From positions 1 to 64,000 of the forward strand of contig JBBQXJ010000001.1 of the NCBI GenBank assembly GCA_038209745.1: a DNA stretch of 64,000 nt. Reading direction: 5' to 3'. Positions 1 to 64,000 of the stretch are shown here, piece by piece. Position numbers and translations under genes: made by a program. A model generated the notes under the pieces. That model was not told where the DNA came from. It searched no databases and saw only the letters and a program-made list of their open reading frames with translations. The DNA comes from Verrucomicrobiota bacterium. Its GTDB lineage: Bacteria > Verrucomicrobiota > Verrucomicrobiia > Limisphaerales > CANJSG01. Numbering within the stretch: the stretch's first letter is position 1; each line of letters starts with the position of its first letter.

Positions 1-1
1 G

Positions 2-643
2 TTCGCCGAAACCTTCAGCCCTGCGGCCCCCGCCCGGCCTCGAAGACCCTGCCGCCTCCGCCCGGCAGCCTCCTTTTTGACCCGCCGTCTTCCAGAAAAC
101 CACGACTCCCTCCAACCAAGCCTTTATTCAGCGCTTCCCTACGTGAAGCGGATCACACTGCAGGAGGAGGGTCTGGAGATCTTCGATCCGATCGGCCGGG
201 GCATCCTCGTGGGCTGGTCGCATTTCGGCCTTTTGACGACGGGCGCCGTGCGGACGCTGGATCCGGACGTGAGGCCGACGCGACTGGACTTTCTCCGGGA
301 TCATGAAGGGAGGCTGCGGGGACTGACCACGAAACGGGGCCCCAAGCCGCCCGCCAAGAAGGTCCACATCGATCTGGTCGTCGGGCGCGGCGCCGGGCGT
401 TTCACCTTGGAGGCTGATCCCGTGCTCTTGGCCGGCGCACTCGGGCGTTCTCTGTCCGGCGACATGGAGGAAGCGGTGGCGGAACTTGTGGGCCGGCTCC
501 ACGGCCGAGCGCCGGGAATGTGGCTGAACCGCGGAGCAGCCGCATTGCAGGAAGGGAAGGCGTTGTTCGAATATCCGTCCCGGAACGCATACCACGAGGA
601 AATGATCTGGTTCCTTTGGCAGATGGACCGGGCTGGCGGATGA
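2..643 (+). CDS. Hypothetical protein, probably 5'-truncated by the window edge
   Basis: The frame of ORF 77..643 has no stop back to position 2. Same strand as the next gene. No family recognised. Confidence 0.55.
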   Translation, partial: FAETFSPAAPARPRRPCRLRPAASFLTRRLPENHDSLQPSLYSALPYVKRITLQEEGLEIFDPIGRGILVGWSHFGLLTTGAVRTLDPDVRPTRLDFLRDHEGRLRGLTTKRGPKPPAKKVHIDLVVGRGAGRFTLEADPVLLAGALGRSLSGDMEEAVAELVGRLHGRAPGMWLNRGAAALQEGKALFEYPSRNAYHEEMIWFLWQMDRAGG

Positions 644-763
644 CCGGACGAAGGAGCTGCGAAAGGCTGATAATGCTGGCCGCGCGGAGGTTTCAATGTT
701 CCCATCCGACCGAACGGCCGACCGCCCCCGTCCAGCCCGACAACTCTCGGATCCTCCCGAACC

Positions 764-3700
764 ATGTCCATCCACGTCGCCCTCAACCATCGCACGTCCT
801 ATACCTACGACCGGCTCATAAACCTGGGTCCCCAGGTGGTGCGGCTGCGTCCCGCACCGCACTCGCGCACGCGGATCCTCGGCTACTCCATGCGCGTGAC
901 GCCGGAGAACCATTTCATCAATTGGCAGCAGGATCCGCAGTCGAACCATCTCGCCCGACTCGTGTTTCCGGAGAAGACGGACAAGTTCGTCGTGGAGGTG
1001 GATCTGGTGGCGGAGATGGCGGTCTTCAATCCCTTCGACTTCTTCCTCGAACCCGAAGCGGAGGCGTTTCCGTTCAAGTATGATCCCGCGCTGGACCACG
1101 AGCTCGCGCCGTTCCTGCTCAAGCTGCCGCTCGGACCGTCGCTCCGCTCCTGCGTGGAGGAGGTCCGCACCCAGATCATCGGGGAAACCGCCGCCGGCAA
1201 GGCCAACCCCAAGCCGATCCGCACGATCGACTTCATCGTCGCGCTGAACCAGAAGCTCTGGAAGAGCATCGCCTATCTCATCCGTCTCGAACCCGGGGTG
1301 CAGACTCCGGAAGAGACGTTGACCAAACTGAGCGGGTCCTGCCGCGATTCCGCGTGGTTGCTCTGCCAGTTGTTCCGTCATGTCGGCGTGGCGTCGCGCT
1401 TCGTCAGCGGCTACCTCGTCCAGCTCAAGGCCGACCAGAAGTCGCTCGACGGTCCGAGCGGCACGGAGGTCGATTTCACCGATCTGCACGCCTGGTGCGA
1501 GGTGTATCTGCCGGGCGCGGGCTGGGTCGGACTGGATCCGACTTCGGGGCTGTTCGCGGGCGAGGGACACATCCCGCTCGCCTGCACGCCCGATCCTTCC
1601 GGCGCTTCGCCCATCAGCGGCATGGTGGACGACGCGGAGTGCGAGTTCGGCTTCGAGATGAAGGTCACGCGCCTCTTCGAGTCGCCCCGGGTCACCAAGC
1701 CCTACACGGAAGATCAATGGGCCGAGATCGAGAAGCTCGGCCACTTCGTCGACGCCGATCTCGAGAAGAGCGACTGCCGCCTGACCATGGGTGGCGAACC
1801 GACCTTCGTCTCCATCGACGATCCGGACGGCGCGGAGTGGAACACCGCCGCGCTCGGCCCCAGGAAGCGGCTGCTCGCCGACGATCTGACCCTGCGCCTC
1901 AAGAAGCATTTCGCCCCCGGCGGTCTGCTCCACTACGGCCAGGGCAAATGGTATCCCGGCGAACCGTTGCCGCGCTGGGCCTTCGGCTGCTATTGGCGCA
2001 GGGACGGCCAACCCATCTGGGAGAATGCGGAACTCTTCGCCGACGAGAGGAAGGACTACGGCCACGGCGACAAGCAGGCTGAAGCGTTCATCTACGCCCT
2101 GTCCGAGCGGCTGCAGTGCGGTCGGCGCAACATCATGCCGGCCTACGAGGACGTCTTCTACTACCTGTGGAAGGAGCGGCGCCTGCCCATCAACGTCGAT
2201 CCGTTCGACTCCAAGCTGAAGAACAAGCAGGAGCGCGACCGCCTCGCCAAGGTCTTCGAGCAGGGTCTCGACAAGGTCGTCGGCTACGTGATGCCGCTCC
2301 ATCGCAGCTTCCGTCCATCGGAGCCCGGCTGGGTTTCCGGTCCCTTGTTCCTGCGTTCCGAACGCTGCTTCCTCGTCCCGGGCGATTCCGCCATGGGCCT
2401 CCGCCTGCCGCTCGACTCCATCCCATGGGCCGATCCGGGCGACTTCCCCTACATCAACGAACAGGATCCGCTCGAAGAACGCGGCCCCCTTCCCAACCGC
2501 CCGGAGAAGGACCTGCGCCGCGACTTCTCCGCCGCCTGGTTCGTCACGCCCGATGGCGCCGCCGAAGCGGGTTCCAAAAGCTCCGGGCGCACCCTGCCGA
2601 GGCGTCTTGCCGAACTGCCTGCGGGATTGGAGGTCTTGACACCTCCCGCCGTCGGCGAATCGGCCGGCTTCATTCCCCACACCGCGCTTTGTGTCGAAGC
2701 CCGGCAAGGCAAGGTCCACGTCTTCATGCCGCCGGTCCGCACGCTCGAGGACTACCTCGACTGCATCGCCGCCGTGGAGGACACGGCCGAACTGCTCTCA
2801 ATGCCCGTCGTCATCGAGGGCTACACCCCGCCGCACGACCCGCGCCTGGAGGTGCTCAAGGTCACGCCCGATCCCGGCGTGATCGAGGTCAACATGCACC
2901 CGGCCCATTCGTGGGAAGAGATGGTGAAGCACACCGAGCTGCTCTACGAGGAGGCGCGACACTGCCGCCTCGGCACGGAGAAGTTCATGGTCGATGGACG
3001 CCACACCGGCACCGGTGGCGGCAACCACATCGTCATCGGTGCGGCCACGCCGCAGGACAGCCCGCTCCTGCGCCGACCCGATCTGCTCCGTTCCCTCATC
3101 GCCTATTGGCAGAACCATCCGTCGCTCTCCTACCTCTTCAGCGGCATGTTCATCGGGCCCACCAGCCAGAGCCCGCGCATCGACGAAGCCCGCAACGACT
3201 CCCTCTACGAGATGGAGATCGCCTTCAAGCAGGTGCCCGAGTTCGGCGAAGTCCCGCCGTGGATCGTGGACCGCTTGTTCCGCAACCTCCTGATCGACTC
3301 CTCCGGCAACACCCATCGGGCCGAGCTCTCCATCGACAAGCTCTACTCGCCCGACAGCAGCACCGGCCGGCTGGGACTGCTGGAGATGCGCGCTTTCGAG
3401 ATGCCGCCCCACGCCCACATGAGCCTCGCCCAGCAGCTCCTGTTGCGGACGCTCATCGCCCGGTTCTGGAACAAGCCATACACGAACCACCTCGTCCGTT
3501 GGGGCACCGACATCCACGACCGCTGGATGCTGCCGCATTTCGTCTGGAGCGACTTCGCCGACGTGATCGAGGACCTCCAGGTCGCCGGCTACGCGATGAA
3601 GGCCGAGTGGTTCGCGCCGCACTTCGAGTTCCGTTTCCCGCAGCTCGGCGATCTCGCAGTGGGCCACATCGAGGTCGAGCTGCGCCAGGCGCTCGAACCC

Positions 3701-4174
3701 TGGCACGTGCTCGGCGAAGAAGCCGGTCCCGGCGGCGCCGTCCGCTACGTCGACTCCTCGCTGGAGCGCATCCAGGTGAAAGCCCGGGGCTTGGTGGAAG
3801 GCCGTCACGTCATCGCCGCGGGCGGCCATACCATGCCGCTGCACTCCACCGGGACGAACGGCGAATTCGTGGCGGGCGTCCGTTACCGGGCTTGGCAGCC
3901 GCCGAACTGTCTCCAGCCGACGATCGGCGTGCATACCCCGTTGGTCTTCGACGTGGTGGACACCTGGAACGGCCGCAGCATCGGCGGATGCACCTACCAC
4001 GTCTCGCATCCCGGCGGACGCAGCCATGAGACCGCACCGGTGAACTCCTTCGAAGCCGAGAGCCGCCGCCTCGCGCGCTTCTTCCGCCACGGCCACACGC
4101 CCGGCCCGATGAAGCTCAACACGCCGAAGCTCAACCCCGACTTCCCCTTCACGCTGGATCTGCGCGGGGTCTGA
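764..4174 (+). CDS. Transglutaminase-like protein fused to a DUF2126 putative amidoligase domain
   Basis: 1136 aa. N-terminal HRTSYTYD...RLRP (Bact_transglu_N type), triad motifs GSCRD / DLHAW / GLDPT, then TMGGEPTFVS, TPDPGVIEVN, GTGGGNH and C-terminal TLDLR. Confidence 0.9.
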   Translation: MSIHVALNHRTSYTYDRLINLGPQVVRLRPAPHSRTRILGYSMRVTPENHFINWQQDPQSNHLARLVFPEKTDKFVVEVDLVAEMAVFNPFDFFLEPEAEAFPFKYDPALDHELAPFLLKLPLGPSLRSCVEEVRTQIIGETAAGKANPKPIRTIDFIVALNQKLWKSIAYLIRLEPGVQTPEETLTKLSGSCRDSAWLLCQLFRHVGVASRFVSGYLVQLKADQKSLDGPSGTEVDFTDLHAWCEVYLPGAGWVGLDPTSGLFAGEGHIPLACTPDPSGASPISGMVDDAECEFGFEMKVTRLFESPRVTKPYTEDQWAEIEKLGHFVDADLEKSDCRLTMGGEPTFVSIDDPDGAEWNTAALGPRKRLLADDLTLRLKKHFAPGGLLHYGQGKWYPGEPLPRWAFGCYWRRDGQPIWENAELFADERKDYGHGDKQAEAFIYALSERLQCGRRNIMPAYEDVFYYLWKERRLPINVDPFDSKLKNKQERDRLAKVFEQGLDKVVGYVMPLHRSFRPSEPGWVSGPLFLRSERCFLVPGDSAMGLRLPLDSIPWADPGDFPYINEQDPLEERGPLPNRPEKDLRRDFSAAWFVTPDGAAEAGSKSSGRTLPRRLAELPAGLEVLTPPAVGESAGFIPHTALCVEARQGKVHVFMPPVRTLEDYLDCIAAVEDTAELLSMPVVIEGYTPPHDPRLEVLKVTPDPGVIEVNMHPAHSWEEMVKHTELLYEEARHCRLGTEKFMVDGRHTGTGGGNHIVIGAATPQDSPLLRRPDLLRSLIAYWQNHPSLSYLFSGMFIGPTSQSPRIDEARNDSLYEMEIAFKQVPEFGEVPPWIVDRLFRNLLIDSSGNTHRAELSIDKLYSPDSSTGRLGLLEMRAFEMPPHAHMSLAQQLLLRTLIARFWNKPYTNHLVRWGTDIHDRWMLPHFVWSDFADVIEDLQVAGYAMKAEWFAPHFEFRFPQLGDLAVGHIEVELRQALEPWHVLGEEAGPGGAVRYVDSSLERIQVKARGLVEGRHVIAAGGHTMPLHSTGTNGEFVAGVRYRAWQPPNCLQPTIGVHTPLVFDVVDTWNGRSIGGCTYHVSHPGGRSHETAPVNSFEAESRRLARFFRHGHTPGPMKLNTPKLNPDFPFTLDLRGV

Positions 4175-4176
4175 AC

Positions 4177-4234
4177 CGGGACGACTCTTCGAACACGCAG
4201 CGTCCGATTCCAAAGGCTGGAAGGAGTCGCCCGG
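4177..4234. repeat. Imperfect inverted repeat just after the transglutaminase stop codon
   Basis: ccgggacgactcttc ... gaaggagtcgcccgg (reverse complement ccgggcgactccttc). No U-tract. Confidence 0.4.
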
Positions 4235-4429
4235 GCCACGATTCGTGCCTTCGCGCGGGAGGGATTGGAGGGGTTTCAAAAAAGACCCCCAATTCTGGGA
4301 CTGTCGCCACTGGCAGAAGCGGTCCATATGAACGGGAACAGGGCGATTTGAATGAATCCGACAGCGGCCGACCTACCACTTTTTCCGGGTGGTCGTCGCC
4401 GGCACGTCGACCCGGAAAACGTCTCCGAC

Positions 4430-5221
4430 ATGGCCACGCACCGTCTCCGCCGCGAATCCCGATCCAAGGGCTTCACCCTGATCGAGCTGTTGGTTGTCAT
4501 CGCGATCATCGCGATACTGGCAAGCATGCTTCTGCCGGCGTTGAACAAGGCCAAGCAAAAGGCCGACCAAACCAGCTGCCTCAACAACAACCGCCAGATG
4601 TTCATCGCGTCGCAGCTCTATGCGGACGATGCCGGCGGGAACCTGTGCTTCACGTTCGTGGTGCGCGGCAACAATGTGGATCGCAAGCTCTGGTTCAACC
4701 TCCTCGGGCCCTATGTCGGAACGACCAAGCGCCTGGCTCTCTGCCCCACCGCATCGAAGAACATCGGCCTCAAGGCCTTCACCATCTACCCTTCGGATCC
4801 GGCCGACCAGGCGGTGATCAACTATGGGTACAACTTCCAGCTGGGCGGCTGTGACTGGCCAGGTTCCTGGCCAAAAGAGACCTATCGGCCCCGCAAAACC
4901 TCGAACATCGCCAAGCCAAGCTCCACGGTGCAGTTCACCGACGGAGGGAGTCTTCCGCTCAACACGACCGACCCGGAGAAGTGCGTCACCACCCGGTCCA
5001 CCGACAAGCCCGGCTGCTGGATCGTCCAGGATCCTTCCTCATCTGCCCGACCCGCGGCTCTGGCCGCCAGCCCGGGAGATCCGAATTGGGGAGGGCCAAG
5101 CCTTCGTCACAGCGCCCGCAGCGTCGTCGCGTTCACAGACGGACATGTCGAAAGCGTCAAGGCATCCAAGTGGTATTGGGCGGGGACGCCGTGGTTGAAT
5201 CCAGATCTCGGCGGCCAATGA
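4430..5221 (+). CDS. Prepilin-type N-terminal cleavage/methylation protein with C-terminal H-X9-DG motif
   Basis: [26 protein letters not shown] and C-terminal [16 protein letters not shown]. Alternative start at 4352. Confidence 0.9.
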
Positions 5222-5568
5222 TCTGTGCCCGGGCTTCCACATCCACGGCTCCACCACCGAGAACACGGGCTGGCAGAAATCCTCCTCAGCCGGAGCGATG
5301 CAGTGGAAATGAATGGGGATCGCAGCCGCCCCGGACCCGGACGCGTCCGGACCTACCAAGCGGTGAATCGTTTCCTGCTCCTCCCGTGGACCGCGAGGGC
5401 GCGGTCCACGGCGCCCGGGGCGGGCGCGCTCCCCAATCCCTACCGCATCGTTCCGGCGCACTTCGGATCTGGGCGAAATGGAATGCCAGCTCAACGCAGT
5501 CGCGGTGCTGGGACGCTTCGGCCGAAGCGTTGGATTGAGCCAGTTTCGGTCTCCGGGGTCTGATCACC

Positions 5569-5599
5569 AAAAAAAACAGACCGCCCGAAGGCGGCCTGT
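5569..5599 (-). terminator. Intrinsic terminator after the serA-PPIase pair
   Basis: Minus strand acaggccgcc-ttcg-ggcggtctgt followed by a T run. Confidence 0.85.
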
Positions 5600-5623
5600 C
5601 GTGGATTGATTGGCGGAGGGGGT

Positions 5624-6682
5624 TCAGGCCTTGGGCTGGTCCTTGATCGCGTCGGGCATGGGGATCAGGATCTCGACGTTGTTGTCCTTCTTCAGCTGCT
5701 CGACGAAGTCGGGGATCAGCTTCTGGATCTCCTGGGATTCGAGGCCCTTTTTCAGATCATCGTGGACCTTGTCCAGCGTGACCATTTCGGCGGGGGTCTT
5801 CTCGTTGAACTTGATGATGTGGTAGCCGAGCGTCGAGCTGACGAGATCGCTGATCTTGCCAGGTTCGAGGGAAAACGCGGCGGCCTCGAACTCGGGCGGG
5901 ATGCGACCGGTGCCTCGCGGAAAGGAGATCTCGCCACCGGTGTTCTTCGAGCCGGGATCGTCGGAGAACTCCTTGGCGAGAGCGGCGAAGTCCTCGCCCT
6001 TGTCGGCCCGTTCCTTGACCTTCTTCGCCACGGCGAGCTTCTCGGCTTTCACCGCGTCGGGCAACGGCTGGGGCGGCTTGGTGGAAGGGTCGAGGGTCGA
6101 GATCAGGATCTGGTTCACCTTCACCATTTCGGGCTTCTCGAACTTCGACGGGTTCTCCTTGTAGAACTTCGTCACGTCGTCTTCGGACACGGTGAACTTC
6201 GGGCGCAGGTTGCGGTCCAGGACGGTCTGCCAGACGAGCTGCTCCAGCGTCTTCGCCTTGAACTGGTCCAGCGTCATGCCGGTGAACTTGAGCTGCTGCT
6301 CGAAGGCTTCCGGAGTGGGGAATTTCTTCAGCGTCTCCGCCATGACCGTGTCGAGGCGCTTCTGGGCTTCGGTCCTGTCGGCTTCGGTCGCCATGCCGGT
6401 CAGCATTTTCGAGGCGATGAGGCGGTCAAGCAGCCGATACTCGACGACCGGCCTCTGGGCTTCGGGGATCTGTTGTCCGCGCGACGCATAGGCGGCGCGG
6501 AGCTCGCCGAAAGCCTCGTCCAGCTCGCTTTGTTTGACGGTGAAGCCCTTGCCCTTGGCGACGGCCGCGTCTTCAAAGAGGGAGTCGAGTTTGGAGGCGG
6601 CGGAGGCCGGGGCATCGGCGGCCCGGGACAGGAAGGCGGTGCCCGCGAGGGCGGCGGCCACGAGAAGCGGAGTCAGTTTCAT
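5624..6682 (-). CDS. Exported parvulin-type peptidyl-prolyl isomerase (PrsA/SurA-like foldase)
   Basis: Signal peptide; FAALAKEFSDDPGS..GGEI, PEFEAAAFSL and GYHII PpiC motifs. Confidence 0.9.
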   Translation of the reverse strand: MKLTPLLVAAALAGTAFLSRAADAPASAASKLDSLFEDAAVAKGKGFTVKQSELDEAFGELRAAYASRGQQIPEAQRPVVEYRLLDRLIASKMLTGMATEADRTEAQKRLDTVMAETLKKFPTPEAFEQQLKFTGMTLDQFKAKTLEQLVWQTVLDRNLRPKFTVSEDDVTKFYKENPSKFEKPEMVKVNQILISTLDPSTKPPQPLPDAVKAEKLAVAKKVKERADKGEDFAALAKEFSDDPGSKNTGGEISFPRGTGRIPPEFEAAAFSLEPGKISDLVSSTLGYHIIKFNEKTPAEMVTLDKVHDDLKKGLESQEIQKLIPDFVEQLKKDNNVEILIPMPDAIKDQPKA

Positions 6683-6697
6683 GGGCGGTAGTATGGA

Positions 6698-8299
6698 TCA
6701 GAGCTGCACGACCCGCACGTTGGTGATGTCGGCGTCGTTTTCGATTTCTTTCAGGCACGCGTCGGACGGGCGCGTATCCAGAACGAAGACGGTCAGGGCC
6801 TCGCCGCCGGGGACTTCGCGGCTGAGGCTCATGTTGGCGATGTTGACGGCGTGCTTGGCCAACAGCGTGCCGAGGTAGCCGACGATGCCGGGCCGGTCCT
6901 TGTTGTTCAGCAGGAGCAGCGTGCCGGAGATGGGCAGCTCCACCGGGAGGCTGAAGAGGCGGACGATGCGCGGGTTGTTCGGCGAACCAAAGAATGTGCC
7001 GCCGGCGGAAAGGACCTTCTCGGTGCCGCTGAAGAGCTGGACGTGCAGCCACTCGTTGAAGGTGACGGGCTCGTCCGACTTCTTCTCCTCCACGTTCAGC
7101 CCGAGCGAAGCGGCCGCGCTGCGCACATTGACGTTGTTGATGTCCTTCATCGAGGCCCCATGGGCCAGATAGCCCTGGAGAACGGCGCGGGTGATGGGGT
7201 CGACATTCGGTAGGTCCTGGGCCTTGCCGCCGTAGGTGATATGGAGCCGGTCCACATTGGCGGGAGCCAGCTGGCCCAGCAGGCTGCCGATCTTCTCTCC
7301 GAGCGCGAGGTAGGGCTTCACCAGCTCGTAGGTCTTGGCGTCGACCCCGGGGAGATTGACCGCGTTCTTCACTTCGCCGGTCAGCAGGAAGCCGGAAATG
7401 ACCTCGGCGACTTCGATGCCGCACTTCTCCTGGGCTTCCCCGGTGCTGGCGCCGAGATGGGGCGTGAGCACGACATTGGGCAGGGTGCGGAACTTGTGGT
7501 CGGCCGGGAGCGGTTCTTCGCAGAAGACGTCCAGCGCGGCGGCGCCGACCTTGCCGGACTCCAGCGCGGCCACGAGGTCGGCCTCGGCGATGATCTCGCC
7601 CCGGGCGCAGTTCACGATGCGGACGCCGGGCTTCATCTTGGTGAAGGCCTCGGTGTTCAACATGCCGCGCGTCTGCTCCGTCACGGGCATGTGGACGGTG
7701 ATGAAATCGGCCGCGCGATAAACGACGTCCGTATCCTGGGCGAGCTCGACGCCGAGCTGCTTGGCGCGCGCCTCGGTGAGGAAGGGATCATAGGCGACGA
7801 CCCGCATGCCGAAGACGAGGGCGCGCTTGGCCACCTCGCTGCCGATGCGGCCCATGCCGAGGACGCCGAGCGTCTTGCCGGCGACCTCCGTGCCCTGGAA
7901 GGCTTTCCGGTCCCACTTGCCGGCGGCCATGGTGGCGTGGGCGGCGGGGATCATGCGGGCGATGGCGCCCAGCATGAAGAAGGTCAATTCCGCCGTGGTG
8001 ACCGTGTTGCCCGCCGGCGTGTTCATGACCACCACGCCGAGGGCGGTGGCGGCTTCCACGTCGACGTTGTCCACGCCGACTCCGGCGCGGCCGACGACTT
8101 TCAGGTTCGGCGCCGCTTCCATGACCTTGCGGGTGACCTTGGTCTCGGAGCGGACGACCATGGCGTCGACATCGGCGACGATCGCCAAGAGTTCGGTTTC
8201 GGACAGGCGCTTCGGGAGGACGGTGACCTTGAATTCGGGACGGCCCTGGAAGAGGGCGATACCCTTGGGCGAGATCGGATCACAGATCAAAACGTGCAT
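6698..8299 (-). CDS. serA: D-3-phosphoglycerate dehydrogenase with C-terminal ACT domain
   Basis: Starts MHVLICDPIS; GRAGVGVDN, GMGRIG, NCARG, TPHLGAST; ACT motif DRPGIVG. Confidence 0.95.
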   Translation of the reverse strand: MHVLICDPISPKGIALFQGRPEFKVTVLPKRLSETELLAIVADVDAMVVRSETKVTRKVMEAAPNLKVVGRAGVGVDNVDVEAATALGVVVMNTPAGNTVTTAELTFFMLGAIARMIPAAHATMAAGKWDRKAFQGTEVAGKTLGVLGMGRIGSEVAKRALVFGMRVVAYDPFLTEARAKQLGVELAQDTDVVYRAADFITVHMPVTEQTRGMLNTEAFTKMKPGVRIVNCARGEIIAEADLVAALESGKVGAAALDVFCEEPLPADHKFRTLPNVVLTPHLGASTGEAQEKCGIEVAEVISGFLLTGEVKNAVNLPGVDAKTYELVKPYLALGEKIGSLLGQLAPANVDRLHITYGGKAQDLPNVDPITRAVLQGYLAHGASMKDINNVNVRSAAASLGLNVEEKKSDEPVTFNEWLHVQLFSGTEKVLSAGGTFFGSPNNPRIVRLFSLPVELPISGTLLLLNNKDRPGIVGYLGTLLAKHAVNIANMSLSREVPGGEALTVFVLDTRPSDACLKEIENDADITNVRVVQL

Positions 8300-8475
8300 A
8301 AAAGAATTGAGACATTGGGGGAAAGGCCGGTTCGGGTCAATGGCTGGACCAGAAGTCGAGCGGCGGCCGTGATTTGGGAGAATCGGAACGCCCTGCCGCC
8401 CAAAGCCGAGCCGTCGTCCCCGCAAATTCTCCCTCGCGCGACGGCCCGGGTTCGGCTACCGCATCTCTCCAGATC

Positions 8476-9342
8476 ATGGATCAACCGCCCTCCGTTCCGC
8501 CTCCGTTCCCGTCCGGTCCTCCGCGTTTGCCCGCCAAGGTCGCCGCGTGGCGCTGGTGGATCCATCTGGTCGTCATCGGCTCCTATCCGCTGGTCATCGG
8601 GCTGATGAGCATGGTGATGCCTTCGCGGCAAACCGGGGACGCGGGGCCGGCACTGGGAACGGATGCGGGCGGTCTGCTGGTGGCCTCGGGACTGACGATG
8701 GCGATGTTCGCGGTGATCTTCGCCGTGGGCTGGGTCGCCTCGCGGGCGACGGTGGACGACCTGCGGCTGCGGTGGCGCCGGGGTTGGGCGGCGTTGCCGC
8801 TGGGGTTCGCGTATTCGCTCGCCCTCCGGATGTTGGCGGGCGTCGCGGTGGTGTTCGTCGGCCTCTTCCTCGTGGTCTCCGGCAAGGTGAAGCGGGACGA
8901 CCTCTCGGAGTTCATCACGGACAACAAACCCGACGTGGAGGCGGTGGTGAGCGTGGGCTCCCTCGGGGACAACCCGGCCTACTACGTCCTCAGCCTGACG
9001 CTGGTCAGCTTCGTGGTGGCGGGATTCCGGGAGGAGCTGTGGCGTTCGTCCACCTTCGCCGCGTTGGAGAAGTTGTTCCCGAAGTCGGCGCGGTCGTTGG
9101 GCGGGAAAGCCGGGGCCATTCTGCTGACCGCAGTGGTCTTCGGCCTAGGGCACTGGCCCCAAGGGTGGCTGGCGATGATCCTGACCGGGTCGCTGGGACT
9201 GGGACTCGGCACGATCATCATGGTTCACCGGTCGATCTGGATCGCGGTGTTGGCCCATGGATTCTTCGACGCCGCCAGTCTCGCTCTGTTGCCCCTGTTG
9301 CCGAAGCTGCTGGAATCCGCGAAGCACTTGTCCGGGCAGTGA
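8476..9342 (+). CDS. CPBP (CAAX/Abi) family intramembrane metalloprotease
   Basis: Multi-TM protein with EELWR, FGLGH and AHGFFD motifs. Confidence 0.9.
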   Translation: MDQPPSVPPPFPSGPPRLPAKVAAWRWWIHLVVIGSYPLVIGLMSMVMPSRQTGDAGPALGTDAGGLLVASGLTMAMFAVIFAVGWVASRATVDDLRLRWRRGWAALPLGFAYSLALRMLAGVAVVFVGLFLVVSGKVKRDDLSEFITDNKPDVEAVVSVGSLGDNPAYYVLSLTLVSFVVAGFREELWRSSTFAALEKLFPKSARSLGGKAGAILLTAVVFGLGHWPQGWLAMILTGSLGLGLGTIIMVHRSIWIAVLAHGFFDAASLALLPLLPKLLESAKHLSGQ

Positions 9343-9375
9343 GCCGGAGCGGAGGCGACGCCGCACCCTCCCGGC

Positions 9376-9867
9376 TCAGCCCTTGGACTTCGGAGCGGCG
9401 GGGAACTTGGCCTGGACCGCGTCGAGGATCTTCTGCACCTCGCTGCTGCCGCCGGCCATCGACCAGCTGGACTCTTCGATGGCCCAGTCGTCCTTGTCCC
9501 GGACTTTGCGCACTTCGGCCGAGAGTTTTTGGCCGTCGCCCTGGTCCTCGATGTCGATGGTCACGCGGGCATAGACCGGTGCGCCGGTCCAGTCGCCATG
9601 CATCAGGAATCCGCCCGTGCCCTCTTTCTTCTCGAAGACGAGCTGGCGGCTGGACGAGTGGGCCAACTGGTAGCCGCTGGCCTTGAATCCCTCCATCAGG
9701 GCCAGTCCGACGGCCTCGAGCGACTGTCGGTAGACGAAGGCTCCGGGGTGGCCGAACGAGGCGTAGCTGTGGGTCGTGCAGCCCGTGAAAACAGCCGGAC
9801 CCGCCAAGCAGAGGGCGAGGGCTAGGACGATGGTTTTCGGAAATCTCATGGTGCGGATCGAGCTCAT
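9376..9867 (-). CDS. Predicted lipoprotein of unknown function
   Basis: Hydrophobic signal ending in lipobox FTGC. ATG overlaps the upstream stop (ATGA at 9864-9867). Confidence 0.75.
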   Translation of the reverse strand: MSSIRTMRFPKTIVLALALCLAGPAVFTGCTTHSYASFGHPGAFVYRQSLEAVGLALMEGFKASGYQLAHSSSRQLVFEKKEGTGGFLMHGDWTGAPVYARVTIDIEDQGDGQKLSAEVRKVRDKDDWAIEESSWSMAGGSSEVQKILDAVQAKFPAAPKSKG

Positions 9868-11540
9868 CGACAGAACAGGAGCGCCAGCACCTGGGCCAGC
9901 ACAATCCGCAGCAGCATGGTCAGCGGATAGACCGTGGCGTAGGCGAGCGTCGGGGCGTTGGACTGGTTCATCGACTGGGCATAGGCCAGGGCCGGCGGAT
10001 CGGTCAGGCTGCCGGCGAGAAGGCCGCAGAGGGGGCCGAACTTCATCTTCAACCCCACGCGGCCGATCCACCCCCCCAAAGCCAGCGGGACCATCGTGAT
10101 CACGATCGCGCAGCCGAAGAGCAGGGCCCCGGTGGAGGTCAGCAAATGCTCGAAGAAGCCGCTGCCGGCGTTCAGTCCGACGCAGGCGAGGAAGAGCGTG
10201 ATGCCGAATTCGCCGAAGGCATGGTTGGCGTTTTCCGGCATGTGCCAGACGACGGGGCCGATGCGACCGATCCGGCTGATGACGAGGGCTAAAAGCAAGG
10301 GCCCGCCAGCGAGACCAAGCCGGATCGGCGTCGGCATGTTGAAGGCGTTGATCGGGTAGAGGCCGACGAGCACGCCGAGGGCGATGCCGGCGAACATGGC
10401 GATGAAGTTCGTCTGGTTGAGTTCCTTGCCCGAATTGCCCAGTTCGGCCGAAGCGCGATCAAGGTCGTCGGAGTTGCCGACGATCTGGACCTTGTCGCCG
10501 AAAGCCAGGTGGAGCTTCGGATCGGCGGAAAGCTCGATGTCGGCCCGGGTCACGCGGGTGATGGTCACACCGAAGCGCTGCCTCAGGCTCAACTCGGCCA
10601 GTGTCTTTCCGAGGACCGCCTTGCGGGTGACGACGACCCGCCGAAAGGTGACGGTCCCTGGCCCAGTCGTCAGATCCTCGGGCGATTCCCGGCCCACGAT
10701 GACGCGGAAGCCGGCGAGATCCTTCGGAGCCCCGACCGCCACGATGCTATCGCCCAGCTGCAGAACCGTATCCTCGTGCGCGGCCATCACCGGACCGCCG
10801 GCGGCCGGCTTGTGGCGGGAGACGGAGACCTTCAATCCGTCGAGTCCGGGAACGTCGGCCAGCTTGATGCCCGCGAGGTTGGCGTTCTCCACGACGAGCG
10901 TCATGCGGGCCGGAGCCACTTGACCGGCGGCCTGCTCCTTCTGCCAGGCATCGTTCTCCTCGTCGACCTTCACCCGGAAAAATGCCCGCACGGCCAGCAT
11001 GGTGGCGATGAGTCCAAGAATGCCGGCGGGATAGGCCACGGCATAACCGACGCCGGGCAGCTGCTGACGCGCCTCGGTCATCCCGGGCAGGGTCTTCAGC
11101 GCCTCCTGCACCGCACCGAGCGACGGCGTGTTGGTCGTGGCGCCGGTGAGCACGCCGAGCATGGCGGCCATGTCGATGCCCGTCAGCTTGGCCAGCAGGA
11201 CGGCCAGGAGCGAACCGGTGACGACGATGGTCGCCGCGAGGGCGTTGATCGAGAGGCCGTGCTTCCGCAGCGAGGCGAAGAAGCCCGGTCCGACCTGCAT
11301 GCCGATGGTGTAGACGAAGAGGATCAGCCCCAGCTCGCGGACGAAGTGCAGGATCTCCCCGTCCACGCGGACGCCGAAATGGGCGAAGAGAATGCCGGCG
11401 AACATCACGCCCGCGCCGCCGAGGCCGATGCCCTTCACCTTGAGATTGCCGAGGGCCATTCCGGAGACCGCCACGAGCGACAGCACGAGGATGGCGTGGG
11501 CGACCGCGTTCGATGCGGCCAAAGAGTTGAGAAAATTCAT
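9864..11540 (-). CDS. YidE/YbjL (AspT) family transporter with two TrkA-C domains
   Basis: GLILFVYTIGMQVGPGFF, GATTNTPSLGA, AGGPL, GSLTDPPAL and YATVYPL motifs; central soluble domains. Confidence 0.92.
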   Translation of the reverse strand: MNFLNSLAASNAVAHAILVLSLVAVSGMALGNLKVKGIGLGGAGVMFAGILFAHFGVRVDGEILHFVRELGLILFVYTIGMQVGPGFFASLRKHGLSINALAATIVVTGSLLAVLLAKLTGIDMAAMLGVLTGATTNTPSLGAVQEALKTLPGMTEARQQLPGVGYAVAYPAGILGLIATMLAVRAFFRVKVDEENDAWQKEQAAGQVAPARMTLVVENANLAGIKLADVPGLDGLKVSVSRHKPAAGGPVMAAHEDTVLQLGDSIVAVGAPKDLAGFRVIVGRESPEDLTTGPGTVTFRRVVVTRKAVLGKTLAELSLRQRFGVTITRVTRADIELSADPKLHLAFGDKVQIVGNSDDLDRASAELGNSGKELNQTNFIAMFAGIALGVLVGLYPINAFNMPTPIRLGLAGGPLLLALVISRIGRIGPVVWHMPENANHAFGEFGITLFLACVGLNAGSGFFEHLLTSTGALLFGCAIVITMVPLALGGWIGRVGLKMKFGPLCGLLAGSLTDPPALAYAQSMNQSNAPTLAYATVYPLTMLLRIVLAQVLALLFCR

Positions 11541-11657
11541 CGGCAAGCCCACCGGGACGGGTCCCGGAACGGAATGATGGTTTCAACGGGACCTCGCAGC
11601 GACAAGACGCTTTCGGCCCGGCTTGCGTCAAAACTTGGCGTCGGTAGCGTCCCGGCG

Positions 11658-12464
11658 TTGCGAAAATACGGGCACGTCATCCTCGTCGGCATTCAGAACA
11701 CCCTGGCCTATCGGGTGAATTTCCTCTTTCGCAGCGTGTTCGGCCTGATCCCGCTCATGGCCACGATCCTTCTCTGGCGGAAGATCTACGAGGGGAAGGA
11801 GCCCGGGGCCGATGTCGCCGGCTACAGCCTCGCCGCGATGACCTCCTACTACCTGCTGGTCACGGTGGTCGACGCGTTGACCGCGGTGACGGAGGACGAC
11901 TGGCAGATCGCGACCGACATCAAGGACGGCAACATCAGCCAGTTCCTGCTCAAGCCGATCGACTACCTGCACTACCGCTTCTGCCTGTTCCTCGGCGGGC
12001 GCCTGACCTACACGGTGGTGGCGGTGCTGCCGGTGGGGCTCTTCATCTGGAGCCTGCGGAGCTACTTCGTCCTGCCGGGGGATGCCGCGACGCTGGGGTG
12101 GTTCGCCGTGTCGGTGTTGATGACGGCGATGCTCCAGTTCCTCATGTCCTACACGATGGCGATGCTCGCCTTCTGGGTGCTGGAGATTTCGACCTTCATC
12201 TTCATCGTCTTCGCCTTCGAATACATCGCGGGCGGACATCTTTTCCCGCTGAACATCCTGCCGCCCGCGGTGCAGTCGGTCATGGCGTTCACCCCGTTTC
12301 CCTACCAGCTCTACTTCCCCGTGAGCATCTATCTGGGGCAGACGACGGGCGATGCGATGTTCAAGGGCCTGGTGATCCAGGCCCTCTGGGTGGTGGCCTT
12401 CTACGGGCTGGCGCGGCTGGCCTGGAGCCGTGGCATCCGGAAATACTCGGCGGTGGGAGGCTGA
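11658..12464 (+). CDS. ABC-2 family (DUF990-like) permease
   Basis: LAYRVNF, DIKDGNISQFLLKP and GHLFPL motifs. Probable TTG start at 11658. Confidence 0.85.
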   Translation: MRKYGHVILVGIQNTLAYRVNFLFRSVFGLIPLMATILLWRKIYEGKEPGADVAGYSLAAMTSYYLLVTVVDALTAVTEDDWQIATDIKDGNISQFLLKPIDYLHYRFCLFLGGRLTYTVVAVLPVGLFIWSLRSYFVLPGDAATLGWFAVSVLMTAMLQFLMSYTMAMLAFWVLEISTFIFIVFAFEYIAGGHLFPLNILPPAVQSVMAFTPFPYQLYFPVSIYLGQTTGDAMFKGLVIQALWVVAFYGLARLAWSRGIRKYSAVGG

Positions 12465-12469
12465 TGAAC

Positions 12470-12569
12470 ATGACGAAGCGCCCCCGCCAGAATCCTCAAG
12501 AAGCCCGAAGGCTCCGGGACCGGACCCCGGCCAGTTTCGGTTCGGATTCCGGCCTTCTTGTTTCGTCAT
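12470..12569. repeat. Intergenic imperfect inverted-repeat element
   Basis: atgacgaa (12470) pairs with ttcgtcat (12562-12569); caagaag (12497) pairs with cttcttg (12554-12560). Confidence 0.55.
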
Positions 12570-12582
12570 TGCAGGACCGCGC

Positions 12583-13404
12583 ATGAATCCGCCTTTGCCT
12601 CCCCGGACGATCTCGCGGTACCTGCGCCTCTACGGCGCGCTGTGGCGCAACTCGGTCATCCGCGAGATGGGGTTCAAGACGAACTTCCTGCTCTGGATCG
12701 TGGTCGAAGCGCTGTGGTTCGCGCTGCAGCTCTCGTTCATCCTGGTGATCTACCAGCACACGGACCACATCGCGGACTGGACCCAGTGGCAGGTCGTGCT
12801 GCTGATCGGCGCGAGCCACTTCATCCAACAGTGGTTCCAGGCGTTCTTCCTGAGCAACTGCACCAACCTCTCGGAGCTCATCCGCACCGGGAAGCTCGAC
12901 TTCATGCTGCTTCTGCCGGTCAACACGCGCTTTCTCGTCTCGCTGCGCCAAGTGGATCTGGGGGCCTTCGTCAACGCCGCCTCGGCCGTCGTCGTGATGG
13001 TCTACGCGGGGATGCAGCTGGGACTGAGGCCGACCGCGCTCCCTATCGTTGGTTTCGGGATGCTGTGCGTCTTCTCCGTCCTCATCCACTACTCGCTGAT
13101 GTTCCTGCTGGCGACCATCGCCTTCTGGACCGTCAAGGCGCAGGGCATCGTCTGGGGATACTACAACCTCTTCAACATCTCGCGCCTGCCCGACTCCGCC
13201 TTCAAGCACGGCTGGTTCCGCAGCGTCTTCACCTTCGCTCTGCCCATGCTGCTGGTGGCGAACGTGCCGGTGAAGCTGCTGCTGGAGAAGCTGTCGTCGC
13301 CGTGGGAGATGCTGCTGTTGGTCGGGATGAGCCTCCTGTGTTTCGCCGCTTCGGAGACGCTCTGGCGCTTCAGCCTCAAGCGCTACACGAGCGCCAGTTC
13401 TTGA
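12583..13404 (+). CDS. ABC-2 family (DUF990-like) permease, second subunit
   Basis: IRTGKLDFMLLLPV motif, about six TM segments, C-terminal RYTSASS. Confidence 0.88.
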   Translation: MNPPLPPRTISRYLRLYGALWRNSVIREMGFKTNFLLWIVVEALWFALQLSFILVIYQHTDHIADWTQWQVVLLIGASHFIQQWFQAFFLSNCTNLSELIRTGKLDFMLLLPVNTRFLVSLRQVDLGAFVNAASAVVVMVYAGMQLGLRPTALPIVGFGMLCVFSVLIHYSLMFLLATIAFWTVKAQGIVWGYYNLFNISRLPDSAFKHGWFRSVFTFALPMLLVANVPVKLLLEKLSSPWEMLLLVGMSLLCFAASETLWRFSLKRYTSASS

Positions 13405-13461
13405 AGCGGTCGCCGACTCGATGCGGTGGGGCGTGGCGCACTTGGTTCCCGCCTCATGGGA

Positions 13462-14694
13462 CTACAATCGATCAACCGGAACGGTCGTCTCTTCTCGCGT
13501 CGCCAGATCCTTCACCTTGGCGAAAACTCCTTCCGGCGTGCCCACGAGTCGCAGGGTTTGGCGGCTGCCGAGCTCCATCGCCCGCTTGAACTGTTTGTCT
13601 CCCTTCGAAGGCGTCATCGGATATTCCACGGCCTTGCCGGCTTCGCGCAGCTTCTGCACGACACCCAATGACCGGGCCCGCAGCGTTTCGTCTTCGATCA
13701 TCACGAAGGTGTCGATGTTGGCGGTGAACTTCGGCAGCAATCCCCGCGACTTCAGCAACTCCAGCAGGACGACGTCGCCCATGCCGAAGCCGAGCGCGGG
13801 CAGATCGACTTTCCCGCCGCTGAGGAGCTTCACGAGGTTGTTGTAGCGGCCGCCGCCGGCGATGGCGCGGAACTCGCCCTTGCAGTCGAAGGCCTCGAAG
13901 ACGGCGCCGGTGTAGTAGGCGAGGCCGCGGATGACCTGGTAGTCGACCTTCACGAAGTCGCCGAGCCCTCGCGCCGCGAGGTTGTCCAGGATGGCTCGCA
14001 GTTCCGTGGTCGGTTCCGCGGCGGCGATGAAGGCCGTCACGTCGACGGCCTGGACGCCCACGGCGGCCAGCTTCTCGGCCGTCACCTCGGGCTTCTCGCG
14101 CTCCATCTTGTCGATGATCTGGTAGAAGTCATACGCCTTGTCGACGGCGCCGCCGCGCTGTTCGAAGAACTGCTGCCAGGCATTGCGGCTGCTGAGACGG
14201 ATGACGAAATCCTCGGCGGCCAGTCCGAGCGCGCGGAGGGTGTCGATGAGCAGCGCGATCAGCTCGGCCTCGGCGGCGGGATCGTTCTCGCCGAAGACGT
14301 CGGCGTTGAACTGGAAGTGTTCACGGAGCCGGCCTTTCTGCTGCTTCTCGTAGCGGAAGAGCTGGGGGATCGCGAACCACTTGATGGGCTTCTTGTAGTT
14401 GCGTTCGTTGGCCGCGATCATCCGGGCCAAAGTGGGGGTCATCTCCGGGCGGAGCGCGACGGAACGGTCGCCCTTGTCGACGAAGTTGTAGAGCTGGCCG
14501 ACGATTTCCGCGCCGCTCTTGGCGGTGAACAGATCCAGCGGCTCCAGGGGCGGGCCGTCGTATTCGCGGAAGCCGTAGCGGCGGGCGGTGTTGCGCCACG
14601 CCTCGAAGATGTGCTGGCGGGCGTCGGCGCTCCAGGCGTCGGGACTGGGCAGGGGCTCGGGATAGAAATCGCGGAATCCGGGGAGACGTTCCAT
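13462..14694 (-). CDS. hisS: Histidine--tRNA ligase
   Basis: LPGFRDF, LRPEMT, FRYEKQQKGRLREHFQ, RGLAYYTG and GGGRY motifs. Confidence 0.96.
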   Translation of the reverse strand: MERLPGFRDFYPEPLPSPDAWSADARQHIFEAWRNTARRYGFREYDGPPLEPLDLFTAKSGAEIVGQLYNFVDKGDRSVALRPEMTPTLARMIAANERNYKKPIKWFAIPQLFRYEKQQKGRLREHFQFNADVFGENDPAAEAELIALLIDTLRALGLAAEDFVIRLSSRNAWQQFFEQRGGAVDKAYDFYQIIDKMEREKPEVTAEKLAAVGVQAVDVTAFIAAAEPTTELRAILDNLAARGLGDFVKVDYQVIRGLAYYTGAVFEAFDCKGEFRAIAGGGRYNNLVKLLSGGKVDLPALGFGMGDVVLLELLKSRGLLPKFTANIDTFVMIEDETLRARSLGVVQKLREAGKAVEYPMTPSKGDKQFKRAMELGSRQTLRLVGTPEGVFAKVKDLATREETTVPVDRL

Positions 14695-14732
14695 AAACAA
14701 AAAAGGGCGCCCACCTTGTGAGGGAGCGCCCT
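14695..14732 (-). terminator. Intrinsic terminator after the HU gene
   Basis: Minus strand agggcgc...gcgccct stem followed by tttttgttt. Confidence 0.75.
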
Positions 14733-14749
14733 GGCTATCGAGAGAAATG

Positions 14750-15043
14750 TTATTTGTCGGGGGACAGGTCGAGCACGAGCTCGCGCATTTCTTTGCCGGG
14801 TTTGAACTTCACCACGGCACGTTCCGGGATGGGCACATCGGTCTCCGGTTTGTTGGGGTTTCGGCCGATGCGCGCCTTGCGCACCTTGACCTCGAAAACG
14901 CCGAAGTTTCGCAACTCGACGGTCTCGCCTTTGGCCACGGCTTCGGAGATGTAATCCAGCGTCTTCTGAACGACTTCCAGGACCTGCTGTTGAATGAGTC
15001 CAGTTTCGTTTGAAATCCGGACCACGAGATCGCGCTTTGTCAT
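14750..15043 (-). CDS. HU/IHF family DNA-binding protein
   Basis: MTKRDLV...VELRNFGVF...RIGRNP...VKFKPGK. Confidence 0.95.
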   Translation of the reverse strand: MTKRDLVVRISNETGLIQQQVLEVVQKTLDYISEAVAKGETVELRNFGVFEVKVRKARIGRNPNKPETDVPIPERAVVKFKPGKEMRELVLDLSPDK

Positions 15044-15096
15044 AGGCTTTCGGGGAAATGGGCGGCACCTGCCGTTCTTTGAACTGTGTGTAAACC

Positions 15097-15124
15097 CATA
15101 TATCAGCGAACTTTGCGGGGTCAA
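15097..15124 (-). promoter_or_regulatory. Candidate sigma70 promoter of the HU gene
   Basis: Minus strand TTGACC-N16-TATATG upstream of the start codon. Confidence 0.4.
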
Positions 15125-15163
15125 GCGGCCTTTTGGCTAAAAACCTTCTTCTGATCGCGCGGG

Positions 15164-16390
<1,227 letters not shown>

Positions 16391-16394
16391 GGGG

Positions 16395-16874
16395 TCAACG
16401 TTCTTCCAGCAGACAGGTCGTCATCGAGCCTTTGCCTTTTACTTCGATCTGTCCGCGGGGGGAGAGCCTGAACCCGCCGCGGAGACGGTTGTAGGTCGAA
16501 TCGGAGACCTGGATCTGGCCGGGGCTGCCGTGCGACTCCATGCGACTGGCGGTGTTGACCATGTCGCCCCAGAGATCATAGGCGAACTTCTTGGTGCCGA
16601 TGATGCCAGCGTTGGTCGTGTCGAGGATCAGAAGGAGGTGGCGGGCGGCTTCGGCGAAGCGGGCCATCTCTTCGGGCACGCTCGCTCCCGCCGAGGCCGA
16701 GAACGCGGCCGAGCAACGGAGCATTTCTTCAACGGGAACCCGAACCTGCTCCCGCAGCACTCCGAGAACCCGCTCCCGTGTGGCGTTGAGTTCCGCGGCG
16801 GACGACGCGATGCGGGCGATCAGTTCCTGCCCGGAGGCGGGTCGCATTGAGAGGTCGGGACGCGGGGAACTCAT
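16395..16874 (-). pseudogene. Internally deleted class III adenylate/guanylate cyclase remnant
   Basis: Only the C-terminal part (AGIIGTKKFAYDLWGDMVNTASRMES...VKGKG) is present. The N-terminal metal-binding Asp and GD motifs are absent. Confidence 0.7.
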
Positions 16875-17000
16875 TTTGAGATGGCCAAGGTCACTGAAAC
16901 CGAAGGAACCACATCCTCCATGGCGGGGCAATGCCCTGTCCGCAGCGCCTTTGCAGACCATTCCCGCAGCCGGAATGCCGGGCAAACCGGGAGGGGTGGC

Positions 17001-18866
17001 TCACTGCGTCGTCGCCAGCCAGTAGCGCACGGCGGTGGCGGCGGGGTTCTTCGGCTCCAGCTCCAAGAAGCGCTGGTAGTGGACGCGCGCCTGGGGGGCG
17101 TTCATCAGCTTCTGGGCGTAGATCGTGCCGAGCAACAGATGGGCGCGGGCATCCGTCTCCTTGATCGCCACGGCCTCACGGGCCTGGGCGACGGCGTCTT
17201 CCGGATAACCGGCGATGTCGAGGAGCTGCGCCAATTGGTAGCGTGCGTCGTCCGCTTTTGGCTGGAGCGCGACGGCGTATTCCGCTTCGCGCAGGGCGTC
17301 GGGAATCTGCCGCAGGGTCTGGTAGCAGAGGGATAGGTTGAAGTGCGCCTCGTAGAAGGCCGGATCCAGCGCGACCGCCTTTTCGTAGTCTCCCACGGCC
17401 GCGCTCTCCCGCTGGATGCGGTGGGCTTCGAGGCCGGAGTCGAAATGGCTCTGCGCCTTCGCCCGGTCGCCGGGACCGGGCGCCGTGCTCACCCGATAGG
17501 GATAGCGCGGATACTGGGGCGCGGGCTGCGGCTCGACCTCGGTGCGAGCCGGCTCCAAGGTTCGTTGGGTGGCTGCGGACAGGACGGGGGTTCCCTGCGG
17601 CTTGGGTTGTGGCTTCGGCCTGGGCTTCTCGCCGTCGTTTCCGAACCAGCCGACGGGGTTCATGCGTGCGAAGAAGCCCTTCTTCTCCGTCTTCGCGCTG
17701 GCGTTTCCGGAAGGAACGTTGGTCAGTCCCGCGAGGTTGTAGTCGGGGCGGGCATTGGTGGGAGCGACCACGACTTCAGGAGGCGCGACGCTCTTGACGG
17801 GCTCCTTCACCGAGGGGCGGATCGCGGGGGCTTCCTCCACTTTCGTCACGGGAACCGTCGCGACTTCGGTTCGGATCGGCAGCGTTGCCTTCGGGGCAGG
17901 GGCGGCCGCAGTGTCAATGACGGGTGCGCGAAAAGCGTTTGTTTTCGCGGGCGCGGGCTCCGGCCGGGCGACGGCGACGGTCGCTTGGGGAGGCGGATTC
18001 GTCGGAAGTTGGACCGCGCGGACCGCCGGATTCGTCACGGCGGGCGGCGGAACGATCGTGGGCGCGGCGACCACGATCGGGGCCGGATTCAACTCCGCGT
18101 CGAGCGCCGCTACGGTCGCCTGGATCGCGGCCGAGTCTTCGGCGTGGGGCGCCATGGCCAAGTAGCCGCGATAGCCGGCGAGCGCGGAGCGGCGGTCGCC
18201 GAGCTGCTGATACACCACGGCCAGGTTCAGAACGGCGGGCGGATAGGTCGGATCGGCCTGCACGGCGGCGGAGAAGAGGGGTGCGGCTTCGCGGGGGCGG
18301 CCCCGGAGGAAGGAAACCTGTCCGAGCAGGTTCAGCTTCTCGGCGCCGGGAGGGGCGTATTCGAGGTTGCTCCGGGCGGCTTCGAGCAATCGGCCGCGCT
18401 CATTGGCGGGCAACTGGGCGGCGGCGCGCACCTGGGCCTGGCCGAGGCGGAGCCAAGCCTCGGGGAGGTCGGCCTTGAGCGTGCAGTAGGTGGTGAAGGC
18501 GTCGGCCGCGGCGAGGTTGTTGCCCGTCTCCAGATAGAGGTAGCCGAGATTGAGGCGGGCGGCGGCGAGATTGCGGTCGAGCAGCAACGCCTTCTGGTAG
18601 GCCTGCTCCGCCTTGCGCGACTGGCCCTGGCGATGATAGGCGAGACCCAGATGGTTCCAGGCCTGGGCGTTGGTCTCCAGATCGTGGTAGCGGATGGCCT
18701 TCTCGAACTGGGCGACGGCGGCGTCGACCTTGCCGGCCTTCAGCAGGGCGTCGCCTTTCAACAGCGCGGCGGGTCCGGGTGGACGGCAGCCGGTGCCGAG
18801 GAGCGCCGCGGCGACGAGGACGCCCAAAGAGGGGGTCCACCGGGCTGGGCGATTTGGCTTCTGCAT
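17001..18866 (-). CDS. Tetratricopeptide-repeat lipoprotein
   Basis: Lipobox LGTGC; TPRs such as AWNHLGLAY and AHFNLSLCY in two clusters separated by a Pro/Thr/Ala-rich linker. Confidence 0.88.
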   Translation of the reverse strand: MQKPNRPARWTPSLGVLVAAALLGTGCRPPGPAALLKGDALLKAGKVDAAVAQFEKAIRYHDLETNAQAWNHLGLAYHRQGQSRKAEQAYQKALLLDRNLAAARLNLGYLYLETGNNLAAADAFTTYCTLKADLPEAWLRLGQAQVRAAAQLPANERGRLLEAARSNLEYAPPGAEKLNLLGQVSFLRGRPREAAPLFSAAVQADPTYPPAVLNLAVVYQQLGDRRSALAGYRGYLAMAPHAEDSAAIQATVAALDAELNPAPIVVAAPTIVPPPAVTNPAVRAVQLPTNPPPQATVAVARPEPAPAKTNAFRAPVIDTAAAPAPKATLPIRTEVATVPVTKVEEAPAIRPSVKEPVKSVAPPEVVVAPTNARPDYNLAGLTNVPSGNASAKTEKKGFFARMNPVGWFGNDGEKPRPKPQPKPQGTPVLSAATQRTLEPARTEVEPQPAPQYPRYPYRVSTAPGPGDRAKAQSHFDSGLEAHRIQRESAAVGDYEKAVALDPAFYEAHFNLSLCYQTLRQIPDALREAEYAVALQPKADDARYQLAQLLDIAGYPEDAVAQAREAVAIKETDARAHLLLGTIYAQKLMNAPQARVHYQRFLELEPKNPAATAVRYWLATTQ

Positions 18867-18973
18867 GGTGCCGAGCGTCTACTCCGCGACGCGGGAGTGT
18901 CAAATTTCCATCTCTCCATCCCGACGAATGTTGATCGGTCCGGATCGCGCCGCCGCGCTTCTGGAAATCGCCG

Positions 18974-19960
18974 TCAAGCGGCCGATGTCCCGGGTGGAGC
19001 AAGCGGCAGTTCCGTGGTCGGACGAACCAGGCGCGACCACAGCCAATCGCTCGTGTCCCGAAGCACGCGGCGGGAGGCGAGAATGCTGAGGTGGCCCTGC
19101 GCGACGACCCGGCGCTCCGGCCGCCCCCAGACTTCCCAGAGTTCGTCCAGCGAGGGCCGGGGGATGAAGAGGTCGTGCTCTCCCACCAATAGAAGCACCC
19201 GTTCCAAAGGCATCCGCGGCCGGTGCGAGGCGAGGTTCAGCCGCGACAGATCCATGGGTTCGCGGGCGAGACTGCGCCGCAGAGGACGACAGAAGGGAAG
19301 CTGCGCCATCGTGGTGGCGACGTCGCTCAGCGGCGTGGAGAGCACGGCGGTGTCCACCCGCGAGTCGTGACAAGCCAGCAGGCCGGCCAACCAGGCCCCC
19401 AGCGAATAGCCCCAGATGGCGATGCGGTTCGTCCCCTGTTCTTCGAGCCAACCGAAGAGCGCCCGATGATCCGCCAGCGCCTGATGCGTGGCGGCGACCA
19501 TCGCGGCCAAGTCGCCCGAGATGAAGTCGCGCAGTTCCGGCGGTGCGCCGGGCCGGCGATGGAGATGATACGGCAGCTCCAACATGGCGACGTTCAGACC
19601 GGTGGCCGCGAGGCGCCGCGCCAGCGCAGGTTGCCGCCAGAGGTAGCCGGGCTCGTCGTTCCAGCCATGCATCAGCACGACGGTCGGACGGTCTTTCAGG
19701 CTGGAGCCGGCCCGAAAGAGCCTCCCGTGGACGAGGCGGTTGCGGGGTGGACCGATGTCGCATGGTGAGGCGAAGGTGAAATCATGTTCCCCGGAGAACT
19801 CCAGCTTCGCCGCCGGCGCATCGGGGGTGAAGAAGTCGGGCCGCGCCAGCCATTCGGCCGCCTCCCGGGAGCGGGCCGGGCGATCCGCCGACTCCGCATG
19901 CGTCAGCCCGGCCAGCGAAATGACGAACCGGTCGATGAGATGGGCGAGGATCTGGTTCAC
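18974..19960 (-). CDS. Alpha/beta hydrolase
   Basis: LMHGW, nucleophile elbow GYSLG, HD and GH motifs. Probable GTG start at 19960. Confidence 0.85.
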   Translation of the reverse strand: MNQILAHLIDRFVISLAGLTHAESADRPARSREAAEWLARPDFFTPDAPAAKLEFSGEHDFTFASPCDIGPPRNRLVHGRLFRAGSSLKDRPTVVLMHGWNDEPGYLWRQPALARRLAATGLNVAMLELPYHLHRRPGAPPELRDFISGDLAAMVAATHQALADHRALFGWLEEQGTNRIAIWGYSLGAWLAGLLACHDSRVDTAVLSTPLSDVATTMAQLPFCRPLRRSLAREPMDLSRLNLASHRPRMPLERVLLLVGEHDLFIPRPSLDELWEVWGRPERRVVAQGHLSILASRRVLRDTSDWLWSRLVRPTTELPLAPPGTSAA

Positions 19961-20069
19961 TATGAAAGTTGATTGAAGGTGTGGGAGCCTGGACGCGACG
20001 GCAAGGAGTGCTCGTTTCCGGAACATCCGGTTGACGCGACCTCCCGGAGGCCGCTTTGCTCTGCGCCCT

Positions 20070-21569
20070 ATGACGGCTTCCATTCAGGAATTGATGTCCC
20101 GCACGGGCGTGAAGTTCGGCACCAGCGGCGCGCGCGGTCTGGCCACGCAGCTCACCGACTTCGTGGCCTACGCCTACACCCAGGGCTTCCTCCAGCACCT
20201 GCGCGAGAGCGGCGATCTCACCAACCCCAAGAGCGAAGTGGCCGTGGGTGGTGATTTCCGGCCCAGCACCGACCGCATCATGGAAGCGGTCCTGCGCGGG
20301 GTGGAGGACCTCGGCTACACCCCGGTCAACTGCGGCAAGATCCCGTCGCCCGCGCTCGCCCTGCACGGTCTGCTGAAGGGCATTCCGGCGATCATGGTCA
20401 CGGGCAGCCACATCCCCTTCGACCGAAACGGCATCAAGTTCAACAAGTGCGCCGGCGAGGTGCTGAAGGACGACGAGGCTGGGATCACGAAGCAGATCAT
20501 CATCGTCCCCGAGACGGTCTTCACCGCCGAAGGCGCGTTCGCAAAAGCGTCCGACAAGGCGCGCCCAGTGCGGGTCTCGGCCACCGAAGACTACGTCGCG
20601 CGCTACCTGGAATTCTTCCCCAACGACTGCCTCAAGGGTCTGCGTGTCGGCGTCTACGAACACTCCGCCGTCGGTCGCGACGTGATTGCCCGCGTCCTGA
20701 GCGGGCTCGGCGCGGAGGTCACGCCGTTGGGTCGCTCCGAGACGTTCATCCCGGTGGACACGGAAGCGATCCGTCCGGAGGACGTGGAACTGGCCCGGGG
20801 CTGGGCGAAGGAGCACCTCTTCGATGCCATCGCCTCGGCCGACGGCGACAGCGACCGTCCGCTGATCAGCGACGAGCATGGCAAGTGGATCCGGGGCGAC
20901 GTGGCCGGCGTGCTCTGCGCGCGCCACCTCGGCGCGGACTCCGTGAGCACACCCGTGAGCTGCAACAGCGCCGTGGACCTCAGTGGATGGTTCGGCGAAG
21001 TGAAGCGGACGAAGATCGGATCGCCCTTCGTCGTCGCCGCGATGCTCGACGCCGCGAAGCGTCGGATGAAGTGCGTCGTCGGCTACGAAGCCAACGGCGG
21101 ATTTCTCCTCGGTTCACCGGTCGTCCGCGATGGCCGCACACTACGGGCCTTGCCCACGCGGGATGCGTTGCTGTTGATCATCAGCCTGCTGCTGCTGGCG
21201 CGGCGCGAAGGCAAGACGATGTCCCAGCTCGTGGCCACGTTGCCGCCGCGCTACACGGCCAGCGGGTTGTTGAAGGAATGTCCGGTGGAGAAGAGCCAGG
21301 CGATCCTCGCGCGCTTCACCACGGGCGACGAAGCAAAGGACAAGGCGGCCTTGGCGGCGGCGTTCGAGGGTGTGATCGGTTCGGCCGAAGTGACGGCGAT
21401 CAACCGCACCGACGGCGTCCGCGTGACCTTCGGCAACGGCGAGATCGTGCATCTGCGGCCCTCGGGCAACGCGCCGGAATTCCGCTGCTACACCGAGGCA
21501 TCGGACGAAGCGCGGGTGGAAGAGCTGAACGTCGACTGCATGAAGGTTATCGATGGGATGGGCAAGTAA
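20070..21569 (+). CDS. manB: Phosphomannomutase
   Basis: FGTSGARG, TGSH, DGDSDR, GYEANGG and RPSGNAPE motifs. Confidence 0.92.
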   Translation: MTASIQELMSRTGVKFGTSGARGLATQLTDFVAYAYTQGFLQHLRESGDLTNPKSEVAVGGDFRPSTDRIMEAVLRGVEDLGYTPVNCGKIPSPALALHGLLKGIPAIMVTGSHIPFDRNGIKFNKCAGEVLKDDEAGITKQIIIVPETVFTAEGAFAKASDKARPVRVSATEDYVARYLEFFPNDCLKGLRVGVYEHSAVGRDVIARVLSGLGAEVTPLGRSETFIPVDTEAIRPEDVELARGWAKEHLFDAIASADGDSDRPLISDEHGKWIRGDVAGVLCARHLGADSVSTPVSCNSAVDLSGWFGEVKRTKIGSPFVVAAMLDAAKRRMKCVVGYEANGGFLLGSPVVRDGRTLRALPTRDALLLIISLLLLARREGKTMSQLVATLPPRYTASGLLKECPVEKSQAILARFTTGDEAKDKAALAAAFEGVIGSAEVTAINRTDGVRVTFGNGEIVHLRPSGNAPEFRCYTEASDEARVEELNVDCMKVIDGMGK

Positions 21570-21584
21570 GGATCGAGCGAGGTT

Positions 21585-21658
21585 GTAGCCTTCGGGGTGG
21601 CGAGGCGGTGGCCGTCCGTGATTGGCCGCATGGTCCGCCTCCTTACATCGGCGGCTAG
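21585..21658. repeat. GTAG-type REP-like inverted doublet
   Basis: gtagccttcggggtggcgaggcgg versus reverse complement of the right arm ctagccgccgatgtaaggaggcgg (16/24 identical), between convergent genes. Confidence 0.6.
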
Positions 21659-21683
21659 GATCGGCACCGCTTCACTGATCCCG

Positions 21684-21941
21684 TCATTTTGATGGCCAGA
21701 GCCATCGGAAAGCCCATCGCCAAACGTGACCAATCCCTCCCATGAGAGAAGCCGCCACGCCTGTCCAGCAGATCACTGAGGCTACTTTGGCATGATGGGA
21801 GTAAAGCGACGACATTTTGGGCGTTGGATCTTGGTAGGGGATGCCGGCAAACATCGTGTCGTAGACGAAGCCTCCGACCAAAAGAAACAAACCAGTGCCC
21901 ATCAACAGGGCTGGCGATAGCCGTTTGATGGGGTTGCTCAC
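21684..21941 (-). CDS. Small two-TM hypothetical protein (FAGIPYQDPT motif)
   Basis: 85 aa. GTG start overlaps the upstream stop (GTGA). Two hydrophobic segments; lower GC than the flanks. Confidence 0.7.
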   Translation of the reverse strand: MSNPIKRLSPALLMGTGLFLLVGGFVYDTMFAGIPYQDPTPKMSSLYSHHAKVASVICWTGVAASLMGGIGHVWRWAFRWLWPSK

Positions 21942-22630
21942 TTCACCAGCGCCTTCTCCACGATCGGCTTCCACAGGTCATAGCCCTTGCGGTTCATGTG
22001 GAGCTTGTCGTCGCGGTAGATGTCGGGGTTCGGCTGGCCGTCGGCACCGAGCATGACGGAGGTGGTGTCGAGGAAGGTGTCGCGGGGGTCGTGGCTCAAC
22101 AATTCGGCGGCGGCCCGGTTGACCGTCCTGACTTTCTCGCGCTGGTCCCAACGGGAGGGATTCAGGGAGAGCGACAGATAGACGAACCGGGTCTTCGGCA
22201 GTTCGGCGTGGAGCCGGTCCACCAGAGTCTTCAGATCCGCGACGACCCGTTCGACCGACTTGCCGCTCGCGATGTCGTTCACGCCGGCGAAGACGACGAC
22301 CTGCTTCGGCCGGTATTGCAGGATAAGCCGGTCGAACAACTGGTTCACGTCGCTCAGCTCCGAGCCGCCAAAGCCGCGATTGACCACGGGATAGGAAGCA
22401 AAGTCGGTGGTGAGATCGGTCCACATCCGGATGGAGGAGCTGCCGGTGAAGACGATCGGGTGGCGCGGCGGCGGATTGGTGGCGTCGATCGCCTCGAAGT
22501 TGTGGAGTTCCTTGGCCCACTTGTTGCGCTCGGGAATGGGAGCGATCGAGATGTGAGGCGCGGCAGAGCATCCTGCCATGAGGAGGACGAGAGCTGCCAA
22601 AGCAGGGAGGGCTGAGAGCCAACATTTCAT
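21938..22630 (-). CDS. SGNH/GDSL hydrolase lipoprotein
   Basis: Lipobox MAGC; GSSS, NRGFGG, GVND and DKLH blocks. Confidence 0.92.
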   Translation of the reverse strand: MKCWLSALPALAALVLLMAGCSAAPHISIAPIPERNKWAKELHNFEAIDATNPPPRHPIVFTGSSSIRMWTDLTTDFASYPVVNRGFGGSELSDVNQLFDRLILQYRPKQVVVFAGVNDIASGKSVERVVADLKTLVDRLHAELPKTRFVYLSLSLNPSRWDQREKVRTVNRAAAELLSHDPRDTFLDTTSVMLGADGQPNPDIYRDDKLHMNRKGYDLWKPIVEKALVK

Positions 22631-22783
22631 GCGTAGAACTTGGCGAAGAAGGCGAGTTGACCCAAGAGCGAAATGGGCGCCGGACTCGGGTTGGACGAGA
22701 ATCGATCGTGACGGAAGTCGCGCGGGAAACGCCAAAGATCGATCTGCATGAATTGGGTGTCGCGAGCGATCTCCGTCTCCCGC

Positions 22784-23416
22784 TCAAGGCGCCTTCAACA
22801 ACGCGATCTCCGCCATGATGCGGTCGGCCACTTCCTGGTAGATCTGCTTGAGCCGGTCCTTGGGGCAGGTCTTCGCCTCGGCCCGCAACGCCGAGAAATC
22901 GATCGGCTTGCCGTAGACGACCGACACCCGCTTCGGTCGCGGAAACGTCAGGTGCCGACCGTAGGCCTCGAAGGTGCCGAAGACGCGAACCGGCACCACC
23001 GGCGCCTCGGTCTTGATGACCGCTAGCCCGATGCCGCTGCGCGCCGGTTGCAGCGATCCGTCGGGGGTCCGGGTGCCTTCGGGAAACAGGATGATCCCGC
23101 CGCCTGCGAGCAACCGGTCGAGGATGACCCGCAATCCGCGCGCGCCGCCGCCGTCGCGGTCGACCGGCACGGAATTCCAAGAACGGAGGATCCGGCCCAC
23201 CACCGGGAACCGGAAGAGAGATTCGCGGCCGAGATAGTTGAGGTCGCGCTTCAGAGCGGCGCCGATCAAGGGCGGATCCAGGAAGCTGGCGTGGTTCGAG
23301 GCGAGAATGACGGAGCCGGTCAGCGGCACATTCTCGGTGCCGCGCACCCGCCAATGGAAATAGGTGCTGTAGGCCAGCCGGAACAGGTTCCAAGCAATGC
23401 GGTAGCTGGGGTTCAT
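22784..23416 (-). CDS. plsC: 1-acyl-sn-glycerol-3-phosphate acyltransferase
   Basis: NHASFLD (HX4D) and FPEGTR motifs; ATGA overlap with cmk. Confidence 0.9.
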   Translation of the reverse strand: MNPSYRIAWNLFRLAYSTYFHWRVRGTENVPLTGSVILASNHASFLDPPLIGAALKRDLNYLGRESLFRFPVVGRILRSWNSVPVDRDGGGARGLRVILDRLLAGGGIILFPEGTRTPDGSLQPARSGIGLAVIKTEAPVVPVRVFGTFEAYGRHLTFPRPKRVSVVYGKPIDFSALRAEAKTCPKDRLKQIYQEVADRIMAEIALLKAP

Positions 23417-24066
23417 CGCGGCTTGTCGGCCTCCTGTTGCCGCCGTTTCACCTCGGCGACGATCAAGCGGGTCGTCTGTTCCGGCGTTTGTCCGGTGGTC
23501 TCGATGAACATCGCGCCCAGTCCCGGCATCAGCGGCGCGGCGGCGCGTTGGCTGTCGCGGCGGTCGCGTTGGGCCAGATCGTCCGTCACACCCTCGGCTG
23601 CGCGCCGGCGGGTCCGTTCTGCGCGCGAGGCGTCGATGAAGAACTTGTAGTCCGTCTCCGGGAACACGTTGGTGCCGATGTCGCGGCCTTCCATCACGAG
23701 GTCGCCGAACCGCACGCACTCCTGCTGCGTCGTCCGCATCCAGTCGCGCACCTTCGGCACGGCGGCCACCTTCGACGCGGCCGCGGTGACTTCGGTGGTG
23801 CGCATCTCCTTCTCCGGGTAATAGCCGTTCACCAGCAGGAGCACCTGGTCGTCCTGGTCGACCAGGCGGGGCTTCCACTTTTTCAAGGCGGATGAAATGG
23901 ACCGTGGTTTTTCCAGATCCACCCCGTTCGTGAGACAGAACCAGGCGAAGGCCCGGTACATCGCCCCGGTGTCCACATAGGAGAAGCCCAGCTCGGCGGC
24001 CACGCGGCGCGCGTTCGTGCTCTTGCCACTGGCGCTGGGGCCGTCGATGGCGATGACGATGGGCAT
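23413..24066 (-). CDS. cmk: Cytidylate kinase, copy 1
   Basis: IAIDGPSASGKST, DTGAMYR, MEGRDIGT and RDRRD motifs. Confidence 0.92.
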   Translation of the reverse strand: MPIVIAIDGPSASGKSTNARRVAAELGFSYVDTGAMYRAFAWFCLTNGVDLEKPRSISSALKKWKPRLVDQDDQVLLLVNGYYPEKEMRTTEVTAAASKVAAVPKVRDWMRTTQQECVRFGDLVMEGRDIGTNVFPETDYKFFIDASRAERTRRRAAEGVTDDLAQRDRRDSQRAAAPLMPGLGAMFIETTGQTPEQTTRLIVAEVKRRQQEADKPR

Positions 24067-24080
24067 GCCGGAACGCGCGC

Positions 24081-24728
24081 TCACAGGCCGAACTGCAGGC
24101 GCTTGTAGTCGATGTGCGCCTTCATGAAGGCGATGGTCACGTCGGGGTGGTCGTGGGTGTTGTCCACGACCACGGCACCGAAGGCGGGCATCAGCGGCGA
24201 GCTCTTGCGCTGCATGTCGCGGGCGTCGCGGTCCTTCATGTTGGCCACTTCCCCCTTTCTCAGGCTGCGTTTCTCGCGCAGGGCTTCGTCGGCGGTGAGG
24301 AAGAATTTGAACGGCGTTTCGGGGAAAACGACGGTGCAGATGTCGCGTCCGTCCACCACCAGGCTGCCGAAGCGGATGCACTCGCGCTGCTTCCGGATCA
24401 TCCAGATGCGGACCGCCGGCATGGGGGAAATCTTGGCCACGTTCTCCGAAACCTCCGGGCCACGGATCTCCGCCTCGGGAAATTCGTCGCCCACCGTCAA
24501 TCGGATCTCATGGTCCAGCGCCTTGAGCTCGGCGTTCCAGTTCAGGCAGACCTTGAGAACGGCCTCGGGCTTCTCCGTGTTCACCTTGTGCTTCAGGCAA
24601 TACCACGTGAGCAGGCGATACATCGCGCCCGTGTCCATGTGGTAGAAGCCGTAGTGCCGGGCGAGTTCCAGCGAGACGGTGCCTTTGCCGCTTTTGCTGG
24701 GGCCATCGATGGCGACCACCATCGGCAT
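24081..24728 (-). CDS. cmk: Cytidylate kinase, copy 2
   Basis: VAIDGPSKSGKGT, DTGAMYR, VDGRDICT and RDARD motifs. Alternative GTG start near 24758. Confidence 0.9.
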   Translation of the reverse strand: MPMVVAIDGPSKSGKGTVSLELARHYGFYHMDTGAMYRLLTWYCLKHKVNTEKPEAVLKVCLNWNAELKALDHEIRLTVGDEFPEAEIRGPEVSENVAKISPMPAVRIWMIRKQRECIRFGSLVVDGRDICTVVFPETPFKFFLTADEALREKRSLRKGEVANMKDRDARDMQRKSSPLMPAFGAVVVDNTHDHPDVTIAFMKAHIDYKRLQFGL

Positions 24729-24837
24729 GGTCGGAGGTGTTGGCTTGGAGTTCGGCACGGGGCGGAGGGTTGAGGAAGGAACGGGAAATTTCAATGCGGC
24801 GAATGAACGTTTCCGATCCCAACCAAGACCCCCCGGG

Positions 24838-25065
24838 ACGGAGCGCGGCGTGATCGGTCTGCCACGCGGCGTATTCGATTTACGCCAAGATGTCCTCGTT
24901 CTCGAGGAACGGGTTGTCGCGCAGGATCTCCTCATGGGAAGCGCCGGCGCTCAAGAGTTCCAGCACATCCGTCACCCGCAGGCGCTTCCCGCGGATGCAG
25001 GGACCGCCCCCGCATTTGCCCGGTTCGACCATGATTCGGCCGAGGCGTTCGGAACTGATGTCCAA
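24838..25065 (-). pseudogene. DUF433 (antitoxin-like) gene with a premature TAA
   Basis: PGKCGGGPCIRGKRLRV...EDILA*IEYAAWQTDHAALR. Family-like C-terminal helix continues in frame after the stop at 24880-24882. Confidence 0.65.
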
Positions 25066-25108
25066 GGACTACCGTCGCGGATGCGGGCGCCAAGTCGGCC
25101 GATTCAAC

Positions 25109-26974
25109 CTATTCCACCGTCACGCTTTTGGCGAGGTTGCGGGGCTTGTCGACGTCGCAGCCGCGGGCGACGGCGATGTGGTAGGCCAGGAGCTGGAGCG
25201 GAACCACTCCGAGGAGCGGAAAGACGAGGTCCATCGTCCTGGGCACGTGGAGGACGTCTCCGGCGAGGCGGGCGATGTCGATGTCGCCTTCGGTGGCGAT
25301 GGCGATGACGGGGGCTTGACGCGCGCGGACGACCTCGATGTTGCTGGTCATCTTGTCGTAGATGGCGTCTTGCGGCACAAGGACCACGGCGGGCGTGGCG
25401 GCGTCGATCAACGCGATGGGGCCGTGCTTCATCTCGGCCGCCGGGTAGCCTTCGGCGTGGATGTAGGAGATCTCCTTCAGCTTGAGCGCGCCTTCCAGGC
25501 CGACGGGGAAGTTGATCAGGCGCCCGAGGAAGAAGAAGTCTTCGGCCGCCGCGTGTTTCAGGGCGACGGCGCGGATGGCTTCGTTCCCGGCGAGGATCTG
25601 CTCGATCTGCCCGGGCACGGCGTCGAGGGCGCGCAGCAGCTTCAGCGCTTCGGTGGAGGCAAGCATCCGGAGCCGGCCGAGGTAGATGGCCAGCAGGGTC
25701 AACACGGTGACCTGCGAGGTGAAGGCCTTGGTGGAAGCGACGCCGATCTCGGGACCGGCGTGGAGGTAGATGCCGCCATCGGCCTCGCGGGCGATGGTGC
25801 TGCCGACGACGTTGCAGAGCGCGAGGACCTTGTGGCCGCGACGTTTCGCCTCGCGCAGCGCGGCGAGGGTGTCGGCGGTTTCACCGGACTGGGTGATGAC
25901 GAGGACGAGGGTGTTCTTGTCGAGCGGCGCGTTGCGGTAGCGGAACTCGCTGGCGTATTCGACCTCCACCGGGATGTGGGCGAGCTGCTCGATCAGGTGT
26001 TCTCCGACCAGGCCGGCGTGCCAGCTGGTGCCGCAGGCGGCGATGACGATCCGGTCGACGGCCCGGAGCTCGGCCGGGGTCATGTTGAGCCCGCCGAACT
26101 TCGCCGTGGCCTCCTCGTAGTCGATGCGGCCGCGAAGGGCGTTGGCGACGGTGGCGGGCTGCTCGAAGATCTCCTTCAGCATGTAGTGTGCGAACTCCCC
26201 GCGCTCCGTCGCCTCCGGACTGAACTCGATCTGGCTGATCTCCAGACGGGCGGTCCTGGTCCCCAGGTTCGACACCTCGAACCCGCCGGCGCGAATGGTC
26301 GCGACGTCGTGGTCGTTCAGGTAGACGACGCGCCGCGTGTGGCTGACGAGCGCGCCCACGTCGGAGGCCAGGAAGTGCTCCCCCTCGCCGATGCCGACGA
26401 CGAGCGGCGAGCCCCGGCGGGCGGCCACGATCAGGCCCGGTTCGTCCGCGCAGACCACGGCCAGTCCGTAGGTGCCGTTCAGTTCGCGCAGGGTCGCCAC
26501 GACGGCGCGTTCCAAGACCGACCCGGGGGCGGTTTCGGCGGAAGCCGCCCTCAATTTCGCAAAGTGCTCCCCGACGAGACGAGCGATCACCTCCGTGTCC
26601 GTGGCGGATTGGAAGGCGTGGCCCGTGGCGACCAGCCGCCGGCGGAGCCGCTCGCAGTTCTCGATCACCCCGTTGTGGACCACGGCGATGCGGCCGGACG
26701 CGTCGAGGTGCGGATGGGAGTTCTCGTCGGAGGGCGGTCCGTGGGTGGCCCAGCGGGTATGGCCGATGCCCAGAAAGCCCGGTGCCGGCTCCTGTTCGAG
26801 CAACGGCGCGAGACCCTCGTCGATCTTGCCCTTGCGCTTCCGCACCAGCAGATCGGCGTCCTTCAGGATGGCCATGCCGGCGCTGTCATACCCGCGATAC
26901 TCGAGCCGCCGCAGGCCCTCCAGAAGGATGGGCGCCGCGGCCTTTTCGCCGACATATCCAATGATTCCGCACAT
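25109..26974 (-). CDS. glmS: Glutamine--fructose-6-phosphate aminotransferase
   Basis: MCGIIG, GHTRWATHG, QSGETADT and C-terminal PRNLAKSVTVE. Confidence 0.98.
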   Translation of the reverse strand: MCGIIGYVGEKAAAPILLEGLRRLEYRGYDSAGMAILKDADLLVRKRKGKIDEGLAPLLEQEPAPGFLGIGHTRWATHGPPSDENSHPHLDASGRIAVVHNGVIENCERLRRRLVATGHAFQSATDTEVIARLVGEHFAKLRAASAETAPGSVLERAVVATLRELNGTYGLAVVCADEPGLIVAARRGSPLVVGIGEGEHFLASDVGALVSHTRRVVYLNDHDVATIRAGGFEVSNLGTRTARLEISQIEFSPEATERGEFAHYMLKEIFEQPATVANALRGRIDYEEATAKFGGLNMTPAELRAVDRIVIAACGTSWHAGLVGEHLIEQLAHIPVEVEYASEFRYRNAPLDKNTLVLVITQSGETADTLAALREAKRRGHKVLALCNVVGSTIAREADGGIYLHAGPEIGVASTKAFTSQVTVLTLLAIYLGRLRMLASTEALKLLRALDAVPGQIEQILAGNEAIRAVALKHAAAEDFFFLGRLINFPVGLEGALKLKEISYIHAEGYPAAEMKHGPIALIDAATPAVVLVPQDAIYDKMTSNIEVVRARQAPVIAIATEGDIDIARLAGDVLHVPRTMDLVFPLLGVVPLQLLAYHIAVARGCDVDKPRNLAKSVTVE

Positions 26975-27059
26975 GGTGAAAAGAGAGAGCGGCGCAAACT
27001 ACCTTGCCGGTCCACCCGCTCGCAAGGTATAGAGAGGCAGCCAAAAACACACCTTCCCT

Positions 27060-28367
27060 ATGGATTCCACGCGCCCACCCGACCCGACCAGCAACAACGT
27101 CCTCGCCATCATCATGGGTGGTGGCCAGGGCACGCGGCTGTTTCCCCTGACCCGTGACCGCTCGAAGCCGGCCGTGCCGCTCGCGGGCAAATACCGCCTG
27201 GTGGACATCCCCATTTCCAACTGCATCAACTCGGGGCTGAAGCGAGTCTACCTGCTCACCCAGTTCAACTCGGCCTCCCTGCACCGGCACATTTCGCAGT
27301 CCTACAAGTTCGACCACTTCTCCGGCGGCTTTGTGGAGATCCTCGCGGCCGAGCAGACCTTCCAGACCACCACATGGTATGAGGGCACGGCCGACGCGGT
27401 GCGGAAGAACCTCCTGCACTTCCTCAACAACGACTTCAAATACGCGCTCATCCTCAGCGGCGACCAGCTCTACCGGATGGACTACCGGAAGATCCTGAGC
27501 CAGCACATCGAGAGCTCCGCCGACATCACGGTGGCCACCATCCCGGTCCCGCGCAAAGAGGCGACCTCGCTCGGCATTCTCCAGACCGACACCGAACGCC
27601 GCATCGTCCGCTTCGAGGAGAAACCGAAGGATCCCGCCGTGCTGGACTCCCTCCAAGTGCCGCGCGACCTCTACCCCAAGTTCAACATAAAGGGCGACGA
27701 GGACTTCTTCCTCGCCTCGATGGGAATCTACGTCTTCAACCGCGAGTCGCTGGTGAAGCTGTTGGACAATGCGCAGACCGATTTCGGCAAGCACATCATC
27801 CCCGCCGCCATCAACACGCACCGGGTCTTCTCCTACATCTACCAGGGCTACTGGGAGGACATCGGCACGATCCGGTCGTTCTTCGACTCGAACCTCGACC
27901 TTGTGGCCGAACTGCCCCGGTTCAACTTCTTCGACATGTCGGCGCCGATCTTCACCCGGCCCCGGTTCCTGCCCGCCTCGAAGATCAACGGCGGCGCCAT
28001 CAACCACGCGATCATCTCGGACGGCTGCATCATCAACCGCGCCCGCATCGAGAACAGCGTCGTCGGCATCCGCAGCATGGTGGAAGAAGGCGCGACGTTG
28101 AACCGCGTCATCCTCATGGGTTCCGACTATTACGAATCCAGCCAATCGGTCGCCCAGCACGATGCCCAGGGCATTCCCCGCATCGGCATCGGCGCCCACA
28201 CCAAGATCGAGGAGGCCATCGTGGACAAGAACGCCCGGATCGGCAGCCACTGCGTGATCACGCCCCACGGCAAACCGGACAACGTCGACCATCCTCTCTA
28301 TTTCATCCGCGAGGGAGTGGTCGTCATCCCCAAGAACGCGGTCATCCCGAACGGGACGGTCATCTAG
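27060..28367 (+). CDS. glgC: Glucose-1-phosphate adenylyltransferase
   Basis: GGGQGTRLFPLT..RSKPAVP, GTADAV, SGDQLYRMDY, FEEKP and YWEDIGT. Confidence 0.97.
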   Translation: MDSTRPPDPTSNNVLAIIMGGGQGTRLFPLTRDRSKPAVPLAGKYRLVDIPISNCINSGLKRVYLLTQFNSASLHRHISQSYKFDHFSGGFVEILAAEQTFQTTTWYEGTADAVRKNLLHFLNNDFKYALILSGDQLYRMDYRKILSQHIESSADITVATIPVPRKEATSLGILQTDTERRIVRFEEKPKDPAVLDSLQVPRDLYPKFNIKGDEDFFLASMGIYVFNRESLVKLLDNAQTDFGKHIIPAAINTHRVFSYIYQGYWEDIGTIRSFFDSNLDLVAELPRFNFFDMSAPIFTRPRFLPASKINGGAINHAIISDGCIINRARIENSVVGIRSMVEEGATLNRVILMGSDYYESSQSVAQHDAQGIPRIGIGAHTKIEEAIVDKNARIGSHCVITPHGKPDNVDHPLYFIREGVVVIPKNAVIPNGTVI

Positions 28368-29913
28368 TCGGTCGCTCCAACTGCCGAGCCGGCCGGACGC
28401 CGGTCGGCTCCGAGGCGTTTCGCGCCCTCCCATCGGCCCAGCGCCGCAGCTCCGCGAGCGGTTCGTCCATCGTCCGGGCCAAGGGCACCGTCTCGCGGAT
28501 GGCCTTGATCAAGTGGGCCGTTTCCAGATCCGCTCCCGCATGGAAGGCGTCATAAAGCGCACTGTTGATGACTTCTTCGATTTCGGCGCCGCTGAAATCT
28601 CCCGACCCTTCCGCCAAGACCTCCAGATCGAAGGTTCCAGGGTCGCGACTGCGGCGCGCAAGGTGGATGCCGAAGATCTCCGCCCGTTCCTCGAGTCCCG
28701 GGAGATCGAAGAAGAAGATCTCGTCCAGTCGCCCTTTGCGCAGCAGCTCGGGCGGCAGGTGGGAAATGTCGTTGGCCGTGGCGACGACGAAGACCGGCGC
28801 CGTCTTCTCCGACAACCAAGTGAGAAACGTCCCGAAGACCCGTGCGGTCGTCCCGCCGTCCGAAGCGCCGCCGCCCTGCGATCCGGCGAACGCCTTGTCG
28901 ATCTCGTCCACCCAGAGAATCGCGGGGGCGACGGACTCGGCCACGCTGATGGCGCGGCGGACGTTTTCCTCCGAGGAGCCGACGAAGCTCCCGAACATCC
29001 GGCCCATGTCGAACCGGAGCAGCGGCATCTGCCACAACCCAGCGACGGCCTTCGCGCAAAGGCTCTTGCCGCAGCCTTGGACCCCCAACAGCAGCACGCC
29101 TCTCGGCGCCGGCAGGCCAAACGCCTTCGCCTCCGCCGTGAAAGCAAGCGACCGCTTGTTCAGCCAGTCCTTCAATACGCCCATGCCACCGACGCCGCCG
29201 AACGTTTCGTCCGTCGTGCAATACTCCAATAGACCGCTCTTGCGGATGATCTGCTGCTTCTCGGCGAAGACCTCGCCCACATCGTCCGCGCCGAGCCGGC
29301 GATCCTTGACGATGATCTTGGCGAAGACGTTCTCCGCCTCGCCCAGAGTCAATCCGAGCGCCGCCTGTAGCAGCCGGTCGCGGCCCGCGCCGTCCAACAA
29401 GACATCGACCTCCTTCACCTGCTGGAGTTCTTCGAGGATCCGATCGAGCAGACCCGACAGCTCGTCCTTCGTCGGCAGAGGCAGGTTGAGCACCGTGATT
29501 TCCTTCTCCAGCTCGGGAGGGATTTCCATCAACGGCGACACCAGTACCACCGTCTTGAAGCTGTTCTTCAGATGGAGCGCGATGTCCTTGAGACGGCGGA
29601 TGACAGACGCGTTGCCCTTGGCCAGATAGGGGTGGAAATCCTTGAAGAGGAAGAGGGCCGGCTCGACCTGTTCGATCACCTGGTCGAGGGCGGCGATGGG
29701 ATCCTTGGTCGCGGCGTTCCGGTGCTGGTGCGACTGGATGGAGGTGCCGGCCGGCACGAGCCCCATGCTGCAGGTCCACTCGAAGACCTTCTTCTGCCGC
29801 CTTGAGCCGATCTCCAGCACGATTTCCTGCACGCGCATCTCCTCGCCCGAGACGACGTAAAGGATCGGGTAGCGGGCGCGGATCAAGGTTTCGAGTTCGT
29901 CGGCAAATGGCAT
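28360..29913 (-). CDS. AAA+ ATPase, Ycf46-like
   Basis: N-terminal LIRARYP, Walker A GVQGCGKS, Walker B LWVDE and [15 protein letters not shown]. The 3' end overlaps glgC by 8 nt. Confidence 0.9.
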
Positions 29914-29962
29914 GGGGAATCGGGCGTTGGCGATCAAACGGGAGGCATCGGAAAACCCGCGG

Positions 29963-30193
29963 CTACGATTCGCGTCGAAAGATCCGCTTCCACCACGGCC
30001 GGGGCGGCGCCCCGCCCTGCAACGAGCGGCCGAGCCGGGCCGCCACCTCGGCCGGCGGATGGATCTGCGCCGCGTCATGGCGCAGAAGTTCCTCGGGCGT
30101 GCCGAACTCCCGCGCGGCGTCCGCGCGGAGCGCCTCATGGTGATCCGGTCCGGTGTGTTGCTGTTGGCGATGGTCGAGCTTGTTCGGGTTCAT
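29963..30193 (-). CDS. 76-aa hypothetical protein coupled to the ECF sigma gene
   Basis: ATGA overlap at 30190-30193; C-terminal PWWKRIF. Confidence 0.7.
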   Translation of the reverse strand: MNPNKLDHRQQQHTGPDHHEALRADAAREFGTPEELLRHDAAQIHPPAEVAARLGRSLQGGAPPRPWWKRIFRRES

Positions 30194-30738
30194 GCGGTCT
30201 TGGCAAAGAGGTGGGCGAAGAGTTTGCGGGCTCGATGGAGTTTGCCCCGCACTGCGTCGGACGACTGCCCCGTCAGCTCGCCCACCGCGTCGTAGGAAAG
30301 CTCCTCATCGGCCACGAGCAACAGCACCAGGCGATACTGCACGGGCAGCTGATCGAGCGTTCGCTGGATCCGCTCGCCCAGCTCGCGGGACTCGATGACG
30401 CGCAACGGACAGTCCGAGGGCGGGGCGGCGTGAGACTCGATGGTGTCGTCTTCGGCACCGTGGATGTTCCGGTGCGCCCAAGAACTACGGAGGTTTTGAC
30501 AATGGTTGATGGCGATCCGGTAGAGCCAGGTGCGCATCTGGGCGTCGCCCCGGAACGCGCCCAGGCCGCGCCACGCTTTCAGGAACACGTCATGGGTCGC
30601 GTCCTGGGCCGTCGACTCGTCCGCCAGCAACCGCAGACAAAGGTAGTAGATGGAGCGCGAATGCTCCTCGTAGACCGTGGCCAGCTCCACCGGAAGAGCG
30701 GCCACGGGCTCGGCGTCGATCTGTTGCACAGGTTCCAC
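30190..30738 (-). CDS. ECF RNA polymerase sigma factor
   Basis: Region 2 AQDATHDVFLKAW...TWLYRIAIN; region 4 LSYDAVG...VRGKLHRAR. Confidence 0.93.
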   Translation of the reverse strand: MEPVQQIDAEPVAALPVELATVYEEHSRSIYYLCLRLLADESTAQDATHDVFLKAWRGLGAFRGDAQMRTWLYRIAINHCQNLRSSWAHRNIHGAEDDTIESHAAPPSDCPLRVIESRELGERIQRTLDQLPVQYRLVLLLVADEELSYDAVGELTGQSSDAVRGKLHRARKLFAHLFAKTA

Positions 30739-30872
30739 AAGCAGTTCCGGGGAATCAATCCGTGATTGGACCGGGCCAAAGCCGGGACGTCACGCGGGAA
30801 AGCGGAACGTGGAATGGGATCGCCCCACTTTTCGGCTCGCCGCCGGGATCCGCCACGCGATTGTTCCCGTGC

Positions 30873-32318
30873 ATGCACCCGACATTCTCCCTCTCCGGTT
30901 TGCGCCGCCTCGGATCGCTGGGACTGATCGCTCTCCTGCCGGCCACTCTTCACGCGGGAATGCGCCCGAGCCTGAACCCGACGGCCTTGGATCGCTACGT
31001 GGCCAAGGCGGATCCGGCTTTCGAATGGAAACTGGCCGCCACGCAGAACGGGAACGGCGGCTCAGTCTTCACCCTGAAGATGACTTCGCAGGAATGGCTC
31101 ACCACCAACGAAGTCGACCGCACGCGCTGGGAACATTGGCTCATCATCGCCAAACCGGAGAAGGTCACCCGCGACACCGCGCTTCTCTTCATTTCCGGCG
31201 GAGCAAACCGGGACGAGGCCGCGCCCGGCGCCTCGCGCGAAATCAGCACGATCGCCAAAGCCACGGGCTCCGTGGTGGCCGAGCTGAAGATGGTCCCGAA
31301 CCAGCCGCTGGTCTTCGGGGGCGACGGCAAAGACCGAACCGAGGACGACCTCATCGCCTACACCTGGGACAAGTTCCTCCGCACCGGCGATGAAAAATGG
31401 CCCGCACGCCTGCCCATGACCAAGGCGGCCGTGCGCGCGATGGACGCGGTGACGGCGTTTCTGGGATCGGTAGAGGGCGGCAAGACGAAGATCGACAAGT
31501 TCGTCGTGGCCGGCGCCTCGAAGCGTGGCTGGACGACCTGGACCACGGCGGCGGTGGACGACCGCGTCGTGGCCATCTGCCCCATCGTGATCGACGCGCT
31601 GAACGTGGAGGAATCCATGAAGCACCACTTCCAGGCCTATGGATTCTTTGCCCCGGCGGTGGGCAACTACATCGAGCACGGGATCATGGACTGGATCGGC
31701 ACGCCTGAGTCCGCGGCGCTCTACGCCATCGAGGATCCGTTCCGTTATCGCGACCGGTTGACGATGCCCAAGCTCCTGATCAACGCCTGCGGCGACCAGT
31801 TCTTCCTGCCCGACTCGTCCCGGTTCTACTTTGCCCAACTGACGGGACCGAAGTTCCTCCGCTACGTGCCGAACACGGACCATTCGCTGAAGAACAGCGA
31901 TGCCCTGGAGACGCTGACCGCATGGCATCATCTGATTCTCAGTGGCGGCAAATTCCCTGGATTCACCTGGCGGCATGGAGCGGATGGCTCGCTGACCGTC
32001 ACGGCCACCACCGCGCCCAAGCAGGTTCTGCTCTGGCAGGCGCACAACGATGCGGCGCGCGATTTTCGAATGGAGACGGTGGGTCCCATCTACCAGTCGT
32101 CGCAGGTGGAAAACAGCGGAAGCGGAAGCGCCGTCTATCGCGCCACAGTGCCGAAGCCGGCGAAAGGATGGACCGCCTACCTGATGGAAATGACCTTCGA
32201 CGTGGGCGCGCCGGTTCCCCTGAAGCTCACGACCGATGTGCGGGTGATCCCGGACACCCTGCCCTACGCGATGCCGGACAAGCCGAAGCCAAAAGGCTTC
32301 ATCACCGGACCGAAGTAG
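30873..32318 (+). CDS. PhoPQ-activated pathogenicity-related (PqaA family) exported hydrolase
   Basis: Signal peptide; MTSQEW, VPNQPL, EDDLIAYTW, GASKRGWTTW and GDQFFLPD. Confidence 0.88.
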   Translation: MHPTFSLSGLRRLGSLGLIALLPATLHAGMRPSLNPTALDRYVAKADPAFEWKLAATQNGNGGSVFTLKMTSQEWLTTNEVDRTRWEHWLIIAKPEKVTRDTALLFISGGANRDEAAPGASREISTIAKATGSVVAELKMVPNQPLVFGGDGKDRTEDDLIAYTWDKFLRTGDEKWPARLPMTKAAVRAMDAVTAFLGSVEGGKTKIDKFVVAGASKRGWTTWTTAAVDDRVVAICPIVIDALNVEESMKHHFQAYGFFAPAVGNYIEHGIMDWIGTPESAALYAIEDPFRYRDRLTMPKLLINACGDQFFLPDSSRFYFAQLTGPKFLRYVPNTDHSLKNSDALETLTAWHHLILSGGKFPGFTWRHGADGSLTVTATTAPKQVLLWQAHNDAARDFRMETVGPIYQSSQVENSGSGSAVYRATVPKPAKGWTAYLMEMTFDVGAPVPLKLTTDVRVIPDTLPYAMPDKPKPKGFITGPK

Positions 32319-32345
32319 CAGAAGAACTGCTTTCCGAACGGCGGT

Positions 32346-32777
32346 TCACTTCACCGGGAACCACTGGTAAAGGAAGAAGTAGACCAGCACGCCCGTCACG
32401 GAGACATACATCCAGAGCGGCCAAGTGATCTTGGCGATCTTCTTGTGCAGCTCGAAGCGTTGCTTGAAGGCGCGGTTCATGGTGACCAGCACCAGCGGCA
32501 CGATCGCGATGGCGAGGATGATGTGGGAGATCAACATCACGTAGTAGAAGGTCCGGATGAACCCCTCTCCACCGAACGGCGTGTGGACCCCTTTCACCAG
32601 AATCTTGTGCAGCACGTAGCACACGAGGAACACGCAGGAGACGGCGAAGGCCGTGATCATGCACTTGGCGTGGGCCTTCTTCTTTCCCTGCTTGATCAAG
32701 ACGAAGCCGATGATCAGGAGGATGCCGGCGATGGCGTTCAGCGTGGCGTTGATCGGCGGAAGAATGGAGGGATCCAT
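32346..32777 (-). CDS. DUF420 membrane protein (oxidase assembly associated)
   Basis: Four TM segments; LPPINATLN, H..CM, HIILA and WMYVSVTG. Confidence 0.9.
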   Translation of the reverse strand: MDPSILPPINATLNAIAGILLIIGFVLIKQGKKKAHAKCMITAFAVSCVFLVCYVLHKILVKGVHTPFGGEGFIRTFYYVMLISHIILAIAIVPLVLVTMNRAFKQRFELHKKIAKITWPLWMYVSVTGVLVYFFLYQWFPVK

Positions 32778-32779
32778 GG

Positions 32780-33403
32780 TCAATGTTCTTTCAGTAACCG
32801 CCGGACCGCACCGCGAAGTTCCTCTTTCTTCTCGGGAAGCGTGGCGTCGAACCACCCGCGAATCCGACCCTGTTGATCGACGAGGACACAATAAGGACCG
32901 TGAAGGAAAAGGTCGTTCGGATCGACGCGGTGGGTCTCCGCGTTGTCCGTCATGAGGAACTTGAGCCCATTGACCCCAAGCTCCTGCACGTCGCTCTTCA
33001 GACCCGTCAGTAGCCACCAGCGGTCCGCGTTTGCCGAATACTTGTCGCCGTGTTTCTTCAGGACTTCCGGAGTGTCGTGTTCGGTATCCGCCGTAAGGGA
33101 AACCAGCCGGAAGTCGGGTTCGACGGCAAACTCCCGCTGCAGATCGCGAAAGTGCGCGGACAGGGTCGGACAGAGCGAAGGACATCGGGTAAAGATGGCG
33201 TTTGCGACCCAGACTTTGCCGGACAGCTGTTCCGATCCGACCACGAGCCCAAGCTGGTTGGTCAGATGGAACGCGGGCACTTGTCCGAAGATGCCCGGCA
33301 CGGGTGCCCGGCCACTACGCTCGCGGACGAAGACGACGGCGATGACCACGGTCACGCCGATGAGGACGCTCCAGGTGATCCATTCATGGCTGCGTTGTCG
33401 CAC
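32780..33403 (-). CDS. SCO family copper chaperone
   Basis: N-terminal TM; FTRCPSLCP (CxxxC) and a distal His. Probable GTG start. Confidence 0.9.
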   Translation of the reverse strand: MRQRSHEWITWSVLIGVTVVIAVVFVRERSGRAPVPGIFGQVPAFHLTNQLGLVVGSEQLSGKVWVANAIFTRCPSLCPTLSAHFRDLQREFAVEPDFRLVSLTADTEHDTPEVLKKHGDKYSANADRWWLLTGLKSDVQELGVNGLKFLMTDNAETHRVDPNDLFLHGPYCVLVDQQGRIRGWFDATLPEKKEELRGAVRRLLKEH

Positions 33404-33427
33404 GTTCAAAGAGTCGCAGGGTGGAAC

Positions 33428-33455
33428 AAAAAACCCGAGGCGCAAGGCCCCGGGT
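33428..33455 (-). terminator. Intrinsic terminator after oxidase subunit II
   Basis: Minus strand acccggggcc-ttgc-gcctcgggt followed by a T run. Confidence 0.7.
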
Positions 33456-33485
33456 GGAACGGCTCATAAATGGGCCGGAACGCGG

Positions 33486-34256
33486 TCACTCGAAACCGCC
33501 CGCCCCGCCGCCACCGGCGGTCGACGCTTGTTCTGAGAACCACTTGTCGTAGTCCGCCTGGGTCTTGACCGTGATGGTGCCGCGCATCAAGGCATGGCCT
33601 TGGCCACAGAGCTGGGCGCAGGTCAGTAGATAGGTCCCCGTTTTGATCGGTTTGAAGCTGTTGGGAATCATGATGCCGGGGATCGCGTCCTGTTGGGAGC
33701 GCATGGCATGCACCGCGAAGCCGTGGATGACGTCCATCGACGTGACATAGAAGATCGCGTCCTTGTTGACCGGAATCACGATGTCATTGAACTTCATGAA
33801 GTCGTCCTTGCCCGTCGGATCGGCTGGATCCAAGCCCAGCTTGTTGTCCGCGCTGATGAACTTGATGTCGGAAGCGCCGAACTTGCCGTCAGCTCCCGGA
33901 TAGCGGGCATTCCAGCCGAACTGTTGGGCAATGATCCGGATCACTGTGGAATTGGCTTCAGGCGGGAAATCCTTCGCCGCCCGGGCCCAGAGCGGGATCG
34001 CGAACCCGATGAGCAGCACGGCTTCGATGACGGCCACAACGCCTTCCAAATAGGTGGACATGTGGCTCTTAACCCCGACGTAGTCCGCGCGCGGATTCCG
34101 GCCGGCGCGGAAGCGATATAGACTGAAAAGGAAATAAGCCAACCAGCCAACGAACAACGCGGCCATCAGCAGATGGACGTAGAGGATAAATTGGTCGGTG
34201 CTGGCCCCGTGCGCCGAGGCGTGGGACGCCATCCCGGGGAAATGATACGTTTCCAT
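33486..34256 (-). CDS. coxB: Cytochrome c oxidase subunit II
   Basis: Two TM segments, QQFGW, DVIHGF and CuA motif CAQLCGQGHALM. No CxxCH heme c. Confidence 0.95.
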   Translation of the reverse strand: METYHFPGMASHASAHGASTDQFILYVHLLMAALFVGWLAYFLFSLYRFRAGRNPRADYVGVKSHMSTYLEGVVAVIEAVLLIGFAIPLWARAAKDFPPEANSTVIRIIAQQFGWNARYPGADGKFGASDIKFISADNKLGLDPADPTGKDDFMKFNDIVIPVNKDAIFYVTSMDVIHGFAVHAMRSQQDAIPGIMIPNSFKPIKTGTYLLTCAQLCGQGHALMRGTITVKTQADYDKWFSEQASTAGGGGAGGFE

Positions 34257-34258
34257 GC

Positions 34259-34534
34259 TTAGTCGTTGTCTGTCAGAGATTCATCAGAGGCGTCGTCCAG
34301 TGCCTGGCGCGCTTCGAGCGCAGCCGTGCGCTTGGCGACGTATACAAAGAAGGAGACCAAGCCGCCCAAGACCAACCCGATCACGGCCATAAGGGACAGG
34401 ATCCCCATGTTCATCCCCTCGGCCATCTTGGAGTCGCTCCTGCCGAAACAGGCGGCGCAGGCCCAAGTATTGGGAGATGCCACCAGCAACAGAGCAGCGG
34501 CGGCCACAAAACCGGAACGAAAACGGTTCTTCAT
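34259..34534 (-). CDS. Small membrane protein with CxxC motif
   Basis: Signal-like N-terminus, ACAACFG, one TM segment; overlaps the upstream stop. Confidence 0.75.
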   Translation of the reverse strand: MKNRFRSGFVAAAALLLVASPNTWACAACFGRSDSKMAEGMNMGILSLMAVIGLVLGGLVSFFVYVAKRTAALEARQALDDASDESLTDND

Positions 34535-34737
34535 AAGTAGCTGATGTTTTTGAGTTTCTTGAACACGAGCCGCCCATAGACGACCAATGCCACGGCGCAA
34601 ACCGCCGAGCCGATGCCCAACGCGAGATCGGTCCGATCCTTGGACTCGCCCCACGCTTGGAGGAACCAAACGGCGAGCCAAGCAGTCAGGGCGACCGAGG
34701 CGGTGACGAACACGAGGTGGAGGGCTTTCAGGGACAT
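34531..34737 (-). CDS. Small two-TM membrane protein
   Basis: 68 aa, MSLKALHLVF..., tightly packed within the operon. Confidence 0.75.
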   Translation of the reverse strand: MSLKALHLVFVTASVALTAWLAVWFLQAWGESKDRTDLALGIGSAVCAVALVVYGRLVFKKLKNISYL

Positions 34738-34747
34738 GGAGCGTTCC

Positions 34748-35164
34748 TCAATGGTGGGCGGGAGCGACAGCCGCAGCGTGGGCCGCTCCTCCCGTGGTTG
34801 AATGTTGGTTCAATCCGCCGCCGATCAGACTGCTGCCGGTCATGGACCAGATGGTGATGAAGCTGAGGGCCACAAAAAAGAAGATCGTAACCACCATGAC
34901 GGAGTAGATGAGCTTTTTTTCCGAGATGAGATGCATGAACCATCCGGCGACCAAAGTTCCCTTGACGGAGGCGATGGCAAGGCCGATGGCGATGTTCTTC
35001 CAGTGCTCCCCGAAATCGATATAGGAGATCGCCACGGTCAGAATCGTGCCGAGGATCAGCATGGCGAAAATGAGCATATAGACCTTGATGTGGGCCTTGA
35101 TATGCTCGATTTCGTGCGGGTCGTGCCCGTCTTCGGCGTGGGCGTCGGATGCGTGTTCGGCCAT
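34748..35164 (-). CDS. Cytochrome c oxidase subunit IV family protein
   Basis: His-rich N-terminus, three TM segments, K..LVAGWFMHL motif. Confidence 0.88.
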   Translation of the reverse strand: MAEHASDAHAEDGHDPHEIEHIKAHIKVYMLIFAMLILGTILTVAISYIDFGEHWKNIAIGLAIASVKGTLVAGWFMHLISEKKLIYSVMVVTIFFFVALSFITIWSMTGSSLIGGGLNQHSTTGGAAHAAAVAPAHH

Positions 35165-35177
35165 AAACAGTTTTCGT

Positions 35178-36026
35178 TTACAGGAGGTAGAGGACCGGGA
35201 AGAGGAAGATCCAGACAAGATCGACGAAATGCCAGAAGAGGCCGCAGACCTCCACTCGGTTGGTGAAGCGTTCGGGATTCGTCTTCCACATGCGGGAGCC
35301 GGGCAGCCAGAGATAGCCGATGACCAGTGCGCCCCCCACGACATGCAACGCGTGCAGACCGGTCATGGTGAAATAAATCGCAAAGTAGGTGCTCTGCTGG
35401 GGGCCCCAGAAGGTCAGTCTCTTGATGTCCGACATCTTGATCTTCTCGGGTTCATGGGAGGCATGGGCCTCGTCTCCGGATCCATGCTCCGCCGAAGCCT
35501 CGGCGTGCCCCTTCTGCGGGTCCTTGAGAAAGGTGATCTCCTCGACCTTGGCTTGGCGCAGTTTCCGGTCGGTCATGAAATACTGCTTCGGCTCGAGATG
35601 GCCGGTGAAGGCCGTGCCGTCTTTCAGGACGAGATGGTAGTGGGAGAACTTGGCGGCGTATTCGGCGGACTTGATGCCGCAGAAAAGGATCGCGCAGGCG
35701 ACCGTGATTCCTTGGTACATGAAGAACTTGTTGAAATTCTTCATTTTCAGCGACGCCCACGCCATGACAACGGTGACGGATGAAACGATCAGGACCAAGG
35801 TATTGATCGCGCCCATTGGAACGTTGAGCAGTCCGTCCGAGTGGCTCGGCCACGCGGCCAACGCCGGCCAGACCAGCTTGGGATCCGCGCCCACCCGCAA
35901 GAGGATGTAGGACGAGAACAGCGCTCCGAACAGCATGATTTCGGAGGCCAGAAACAGCCAGATGCCGACCTTGGCGTTGTAGAGCCCTGTATCGGGACGG
36001 GGTTTCGTTGTATAGGGGATGTCCAT
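35178..36026 (-). CDS. coxC: Cytochrome c oxidase subunit III
   Basis: WLFLASEIMLF, TGLHALHV and FWHFVDLVW. Confidence 0.95.
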   Translation of the reverse strand: MDIPYTTKPRPDTGLYNAKVGIWLFLASEIMLFGALFSSYILLRVGADPKLVWPALAAWPSHSDGLLNVPMGAINTLVLIVSSVTVVMAWASLKMKNFNKFFMYQGITVACAILFCGIKSAEYAAKFSHYHLVLKDGTAFTGHLEPKQYFMTDRKLRQAKVEEITFLKDPQKGHAEASAEHGSGDEAHASHEPEKIKMSDIKRLTFWGPQQSTYFAIYFTMTGLHALHVVGGALVIGYLWLPGSRMWKTNPERFTNRVEVCGLFWHFVDLVWIFLFPVLYLL

Positions 36027-36035
36027 GACGGGAGC

Positions 36036-37892
36036 TTAAGCGTGGGACTTCTTGGATTCGCGTTCGGGGCTCAAGGGAGCGTTCTGGGGCGTGAAGTCGG
36101 TCTTCGCACCCGGCACACTGTATTCATACGGCCCTCGGACCACGGTGGGAACAACGGCGAAGTTTCCGTGCGGCGGCGGAGTCGGCGTCGCCCATTCAAG
36201 CGTGGTGGCGTCCCAAGGATTGTCGGAGGTGATCTTCTCTCCCTTCCGCATGCTGATGACGAGATTCAGGATGAAGGGGATCTGGGCGATGGCCAAACAC
36301 ACGGCGGCCCACGAGATGTGCTCGTTGAGCTTGATGATGCCTTCGGAGAGCGCGTCGGGGAAACCTTGGTTCACTGGATTGGCGGCGGCGTAGGTCGCAC
36401 CGCCGTCGGACATGCGACGATGCATTCCGGCGAGGCCCTGCAGGAACATCGGCGCGAAGATGGCGTTCATGAAGATGAACGACAGCCAGAAGTGGGTCTT
36501 GCCCCAGAACACGTTCATCTGTCTCCCCGTCATCTTGGGATACCAATGATATATTCCAGCAAAGAGACCGAAGATCGTTCCCGGAGCCACCACGTAGTGG
36601 AAGTGGGCGATGATGTAGTAGGTGTCGTGGAGCTGGATGTCGGAGGCGTTGAAGCCGAGCGGGAGACCGGTCAAACCGCCGATGCCGAACATCACCATGA
36701 ACGCCAAGGCGAAGTGCATCGGGACGTTGAATCGGATCGAGCCACCCCAAAGCGATATGAACAGGCACGTCAGAATGATCACCGAGGGGATCGAGATCAT
36801 CATCGTGGTGGTCTGGAAGAACGTGGAGATCTTCGTGCCCATGCCCGTGAGATACATGTGATGGGCCCAGACGATGAAAGAAAGGAAACCGATGCCGAGA
36901 ACGGCATAGACCATCGAGCGGTAGCCCCAGATCGGCTTGCGGGTGTTGTTCGCCACGATCTCCGTCACAATCCCGATCGCGGGCAGGATCAACACATAGA
37001 CCTCGGGGTGGCCCAGGAACCAAAAGAGATGCTGCCAAAGCAGCGGGCTGCCGCCGCCGCTGACATCCAGCGGATTACCAGAAACAACCAAGCCGGAGGG
37101 TAGGAAGAAACTGGTGTGGAAGAAATTATCCATCAACTGGAGGACGCTGGCCGCCTCCAAGGGCGGAAACGCGAGCAACAGCAGGAAGGCCGTCACGAAC
37201 TGGGCCCAGGTGAAGAAGGGCAACCGCATCCAGGTCATCCCCTTGGCGCGAAGCTGGATGATCGTGGTGATGAAGTTGACCGCGCCGAGAAGCGACGCGG
37301 TGATGTTGAACACCATTCCGATCAACCAGAAAGTCTGGCCGTTCCATTGGTGGTTGAGGTCGTTGACCGAGGCCAGGGGCGAATACGACGTCCAACCGGA
37401 CTTGGCCGCACCCGCCGGAGTGAAGAAACTGGCGAACATGATCAAGCCGCTCAGGAGGAAGATCCAATAGCTCGCCATGTTGAGCCTGGGAAAGGCCATG
37501 TCGGGCGCGCCAATCTGGAGCGGCGTCACGTAGTTGCCGAAGGCGCCGAAGGCCAAGGGCACGACCGCGAGGAACACCATGATCGTCCCGTGCATCGCCC
37601 CGAAAGAGTTGTAGAGATCCGGCGAGATGATGCCGCCCTGGGCCAGATCCGTGCCGAACACAGTCTGGAAGAACGCCCCTACAATCGGGACGGCCTTGCC
37701 TGGATAGGCGATCTGCCACCGCATGGCCAGCATCAGGAAGAATCCGAGCAGCATGAAGACCAGGGCGGTCAATCCGTATTGGATGCCGATGATCTTGTGA
37801 TCGGTGGAGAAGATGTATTTGCGCCAGAAACCCAACTCTTCGTGATGATGGGCTTCGTGCGCCTCATGAGAGTGAGCAGCTTGATGTGCCAT
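36036..37892 (-). CDS. coxA: Heme-copper oxidase subunit I, A1-type motif
   Basis: STDHK, MHG, PDMAFPRLN, GHPEVY, WAHHM, HDTY, AHFHY and HRR. Confidence 0.97.
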   Translation of the reverse strand: MAHQAAHSHEAHEAHHHEELGFWRKYIFSTDHKIIGIQYGLTALVFMLLGFFLMLAMRWQIAYPGKAVPIVGAFFQTVFGTDLAQGGIISPDLYNSFGAMHGTIMVFLAVVPLAFGAFGNYVTPLQIGAPDMAFPRLNMASYWIFLLSGLIMFASFFTPAGAAKSGWTSYSPLASVNDLNHQWNGQTFWLIGMVFNITASLLGAVNFITTIIQLRAKGMTWMRLPFFTWAQFVTAFLLLLAFPPLEAASVLQLMDNFFHTSFFLPSGLVVSGNPLDVSGGGSPLLWQHLFWFLGHPEVYVLILPAIGIVTEIVANNTRKPIWGYRSMVYAVLGIGFLSFIVWAHHMYLTGMGTKISTFFQTTTMMISIPSVIILTCLFISLWGGSIRFNVPMHFALAFMVMFGIGGLTGLPLGFNASDIQLHDTYYIIAHFHYVVAPGTIFGLFAGIYHWYPKMTGRQMNVFWGKTHFWLSFIFMNAIFAPMFLQGLAGMHRRMSDGGATYAAANPVNQGFPDALSEGIIKLNEHISWAAVCLAIAQIPFILNLVISMRKGEKITSDNPWDATTLEWATPTPPPHGNFAVVPTVVRGPYEYSVPGAKTDFTPQNAPLSPERESKKSHA

Positions 37893-38000
37893 AACTTGTT
37901 TCCGTTGCGGATCTGAAAAAACGAATTTGTTCACTGAGGGCGGCTGTCTCTGCAAGAGAACTCACTCGGAGCCCCGCAGAATTCAGCAGCCGTTATCGGG

Positions 38001-38906
38001 TCACGGTTTGATCTTATCGACCACCATCAACACCAGAAGGATCGGGAGATACAGAATTGACGCGAAAAACAAGCCGCGGGCGGCTCCGCTCGAAAGCTGC
38101 CGTGCGAAACGAACCGCGGCCCACAGCATGGCGCCTCCAGCCAGAAGAGCTCCCACCAAGTAAAGCGGGCCAACCAGCTTCAACGCCACCGGCGCCAAGC
38201 TCACCGGGATGAGGCCAAGCGTGTGGCTAACGGCTTGGGATCCAGTTTTGCGACCGGAAGCGTCCAATACAGGGAGCATTGCGTAGCCGGCCTTACGGTA
38301 GTCGTCGCGATACAACCAGGCGATCGCAAGAAAATGGGGCAGTTGCCAGAAAAACAAGATCGCAAAGAGCGACCAGCCGCCGGCCGAAATCTGGTCGGTG
38401 GCCGCAGCCCAACCCATCAGAGGGGGCAGCGCGCCGGGAATCGCCCCGATGGCGGTGTTCAGCGTAGTGACGCGTTTGAGGGGAGTGTAGACGAACAGAT
38501 AGGTCAGCAGGGTGGTGGCACCAAGGAGAGCCGTCAGCGAATTGACCAACGTCGCCAAAATCGCCAACCCACCCACCGACATGGCAGCCCCTAGAAGGAG
38601 AACTGTTCCAGGCTGAAGTTCACCCGAAGGCAAAGGGCGGGAAGACGTCCGGTCCATCCGCGCATCGTGGTTCCGTTCGATGTATTGGTTGAGCGCCGAC
38701 GCTCCTGAGGCGACCAGTGCGGTGCCGATCAGCGTTGCGGCGAGAACGTCCCAGCGGGCAGCACCGCTCGTGCCCAGATAGAACCCGACGACAGTGGTCA
38801 ACACGACCAAAAAGGTCAGGCGGGCCTTGAACAAATCAGCCAAGATCGCCGCCATTCCCCGTTGTATCGGAGCGGCAACCAAAATGGTGGGCGCGGAGAC
38901 TTTCAT
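38001..38906 (-). CDS. ctaB: Protoheme IX farnesyltransferase (heme o synthase)
   Basis: D..MDRT..RPLP, YTPLKR, GAIPGALPP and FWQLPHF. Confidence 0.95.
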   Translation of the reverse strand: MKVSAPTILVAAPIQRGMAAILADLFKARLTFLVVLTTVVGFYLGTSGAARWDVLAATLIGTALVASGASALNQYIERNHDARMDRTSSRPLPSGELQPGTVLLLGAAMSVGGLAILATLVNSLTALLGATTLLTYLFVYTPLKRVTTLNTAIGAIPGALPPLMGWAAATDQISAGGWSLFAILFFWQLPHFLAIAWLYRDDYRKAGYAMLPVLDASGRKTGSQAVSHTLGLIPVSLAPVALKLVGPLYLVGALLAGGAMLWAAVRFARQLSSGAARGLFFASILYLPILLVLMVVDKIKP

Positions 38907-39991
38907 GCTTTGAGGACAAGGGCCGGATCAACCATCGATGAGCTGGGAAGTTTTTCGGATTTAGACGAAAGAATCAACTGAAACGACACCAGAGCGAAGA
39001 GAGCTCCGGTCACGAGCGACAGAGCTCCGACTGCCATGTGGGCTGTAGCCACGTCCGCCGCCTTTCCAGTCCAGATCGTCGCGGCTCCCAGCGATACCTG
39101 GATCAAGATGAGCCCGAACCAAAGACCGGCAAACATCCGGAGAATGTGAGCCTTGGGAAACAACCTCCGAATCAGGACGAAGCAGGCGAAGATCCATGTC
39201 GCGATTCCAACGGCTAGGATTCGATGAACCATCTGCAAGACGATCTGCACCGGGGTTATGTCCTCGAATGCGACTGCGGAGATTCGAGCCCGGTTATAGC
39301 CGGCCACCGCATCGGCGGAGGTGTCAGGCCAGACTTGGCCGTAGGCCAGCGGAAAATCGGGAATAGCCAGACCCGCGTGTTGGTGGCGCATGGTGGCACC
39401 AATCAACAGCTGGCAGAAAATCAACACCGTTCCCACTGTCACCAAACCCCTCGCCTTTTTCAGTGCGGACACGTCCGTCGGCGAAGTAGATGAGAGCCGC
39501 CTCCAGAGCCTCGAAGTCATCAGGACAAGGGCGGCCAGCAGGGACAGAAACAACTGGGCGACTGCGGCATGAAATACACCGAAGATCGCACCCAAATTCG
39601 TATTTCCGACGATTTGAGCATCAAAAACCACTCGAAATCCACCGAGCACCCCTTGGATGATCACCCCGAAGAAAGCCACAAGACCCAGTTTTTTGAGCGT
39701 CGGACTTGCTTTTGAAAACCACAGCCAAACGGCAAGCGACAAGGTCAAAAGACCCACCAGGGAGCCTTTCAATCGATGCGAATGTTCCCAGAAGACCCCA
39801 CCCTCCCGCCATTTGTTCCAAGGGAGGAGGAACATGTTGTAGCCGTAGCTGTTGGGCCAGTCAGGCACTGACATGCCGACCCCTTTGCTTGTCACCATGC
39901 CTCCGACACAAAGAAGGAACACCGTGGCCACCGCAGTGGCCCACGCCAGACGATGCACTCCCTGCAAGGGATTCTGCTCGGAAGGGTTCAC
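38903..39991 (-). CDS. ctaA: COX15/CtaA family heme A synthase
   Basis: GMSVPDWP, EHSHR, GVFHA, GLAIPDFP, VHR and AH motifs. Start uncertain (39991 or 40039). Confidence 0.9.
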   Translation of the reverse strand: MNPSEQNPLQGVHRLAWATAVATVFLLCVGGMVTSKGVGMSVPDWPNSYGYNMFLLPWNKWREGGVFWEHSHRLKGSLVGLLTLSLAVWLWFSKASPTLKKLGLVAFFGVIIQGVLGGFRVVFDAQIVGNTNLGAIFGVFHAAVAQLFLSLLAALVLMTSRLWRRLSSTSPTDVSALKKARGLVTVGTVLIFCQLLIGATMRHQHAGLAIPDFPLAYGQVWPDTSADAVAGYNRARISAVAFEDITPVQIVLQMVHRILAVGIATWIFACFVLIRRLFPKAHILRMFAGLWFGLILIQVSLGAATIWTGKAADVATAHMAVGALSLVTGALFALVSFQLILSSKSEKLPSSSMVDPALVLKA

Positions 39992-40054
39992 GGACGACGT
40001 TTTAGAAAAAGAGCCGGCGGCGTTCAGCCGCCGGCTCACGTGGCTTGAGAGTGA

Positions 40055-40765
40055 TTATTTAACTTCGAGGGTGAAGTTTTCTTTTGCTCCACCTGCTTCA
40101 ACCGCAATCTCTTTGACCTCTCCATCGGTGTTGCCGTGGGTTTTGCGGTGGTAGACAACCATCTTATACTTGCCGTCCGGCACGTTTTTGATGGTGTAGT
40201 TGCCGTCCTTGTCGGTCACGGCGAAGAACGGATTGTCGAAGACGGCGACGTAGGCGGTCATCCAAGGATGGACGTCGCACTTGAAGAGGATGGGGACCTC
40301 CATCTTGTCGAACGACATTTCTTTGACCTGTCCCTTGGTCGCTTGGGCGAAGTTGCTGCCCTTGTTGATCTTGGCCCGGCTGCAGTTGACGTTGTGCAGC
40401 ACAGGGTCGCTGTTTCTTACTTCAAATTTCTGCCCCGCCATGACCGCGAGGCTAAACGGATGATATTCACAGCCTAATTGGTCGAGCACGGGCTTGTCGG
40501 CCGGCGGGGTGAAGGTCTTGCCATCGATGCCCGTGCCCGACTTGAGATAGACGAACACATCGGCCAAGCCGTCGGCCAAGCCGACATCATACTGCCGGCT
40601 GGTGATCGTCAGCTTTTCTGGAGTCCCGCAGATCACGTCCTTCATTTGGGCCGGAGGCGGAGGCGTGCCCTTGAGGGTGATCTTGCCGGTGATGTCACCG
40701 GCGAAAACAGAATGTGACGCAGCCGTCGCGACCGCCAGGACCAACCAAGTTGAGAGCTTCTTCAT
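40055..40765 (-). CDS. Exported cupredoxin-like protein with carboxypeptidase-regulatory-like beta-sandwich
   Basis: Signal peptide; LDQLGCEYHP, NSDPVLHNV, CDVHPWM and TDKDGNYTIKNVPDGKY. Confidence 0.85.
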   Translation of the reverse strand: MKKLSTWLVLAVATAASHSVFAGDITGKITLKGTPPPPAQMKDVICGTPEKLTITSRQYDVGLADGLADVFVYLKSGTGIDGKTFTPPADKPVLDQLGCEYHPFSLAVMAGQKFEVRNSDPVLHNVNCSRAKINKGSNFAQATKGQVKEMSFDKMEVPILFKCDVHPWMTAYVAVFDNPFFAVTDKDGNYTIKNVPDGKYKMVVYHRKTHGNTDGEVKEIAVEAGGAKENFTLEVK

Positions 40766-40826
40766 GATTCGGATTTCGGTTATCAGCCGAGAAAACCTAA
40801 CGGAGCCAATCGACCCCGCAAGTCCT

Positions 40827-40844
40827 TTGTGAAAATTTTCACAA
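40827..40844. promoter_or_regulatory. Perfect 18-bp palindromic operator (Rex or CRP/FNR-family type)
   Basis: TTGTGAAAATTTTCACAA matches both TTGTGAA-N4-TTCACAA and TGTGA-N6-TCACA, about 60 bp upstream of the oxidase operon. Confidence 0.8.
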
Positions 40845-40923
40845 GCTCGAGCTTCCTGTTCGACGGGTCTCGTTTGCGGGCCATTCGATGCAGTCTTCCG
40901 CCTCTTTCTTTCTGGTGGTGCCC

Positions 40924-42048
40924 ATGATTCCATCGGGCGTAATGGTAGAACTCCCACCCGAAACCCAGTCAGCCGGGCGCGTGCATGTGAAGTCCCGAGG
41001 GCAACGTCTTCTGTGTTTTGGGGGATGCGACTATTTCCGGCTTTCAACCCATTCCGCCGTTATCCGAGCGGCCCAAACCGCGCTCATCGACGGAGGCCTC
41101 GATGTGGCCGCTTCTAGGATGACCACTGGAAACCACCCGATTTACCGGCAACTGGAGCGGGCGCTCGTCCAATTTTTTCGAATGGAGAGCGCGGTGCTGG
41201 CTTCGTCGGGCTACGCATCCGGCTTGCTCGTGGCGCAGGCACTTTCCGGATCGGTCACCCATGTCTTCTTGGACGAAAGAGCCCACGGATGCCTGCGCGA
41301 TGCGGCCCACTGGCTCAGGGTGCCCACGCGGGATTTCAGACATCGGGATCCGACGAGTCTGCGAAAACAACTGGGCCGCCTCTCCGTGGGCGCAAAACCT
41401 CTGATCGGCACCGACGGCATGTTTGCAGCCGACGGCGCTTTGGCGCCCGTCGGAGACCTGCTGGAACTCCTGCCTGAAAACGGCCTCCTCTGGATCGATG
41501 ATTCCCATGGCGCCGGAACTCTCGGCGCGCGCGGTCGAGGTTCGATGGAGGAAGCAAAATCCCGCGTGGGGGCCCGTGCAGACCGGTTGATTGTCACGAT
41601 GACACTGAGCAAAGCGTTCGGCTGCTATGGCGGCGCGGTGCTGGGCCCGGCGGCTCTACGAGAGCGCATTCTGAAGAAAAGTCGCCTTTTCACCGGCAAC
41701 ACTCCGTTGCCACCGCTGCTGGCAGCCGCCGCGATTGCCTCCATTCACATCCTCAAGACAGACCCCTCCCTGCGGAGACGCCTCCGGGCCAACACGACCC
41801 AGTTGCGGTCAGCCCTCGCGGCGGAAGGTTGGCCGGTGGAGGCGTCCGCATCGCCCGTATTGGCTTTGACCCCTGCATCCGACAAAGAGGCCGCGACGAT
41901 GCAACGGCGCCTCTTGCGGGCGGGCATCCTTCCGACATTCATCCGGTATCCCGGAGGACCGGACGGAGGATTCCTTCGCCTCGCCGTGTCGAGCGAGCAC
42001 TCGGCACAGGAGGTGGAACTGCTCGGACAATCCCTCCGCAGAGACTGA
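40924..42048 (+). CDS. 8-amino-7-oxononanoate synthase-like PLP enzyme (aminotransferase class I/II)
   Basis: DYFRL, SRMTTG, SGY, DDSHG and TLSKAFG. Start uncertain (40888, 40924 or 40942). Confidence 0.85.
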
Positions 42049-42109
42049 CGCCGAGATCCCATCCATTTACCCCCTTGCCACCCCGGCAGCCGGTTCGCCA
42101 AGGTTTCTC

Positions 42110-43675
42110 ATGGCAGCGACCGCGAAACCGAACGTCATTGACTCCGAGTTCTACCTGAACGCCGACGCGTTTTTTTCGGCCCATCGGGGCATCGCGCTGA
42201 CCTACGACGACGTCACGCTGGCGACCCAATACTCCGAAGTCCTTCCCCGGGACACCCAGCTCGACACCAAGCTCGCCAATGGCCTGGAACTGAACATCCC
42301 CGTCATTTCGGCGGACATGGACACCGTCACCGAGTCCCGCATGGCAATCGCCATGGCGCTCAACGGAGGCCTCGGTCTCATCCACTACAACATGCCGGAG
42401 CGCGAACAGCTCTCCGAAGTCAGCCGGGTAAAAAACAACATCCACGGGCTGATCCAGGAGCCGATCAAGGTCTCTCCCGACCAGTTCCTCGGCGACGTGC
42501 TGGAGATGGTGGAGAAGAGGAAATTCGAGTTCCGCACCTTCCCCGTGGTGGATGAACACGGAAAACTCCTCGGCCTTCTCCCCGGCCATGTGGTCAAGCC
42601 CCGCTACGCCAAACGAAAGGTCTCCGAGGCTCTCACGCCCCGCGATCAGATCCACACCCTTCGCAAAAAGGATCTCGGTTCAAACCCGATTGCCAAGGCC
42701 GACAAGTTTTTCACCGACCATCCCGGGATCCACAAGCTGCTCGTCGTCGACGACCAGGACAAGCTCCACGGCCTCTTCACCATGAGCGACGTGGAGCGGA
42801 TCACCCAGGAGAAGCGGGCCCAGTTCAAACCCGCGCGCGATTCCAAGTTCCGCCTGATCTGCGGCGCCGCGCTCTCGGCCACGCGCAACGCCTTCGGCGA
42901 GCTCGACCGCGACCGCATCCTCGCCCATCTCGGCGGCCTCGAAGAGCGCGGCGTCGACGTAGTGGCCGTCTCCACCGCTCACGGCTACACCAAGGGAGTC
43001 GGCGAAACCGTGAAGATGATCCGCGACGCGTATCCGAACCTTCCGATCATCGCGGGCAATGTCACCAGCGGCGCCGCCGTCGAGTTCCTGGCCGACGCCG
43101 GTGCCAACGCCATCAAAGTAGGCCAAGGGCCCGGCTCCATCTGCACCACCCGCGTCGTTGCGGGCGTCGGCATTCCCCAACTCACCGCGCTCTATGTCTG
43201 CTCCAAAGCCGCCGCCAAGAAGGGCGTTTCCATCATCGCCGACGGCGGCATCACCAAGTCCGGCGATGTGGTCAAGGCCTTGACCCTGTCGCAGGCGGTG
43301 ATCTGTGGAGGCATGTTGGCTGGTTGCCCCGAAGCCCCCGGCCAGATCATGGAAATCGGCGGCAAGATGTATAAACAATATCGCGGCATGGGCAGCATCG
43401 CCGCCATGAAGTCCGGCTCCGCCGCGCGCTACGGCCACAGCAAGGACGCCACCCAGAAGGTCGCGGCCGAAGGCGTCGAAGCCCTTAAGGAAGTCTCCCC
43501 GCCGGTCGACGCGATCCTCACCCAGATGATCGGAGGCATCCAGAGCGGCATGGGCTATCTCGGTTCGGCCAACCTCGCCCAGCTCCGCGAAAAAGCCCGC
43601 TACATCCGCGTCAGCCCCGCCGGGATGCGCGAGGCCACCCCGCACGACGTCGTGGAAGTGAAGGCGGGGACGTAG
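42110..43675 (+). CDS. guaB: IMP dehydrogenase with CBS pair
   Basis: [32 protein letters not shown] dyad and AEGVE. Confidence 0.95.
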
Positions 43676-43712
43676 TCTGGGCCGGCTATTCCGCGGTCAA
43701 ACCACGCTCGGA

Positions 43713-44594
43713 CTACGTCTTGTTCCGCACAAGGCGCAGTCCGACCGACACCAGCGAGGCCAGTCCGTAGACGATTCCCAAAAACACGACGTCCGTCGGG
43801 CCCACCGGCAGATCCCATTCATAGGCGATCCAAAAACCGAGGAACGCCGAGACCCCACCGATGACCGACGCCAGCACGGTGAACTGGCGCATGTTCCGGG
43901 CGAACAGGTGCGACGTCAGCGCCGGGATCAAAAGAAAACCGAACGAAATCAGCGGCCCCACGCTGAGCACCGCCATGGAAACGGTCAGCCCGATCAATGC
44001 GAAGATCAGCACGTCCCAGAAGACGACGTTCTTCCCCAGCGTGACCGCCATCGCGCGGTCGAAGGAGACCAGCAGGATCTCCTTGTGGAACAGGCCGAGC
44101 ACCAGCAGCACGACCCCGAGCGTGACGGCGGTCAGCACCAGGTCGGCGTTGTCGATCGTGATCACCTCGCCCTTCATCAGGTCCAGCCAGCCGACCTCCG
44201 CATACCGGTTCTTTGAGAGCAGGATGATGCTCAACGCGGAGGCGACGACATAGCCGGCCCCCAGACGCCCCTCGGGCAACCCGCGCCCCCGCCGTTCCAA
44301 CACGGCGAACACCATGATGGCGACCAGCGAGAAGAGCGTGGAACCGACGAACGCCACCAGATGTTCGCTGTGGGCCTCGTGCTCCGGCTTCATCGCCCCC
44401 AGCCACATCGGGACGGACAGGGCGATGGCGACACCGGTCGAGGAGATCTGCGGCAGCGCGACACCCATGAAGACGAGCCGTCGCAGGACAAGAAAGACTC
44501 CGACCAACGGACAGGCGAACCCGATGAGCACGCTGGTGTAGACCGAGTTTCGTAGGAGGAAATCGGGCGAGAGGATCTGGTGGAGCGATTCCAT
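43713..44594 (-). CDS. Zn/Mn-type ABC transporter permease
   Basis: VGVFLVLRR, SFDRAMA and VGPL...LLIPA motifs; multi-TM. Confidence 0.9.
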   Translation of the reverse strand: MESLHQILSPDFLLRNSVYTSVLIGFACPLVGVFLVLRRLVFMGVALPQISSTGVAIALSVPMWLGAMKPEHEAHSEHLVAFVGSTLFSLVAIMVFAVLERRGRGLPEGRLGAGYVVASALSIILLSKNRYAEVGWLDLMKGEVITIDNADLVLTAVTLGVVLLVLGLFHKEILLVSFDRAMAVTLGKNVVFWDVLIFALIGLTVSMAVLSVGPLISFGFLLIPALTSHLFARNMRQFTVLASVIGGVSAFLGFWIAYEWDLPVGPTDVVFLGIVYGLASLVSVGLRLVRNKT

Positions 44595-44595
44595 A

Positions 44596-45300
44596 TCAGC
44601 CGATCTCCATTTCAAAAATCTCCGTCATGCGCTCCCGGGTCAGGAGCTCCGCCACGGTGCCGTGGAGAACCTTTCCCTCATGCAGCCACACGACCTGCTG
44701 AGCGTGTTTGCGCACGAGCGGCAGGTCGTGGGTCACCATCAGGATCGTCAGTTTCCGTTCTTCGTGGATGCGCGAGATGAACTGCAGCAAGGAGCGCGTC
44801 GCCGCGACATCCACGCCGGCGGTGGGTTCGTCGAGCACGAGCGCCTCGGGCCGGGTGGCGAGCGCACGGGCGATCAGCACGCGCTGTTTTTGACCTCCCG
44901 ACAGGTCGGTGAACTTCTTGTGCGCGAAGCCGTCCGCCGCCGTCGCCTGCAGGCACTCGCGGGCAAAGGCCCGCTCCGACTTCGGCACCCATCGTCCGGG
45001 TCCGATGCGTCCGTAGGCGCCCATCAACGCCACATCAAACCCCGTCAAGGGATAGAGCGGATCGAACTGGCTGGATTGCGGCACGTAGCCGAACCCGGCG
45101 GGCGGATCAATGCGGATGCGGCCCGAGACGGCCGGCTGGAGACCGAGCAGCGTCTTCAGCAAGGTGGACTTGCCGGACCCGTTCGCGCCGAGAATGGCGG
45201 TGAAGCTGGAACGCTCCACCGCGAGGGAAATGCCGGACAGGAGGGCCTGGCCATCGTAGCCGATCGCCAAGTCGTCCAGCGTGATGATGGGATCGCTCAT
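44596..45300 (-). CDS. Zn/Mn-type ABC transporter ATPase
   Basis: GANGSGKST, YVPQ, LSGGQKQR, LDEPT and THD. Confidence 0.93.
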   Translation of the reverse strand: MSDPIITLDDLAIGYDGQALLSGISLAVERSSFTAILGANGSGKSTLLKTLLGLQPAVSGRIRIDPPAGFGYVPQSSQFDPLYPLTGFDVALMGAYGRIGPGRWVPKSERAFARECLQATAADGFAHKKFTDLSGGQKQRVLIARALATRPEALVLDEPTAGVDVAATRSLLQFISRIHEERKLTILMVTHDLPLVRKHAQQVVWLHEGKVLHGTVAELLTRERMTEIFEMEIG

Positions 45301-45304
45301 GCCG

Positions 45305-46222
45305 CTATTTCTTCACCGCCCCCACGAACGAACGCACGATATAGTCCATCATCTCGATGTAGGTGTCGGTGTGCGGCACGCCGCCGGGCATGATCGGGAG
45401 TTTGATCAGCGCCGCCCCGGTTTCCTTGGCGATGAGCGAGGGCACCTTCGCGGGGAACTGGGGCTCGCGGACCACGATCGGCACATGCTCGGCCTTCATG
45501 GTGGAGACCAGTTCCTCGATGTGTCGCGGCGTGGGATCAATCCCGGGTTTCAGCTCGATGGTGCCAATATATTTGAACCCGAACCGTTCCGCGAAGTAGG
45601 GCCAGTGTTCGTGGTAGGAGACGAACGCGGTTCCCTTGAGCGGCTCCAGTTCCCGGCTCCACTCGGCGATCTTGGCGTCGAGTTTCGCGAGGTAGGCGTC
45701 GCGGTTGCGCGCGTAGTCCGCCTGATGCTCGGGATCGGCCGTGATCAACGCAACGTAGATGTTCTTGATCGCGGTCTTCGCCAACACCGGGTCAAGCATG
45801 TAGTGCGGATTGCCGTAGGGATGCACGTCGCCTTGCGAGTGGTCGGTGGACGCCGGCACGCCAACGGGCGTGACGCCGGCCGAGCAGTCCACATAGCCGG
45901 GATGGCCGTATTGGATGCGCGGGTTGCGGCTGGCCTCGAGCAATCCGGGCAGAAAGGAATGCTCGCAGCCAAACCCGATCAAGATCACCAGGTCCGCGCG
46001 GTTCAGGCGTGGGACGAAGCTCGGCTTCATCGGCACGCCGTGGGTGTCCTCGATGCCCGTCGCCAGGCTGAAGACATCCACGTGGTCGCCGCCGATGTTG
46101 CGCGCCAAATCGGCGAGATCGGTCAATGTGGTGACGATACGGATCTTGGCCGCTTGGGCGGATGGGATCGCGAAGGCGAAAGCGCCAACGAGCGCGAGAA
46201 GGTTGAAGAATCGATATTTCAT
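45305..46222 (-). CDS. Cluster A-I (ZnuA/TroA) metal-binding periplasmic protein
   Basis: Signal peptide; EDTHG, VHPYGNPHY, YHEHWPYF and E.KPGI.PTP.H. Confidence 0.92.
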   Translation of the reverse strand: MKYRFFNLLALVGAFAFAIPSAQAAKIRIVTTLTDLADLARNIGGDHVDVFSLATGIEDTHGVPMKPSFVPRLNRADLVILIGFGCEHSFLPGLLEASRNPRIQYGHPGYVDCSAGVTPVGVPASTDHSQGDVHPYGNPHYMLDPVLAKTAIKNIYVALITADPEHQADYARNRDAYLAKLDAKIAEWSRELEPLKGTAFVSYHEHWPYFAERFGFKYIGTIELKPGIDPTPRHIEELVSTMKAEHVPIVVREPQFPAKVPSLIAKETGAALIKLPIMPGGVPHTDTYIEMMDYIVRSFVGAVKK

Positions 46223-46244
46223 GGGGGTGTTCTCCGTGGTTCGT

Positions 46245-47669
46245 TCACCGCTGCTGCCAGCCGTGGGCATGGGCGCCGATGATCCAGGCCCATTGCAGAT
46301 AGACGGCGTCGTCCGAAGGCAGGCCAGAAGACGCGCTGTTTTCCGTGTGGGTGTATTGCAGCCGGAGCTGGTTCCAGTGGCTCACCGCAAAGGTGAGGTA
46401 GGGCGAATAGGCGAACGTCTCGACGGAGTTGTTCTGCGGGCTTTGCACCCAGTCGAAGAGAAATCCGGCGCTCCATTTTCGGTTCCATTTGTAGGTCGCA
46501 TAGGAATACAGGCCCAGTGAACCGATGCTGCCGTAGGCTTCGTCCCCGCTCGGCCGGCCGCCGTTCGCCGGATTCAGGCTTCCATCCGGGTCCGTCCAAT
46601 AGCGGGTGTCGCCATAGAGAAGCTCCGTTCCCCAGTCGAGCCGGCGGTATTCGTTGTCGGCCAGCGGCACGTAGCTGAACCGCAGATCCAGGCCCGCGAC
46701 GCGACGCGCCTTCTCGGTCAACGTGCTGCCGTCCGGCTGGACCAGGACGCCGCCGCGATCCCGCGTGATCGGGTTGATCAAGCCTGACACGCCCGTCTCC
46801 ATCTCCAGGTCGGGCGTCAGATCGAAGTAGGTGGAGAGGCGCCCGAAGTAGTTGAGACCGCCCAGAGGACGGTAGGCGCCGGGATTGTTCAGCGGACTGC
46901 CGCCGCCGAAGCCGTTTCCGAAGCCCGCCACCGCGCTGATGTAGTGGTCCGTCGGCAACAGCCAGCTCAGCTGCGCGCCGTCGGTCCGGGACTCGCCGCC
47001 GATGTATTGGTCGAGCGCCAGCGGCCGGTTCACGAACGGCAGCTCGTGGTCGTGGATGTCCGACAGTTTCCCGAACTCGGCGAAGAACCGGCCCGCTTTG
47101 AGTTCGAGCCCCCAAGGCAGCGAAGTCGTCTGCAGCGCCGCCTCTTCGACGCCCAAGCTCGCTTCGCCCGAGGCCGCATCGGCCGAGGCGTTGAGCACGG
47201 CGTAGCCTTTGGCGAACGGATCGACCGACGCCGAGAAGTCCAACTCCAGTGAACGCTGGAACACATCAAACCCGCCCGCCCGCCCGTTCCCGGTCTGATC
47301 CGAGCCCCGGCTGTTGTAGGAGAACACGGTCTCTCCCACCAAGCCGATGGCCGGATTGAATTCACCGGGGAGGATCTTCTTCTGTGCCTCCACCACCGAA
47401 TCGACCTCTTTCTTCAGGTCCTGTATCTGCGTGGACTCGGGAGTGGCTGCGGCTGGCTGCGGCGCTGGGGGAGCAGATTGGAGTTTCTCAAGCTGGTGCT
47501 GGAGGGAATCGATCTGCTGCCGCTGCTCCTGCGCAGTCTGCTCGAACTTGCGCTGCATTTCTCCGAGCTGTTTCTTCAACTGCTCGATATCGGTCGTCTC
47601 CTGGGCTGCCAGCGGCAAAATGCCGAGGCAGAGGGCCGAAGACAGGCCCACAAGGGTTCTGGATTTCAT
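46245..47669 (-). CDS. Predicted outer-membrane beta-barrel associated with the metal ABC operon
   Basis: Signal peptide, Gln-rich coiled coil, FNPAIG, VDPF, IHDHELPF, alternating beta pattern and C-terminal IGAHAH. Confidence 0.8.
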   Translation of the reverse strand: MKSRTLVGLSSALCLGILPLAAQETTDIEQLKKQLGEMQRKFEQTAQEQRQQIDSLQHQLEKLQSAPPAPQPAAATPESTQIQDLKKEVDSVVEAQKKILPGEFNPAIGLVGETVFSYNSRGSDQTGNGRAGGFDVFQRSLELDFSASVDPFAKGYAVLNASADAASGEASLGVEEAALQTTSLPWGLELKAGRFFAEFGKLSDIHDHELPFVNRPLALDQYIGGESRTDGAQLSWLLPTDHYISAVAGFGNGFGGGSPLNNPGAYRPLGGLNYFGRLSTYFDLTPDLEMETGVSGLINPITRDRGGVLVQPDGSTLTEKARRVAGLDLRFSYVPLADNEYRRLDWGTELLYGDTRYWTDPDGSLNPANGGRPSGDEAYGSIGSLGLYSYATYKWNRKWSAGFLFDWVQSPQNNSVETFAYSPYLTFAVSHWNQLRLQYTHTENSASSGLPSDDAVYLQWAWIIGAHAHGWQQR

Positions 47670-47769
47670 ATGCGATACACCGACGGGGTTTGATTCAAGG
47701 AATGTCGCGGTGCGGCCGCGAAGCCGGTCAAGCTTCAGCGCGTCGCAACTGGGACAGATGGGGGATGAA

Positions 47770-48102
47770 TCAACCCTGCGGTGGACCGCGGGAATGATAG
47801 GGGAGAACAACAGGGGAGGAAACGACACCAAAGGACGCGGAAAAAACCTCGATCCAAGATTCGGGCTGCCTCGGGAGCGGCCCCACATCGGTCTGGGCCA
47901 GTCCGGTTTCTCCGTTCGCCCAGTGGACAAAGGCGCAGTCGTGGCCGGAGGCCCCGGCATCGGGATGGAGCAGCGGATGAATCGCATCGCCGGCCGTCAG
48001 GAGAAAAACCAGCGCAAGCATCAACGCTCCCGCCAAGCTGCGGCAAACCTTCCATCCCAAGGCGGATCGCGCCTTGTTATGAGAGATTGACGGAGCGTTC
48101 AT
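47770..48102 (-). CDS. DUF2946-like His-rich leader peptide ending in RGPP
   Basis: 110 aa: hydrophobic segment, HPLLH...HDCAFVH, Pro-rich spacer, then SRGPPQG-stop. Lies 100 nt upstream of the OM protein gene. Confidence 0.75.
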   Translation of the reverse strand: MNAPSISHNKARSALGWKVCRSLAGALMLALVFLLTAGDAIHPLLHPDAGASGHDCAFVHWANGETGLAQTDVGPLPRQPESWIEVFSASFGVVSSPVVLPYHSRGPPQG

Positions 48103-48206
48103 TTTTTCGACGGGAGACAAACCCGGGGTGCCTTGCCGCTTGGATCGGGCAAACCTTTCGGATCGTCCGACCGACATCGGAACAGTCGACCGGCAAGATG
48201 GTGGAC

Positions 48207-48227
48207 TTGAGGGCGCAGTCAACTCAA
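48207..48227. promoter_or_regulatory. Candidate promoter/operator of the leader-metal uptake operon
   Basis: TTGAG-N11-CTCAA inverted repeat overlapping a minus-strand TTGACT that is followed 16 nt later by CATCTT. Confidence 0.3.
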
Positions 48228-48258
48228 TGCCTTCCCCGACACGCCGGACGCCTTCTTC

Positions 48259-48483
48259 TCAGAACTGGAACGGCTCGTTCATCCGGCCGCACTGGGGACA
48301 CTTGGACAGGTCCACATCCGAGTCGTCGGTGTAGGTGTAGCCGCACTTCTCGCAACGGAAGATGCGGTCGGGCGCTTCGGTGGACCGGAACCGGCGTCGA
48401 CGGAACTCCCATTGCACCACCAAGGCCAAGAGCCCTGCCAGAAGCACGATCAAATAAAGCGCGATGTGGGCTTCGGGTGTCAC
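48259..48483 (-). CDS. 74-aa membrane-anchored zinc-ribbon protein
   Basis: One TM segment, RRRR, CEKC...CPQC; GTGA overlap with the upstream gene. Confidence 0.8.
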   Translation of the reverse strand: MTPEAHIALYLIVLLAGLLALVVQWEFRRRRFRSTEAPDRIFRCEKCGYTYTDDSDVDLSKCPQCGRMNEPFQF

Positions 48484-49280
48484 GGTTGCGGGGCTCCCTG
48501 GGGCAACTGCGTGTTCCACCGGATCCGGAGGAGCCCCGTTGCGAGCGGAGCGCCTCGATTCGGCTTGAACGCCAAATCCAGCGCCGTTTTCACCGCCAAT
48601 TGATCCGCCAGATGGGCCACTTCGGACCCACCGCTGCGCTCGGCCAACCGTGCGGTCAGCACCCGGCCTTCGGCATTTACCGCGACGGCCACCACGGAGT
48701 CCTTCAACAGTTCGCCGGAGGTCTGGTCTGGAAGAGGCGGCAACGGCTCTTCCAGACGGTCGCGCAAGACCCTGTCCAGCTCGGCGCTGGACTCCGTCCT
48801 CAGCGGTGCGGGCAGCGGCAGAACCGGCGGCTGGAGAAGCGCGGGCAGATCGGATTCCTCGCTCGCGGCGAGCAACGGCCGCGATGCTTGTGGAAGCATC
48901 GCGTAGGCTTGGCCGAGCGTATTGGTCTGGAGCGAGAGCCAGTGGGTGGCGTCGACCCATTCAACCCGCACCTGGGGCAGAGCCGGCAGTTGCAGCCAGC
49001 CTTCGCCGGAAAAGCCGAGGTATCCGGGCAGCACGGCTCCGGCCGGATCGGGCACTCCGAAGAACGTCGCCAAGGCCTGCGGCGAAATCGCAGCGGGAAT
49101 CCAGCGCACGGATGGGCCTTTGGGTTGCCGCGCCGCCATCTCGTCCGGCCGGCTGCCCGTGGCGTAGATGAAGCCCACCTGAACCACAAAAAACACCACG
49201 CCCCAGACGACCATCTTGCGGACGGACCATCCCGCGTCTACCGCCGGAGTCTCCTTCTCGTTGGCGCCGGGATGTGTCAC
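48480..49280 (-). CDS. TonB-like energy transducer (divergent)
   Basis: N-terminal TM, Pro-rich middle and C-terminal VAVNAEGRV...SGG...ADQLA...FKP resembling TonB_C; follows exbBD. Confidence 0.65.
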   Translation of the reverse strand: MTHPGANEKETPAVDAGWSVRKMVVWGVVFFVVQVGFIYATGSRPDEMAARQPKGPSVRWIPAAISPQALATFFGVPDPAGAVLPGYLGFSGEGWLQLPALPQVRVEWVDATHWLSLQTNTLGQAYAMLPQASRPLLAASEESDLPALLQPPVLPLPAPLRTESSAELDRVLRDRLEEPLPPLPDQTSGELLKDSVVAVAVNAEGRVLTARLAERSGGSEVAHLADQLAVKTALDLAFKPNRGAPLATGLLRIRWNTQLPQGAPQP

Positions 49281-49283
49281 GGG

Positions 49284-49946
49284 CTAGCGGATCCTGGTGT
49301 TTTCAAACGCGCCCGGCCGAGCGGCGAGCAGGATCTCCTGGATGCCGGCTTCACGGGCCACCTCGGTGAGTCGGATCAGGGTGGCGTTGTCCACCGCCCG
49401 GTCCGCCAAGACCACGAGCGTGACCGGATCCGGCCGCGCTCCGACGGCGTCGCTGAGGGAGATGCGCAGCTGGGCTTCGTTGACGAGCCGGTTCTGGAAG
49501 AAGAACTGGCCGGAGAAATTCACCGCGACGGCCACCGACCGGTTCGCCGTGCCGCCCAGCTCTCCGCGCGCCATCGGCAGTTCGATCCGGCCCGCCGCTT
49601 CCACGAGCTTTCGGACGGAGTCGACCAGCCCACGAGGCGCCGTGTCCGTGGAGACCACGCGGACCGTGCTGCCCGCCGGGAGTTCCGCGAGGCGACGACG
49701 GAGCGTGGGCAAGTCGTTGGTGAGATAGGCGCTGTCCGCGAACTGCACGACGCCGGTGCCGGTGACCTGGATGACCGCCGTGACGGCGTTCAGTCCCGAG
49801 GCCGAACGATCGAGACGGATCGGGATCCCGGGCGTGTAGACGAGCCCGGCCAACACAACGAAGAAAAGCAGCAGGAACAGCACCGAGACCAGCGGCGCGA
49901 CGTTGATCTCGCCCCGGAAGACCTTCGCGTTGCGCGGGAATTTCAT
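49284..49946 (-). CDS. exbD: ExbD/TolR family protein (atypical)
   Basis: INVAPLVSVLFLLLFF TM segment; C-terminal LADRAV...AREAGI; ATGA overlap with exbB. Confidence 0.85.
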   Translation of the reverse strand: MKFPRNAKVFRGEINVAPLVSVLFLLLFFVVLAGLVYTPGIPIRLDRSASGLNAVTAVIQVTGTGVVQFADSAYLTNDLPTLRRRLAELPAGSTVRVVSTDTAPRGLVDSVRKLVEAAGRIELPMARGELGGTANRSVAVAVNFSGQFFFQNRLVNEAQLRISLSDAVGARPDPVTLVVLADRAVDNATLIRLTEVAREAGIQEILLAARPGAFENTRIR

Positions 49947-50566
49947 TCCGTGGGCACGGTGATGTCGCCGACGAGGTTCAGCGCCTCGGTGGACGCCTGT
50001 TCCATGTCGAGCACGATGGCGTTCACACGGCCGACGAGGAAGTTGTAGCCTCCATACGAGACGATCGCGACGACCAGACCGCCGGCGGTGCAGATGAGCG
50101 CTTCCCAGACCCCGCTCGAAAGGCTGCTGACGCTGGCCATGAGGCCCGCGGCTTCCAGCTGGCGAAACACTTTCATCAGACCCAGGACCGTTCCCAGCAA
50201 ACCGACGAGCGGCGAAATGTGGGCCACGGTGGCGAGGATGTTCAGCCGCTTCTCCAGCCGGGGCACTTCGAGGAATCCGGCGTCTTCCAAAGCCTGGCGC
50301 ACGCCGTCGCGGCCGCGATCACGGTTCAACACCGCCACCTTGACCAGACGGGGCACGGGGCCGGCGGTGGCGTCGCAGATCGCGACGGCCTCGACGATGT
50401 TGTCGCGTTTGAGGACGTTGCGGACGCCGTTGAGGAACTCGGCGGCGTTGATCTGCGCGCGGTGGTAGTGGAGCTGACGTTCGATGAAGACCGTCAGCCC
50501 GACGGCGCTCAGCGCGAGCAGCACCCACATGAGGGGCCCGCCCTGCGAAAAGAAACTCGGCAACAT
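49943..50566 (-). CDS. exbB: MotA/TolQ/ExbB proton channel protein
   Basis: GGPLM, SPLVGLLGTVLG and EALICTAGGL motifs. Confidence 0.92.
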   Translation of the reverse strand: MLPSFFSQGGPLMWVLLALSAVGLTVFIERQLHYHRAQINAAEFLNGVRNVLKRDNIVEAVAICDATAGPVPRLVKVAVLNRDRGRDGVRQALEDAGFLEVPRLEKRLNILATVAHISPLVGLLGTVLGLMKVFRQLEAAGLMASVSSLSSGVWEALICTAGGLVVAIVSYGGYNFLVGRVNAIVLDMEQASTEALNLVGDITVPTE

Positions 50567-50677
50567 GGGCAGCGTTATACGCGGGGCCTTCCCGAAAGCA
50601 AATGGCGCGGTGTGGACCACGACCTCTTCGTCCGGATCCCACGAGCAACGATACCGATGGATGGCGGCAAGGAGCGG

Positions 50678-51361
50678 TCAGACCTTCGGCCGCGCCACGA
50701 TCCGCACCTCCCGCTCCGGTCGGATCGCATGCAGGAGTCCACGCAGCAGTCTGAAGCCGCCTTCTCCGAGCTTCATCCGCTTGGCCAAAACACCGGCGAA
50801 ACGGTCATAGCCGAACCGTCCCACGCCGGCCTTTTCCACCTGCCAACCGCATTCCGTCGCCAGCGCTCCGAGTGTCTGGACGTTCCACGAGTAGAGATGA
50901 TGGTTCGGCTCCGCCGGGTCGTAGCGGCGGAATTTGCGGCCGGTTTCCAGCGGGACATGCAGCAGCAACCGGCCCCCGGGCTTCAGCAGCCGCTTCAGCT
51001 CGACCAGCACCTTCGCCGGCTCCAGCACATGCTCCAACGCATGATGGCAGATCAGCACATCGGCGCACTCTTGGGGGAGATCCTCGATTCGTGGAACAAA
51101 CTCGATGCCGGCGACCGTCAATTCATCGACGAGGAAGCCGGAAACGTCGTGCCCCAGCTTCCGGGCGCACGCCAGCTCCCGGAGGTTCCATCCGGCGCCC
51201 ACGCCGAATTCCAGCACCGTGTCCGTGGGTCGAACGAACGGGCGAAACTTCTCCGCTCTCAGCCGCGCCACCCACGGCAGCGCTTCCGCCGGCAGGGCGC
51301 GCTTCACGCCGTGATAATGGCGGCCGGCATCGTCGCGATAGTGCTGTTCGGCATCGGGCAC
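50678..51361 (-). CDS. Class I SAM-dependent methyltransferase
   Basis: VLEFGVGAG, HALEHV and LKPGGRLLL. Confidence 0.88.
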   Translation of the reverse strand: MPDAEQHYRDDAGRHYHGVKRALPAEALPWVARLRAEKFRPFVRPTDTVLEFGVGAGWNLRELACARKLGHDVSGFLVDELTVAGIEFVPRIEDLPQECADVLICHHALEHVLEPAKVLVELKRLLKPGGRLLLHVPLETGRKFRRYDPAEPNHHLYSWNVQTLGALATECGWQVEKAGVGRFGYDRFAGVLAKRMKLGEGGFRLLRGLLHAIRPEREVRIVARPKV

Positions 51362-51432
51362 GGCGCGAGGCTCGCCGGTGCGGCCGGAGTTGCCAATTGA
51401 AGTTTGCCCTCCGCTCCTTTAGGCATTCGCGC

Positions 51433-52488
51433 ATGCGATTTATCGGCAGCGTCATCGAAAAGCTCCAGCGCCACCCGAAGCGGATCGTCTTCCCGGAAGG
51501 CACGGAGCCGCGCGTGATCCAGGCCGCCCGCCAGTTCTACTCCCTCCGCCTCGGCGTCCCCATTCTGCTGGGCAACCGGACCAAGGTGAAGGAAGCCGCC
51601 GAACGCCTGAACGTTTCCCTCGAAGGCGTCCGCATCATCAACCCCGAGGAAAGCGAGGATCTGGAGAACTTCACCCGCCGTTTCAGCCTGCTGCGGCGCT
51701 CGAAGGGCATCCAGGAACGGGAGGCCCGAGAGGCCATGCTGAACCCGAACTACTACGGCGCGATGATGGTGGCGATGCACCAGGCCGATGGCTTCGTCTC
51801 CGGCACCAGCGAGGTCTCGGGCTCCGTCCTCCGGCCCCTCTTCCACATCATCAAGGTCGCCCCCAAGGCGACGACCGCCTCCAGCTGCATGGTCATGGAG
51901 GTGGAGGATTCACGGTTCGGCCAGAACGGCGTGATGTTCATGGCGGATTGCGGCGTCATCCCCGAGCCGAACGTGGAGCAGCTCTCGGACATCGCGATCT
52001 CGACCGCCCGCCTCGCCAAACAGCTCATGGGCCAGCGGGCCCATGCCGCCCTTCTCTCCTACTCCACGAAAGGCAGCGCGAGCCAGCCCAGCATCGGCCG
52101 CGTGCAGGCCGCCACCGCCCTCGCCCAACAACGCGGACATGAACAGGGCCTCGACGCCGATTTCGACGGCGAACTCCAGGTCGACACCGCCCTGATGCCC
52201 GAGATCGCCAGCCGCAAGCTGCCCGAAAGCAAGGTCGCCGGCCGCGCCAACGTCCTCATCTTCCCCGACCTGAACTCCGGCAACATCGCCAGCAAGCTCG
52301 TCCAGCACGTCGCCCGCGCCAACGCCTACGGCCAGATCCTCCTCGGCCTCGACCGCCCAGCCGCCGACGTCTCCCGCGGCGCCAGCGCCCACGACATTCT
52401 CGGTGTCGCCGCCATCATCGGCCTCCAGTCGATCGAATACGCCAAGCTCTACCCCGAATCCGGCACCTCCCTCCCTGGCGACCAGTAG
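51433..52488 (+). CDS. pta: Phosphate acetyltransferase, catalytic (short) form
   Basis: RIVFPEG, ADCGV, LSYSTKGS, DGELQVD, FPDLNSGNI and DVSRG. Confidence 0.9.
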   Translation: MRFIGSVIEKLQRHPKRIVFPEGTEPRVIQAARQFYSLRLGVPILLGNRTKVKEAAERLNVSLEGVRIINPEESEDLENFTRRFSLLRRSKGIQEREAREAMLNPNYYGAMMVAMHQADGFVSGTSEVSGSVLRPLFHIIKVAPKATTASSCMVMEVEDSRFGQNGVMFMADCGVIPEPNVEQLSDIAISTARLAKQLMGQRAHAALLSYSTKGSASQPSIGRVQAATALAQQRGHEQGLDADFDGELQVDTALMPEIASRKLPESKVAGRANVLIFPDLNSGNIASKLVQHVARANAYGQILLGLDRPAADVSRGASAHDILGVAAIIGLQSIEYAKLYPESGTSLPGDQ

Positions 52489-52523
52489 GGCTTCAACCTC
52501 CCGATGGCCATTCGTCCCACGCC

Positions 52524-53618
52524 ATGAACGCATCCACCCCCCGAGTCTTCATCGCCGCCACCCGCCAGAACGACGGCAAGACCACCACGTCTCTCGGCCT
52601 CGTGGCCGCCCTCCAGAAGCACTATCCCCGCGTCGGCTACATCAAGCCCGTCGGCCAGCGGTTCGTCGCCGTGGACGAGGACAAGATCGACGAGGACACC
52701 GTGCTGATGGACAAGGTCTACCAGCTCAACTGCCCCCTCCCCGCGATGAGCCCCATCGCGATCGAGCCCGACTTCACCCGAAAATATCTCCAGAGCTCGA
52801 ACAACGACGTCTTGGTCCGCAAGATCCAGAAGGCCTTCGACCGCGTTTCATGGGAGAAGGACTTCGTCCTCTGCGAAGGCTCCGGCCACGCCGGCGTCGG
52901 CTCCGTCTTCGACCTTTCGAACGCCCAGGTCGCGAAGGTTCTCGGGGCCAAGGTCATCATCGTCAGCCAGGGCGGCATCGGGAAACCGATCGACGAAATA
53001 TCGTTGAACCAGGCCCTCTTCCAGAAGGAAGGCGTCGAGATCATCGGCGTCATCCTCAACAAGGTCCTGCCCGAGAAGCTCGACTTCATCACCGAGTTCG
53101 CCAGGCGCGGCCTCAAGCGCAAGGGGCTCGACCTCCTCGGAGTCCTGCCCTATCAGCCCGTCCTGTCCAGTCCCACCATCGAGCTCATCCGCGAGGAGCT
53201 CGACGCCGCTCCGCTCAATGAATCCAGCGGCGTGGACAACATCATTGAGAGCATCGTCGTCGGCGCCATGGCCCCAAAAAACGCCCTCCGCCACTTCCAG
53301 AACGGCGCCCTCGTCATCACCCCTGGCGATCGAGAAGACCTGATCCTCGCCATTGCCGCCACCCTCTCGGATTCCCGCACCCACAACCTCGCCGGCCTCG
53401 TCCTCACCGGCGACATCCAGCCCGGACCGGTCGTGCTCGAAGCGATCAAGCGCATGCCCTTCCCCGTGCTCCAGACGCCCACGGAAACTTATCAGGTCGC
53501 GTCCAAGGTCCACGACGTGACCGTGAAGACCCGTCCCAGCGACACCATGAAGATCTCCGTCATCCGCGACCTCATCGCCCAGCACGTCGATGTGGAACGG
53601 ATCATCGAAGCGCTGTGA
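52524..53618 (+). CDS. BioD-like P-loop plus DRTGG domain protein (Pta N-terminal region homolog)
   Basis: GKTT, GYIKPVG, CEGSG, VGAM, ITPGDREDL and LVLTG. Confidence 0.88.
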   Translation: MNASTPRVFIAATRQNDGKTTTSLGLVAALQKHYPRVGYIKPVGQRFVAVDEDKIDEDTVLMDKVYQLNCPLPAMSPIAIEPDFTRKYLQSSNNDVLVRKIQKAFDRVSWEKDFVLCEGSGHAGVGSVFDLSNAQVAKVLGAKVIIVSQGGIGKPIDEISLNQALFQKEGVEIIGVILNKVLPEKLDFITEFARRGLKRKGLDLLGVLPYQPVLSSPTIELIREELDAAPLNESSGVDNIIESIVVGAMAPKNALRHFQNGALVITPGDREDLILAIAATLSDSRTHNLAGLVLTGDIQPGPVVLEAIKRMPFPVLQTPTETYQVASKVHDVTVKTRPSDTMKISVIRDLIAQHVDVERIIEAL

Positions 53619-53623
53619 AACCG

Positions 53624-53716
53624 GAGTCTGAATTTAACTCTTAATCTTCGTCTCAATCTGATTCTCAACCACACCCGCATCGATTGGGATCAAGAGTAAG
53701 ATTGAGATTAAGACTC
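53624..53716. repeat. AT-rich 35-bp imperfect inverted repeat built from 6-nt units
   Basis: Arms 53624-53658 and 53682-53716, 27/35 complementary; units like taatct/caatct and gattaa/gattga. Confidence 0.8.
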
Positions 53717-53727
53717 GCCATTCTCCC

Positions 53728-54825
53728 ATGCCTCCCCAACCCAATCCCCAGCTCGCCACGCTCCCCGTCTACCAGCCCGGTCGGCCCATTGAAGAGGTCG
53801 CCCGGGAACTCGGCCTGGAAGCCAAGTCCATCATCAAGCTGGCCTCCAACGAGAACCCGCTCGGGCCGTCGCCCAAGGCCGTCGCCGCGATGGAAACGGT
53901 CGTCCGCAACCTGCATCTCTACCCGGATGGAAACGCCTTCTACCTGAAGCGCGCCTTGGCGGAAAAGCTGGATGTGGAGACTTCGAACCTGATCCTCGGC
54001 AATGGCTCCAACGAGATCATCGAGTTCATCGGCCACGCCTTCATGGGGCCCGGCTCGAACATCGTCGTCTCCCAATACTGCTTCGCCATCTATCCCATCG
54101 TCGCGAAGATGATGGGTGCCGACGTGATCACCGTGCCCGCGAGGAAGCTGGGCCACGACCTGACGGCGATGGCCGCCGCCATCACGCCCCAAACCCGCGT
54201 GGTCTTCGTGGCCAATCCCAACAATCCCACCGGCACGCTCGCCACCCGGGAGGAAGCCACGACCTTCCTCGATGCCGTGCCGGAGAACGTCCTGCTGGTG
54301 ATGGACGAGGCGTATATCGAGTTTCTCACCGACCCGGTCGATCTGCTCCCGCTCATCCGTGCCGGCACCCAGCCGAACATTCTGCTCATGCGGACGTTCT
54401 CCAAGATCTTCGGCCTGGCCGGACTGCGGCTCGGCTACGGCATCGGGTCGCCGGCGTTGATCTCCGCAATGGAGAAGGTCCGCCAGCCCTTCAACATCAA
54501 CGCCATCGCCCAAGCCGGCGCCCTCGCCGCCCTCGACGACGCCGAGCACCTCGCCGCCACCCGCCTGAACAACCGTCTGGGGCTCGACCTCCTCGAATCC
54601 GCCTTCCGCCAGATGGGTCTCGAATTCGTCCAATCCGCCGGGAACTTCATCCTCGTCCGAGTGGGCGACGGCGGGAAGGTCTTCGCCGAACTCCAAAAGC
54701 GGGGCGTCATCACGCGTCTGATGGCCGGCTATCAGCTTCCAGAATGGATCCGCATCTCCGTCGGCACCTCCCACGAAAACACGCGCTGCCTGGCCGCATT
54801 GCGAGAGGTGCTGGACAAGGCGTAA
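53728..54825 (+). CDS. hisC: Histidinol-phosphate aminotransferase
   Basis: KLASNENP, YPD, NPNNPTG, DEAY and RTFSKIFGLAGLRLGY. Confidence 0.96.
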   Translation: MPPQPNPQLATLPVYQPGRPIEEVARELGLEAKSIIKLASNENPLGPSPKAVAAMETVVRNLHLYPDGNAFYLKRALAEKLDVETSNLILGNGSNEIIEFIGHAFMGPGSNIVVSQYCFAIYPIVAKMMGADVITVPARKLGHDLTAMAAAITPQTRVVFVANPNNPTGTLATREEATTFLDAVPENVLLVMDEAYIEFLTDPVDLLPLIRAGTQPNILLMRTFSKIFGLAGLRLGYGIGSPALISAMEKVRQPFNINAIAQAGALAALDDAEHLAATRLNNRLGLDLLESAFRQMGLEFVQSAGNFILVRVGDGGKVFAELQKRGVITRLMAGYQLPEWIRISVGTSHENTRCLAALREVLDKA

Positions 54826-54882
54826 GGCTAACTCGAAGTCGCGGGGCTGGGACGGCTCGCCGCTGTGTCCGCTCCGCGACCC

Positions 54883-54921
54883 AAAAGAAAAGGCGGGCCC
54901 GTTTTCGGGCCCGCCTTTCTT
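54883..54921. terminator. Bidirectional intrinsic terminator
   Basis: aaaagaaaaggcgggcccg-tttt-cgggcccgcctttctt between convergent genes. Confidence 0.9.
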
Positions 54922-54934
54922 GATTCTTAACCGC

Positions 54935-57310
54935 TCAGTTCGGCAGCGCGTTGATCGTCTGCAGCACTTCCTGCTCGATCGGCTTCCCGTCCTTCGCCTT
55001 CAGGAGGAACTTGGTGAGCACCTGGGCCACCGGTTTCCAGTCGGCGAAGTGGAGCGTCAGCGTCCGGCCGTCGGCCGAGAGTTCGGTGCTGACCACCGCG
55101 ATCTTGTCGTGACCGAGCTTTGTCGGATCCATCGCGGACACGTCCCAGCCGCCATAGTTCAGGTTGTTGTCGGGGTTGTGCTTGATGTGGCCGTTGACCG
55201 CTTTGTCCTCGGTGAACTTGTTGGCGTAGTTCCAACGTTCGACGGCGAAATTCTCCTTGTCGGTCGCTTCCTTGGCATCGAGCGGCTGGGTGAAATGGAA
55301 CTTCATGCCGTCCTTGGTGGTCGTGATACCGTCGACGGAATAGCGGGGCTTGCCGGTGAAGCGCACCCGTTCGAAGCCGCCGAGCTTCACCGCCTTGGTC
55401 TGCCAACCCTGGAGACCGACGACGTAGAGCTGACCGTCGGCCGGGTTGAAGCGCCCGCGCATGGCCGAGGAGCTGAACTTCACGGGAATGCGGACGGCGC
55501 CGGCCTGCATGTGTCCTTTGACCTCTTCGGTCATCACATCGTAGATCGCGCACTGGCCGTAGGAGAGATGGAGGAGCGTGCCTTTGGGCAGACCCCAGCG
55601 GTTGTCGAGCACCCACACTTGGCCACCGCCCGAATTGTCCCATGACATGTCGAACCACATGAGGGGCTGGTCGCGTTCGGAGAAGGGTTTTCCGCCGGTG
55701 TCTTCCACGCCGTAGAAGCCGCCGGGCTTGATCCAGTTGAGCGGGCAGGCCGGCACCCAGGAGCCTTCGTTGTCGCCGGAGGTGAGCTGGCCGTTCCACG
55801 GATTGACGCCGATGCCGTTGGGGGCGCGGAGTCCCGAGGCCACGACCTCGAACTTCTTCCCGTCTTTGGAAACCTTCAGGAGCTTGCCGGCGTCCGCCGT
55901 GACCAAGCCGTTGCCGCCACCGCCGCCGAAGCCGCGACCGCCGCCACGGACGGGGCCCGCCTTGGAGAAGTAGAAGTTGCCTTCCTTGTCGGTCTGCAGG
56001 TCGAAGACGAACTCGTGGAAGCCCCAAGAGGCGGTGATGTCATAGTTGAAGTTCTCGTAGAAATCCGCCTGTCCGTCGTTGTTCAGATCGTGCAGGCGGG
56101 TGATGCCGTCGCGTCCCGAGACGTAGATGGTGCCGTCCACGATCTTCAGACCGAGCGAGTCGAACATGCCGGAGGCGAAGCGGGTCCACTTGACGTCGGC
56201 GAGCTTGGAGTCGATGCCGGTGACGATCCAGACGTCGCCTTCCCAGGTGGAGACGGCGGCGGAATGGCCGCCGGGGAAGAAGTCGAATCCGCCGGTGCGG
56301 ACGCGGCGCTTCCAGGGATTGTCCAGCGGGGCGTTGATGGTGTCGGTGACGAACGACCCGTCCGGGGTCTCGCTGGTGTCGAGCTTGCCGCCAGGGGCGA
56401 CGGCCTGGGGCCAGCGGTTGGCCTCGGGCTTCATCGGATCGACCATGTTGACGGGGGTCGCGGCCAGCTTGGCGACGACGGCCTGCTTGCTCTTGTCACC
56501 GGACCAGAGCGTCACCTTGAAGGTGGTGGCCTCGGTTCCTTTGGCGATCTTCAAGACGAGACGCCCACCGCTGGCTTCCAGAGTGGCGCCGGCGGGAGCG
56601 CCCGACAGCATCGCCACGGTGACGGAATCACCGGGACCGTTCAGCGTGGCTTTGGCGCCTTCCACCGAGCCGCTCGCCCCGGCGACGTCTGCCAGCATGG
56701 TGGAGATCGTCTCGCCGGTCTTGGAGGAGAACAGACCCTTTGGCGGAACGATCTTCAGAGTGCGGGTGAAGGCAACCTCGCCATCCGCCTCTTCGCTGCC
56801 GGGCTGTTCGTAGACCTTGGTGCCGCGAACCGTCTCCGCGATCACAACCTTGTCCCCCACGACGTAGACACCGTCGAAACGGGCCACACTGTGGTCCATC
56901 GGACCGAAAGGCTCCGGGCTGCGGGTGTCCTTGAAGTCGCCGTCCTTGCCGGCCCAACCGGGACCCATCGGAGTCCCGATCTTCTGCGAACCGACCATTT
57001 CGGGGAATGCGCCGTGGGCGCCGTCATAGGTGACACCGTGGGTGCTGATGAATCCGCCGGTCCAGGCGGCCTGCCAGCGGACGAGGTCTTCGTCGAAGCT
57101 CATCGTCGCGTTGTGGCCGACGTGGATCGCGATGCCTTTGGGCGCCTTGTCGGCCGGTTCGTCGCCCGTCTTGCGGGTGCCGATGATGGTTTTCTGGAAC
57201 GGGAAGTCGTCCTGGAGAAGGCGGTATTGGGCGGAAGCCGTGAAAGTCAGACCGGCGAGGCCGGCGACCAGCAGGGTCCGCATGAGGAATTGGCGGTTTG
57301 GAAAACGCAT
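54935..57310 (-). CDS. Large exported DUF6797-like / sugar-dehydrogenase-type beta-propeller protein
   Basis: Signal peptide; W..DVW, FASG...LG, RDGITRLHDLNNDGQADFYE, GLRAPNG, DNEGSW and RGRFNPADGQLYV. Confidence 0.75.
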   Translation of the reverse strand: MRFPNRQFLMRTLLVAGLAGLTFTASAQYRLLQDDFPFQKTIIGTRKTGDEPADKAPKGIAIHVGHNATMSFDEDLVRWQAAWTGGFISTHGVTYDGAHGAFPEMVGSQKIGTPMGPGWAGKDGDFKDTRSPEPFGPMDHSVARFDGVYVVGDKVVIAETVRGTKVYEQPGSEEADGEVAFTRTLKIVPPKGLFSSKTGETISTMLADVAGASGSVEGAKATLNGPGDSVTVAMLSGAPAGATLEASGGRLVLKIAKGTEATTFKVTLWSGDKSKQAVVAKLAATPVNMVDPMKPEANRWPQAVAPGGKLDTSETPDGSFVTDTINAPLDNPWKRRVRTGGFDFFPGGHSAAVSTWEGDVWIVTGIDSKLADVKWTRFASGMFDSLGLKIVDGTIYVSGRDGITRLHDLNNDGQADFYENFNYDITASWGFHEFVFDLQTDKEGNFYFSKAGPVRGGGRGFGGGGGNGLVTADAGKLLKVSKDGKKFEVVASGLRAPNGIGVNPWNGQLTSGDNEGSWVPACPLNWIKPGGFYGVEDTGGKPFSERDQPLMWFDMSWDNSGGGQVWVLDNRWGLPKGTLLHLSYGQCAIYDVMTEEVKGHMQAGAVRIPVKFSSSAMRGRFNPADGQLYVVGLQGWQTKAVKLGGFERVRFTGKPRYSVDGITTTKDGMKFHFTQPLDAKEATDKENFAVERWNYANKFTEDKAVNGHIKHNPDNNLNYGGWDVSAMDPTKLGHDKIAVVSTELSADGRTLTLHFADWKPVAQVLTKFLLKAKDGKPIEQEVLQTINALPN

Positions 57311-57427
57311 AAAGTTCAAAGTTCGTAGCTGGACGTTGTCGGGACGGGCGAGATTCAACAACTAGCCGGGGTTAGGAACAGGTTTTTTTCAGAGCCACGT
57401 CGCGAGGCACCCTTTTCCCGTCGAAAC

Positions 57428-58582
57428 CTAGCCGCGCACCTGGGCCAGCAGCCGGGGCAGCGCGGCGCAGACGGCGCCCACTTCCACCTCGGTCGTTTCC
57501 CGGCCGAGGGAGAGCCGGACCAACGAGTTCGCCTGGGCCTGGGTCGCGCCCATCGCCAGCATGACATGCGAGGGCTCCAAGCTTCCCGCCGAACACGCGG
57601 AACCGCTGGAGGCGCAGATCCCCTCCAAGTCCAGCACCGCCATCAACACGATGCTGTCGGTCCCGTCCACGGTGAATGCCACGGTATTGGGCAGGCGGGC
57701 TTCGGACCCGACGCCGGCAAATCCGCGAAGGACCACCCCGGGAATGGATCCGGCCGCCCGCGCCAGTTGCCCGGTCCACAACGCGAGCTGGGTCTGAGCA
57801 AAGACCGGTTCCCGCACGAAGCGCTCCGACGCTTCGGCGAATCCGATGATCGCAGGCAGGTTCTCCGTGCCGGCGCGGCGTTCGTTTTCATGTCCGCCGC
57901 CGAAGAGGATCGGATCCGGCTGCAGCGGCGACCGGATGAAAAGCGCGCCCGCTCCTTTGGGTCCGTGAAATTTATGGGCGCAGACGGACACCAGATCGGC
58001 GTTGAACTGGTGGATGGTCTCGAACGGCAGCTTGCCAAACCACTGCGCCGCATCCGTGTGGAAGGCGACGCCCCGCTCCCGGCAAACGCCGCCCAACTCG
58101 GCTACGGGTTGGACAACGCCCGTCTCGTTGTTCGCCGCCATGATCGACACCAGCACGGTGTCGGGGCGCAGCGCCCTTCGCAGATCGCCCGGAGCCACGA
58201 CCCCCTCCGAGCCCACGGGCAGATAGGTGACCGCGAAGCCCTCCTTCTTCTCCAGATACTGGAAGCAATGGAGAGCCGCGTGGTGCTCGATCTGCGAGGT
58301 GATCAAATGACGGCCTTTGTCCCGCAACAGCCGGGCCGTGCCGAAGATGGCGAGATTGTTCGACTCCGTCCCGCCGCCGGTGAAGACCACTTCGCTCGGT
58401 TTGGCCTTCCACACCTGCGAGACCCGGTCGCGGGCGTCGTCCAGCAACGCCCGCGCTTCCCGTCCGATGCGATGGATCGACGATGGGTTGCCCCAGACCT
58501 TGTCCAAGTAGGGCAGCATGGCCTCGCGCACCGCCGGATCGAGCGGCGTGGTGGCGTTGTAGTCGAAGTAGATGGTCCGCAT
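57428..58582 (-). CDS. Cysteine desulfurase, group I (IscS/NifS family)
   Basis: YFDYNATT, GNPSS, NNETG, HKFHGPKG, RAGTEN and SSGSAC. Confidence 0.95.
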   Translation of the reverse strand: MRTIYFDYNATTPLDPAVREAMLPYLDKVWGNPSSIHRIGREARALLDDARDRVSQVWKAKPSEVVFTGGGTESNNLAIFGTARLLRDKGRHLITSQIEHHAALHCFQYLEKKEGFAVTYLPVGSEGVVAPGDLRRALRPDTVLVSIMAANNETGVVQPVAELGGVCRERGVAFHTDAAQWFGKLPFETIHQFNADLVSVCAHKFHGPKGAGALFIRSPLQPDPILFGGGHENERRAGTENLPAIIGFAEASERFVREPVFAQTQLALWTGQLARAAGSIPGVVLRGFAGVGSEARLPNTVAFTVDGTDSIVLMAVLDLEGICASSGSACSAGSLEPSHVMLAMGATQAQANSLVRLSLGRETTEVEVGAVCAALPRLLAQVRG

Positions 58583-58607
58583 CTTTCAAAGGGGGGCGAG
58601 GGCTCCC

Positions 58608-59096
58608 GCCTAACGCCACAAAACCATCGGCCCGGCACACCGGACGGAACGATGGCAACCGCGACGCTCCTGCTGAGTTAGCTGCATGGCATGGCTAGGT
58701 ATTCGCGTTCTCATCTGCAAATGACCGTAAAGAATCAGGACTTGGTAAAATTTTCGGTGTGTCGCCAGCCATACTATAAACCTCCAAGCCAGCGAGAACG
58801 CCTGACTGCTCGAAAACAAAAATGCCGGACCTCTCCTCACCGATACCGAAGACAAAGTCGGCAATCGGTCGAAGTCCGCCAGCCGGCTTCGGCTGACCGT
58901 CAATGCTGAAATTGATGCTGGCGCAACCGCAGGGACATCGCGTGGGTAAGACCTGTGCGTGCTCAAGCTGGGGCAGGAACTGGTGAGTCTCTGGCTCGCC
59001 GTGCTCCAACATCCAGCGCACGAGCGTCCGCTCCTCGCTCGTTAGGTCTCGATTGGATACACTCTCGCTCATAGCTGGTGCATAGCGACGCCTAGC
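58608..59096 (-). mobile_element. Putative solitary integron-type gene cassette with decayed attC (58608-58700)
   Basis: Minus strand ACCTAGC (inverse-core-like, contains the stop) to GTTAGGC (core), 93 nt with internal dyad symmetry. Core-like GCTAGGC lies 17 nt upstream of the ATG. Low GC. Confidence 0.55.
58695..59072 (-). CDS. 125-aa hypothetical protein with CPCGC motif
   Basis: MSESVSNRDLTSEE...RCPCGCASINF...LEVYS. GC 29/60 in the line starting at 58741. Confidence 0.8.
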   Translation of the reverse strand: MSESVSNRDLTSEERTLVRWMLEHGEPETHQFLPQLEHAQVLPTRCPCGCASINFSIDGQPKPAGGLRPIADFVFGIGEERSGIFVFEQSGVLAGLEVYSMAGDTPKILPSPDSLRSFADENANT

Positions 59097-59104
59097 ATCA
59101 GGAC

Positions 59105-59719
59105 TCAGCGGCGATTTGGCTGGGTGGGATCGATGAGCTTCGGCGGCGGAAAGGCGACGCCAGCGTAGATCTCCCTCAAAGAGAGCGTCACGCCCAACTT
59201 CGGCAGGACCAGCGTGCCGTCCAGACCCGACGAACTCCGCAGCAGCCATTCGTCCGAGTCCTGCCGGATGAAGAGATCCAACGTCGGCTCCGACTGGCTG
59301 ATGACGAGGTATTCCCGGAGCGACCGCATCTTCTGGTAGAGCTTGAACTTCACGCCCCGGTCGTAGCCCTCGGTCGTCGGTGAAGCCACTTCCACGAGCA
59401 ACGACGGATTGGTGATCGTGTCGTCTTGTTCGTCGTCGAACTCCAACGGACCGCAGACCACGGAGATGTCTGGATAGGTGTAGAACGGAACGCCGGGAGG
59501 ACGGACTCGGAGGTCGCTCGTGTAGGAACGGCACGGTCCGCCCCGGAGCTGGTTCCCAAGGGCGATGAGGGTATTCGCCCCGATCAAGCTGTGCATCGGC
59601 GATCCGCCCGCCATCGCGAACACCTCACCGTCGTAGAACTCGGTCTTGAACTCGGCGGCCCGCTCCAAGGCGAGGTATTCCGCTTCGGTCAGGCGTTGGA
59701 CTGGATGTGCGAGGCCCAT
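59105..59719 (-). CDS. Uma2 (DUF820) family putative endonuclease
   Basis: EYLALE, EFYDGEVFAMAG, YPD, VEVASPTT..YDRG.K and EYLVISQ. Confidence 0.93.
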   Translation of the reverse strand: MGLAHPVQRLTEAEYLALERAAEFKTEFYDGEVFAMAGGSPMHSLIGANTLIALGNQLRGGPCRSYTSDLRVRPPGVPFYTYPDISVVCGPLEFDDEQDDTITNPSLLVEVASPTTEGYDRGVKFKLYQKMRSLREYLVISQSEPTLDLFIRQDSDEWLLRSSSGLDGTLVLPKLGVTLSLREIYAGVAFPPPKLIDPTQPNRR

Positions 59720-59748
59720 AATGGCTCCAGTGAAGCAGAACCCGCCGC

Positions 59749-60381
59749 TCAGGAGAAGCGGTCTTCCGTCCACGGATCCGCCGTGTTGCTGTAGCCGCGC
59801 AGCTCCCAGAAGCCAAGGATGTCGCGGTCCAGGAAGACGATCTCCCTGATCCATTTCGCGCCCTTCCAAGCGTAGCGTTTCGGCACGATCACCCGGGCCG
59901 GGCCGCCGTGTTCCTTGGCCAGCGGCTGGCCGTTCCACGAATGGGCGATGAGCACGTCGTCGTCCATCATCACGTCCAACGGGTTGTTCGTGCTGTAGCT
60001 GTCGTGGCTCTTGAAGAAGACGTGGGAGGCTTGGGCCTTGGGCTTCACCAGATCGGCCAGCGTGAAGAACGCCACGCCGGTGAACTCCATGTCGAACTGG
60101 CTCCAGGTGGTCACGCAGTGGAAGTCGCTGGTGTCGGCGAACTGCGGCAGCGCCATGAACTGTTCCCAGTTCAACGTCACCGGATTCTCGACGAGGCCGT
60201 GGATCTTCAGCTCCCACCCGCCCACCGGGACCTCCGGCTTGATGCCGAGATCGAGCACCGGAAAGTTGCGAACCTGCCGCTGGCCGGGCGGCAATCGGTT
60301 CTCCGAGCGCACGGCCGGCTTTTCCTTGCCGGCCATCTTCCGCGCCCAGCGTTCCTTCGCCGCGATGTAGGCTTCTTTCAT
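59749..60381 (-). CDS. Sulfite-oxidase-like molybdopterin-binding oxidoreductase
   Basis: RLPPGQ, DFHCVTTWS, EHGGPAR, YAWKGAKW and GFWE.RGY. Confidence 0.92.
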   Translation of the reverse strand: MKEAYIAAKERWARKMAGKEKPAVRSENRLPPGQRQVRNFPVLDLGIKPEVPVGGWELKIHGLVENPVTLNWEQFMALPQFADTSDFHCVTTWSQFDMEFTGVAFFTLADLVKPKAQASHVFFKSHDSYSTNNPLDVMMDDDVLIAHSWNGQPLAKEHGGPARVIVPKRYAWKGAKWIREIVFLDRDILGFWELRGYSNTADPWTEDRFS

Positions 60382-60742
60382 CGTCGCGAAGATACCGATG
60401 AAGCCTCCGAAAGAAAGGAAGCTCGCGCAGGGAGGTTTGCGGCCCTCCCTCCGGCCGGCGCGAAGTCCCATGCCCCCGTTCCGACCGCTGACATCAGCCG
60501 CAGGATTCGGAATCCTGTATCCAACGCCGCTTCTGGCAGCTCACGCCGGCCAGAGATCCCCGATCGCACGGGTCGCTTGGTTGTCTATTCTATCTGCGGG
60601 TCTTTCTTGGGTCGTGGCGATCCTTCCCCACTTGATTCTGGAGAGGGTCGCCCCGTGGATGGGGATTCCCACGCGAGTTGCCTGATCGGTTCCCCTCAAG
60701 GCCACTGGCGCACGCGCCTTCTCCCCGCTAGCTTCCGCGCCC

Positions 60743-61999
60743 ATGACCGTTGAACTCATCAACACCGGCTCCGAGCTGATGCTGGGGCGCGTGCTGAACA
60801 CCCACGCCCAATGGCTCGGCCGGCAGCTCTCCGACCTCGGCTATTCACTCGTCCGCCAGGTCGCCGTGCCAGACACCGGCGCGGACATCCAGCAGGCGGT
60901 CCGCGAATCCCTCGGCCGTTCCCGCATCGTCATCGTCACCGGCGGGCTCGGGCCCACGTCCGACGACATCACCCGGCAGCTCATCGCCGAACTGCTCGGG
61001 CGGAAGCTGGTGTTGGACGAGCGGGTGCTCGGCGAGATCCGGGAATTCTTCCGCACCCGCAACCGGCCCATGACGCCGAACAACGAGGTGCAGGCGCTCG
61101 CCCCCGAAGGCGCCCTCGTCCTCTACAATCCCAACGGCACCGCGCCCGGCCTCGCGATGGAAGTGGCGCCCAATCCGTTCGCCGCCACGCCGGCCTGGCT
61201 CTTCATGTTGCCCGGACCGCCGCGCGAACTTCGGCCCATGTTCTCCGAACAGGTCGTCCCGCTGCTGCGCGCCAAGTGCCCGCTGGAATCCGAAGTGTCC
61301 TGCGCGACGTGGCGCACGACGGGCCTGGGGGAATCGGCCTTGGCCCAGCGGATGGAAGAGCGGTTGGCCGCGCTCAAGGACCAGGGCGTCGAGCTCGGCT
61401 ACTGCGCCCATTACGGCGCGGTCGACGTCCGCGTCATCGCCCGGGGTACCGGCGCGCTCCAGCTCACGCAGGAAGCCGGCGAGGTGATCCGGGACGAGCT
61501 GGGAGAAGCGATCTTCGGCCGGGACGACGACACGCTGGAACTGGTCGTGGTCCGCGAATTGACCGAGCGGCACCAGACCTTGGCCGTGGCCGAGTCCTGC
61601 ACCGGCGGCGCCATCGCCCATCGGCTCACGAACATCCCCGGCGCTTCGGCGCCGTTCCTCGGCGGCTTCGTCACCTACAGCAACGAAGCCAAGCAGAAGT
61701 TCCTCGGCGTGCAGGCCGAGACGCTCGCCCGCCACGGCGCCGTCAGCGAGGAGACCGCCCGCGAAATGGCCGAAGGCGCCCGGCGGGCCCTGGGCAGCGA
61801 CTACGCCCTCGCCGTCACGGGAATTGCCGGCCCCACCGGCGGCACGGATGCCAAACCCGTCGGCACCGTCTTCATCGCCCTGGCCTCGGCCGACAAGACC
61901 ATCGTGCTGCGGCAGCTCAACCGCTGGGATCGCGAAGCCTTCAAAGCGGTGACGGGGAACCAGGCGCTTGAGCTGTTGCGGCGGACGTTGGCGAAATAG
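60743..61999 (+). CDS. cinA: Competence/damage-inducible protein A (MocF plus NMN deamidase)
   Basis: GSEL, GGLGPTSDDIT, LPGPPRE, AESCTGG, GAVS and TGIAGP. Confidence 0.95.
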   Translation: MTVELINTGSELMLGRVLNTHAQWLGRQLSDLGYSLVRQVAVPDTGADIQQAVRESLGRSRIVIVTGGLGPTSDDITRQLIAELLGRKLVLDERVLGEIREFFRTRNRPMTPNNEVQALAPEGALVLYNPNGTAPGLAMEVAPNPFAATPAWLFMLPGPPRELRPMFSEQVVPLLRAKCPLESEVSCATWRTTGLGESALAQRMEERLAALKDQGVELGYCAHYGAVDVRVIARGTGALQLTQEAGEVIRDELGEAIFGRDDDTLELVVVRELTERHQTLAVAESCTGGAIAHRLTNIPGASAPFLGGFVTYSNEAKQKFLGVQAETLARHGAVSEETAREMAEGARRALGSDYALAVTGIAGPTGGTDAKPVGTVFIALASADKTIVLRQLNRWDREAFKAVTGNQALELLRRTLAK

Positions 62000-62039
62000 G
62001 GTGCGGGCGGCTCTGCCCCGCCTTGGTTTAGCCAAGCCG

Positions 62040-62400
62040 TCATGGTGAGACGTAGTGATAAGTTCTCAGCACGCTCCCCTGCGCATCGAAGGCTATCCAC
62101 CAACACTCGGGTGTGAAAAATGGGTAATACCAATACTGCTCGGTGCACCCCGCGACACGATCGCTCGGACCCCGCTGAGATCCATAAATGCCGATCGTCG
62201 CGTCGGTGGCGGCTGTCGGCGTTCCCATGACGGACACCACTCGGTTCCGGCTGTCCCCGGCGTGGATCCGTTCAAAGCCCAGCTCGCATCGATGGGCCTG
62301 CCACAGGTAAAACCCAACGACAGCTAGATCGAGGGCGATGACCCCGAAGGCGAAAAGCCTCGCTCGGCGATGCTTGGTGAAGACTGCAACCGCAAGGCCT
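62040..62400 (-). CDS. Hypothetical membrane-anchored protein, BamE/SmpA-like pattern; start unclear
   Basis: TM segment followed by IHAGDS..RVVSVMGTP...YWYY...IAFDAQGSV. The called 5' end (62465) runs through a REP-like repeat. Confidence 0.5.
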
Positions 62401-62407
62401 CCAGAAA

Positions 62408-62433
62408 GGTAGGGCGAAGGCTCCCGCCAAGCC
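62408..62433. repeat. GTAG-type REP-like sequence
   Basis: ggtagggcgaaggctcccgccaagcc; the 17-nt core is 16/17 identical to 58594-58610. Confidence 0.55.
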
Positions 62434-62611
62434 GCCGTTTGACCCGCTGACGACGGAACTGCCACACTGGCGACTTCCCAGCGTTCCGGAGTCGCCCGTG
62501 GAGCCGGACCGGAAGGCTCTTCCGCCCCAAGGCGACTCCGCGCTTAGCCAAGACTTCCCCTGAAACGGATTCCCGGTATGATCACCCCTCGGCTTAGGCC
62601 GGTTTTGCTCC

Positions 62612-64000
62612 ATGCTTACGATTCGTGATCTGAAAATGTCCTACGGCGGCCGCACTCTCTTCGAGAACGCCTCCATGCAGGTGAACTACGGCGACCGCGT
62701 GGGACTCGTCGGTCCCAACGGCGCCGGCAAGTCCACCCTGTTCTCCATCATCCTCAAGACCAACGTGCCCGACGAGGGCGTCGTCGAGCGCGACGCCTGG
62801 ACGATGATCGGATACCTGCCGCAGGAGGGTGAGCCCGCCGGGGAGGAGACCGTGCTGGAGGTCGCCACCGGTCGCGTCGCCGAACTGCCGCGCCTGGAGG
62901 CCAAGCTCCGCGAACTGGAGGCCGCCGGCACCGTCGACACTCCGGAATACATGGAGACGACCGCCATGCACGACGCGTTGAACGATGCCCAAGTGGAGGC
63001 CAAGGCCAAGAAGCTCCTCGTCGGCCTCGGCTACAGGGAAACCGACTTCGCCCGTCCCGCCAAGGAGATGAGCGGCGGCTGGATCATGCGCGCGCATCTG
63101 GCGCGGCTGTTGGTGATGGAGCCCGATCTGTTGCTGCTGGACGAGCCCACGAACCACTTGGACCTGCTCGCGCTGCTCTGGCTGCAGAACTACCTGAAGA
63201 CCTATTCCGGCGCGCTGCTGATGATCTCCCATGATCGCCAGTTCATGGACGAGCTGGTCACCCAGGTCTTCGAGATCAACGAAAAGAAGCTCGTCTCCTA
63301 CGCCGGCAACTACACCGACTACCTGCGCCAGCGCGAAGAGCGCTATGACCAGGCGCTCGCCGCCTACAAGAACCAGCAGAAGGAGATCCAGGCGCTCCAG
63401 GATTTTGCCGACCGCTTCCGCTCCGTCGCCTCGAAGGCCGCCCAGGCCATGAGCAAGCTCAAGCAGATCGAGCGCATGGACCAGCTGGAGAAACCCATGG
63501 CGCCGCGGAAGCCGTTCCGCTTCCAGATCCCGACCCCGCCACGTATCGGGCAACGGGCGATCATCCTCGAGGGAATCCACATGGCCTACGGCGACAACCC
63601 GGTCTACACCGGCCTGGATCTCACCGTGGAACGGGACGAACGCACCGTGCTGGTGGGCCCGAACGGCGCCGGCAAATCCACCCTGCTCAAGATCCTCGCC
63701 GGCGAGGTCGGCTTCCAGAAGGGCAACCGCCAAGAGGGGCACAACACGAAGGTGGGCTACTTCAGCCAGCACCGCAGCGCGACCCTAAACCCGAACAACA
63801 CGGTCCTGGAAGAGGTCATGGCCAGTGCGCCGGCGCTGCGGGAAGACGAGGCCCGGGGCGTCCTCGGCTCCTTCATGTTCCGCAAGGAGGAGATCTACAA
63901 GAAGACCGAGGTGCTGAGCGGCGGGGAGAAGACGCGGCTGAACCTGGTGAAGTTCCTCGTCGATCCGCCCAACCTGTTGTTGATGGACGAGCCGACGACC
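62612..64000 (+). CDS. ABC-F family ATPase, 3'-truncated by the window edge
   Basis: Absent from the ORF track because no stop is reached. Read directly: MLTIRDLKMSYGG, GPNGAGKST twice, MSGGW, LDEPTNHLD, SHDR, GNY, LSGGEK and MDEPT. Confidence 0.93.
   Translation, partial: MLTIRDLKMSYGGRTLFENASMQVNYGDRVGLVGPNGAGKSTLFSIILKTNVPDEGVVERDAWTMIGYLPQEGEPAGEETVLEVATGRVAELPRLEAKLRELEAAGTVDTPEYMETTAMHDALNDAQVEAKAKKLLVGLGYRETDFARPAKEMSGGWIMRAHLARLLVMEPDLLLLDEPTNHLDLLALLWLQNYLKTYSGALLMISHDRQFMDELVTQVFEINEKKLVSYAGNYTDYLRQREERYDQALAAYKNQQKEIQALQDFADRFRSVASKAAQAMSKLKQIERMDQLEKPMAPRKPFRFQIPTPPRIGQRAIILEGIHMAYGDNPVYTGLDLTVERDERTVLVGPNGAGKSTLLKILAGEVGFQKGNRQEGHNTKVGYFSQHRSATLNPNNTVLEEVMASAPALREDEARGVLGSFMFRKEEIYKKTEVLSGGEKTRLNLVKFLVDPPNLLLMDEPTT

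Follow-up and report, generated by a model that had tools for sequence, protein, structure and literature searches.

A minus-strand ORF of 110 codons stands ahead of genes for a putative metal importer in the analysed window (64,000 nt of contig JBBQXJ010000001.1 of a Verrucomicrobiota bacterium, assembly GCA_038209745.1), and it raises the question of whether such an ORF encodes a small protein with a function of its own or a peptide whose translation controls the genes behind it. Zinc uptake control is thought to rest on Zur and, in some bacteria, on riboswitch-like elements. To our knowledge, metal-sensing arrest peptides have been shown by experiment for copper only (CruR and CutF). We propose that the ORF is a regulatory leader (uORF) and not a structural gene. 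The leader is probably a translational switch, because a known stalling motif ends a conserved ORF with a metal-binding-like His/Cys cluster, and a probability of about 60% is given to its being a metal-responsive arrest peptide of the CruR/CutF kind that controls a ZnuA-type importer operon. The features of the locus are detailed in Table 1.

Table 1. Features of the leader and of the genes that follow it, with positions in the window, strand and basis of each assignment.
Feature	Position	Strand	Basis
Leader ORF, 110 codons and stop	47770..48102	-	sequence; homologues; strain variants inside synonymous only
Hydrophobic core, residues 22-38 (candidate signal peptide or membrane anchor)	47989..48039	-	sequence
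Metal-binding-like cluster, residues 42-65: H42, H46, D48, A49, H54, C56, (H60), G64	47908..47979	-	family alignment
Spacer, residues 66-104, variable in sequence and fixed in length	47791..47907	-	family comparison
RGPP codons R105-P108, presumed arrest site	47779..47790	-	sequence and family conservation
5' arm of predicted long-range helix: codons Y102 to stop and 4 nt	47766..47797	-	minimum-free-energy folds
3' arm of predicted long-range helix: 28 nt upstream of the outer-membrane ATG, the ATG (47667-47669) and 1 nt beyond	47666..47697	-	minimum-free-energy fold
Inner imperfect hairpin inside the predicted long-range helix	47703..47756	-	minimum-free-energy folds
Outer-membrane-type protein of 474 aa (signal peptide, N-terminal coiled coil); first gene presumed to be controlled	46245..47669	-	sequence; homologues
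ZnuA-family substrate-binding protein	45305..46270	-	PF01297, 3e-56
ABC transporter ATPase	44596..45300	-	PF00005, 4e-26
ABC-3 family permease	43713..44615	-	PF00950, 4e-39

The leader ORF and its family

The leader, of 110 aa, starts with ATG at position 48102 and stops with TGA at 47770-47772. Compared with four strains of ~99% identity from sediment metagenomes, the ORF differs at two sites, both synonymous third positions, and five strain changes are grouped 80-97 nt upstream of its ATG; changes that are synonymous inside the ORF and clustered upstream of the ATG support a start at ATG 48102 rather than at TTG 48222. No sigma-70 promoter was detected in a scan of positions 47500-48600, and the lone terminator-like site of that scan was placed inside the leader ORF, no more than chance predicts. 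A look-up of sequencing runs containing the stretch listed no RNA run.

A hydrophobic segment, an HxxxH...HDCxxxH cluster, a spacer of about 45 residues and an RGPP two codons before the stop had been described in a previous sequence-only reading, and all of them are present in the minus-strand ORF, with 44 residues between H60 and R105. The hydrophobic core is preceded by four basic residues (K10, R12, K18 and R21). The AlphaFold2 model (mean pLDDT 81) has a helix at residues 14-36 and is coil beyond residue 62, and just ahead of the first His most family members have A-[LM]-A, which resembles a signal-peptidase site. The cluster reads H42-PLL-H46-P-D48-A, then H54-D-C56-AFV-H60; C56 is the single Cys of the leader, which has no CXXC or CxxxC motif, and 48 residues lie between C56 and R105. 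After R105-G-P-P108 only Q109 and G110 precede the stop.

The leader showed no match to Pfam and NCBIfam models at E <= 1. A profile search retrieved 81 cluster representatives of its family at E <= 0.001, with protein conservation down to about 25% identity, and the family was present in 22 of 61 related genomes. Eight homologues at 44-98% identity keep both motifs and the stop position. Among 62 aligned family members no variation occurs at H42, H46, H54 and C56, and conservation is at least 95% at D48 and G64; both prolines of RGPP are invariant in the family, while H60 is restricted to the subfamily of the window. The position of the second Cys of a CXXC is occupied by Val in the window leader and by Thr in 65% of the family. 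The conserved part comprises about 25 residues only, and the 40-residue spacer keeps its length while its sequence varies: the mean top-residue frequency is 0.27 for spacer residues 67-100 vs 0.59 for the motif, and the Cys-to-Arg distance is 47 or 48 residues in 75 of 83 members. Two entries, dropped beforehand, are excluded from the counts on 83 members, namely P0011 (3181 aa, six matching stretches), a SprB-repeat protein and thus a spurious family match, and P0029, a repeat protein without the leader motifs.

Scans of genome collections for close relatives yielded one true locus, L021, whose leader is 48% identical to that of the window and is better conserved than the outer-membrane neighbours (33%) and the binding proteins (37%). 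A 401-genome sample of the phylum held no further member of the HDCAFVHWANGE subfamily. Loci L022-L024 are unrelated proteins; in L023 and L024 a zinc-ribbon-like N-terminus (CPQC...CPDHDC) contains HDCAFVHW by coincidence.

The ending of the 83 family members is RGPP in 45, RAPP in 31, RDPP in 3 and other in 4, and the tail after PP has 1-8 residues in 81 of them. As the sequence-only reading had suggested, small ORFs ending in RxPP were searched for upstream of orthologous operons, and they were found before ZnuA-type operons in other genomes. All in-silico checks of this reading agreed with its predictions. The conservation of the motif that this reading presupposed was confirmed, since the His/Cys cluster is invariant and 22 of 23 homologous ORFs from other genomes keep R-x-P-P, 2-11 residues before the stop. 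The sole exception, L015, has no R-x-P-P and runs out at the contig end; the ORF of L010 has a longer tail after the motif.

The leader is a small ORF that combines a candidate localisation signal with an R-[AG]-P-P core towards its C-terminal end. According to the sections of PMC12992588 consulted, RGPP is the strongest RAPP-like arrest motif and the most avoided tetrapeptide, and both RGPP and RAPP arrest in many N-terminal contexts. In the long ORFs of the window genome the observed/expected ratios were 0.50 for RGPP and 0.52 for RAPP, each the most depleted of its 12 orderings. Considering all stop-to-stop frames of the genome, 24 end in RGPP and 25 in RAPP, nearly all of them GC-rich noise, and among these the family motif was detected in the window ORF alone. 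The motif by itself does not guarantee arrest, because the proline-rich motif of CutF alone gave no stalling in a reporter (PMC9973294, in the part consulted). On the published work on RGPP, ribosomes would probably arrest at the RGPP of the leader.

The downstream operon and the predicted RNA helix

The position of the leader directly upstream of an outer-membrane protein, a substrate-binding protein, an ATPase and a permease, also claimed previously, agrees with PF01297, PF00005 and PF00950 matches on the same strand. The gap from the leader stop to the outer-membrane ATG (47669) is 100 nt. The outer-membrane protein showed no Pfam match at E <= 0.05, with weak unrelated matches only; its homologues stand behind the leader in 8 other loci (BLASTP 4e-28 to 2e-45) and in L021 (3e-62), and one homologue matches the BBP2 porin model weakly (E 1.9e-4, under the cut-off). 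The best solved relative of the binding protein, a ZnuA-family member with a putative metal specificity, is Synechocystis ZnuA 2ov1 (1.3e-24), with His on His at three conserved sites in that alignment.

The leader, the same outer-membrane gene and a ZnuA-family gene occur together in 10 loci, window included. Scanning of 17 family loci from other genomes of the same taxonomic order placed an outer-membrane homologue next to the leader in 8; a ZnuA-family gene follows it in 8/8 and an ABC-3 permease in 7/8. The complete five-gene operon, leader included, is present in L021. Metal-related cargoes of other kinds occur as well: two loci have a Fur-family gene and one has a TonB-dependent receptor. 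The gap from leader stop to start codon is 83-108 nt in 9 loci with leader and outer-membrane gene and 245 nt in the tenth, L010. No Sec or YidC gene was found behind any family member examined.

In the minimum-free-energy fold a helix of 26 base pairs is predicted between the RGPP-stop codons and the outer-membrane start region. The expected number of arrest-start pairs in the window was 22.8 vs 1.9 +/- 4.1 in 100 intergenic shuffles, none of which reached the observed value, and in L021 it was 15.9, again reached by 0/100 shuffles. The predicted helix is kept in L021, where the R-G codons have another 3' arm, and the hairpin of L021 is in the same place as the inner hairpin of the window, with a different sequence. 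Aligned column-wise, the 3' arms of the window and L021 are out of register, and these two DNA sequences provide no column-by-column covariation. Regarding the strain variants, 47707 G>C, present in all four other strains, strengthens the inner hairpin (-66.0 vs -58.9 kcal/mol), and a variant at 47681 (one run) disrupts one helix pair.

With the cut-off for helix presence fixed in advance at <=4 of 100 shuffles reaching the observed pairing, 5 of 16 loci have the helix and 8 have essentially none; the arrest-start helix is not family-wide. Imposing a ribosome footprint in a 240-250-nt context raised the mean unpaired probability of the start region from 0.31 to 0.42 in the window, and in L021, whose AUG is already open, gave no rise (0.575 to 0.585).

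Comparison with known arrest peptides

A likeness to DUF2946 leaders with a C-terminal RAPP-like motif had been proposed before, and it holds for the distance between Cys and Arg, which is the same in the leader, in genuine DUF2946 ORFs and in CruR. Among the genuine DUF2946 ORFs (24 loci), first Cys and Arg are separated by 48 residues in 10 of 22, with a range of 46-51. Searching the leader with PF11162 (DUF2946) gave no match at E <= 1, the gathering score of the model (23.7 bits) not being reached, and a six-frame search of the whole genome gave nothing at E <= 10. Three of 62 family members match PF11162 weakly (best E 0.0042). The profile-profile comparison of the leader family with DUF2946 resulted in a probability of 35% (E 4e-4); its alignment, free of net gaps, puts H-x-C over H-C-x-x-C and RGPP over RAPP. 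One Atlas neighbour cluster (rank 26) has PF11162 on 54% of its members.

CruR (Bordetella pertussis Bp2923; DUF2946, PF11162) is described, in the part of PMC9426467 consulted, as the copper-responsive uORF of a TonB-dependent importer operon, with CXXC at 90-93, RAPP at 139-142 and 45 residues between them; this spacing was shortened or lengthened by 1, 2 or 5 residues and is said to matter in regulation. CruR and the leader have in common a hydrophobic N-terminus, a metal-ligand motif, a C-terminal R-x-P-P 2-3 residues before the stop and 48 residues from the (first) Cys to the Arg. Both head a metal-acquisition operon with an outer-membrane component, and the same logic is expected, in which metal would lift the arrest and the importer would be turned off. 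Unlike the CXXC of CruR, the site of the leader has a single Cys after three invariant His and an Asp, and the ending in the window is RGPP vs RAPP. The cargo of the leader is a porin-like outer-membrane protein with a ZnuA-type ABC importer, whereas that of CruR is a TonB-dependent transporter, and the intergenic region has 100 nt with the predicted start-region helix, compared with 162 nt and a Rho-dependent terminator reported for CruR (PMC9426467).

CutF of Rhodobacter capsulatus, a copper-sensing nascent exported protein controlling cutO (PMC9973294; bioRxiv 10.1101/2025.02.05.636593, both consulted in part), resembles the leader in combining a Sec-type signal with a metal motif and, at the C-terminus, a proline motif. 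Its mRNA stem-loop hides the downstream ribosome-binding site, and the stalled ribosome is proposed to melt it (PMC9973294). Unlike the leader, CutF has CxxxC and a PPP-type EF-P-dependent motif, and its detoxifying enzyme is on at high copper; since the cargo of the leader is an importer, control of the opposite sign is expected. His-only CutF-like clusters beside HupE/UreJ genes were already noted in the survey of PMC9973294, and the leader family is not named among the phyla in its main text.

ApdA, ApdP and the Streptomyces lividans set are likewise small secretory or membrane ORFs with an R-[AG]-P-P core close to the C-terminal end and a co-directional gene downstream, and in two of the S. 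lividans arrest peptides Cys/His residues are conserved and the genes downstream are metal-related (PMC12992588, in the sections consulted). Beyond the four-residue core they have no sequence relation to the leader, which, unlike them, has a fixed ruler to its His3-Asp-Cys cluster and a recurrent ZnuA-type cargo. SecM-secA of Escherichia coli resembles the proposal made for the leader in that arrest near the C-terminus opens the mRNA masking the start of the next gene and pulling ends the arrest, but in SecM the motif is RAGP, joined to a long sequence that interacts with the tunnel, and SecM senses SecA-driven export, not metal. The previous description of this version of the switch as uncharacterised stood in part: the His3-Asp-Cys family and its ZnuA link were not found in the literature searched, as far as the sources consulted extend, while His-only clusters and RGPP uORFs before metal genes had been surveyed already.

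Proposed mechanism, alternatives and significance

In the proposed mechanism, a ribosome translating the leader would arrest on R105-G-P-P108 when the Pro codons occupy its P and A sites, and would cover roughly 47766-47797, the stretch that forms the 5' arm of the helix. The outer-membrane start region would stay open because the arrested ribosome occupies this arm, arrest may also block Rho, and the outer-membrane protein and the ZnuA-type ABC importer would be made in the meantime. The H42/H46/D48/H54/C56 cluster on the nascent chain would bind a divalent metal, zinc being the best guess, and metal-induced compaction would pull the nascent chain and end the arrest. The ribosome would then terminate and the helix re-form, leaving the importer off under plentiful metal, which would amount to the logic of CruR on a His3-Asp-Cys site. 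We infer here the binding of a metal and its identity, the direction of control, the controlled step (translation or transcription), and sensing during export or at the ribosome exit.

The same arrest leader might act on transcription like CruR, with the arrested ribosome shielding a Rho-loading site past the stop, release leading to Rho termination before the outer-membrane gene and the long helix being secondary. This is the mechanism published for CruR and its metal importer (PMC9426467, in the part consulted); the first 30 nt past the window stop have 43% C and 17% G vs 32/32 in the locus, and the gain in start-site accessibility on modelled arrest is modest. We nevertheless consider it rather unlikely, since the C>G bias after the stop is inconsistent (present in some loci, e.g. 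L013, L016, L011, L020 and L007, and not in L005, L009, L012 and L018) and the 26-bp helix, including the start codon, would be left without a role. More doubtful still is the reading of the ORF as a small metal-binding protein that is stable and either exported or anchored in the membrane, for instance as a chaperone or accessory of the outer-membrane/ZnuABC system, with an RGPP that would at most slow its synthesis and would regulate nothing. The invariant His/Asp/Cys residues with a signal-like N-terminus would fit a periplasmic metal-binding protein, as would the mean pLDDT of 81 and a gene that is always co-directional with the transport genes. Against it, the model is coil after residue 62, and only about 25 residues are conserved, with a 40-residue spacer fixed in length and free in sequence, which suits a distance to the peptidyl-transferase centre and not the needs of a fold. 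RGPP and RAPP are otherwise depleted in the genome, and neither CutF nor CruR was detected as a cellular protein, according to the parts of PMC9973294 and PMC9426467 consulted.

The class features of substrates that monitor Sec/YidC are an RGPP ending and a localisation signal (PMC12992588, in part), and the leader could accordingly monitor export or membrane-insertion capacity like SecM, ApdA and ApdP, instead of metal; however, the monitoring substrates (SecM, MifM, VemP, ApdA and ApdP) precede genes of the protein-localisation machinery, none of the loci examined has Sec/YidC components behind the leader, and an invariant His3-Asp-Cys at a fixed distance would be purposeless, which makes this very improbable. 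Least credible is a chance ORF in GC-rich DNA, the RNA element alone being of importance: GC-rich genomes yield many spurious ORFs, and frames ending in RGPP or RAPP are common here (24 and 25), but the protein is conserved in 81 clusters with invariant residues and the strain variants within the ORF are synonymous only.

A broader form of the metal-responsive arrest leader is put forward tentatively and with odds below even. It would be the first nascent-chain switch responding to zinc or another non-copper divalent metal, with a His3-Asp-Cys site 47-48 residues from RGPP whose folding would release the arrest and shut a ZnuA-type importer; the module would span a Verrucomicrobiota order, serving ZnuA operons, Fur-family regulators and a TonB-dependent receptor; and the family would be either a diverged DUF2946 branch, in which a Cys2 copper site became a His/Cys zinc site, or an independent convergence on the ruler. 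If independent convergence is true, the ruler would reflect a physical constant that governs how force is transmitted in the ribosome tunnel. Because two families with no detectable homology in sequence have this ruler in common, the question "why 48 residues?" can be put to a direct test, and the leader offers a natural test bed for the release of RGPP arrest by ligand-induced folding, with obvious residues to mutate. The recognition rule (TM/signal, HxxxHxDA(x4-5)HxC, 47-48 residues, R[AG]PP and 2-7 residues) could identify as regulatory leaders about a hundred clusters annotated as "hypothetical protein" and, if true, the proposal would give zinc-type homeostasis a further, post-transcriptional level of control in a phylum that has been studied little.

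Putative leader ORF and its operon

The reading made from the sequence alone had described a candidate metal-sensing ribosome-arrest leader ahead of a Zn/Mn uptake operon. The ORF, its motifs and the four operon genes were confirmed, and this description is therefore correct in its coordinates and in every element: ORF, hydrophobic segment, His/Cys cluster, RGPP and the operon behind. The features are detailed in the table below. The outer-membrane-type protein had no significant match in the Pfam scan, and the last three operon genes are closely packed or overlapping. Immediately upstream of the leader, on the same strand, are four further genes (48259–50620).

Features of the leader, its operon, the upstream genes and the predicted helix in the window
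Feature	Position	Strand	Characteristics
Leader ORF	47770–48102 (ATG 48102, TGA 47770–47772)	minus	110 codons
Leader basic N-terminus	K10, R12, K18, R21	minus	
Leader hydrophobic core	residues 22–38		17 residues
Leader His/Cys cluster			I-H42-P-L-L-H46-P-D48-A...H54-D-C56-A-F-V-H60-W-A-N-G64-E
Leader spacer	between cluster and C-terminal ending		~40 residues, no obvious features
Leader C-terminal ending			S-R105-G-P-P108-Q-G-stop
Outer-membrane gene	46245–47669 (ATG 47669)	minus	100 nt past leader; 474 aa, signal peptide, coiled-coil N-terminus
ZnuA-family binding protein	behind outer-membrane gene		PF01297, 3e-56
ABC ATPase, then ABC-3 permease	behind binding protein		Pfam scan
Small membrane protein, rubredoxin-like zinc ribbon	about 48259–48480	minus	PF21349, 3.8e-6
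266-aa ORF, possibly TonB-like	48480–49280	minus	no Pfam match
ExbD	49284–49946	minus	PF02472, 8.6e-14
ExbB	49943–50620	minus	PF01618, 8.5e-30
Predicted helix, 5' arm	47797–47766	minus	codons Y102 to stop plus 4 nt
Predicted helix, 3' arm	47666–47697	minus	28 nt before outer-membrane AUG, the AUG and one nt beyond

A word-indexed search yielded 23 candidates, eight of them leader homologues (44–98% identity); in the homologue alignment both motifs and the stop two residues past PP are invariant and the region between varies. A nine-sequence profile, run against 1.84 billion cluster representatives, retrieved 81 proteins at E ≤ 0.001. It also matched 22 of 61 genomes from the genus and order to which the window belongs; this count includes the window's own genome, which has one family copy. 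Of six further genomes in the genus, three matched. Two profile matches, the SprB-repeat protein P0011 and the repeat protein P0029, were rejected as false. In four ~99%-identical strains from sediment metagenomes the only differences within the ORF, at 47821 and 48001, fall on third codon positions and are synonymous. Five changes cluster upstream of the ATG at 48182–48199, three of which would be non-synonymous in the longer frame from TTG 48222; this distribution thus indicates purifying selection on the ORF and makes ATG 48102 the likely start. Two plus-strand ORFs, 47347–48090 (247 aa) and 47781–50048 (755 aa), run across the leader and ExbB/ExbD and are most likely GC-rich shadow frames, because the family matches fall on the minus-strand genes.

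Family anatomy and comparison with DUF2946

The homologue set comprised 85 proteins (P0002–P0088 without the two false matches). H-x-C together with a near-terminal [RCH][AGDS]PP was present in 83 of them, the other two having D-x-C in one case and a truncation in the other. Among these 83, the endings were RGPP (45), RAPP (31), RDPP (3), CGPP (2), HAPP (1) and HGPP (1), and the tail after PP was 1–8 residues in 81. The Cys-to-Arg distance was 47 in 39 members and 48 in 36, with 46, 49, 49, 50, 50, 51, 59 and 61 in the other eight. In a 62-member alignment H42, H46, H54, C56, P107 and P108 were invariant and D48, G64 and R105 conserved at ≥95%; mean top-residue frequency was 0.59 in the motif, 0.65 in the RGPP region and 0.27 in spacer residues 67–100. 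A spacer fixed in length and free in sequence would be expected if it sets the distance to the peptidyl-transferase centre, and would not be expected of a folded domain. Most members carry A-[LM]-A-A-S-P-x-L-H immediately ahead of the first His, a sequence that by inspection resembles a signal-peptidase I site; its counterpart in the window is L-L-T-A-G-D-A-I-H. An AlphaFold2 model built on the family alignment had helices at 14–36, 38–45 and 57–62, followed by coil (mean pLDDT 81, pTM 0.48).

The leader did not match the Pfam model of DUF2946 (PF11162), the family of the copper-sensing leader CruR of Bordetella pertussis, and the six-frame translation of the window's genome gave nothing against it at E ≤ 10. 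Among the 62 family members, the DUF2946 model touched three (best E 0.0042) and the CbtB model four. Genuine DUF2946 ORFs for comparison were taken from 16 of 61 genomes of one proteobacterial order; 22 of these 24 ORFs have C-x-x-C plus R-x-P-P, with a first-Cys-to-Arg distance of 48 in 10, 47 in four, 49 in four, 46 in three and 51 in one. CruR itself is reported with CXXC at 90–93 and RAPP at 139–142, 48 residues from the first Cys (PMC9426467). Profile–profile alignment of the two families was collinear over 63 columns, with C56 matched to the first Cys and RGPP to RAPP (probability only 35%, E 4e-4), and the protein-language-model neighbours included, at rank 26, a cluster with PF11162 on 54% of its members. 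Architecture and ruler thus appear the same as in DUF2946, but membership by sequence model fails. The ligands differ: the family keeps one Cys, with three His and one Asp fixed upstream, and the position of the second DUF2946 Cys is Thr in 65% of members and Val in the window.

Metal-sensing leaders of the RAPP type are a known kind, so that the proposal of an uncharacterised version of this switch holds for the His3-Asp-Cys family and not for the kind of leader. His-only clusters like that of CutF, the copper-sensing leader of Rhodobacter capsulatus, have been described adjoining HupE/UreJ genes (PMC9973294), and many phyla are reported to have RGPP/RAPP uORFs ahead of genes for TonB receptors, YcnI, PCuAC and PepSY (PMC12992588). 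In the literature searched (main-text passages), no mention was found of the His3-Asp-Cys family, of the DUF2946 ruler shared exactly without detectable membership, of its repeated association with genes for a porin-like outer-membrane protein and a ZnuA-type importer, or of its occurrence upstream of Fur-family genes.

Genes behind the leader in relatives and probable metal of the importer

The next co-directional ORF was scanned at 17 family loci in other genomes of the order, leaving out L014 (next ORF only 71 aa) and L015 (cut at a contig end). It encoded a homologue of the window's outer-membrane protein at eight loci (BLASTP 4e-28 to 2e-45), a DUF1559/N-methyl pseudopilin-like protein at two, a Fur-family regulator at two, a TonB-dependent receptor at one and a protein without Pfam family at four. 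A ZnuA-family gene followed the outer-membrane gene at all eight loci, and then an ABC-3 permease at seven. The complete set of leader, outer-membrane protein, binding protein, ATPase and permease is held by L021, a separately assembled relative (48%, 33%, 37%, 54% and 53% identity to the window, respectively), the leader being conserved better than the outer-membrane and binding-protein neighbours. R-x-P-P leaders ahead of orthologous operons, which the sequence-only reading had proposed to look for, were thus found at the eight outer-membrane/ZnuA loci and in L021. Neither L021 nor any of the eight other ZnuA-type loci examined has the ExbB/ExbD energy-transducing set adjoining its leader.

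Fur-family genes at L008:2054–2572 and L017:639–1163 (PF01475, 5e-13 and 3e-15) lie 265 and 196 nt downstream of family members, so at these loci the gene under an arrest leader's control might be a metalloregulator. The pseudopilin-like proteins (L002:567–1343, L011:552–1250; type II) have no obvious metal link. The TonB-dependent receptor (L020:1826–3265; Plug, 2e-21), a CruR-type cargo, stands behind a member from the window's genus ending ERGPPFLG. The adjacent gene ahead of the L021 leader (5265–5777, plus strand) specifies an exported protein of 170 aa that contains GGHHHEH and matches no Pfam family; it may be a periplasmic metal-binding accessory.

The closest solved structure to the window's binding protein was Synechocystis ZnuA (1.3e-24), with His aligned to His at three conserved sites, which we take to be zinc ligands. 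This makes zinc the likeliest candidate metal for the importer, although manganese and iron binders belong to the same binding-protein family. An unrelated protein (~170 residues from its likely start; L023:5641–6561, L024:2761–3681), taken by eye for a NUDIX-type hydrolase, contains the octapeptide HDCAFVHW, its Cys at the expected zinc-ligand place of an N-terminal zinc-ribbon-like Cys pair, CPQC...CPDHDC. HDCAFVHW was the search pattern, so the match with the leader is probably chance.

RNA structure and proposed control

Folding of 47640–47830 predicted a long-range helix of 26 pairs around an imperfect hairpin; the region as a whole had z = -2.3. The measure, fixed before relatives were considered, was the number of expected pairs formed by [Arg codon -9...+21] with [start -25...+5], set against the values from 100 dinucleotide-shuffled versions of the intergenic region.

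Expected pairs between the leader end and the start region of the next gene
Locus	Expected pairs	Shuffles reaching the value (of 100)
Window	22.8	0 (expected pairs in shuffles: mean 1.9, sd 4.1)
L021	15.9	0
L013	10.5	2
L004	10.5	2
L006	10.4	4
L016	5.9	14
L009	5.6	46
L017	4.0	13
L008	2.2	35
L020	0.8	14
L018	0.5	25
L012	0.2	28
L005, L010, L002, L011	about 0	83, 68, 99, 49

In L016 and L009 the start region is paired by the last codons and the stop, not by the Arg-Pro codons. The Arg-Gly codons of L021 are those of the window and their non-coding partner differs in sequence and register; the two loci share the 3'-arm segment UCAAACC, partner of the stop-codon region. Leader stop and start codon lie 83–108 nt apart in nine of ten leader-plus-outer-membrane loci and 245 nt apart in L010. 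At 47707 the window has G and all four other strains C, which closes a pair in the inner hairpin and stabilises the fold by ~7 kcal/mol (-66.0 vs -58.9 kcal/mol); the variant at 47681, in one run, breaks one outer-helix pair.

RGPP and RAPP are reported to arrest translation in several contexts, to resist EF-P and to be the most avoided tetrapeptides (PMC12992588); in the long ORFs of the window's genome they were the most depleted of their twelve residue orderings (observed/expected 0.50 and 0.52). For CruR, the RAPP motif is reported as needed for expression of the downstream importer, with copper relieving arrest via CXXC (PMC9426467), and for CutF the published proposal is that a stalled ribosome opens a stem-loop covering the next ribosome-binding site (PMC9973294; bioRxiv 10.1101/2025.02.05.636593). 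Arrest was simulated in a 250-nt context by keeping a 28-nt ribosome footprint, with the first Pro codon at its centre, free of pairs. Under this constraint the window's start region went from a mean unpaired probability of 0.31 to one of only 0.42, and the value for L021, where the AUG is already mostly open, did not rise (0.575 to 0.585); the modelled folding counts against a simple unmasking model. A Rho-loading site after the stop, as in CruR, would suit the first 30 nt past the window's stop (43% C, 17% G), but this C-rich, G-poor bias is not consistent across the family loci.

Since the cargo is an importer, and by analogy with CruR, we infer that metal turns the operon off; the direction of CutF, with metal turning it on, may apply instead. 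Sensing is reported as cytoplasmic for CruR and periplasmic for CutF, and either may apply to this leader. In the proposed metal-off mechanism, the ribosome would arrest on the leader when the two Pro codons occupy its P and A sites, and its footprint would keep the 5' arm of the helix open, and may additionally shield the C-rich tract, so that outer-membrane protein and importer are made. Plentiful metal would be bound by the His3-Asp-Cys cluster of the nascent chain, whose C-terminal end would stand ~42 residues from the catalytic centre and so immediately beyond the exit tunnel or inside the translocon. Metal-induced compaction would pull on the chain and end the arrest, and after termination the helix would re-form and the importer be turned off.
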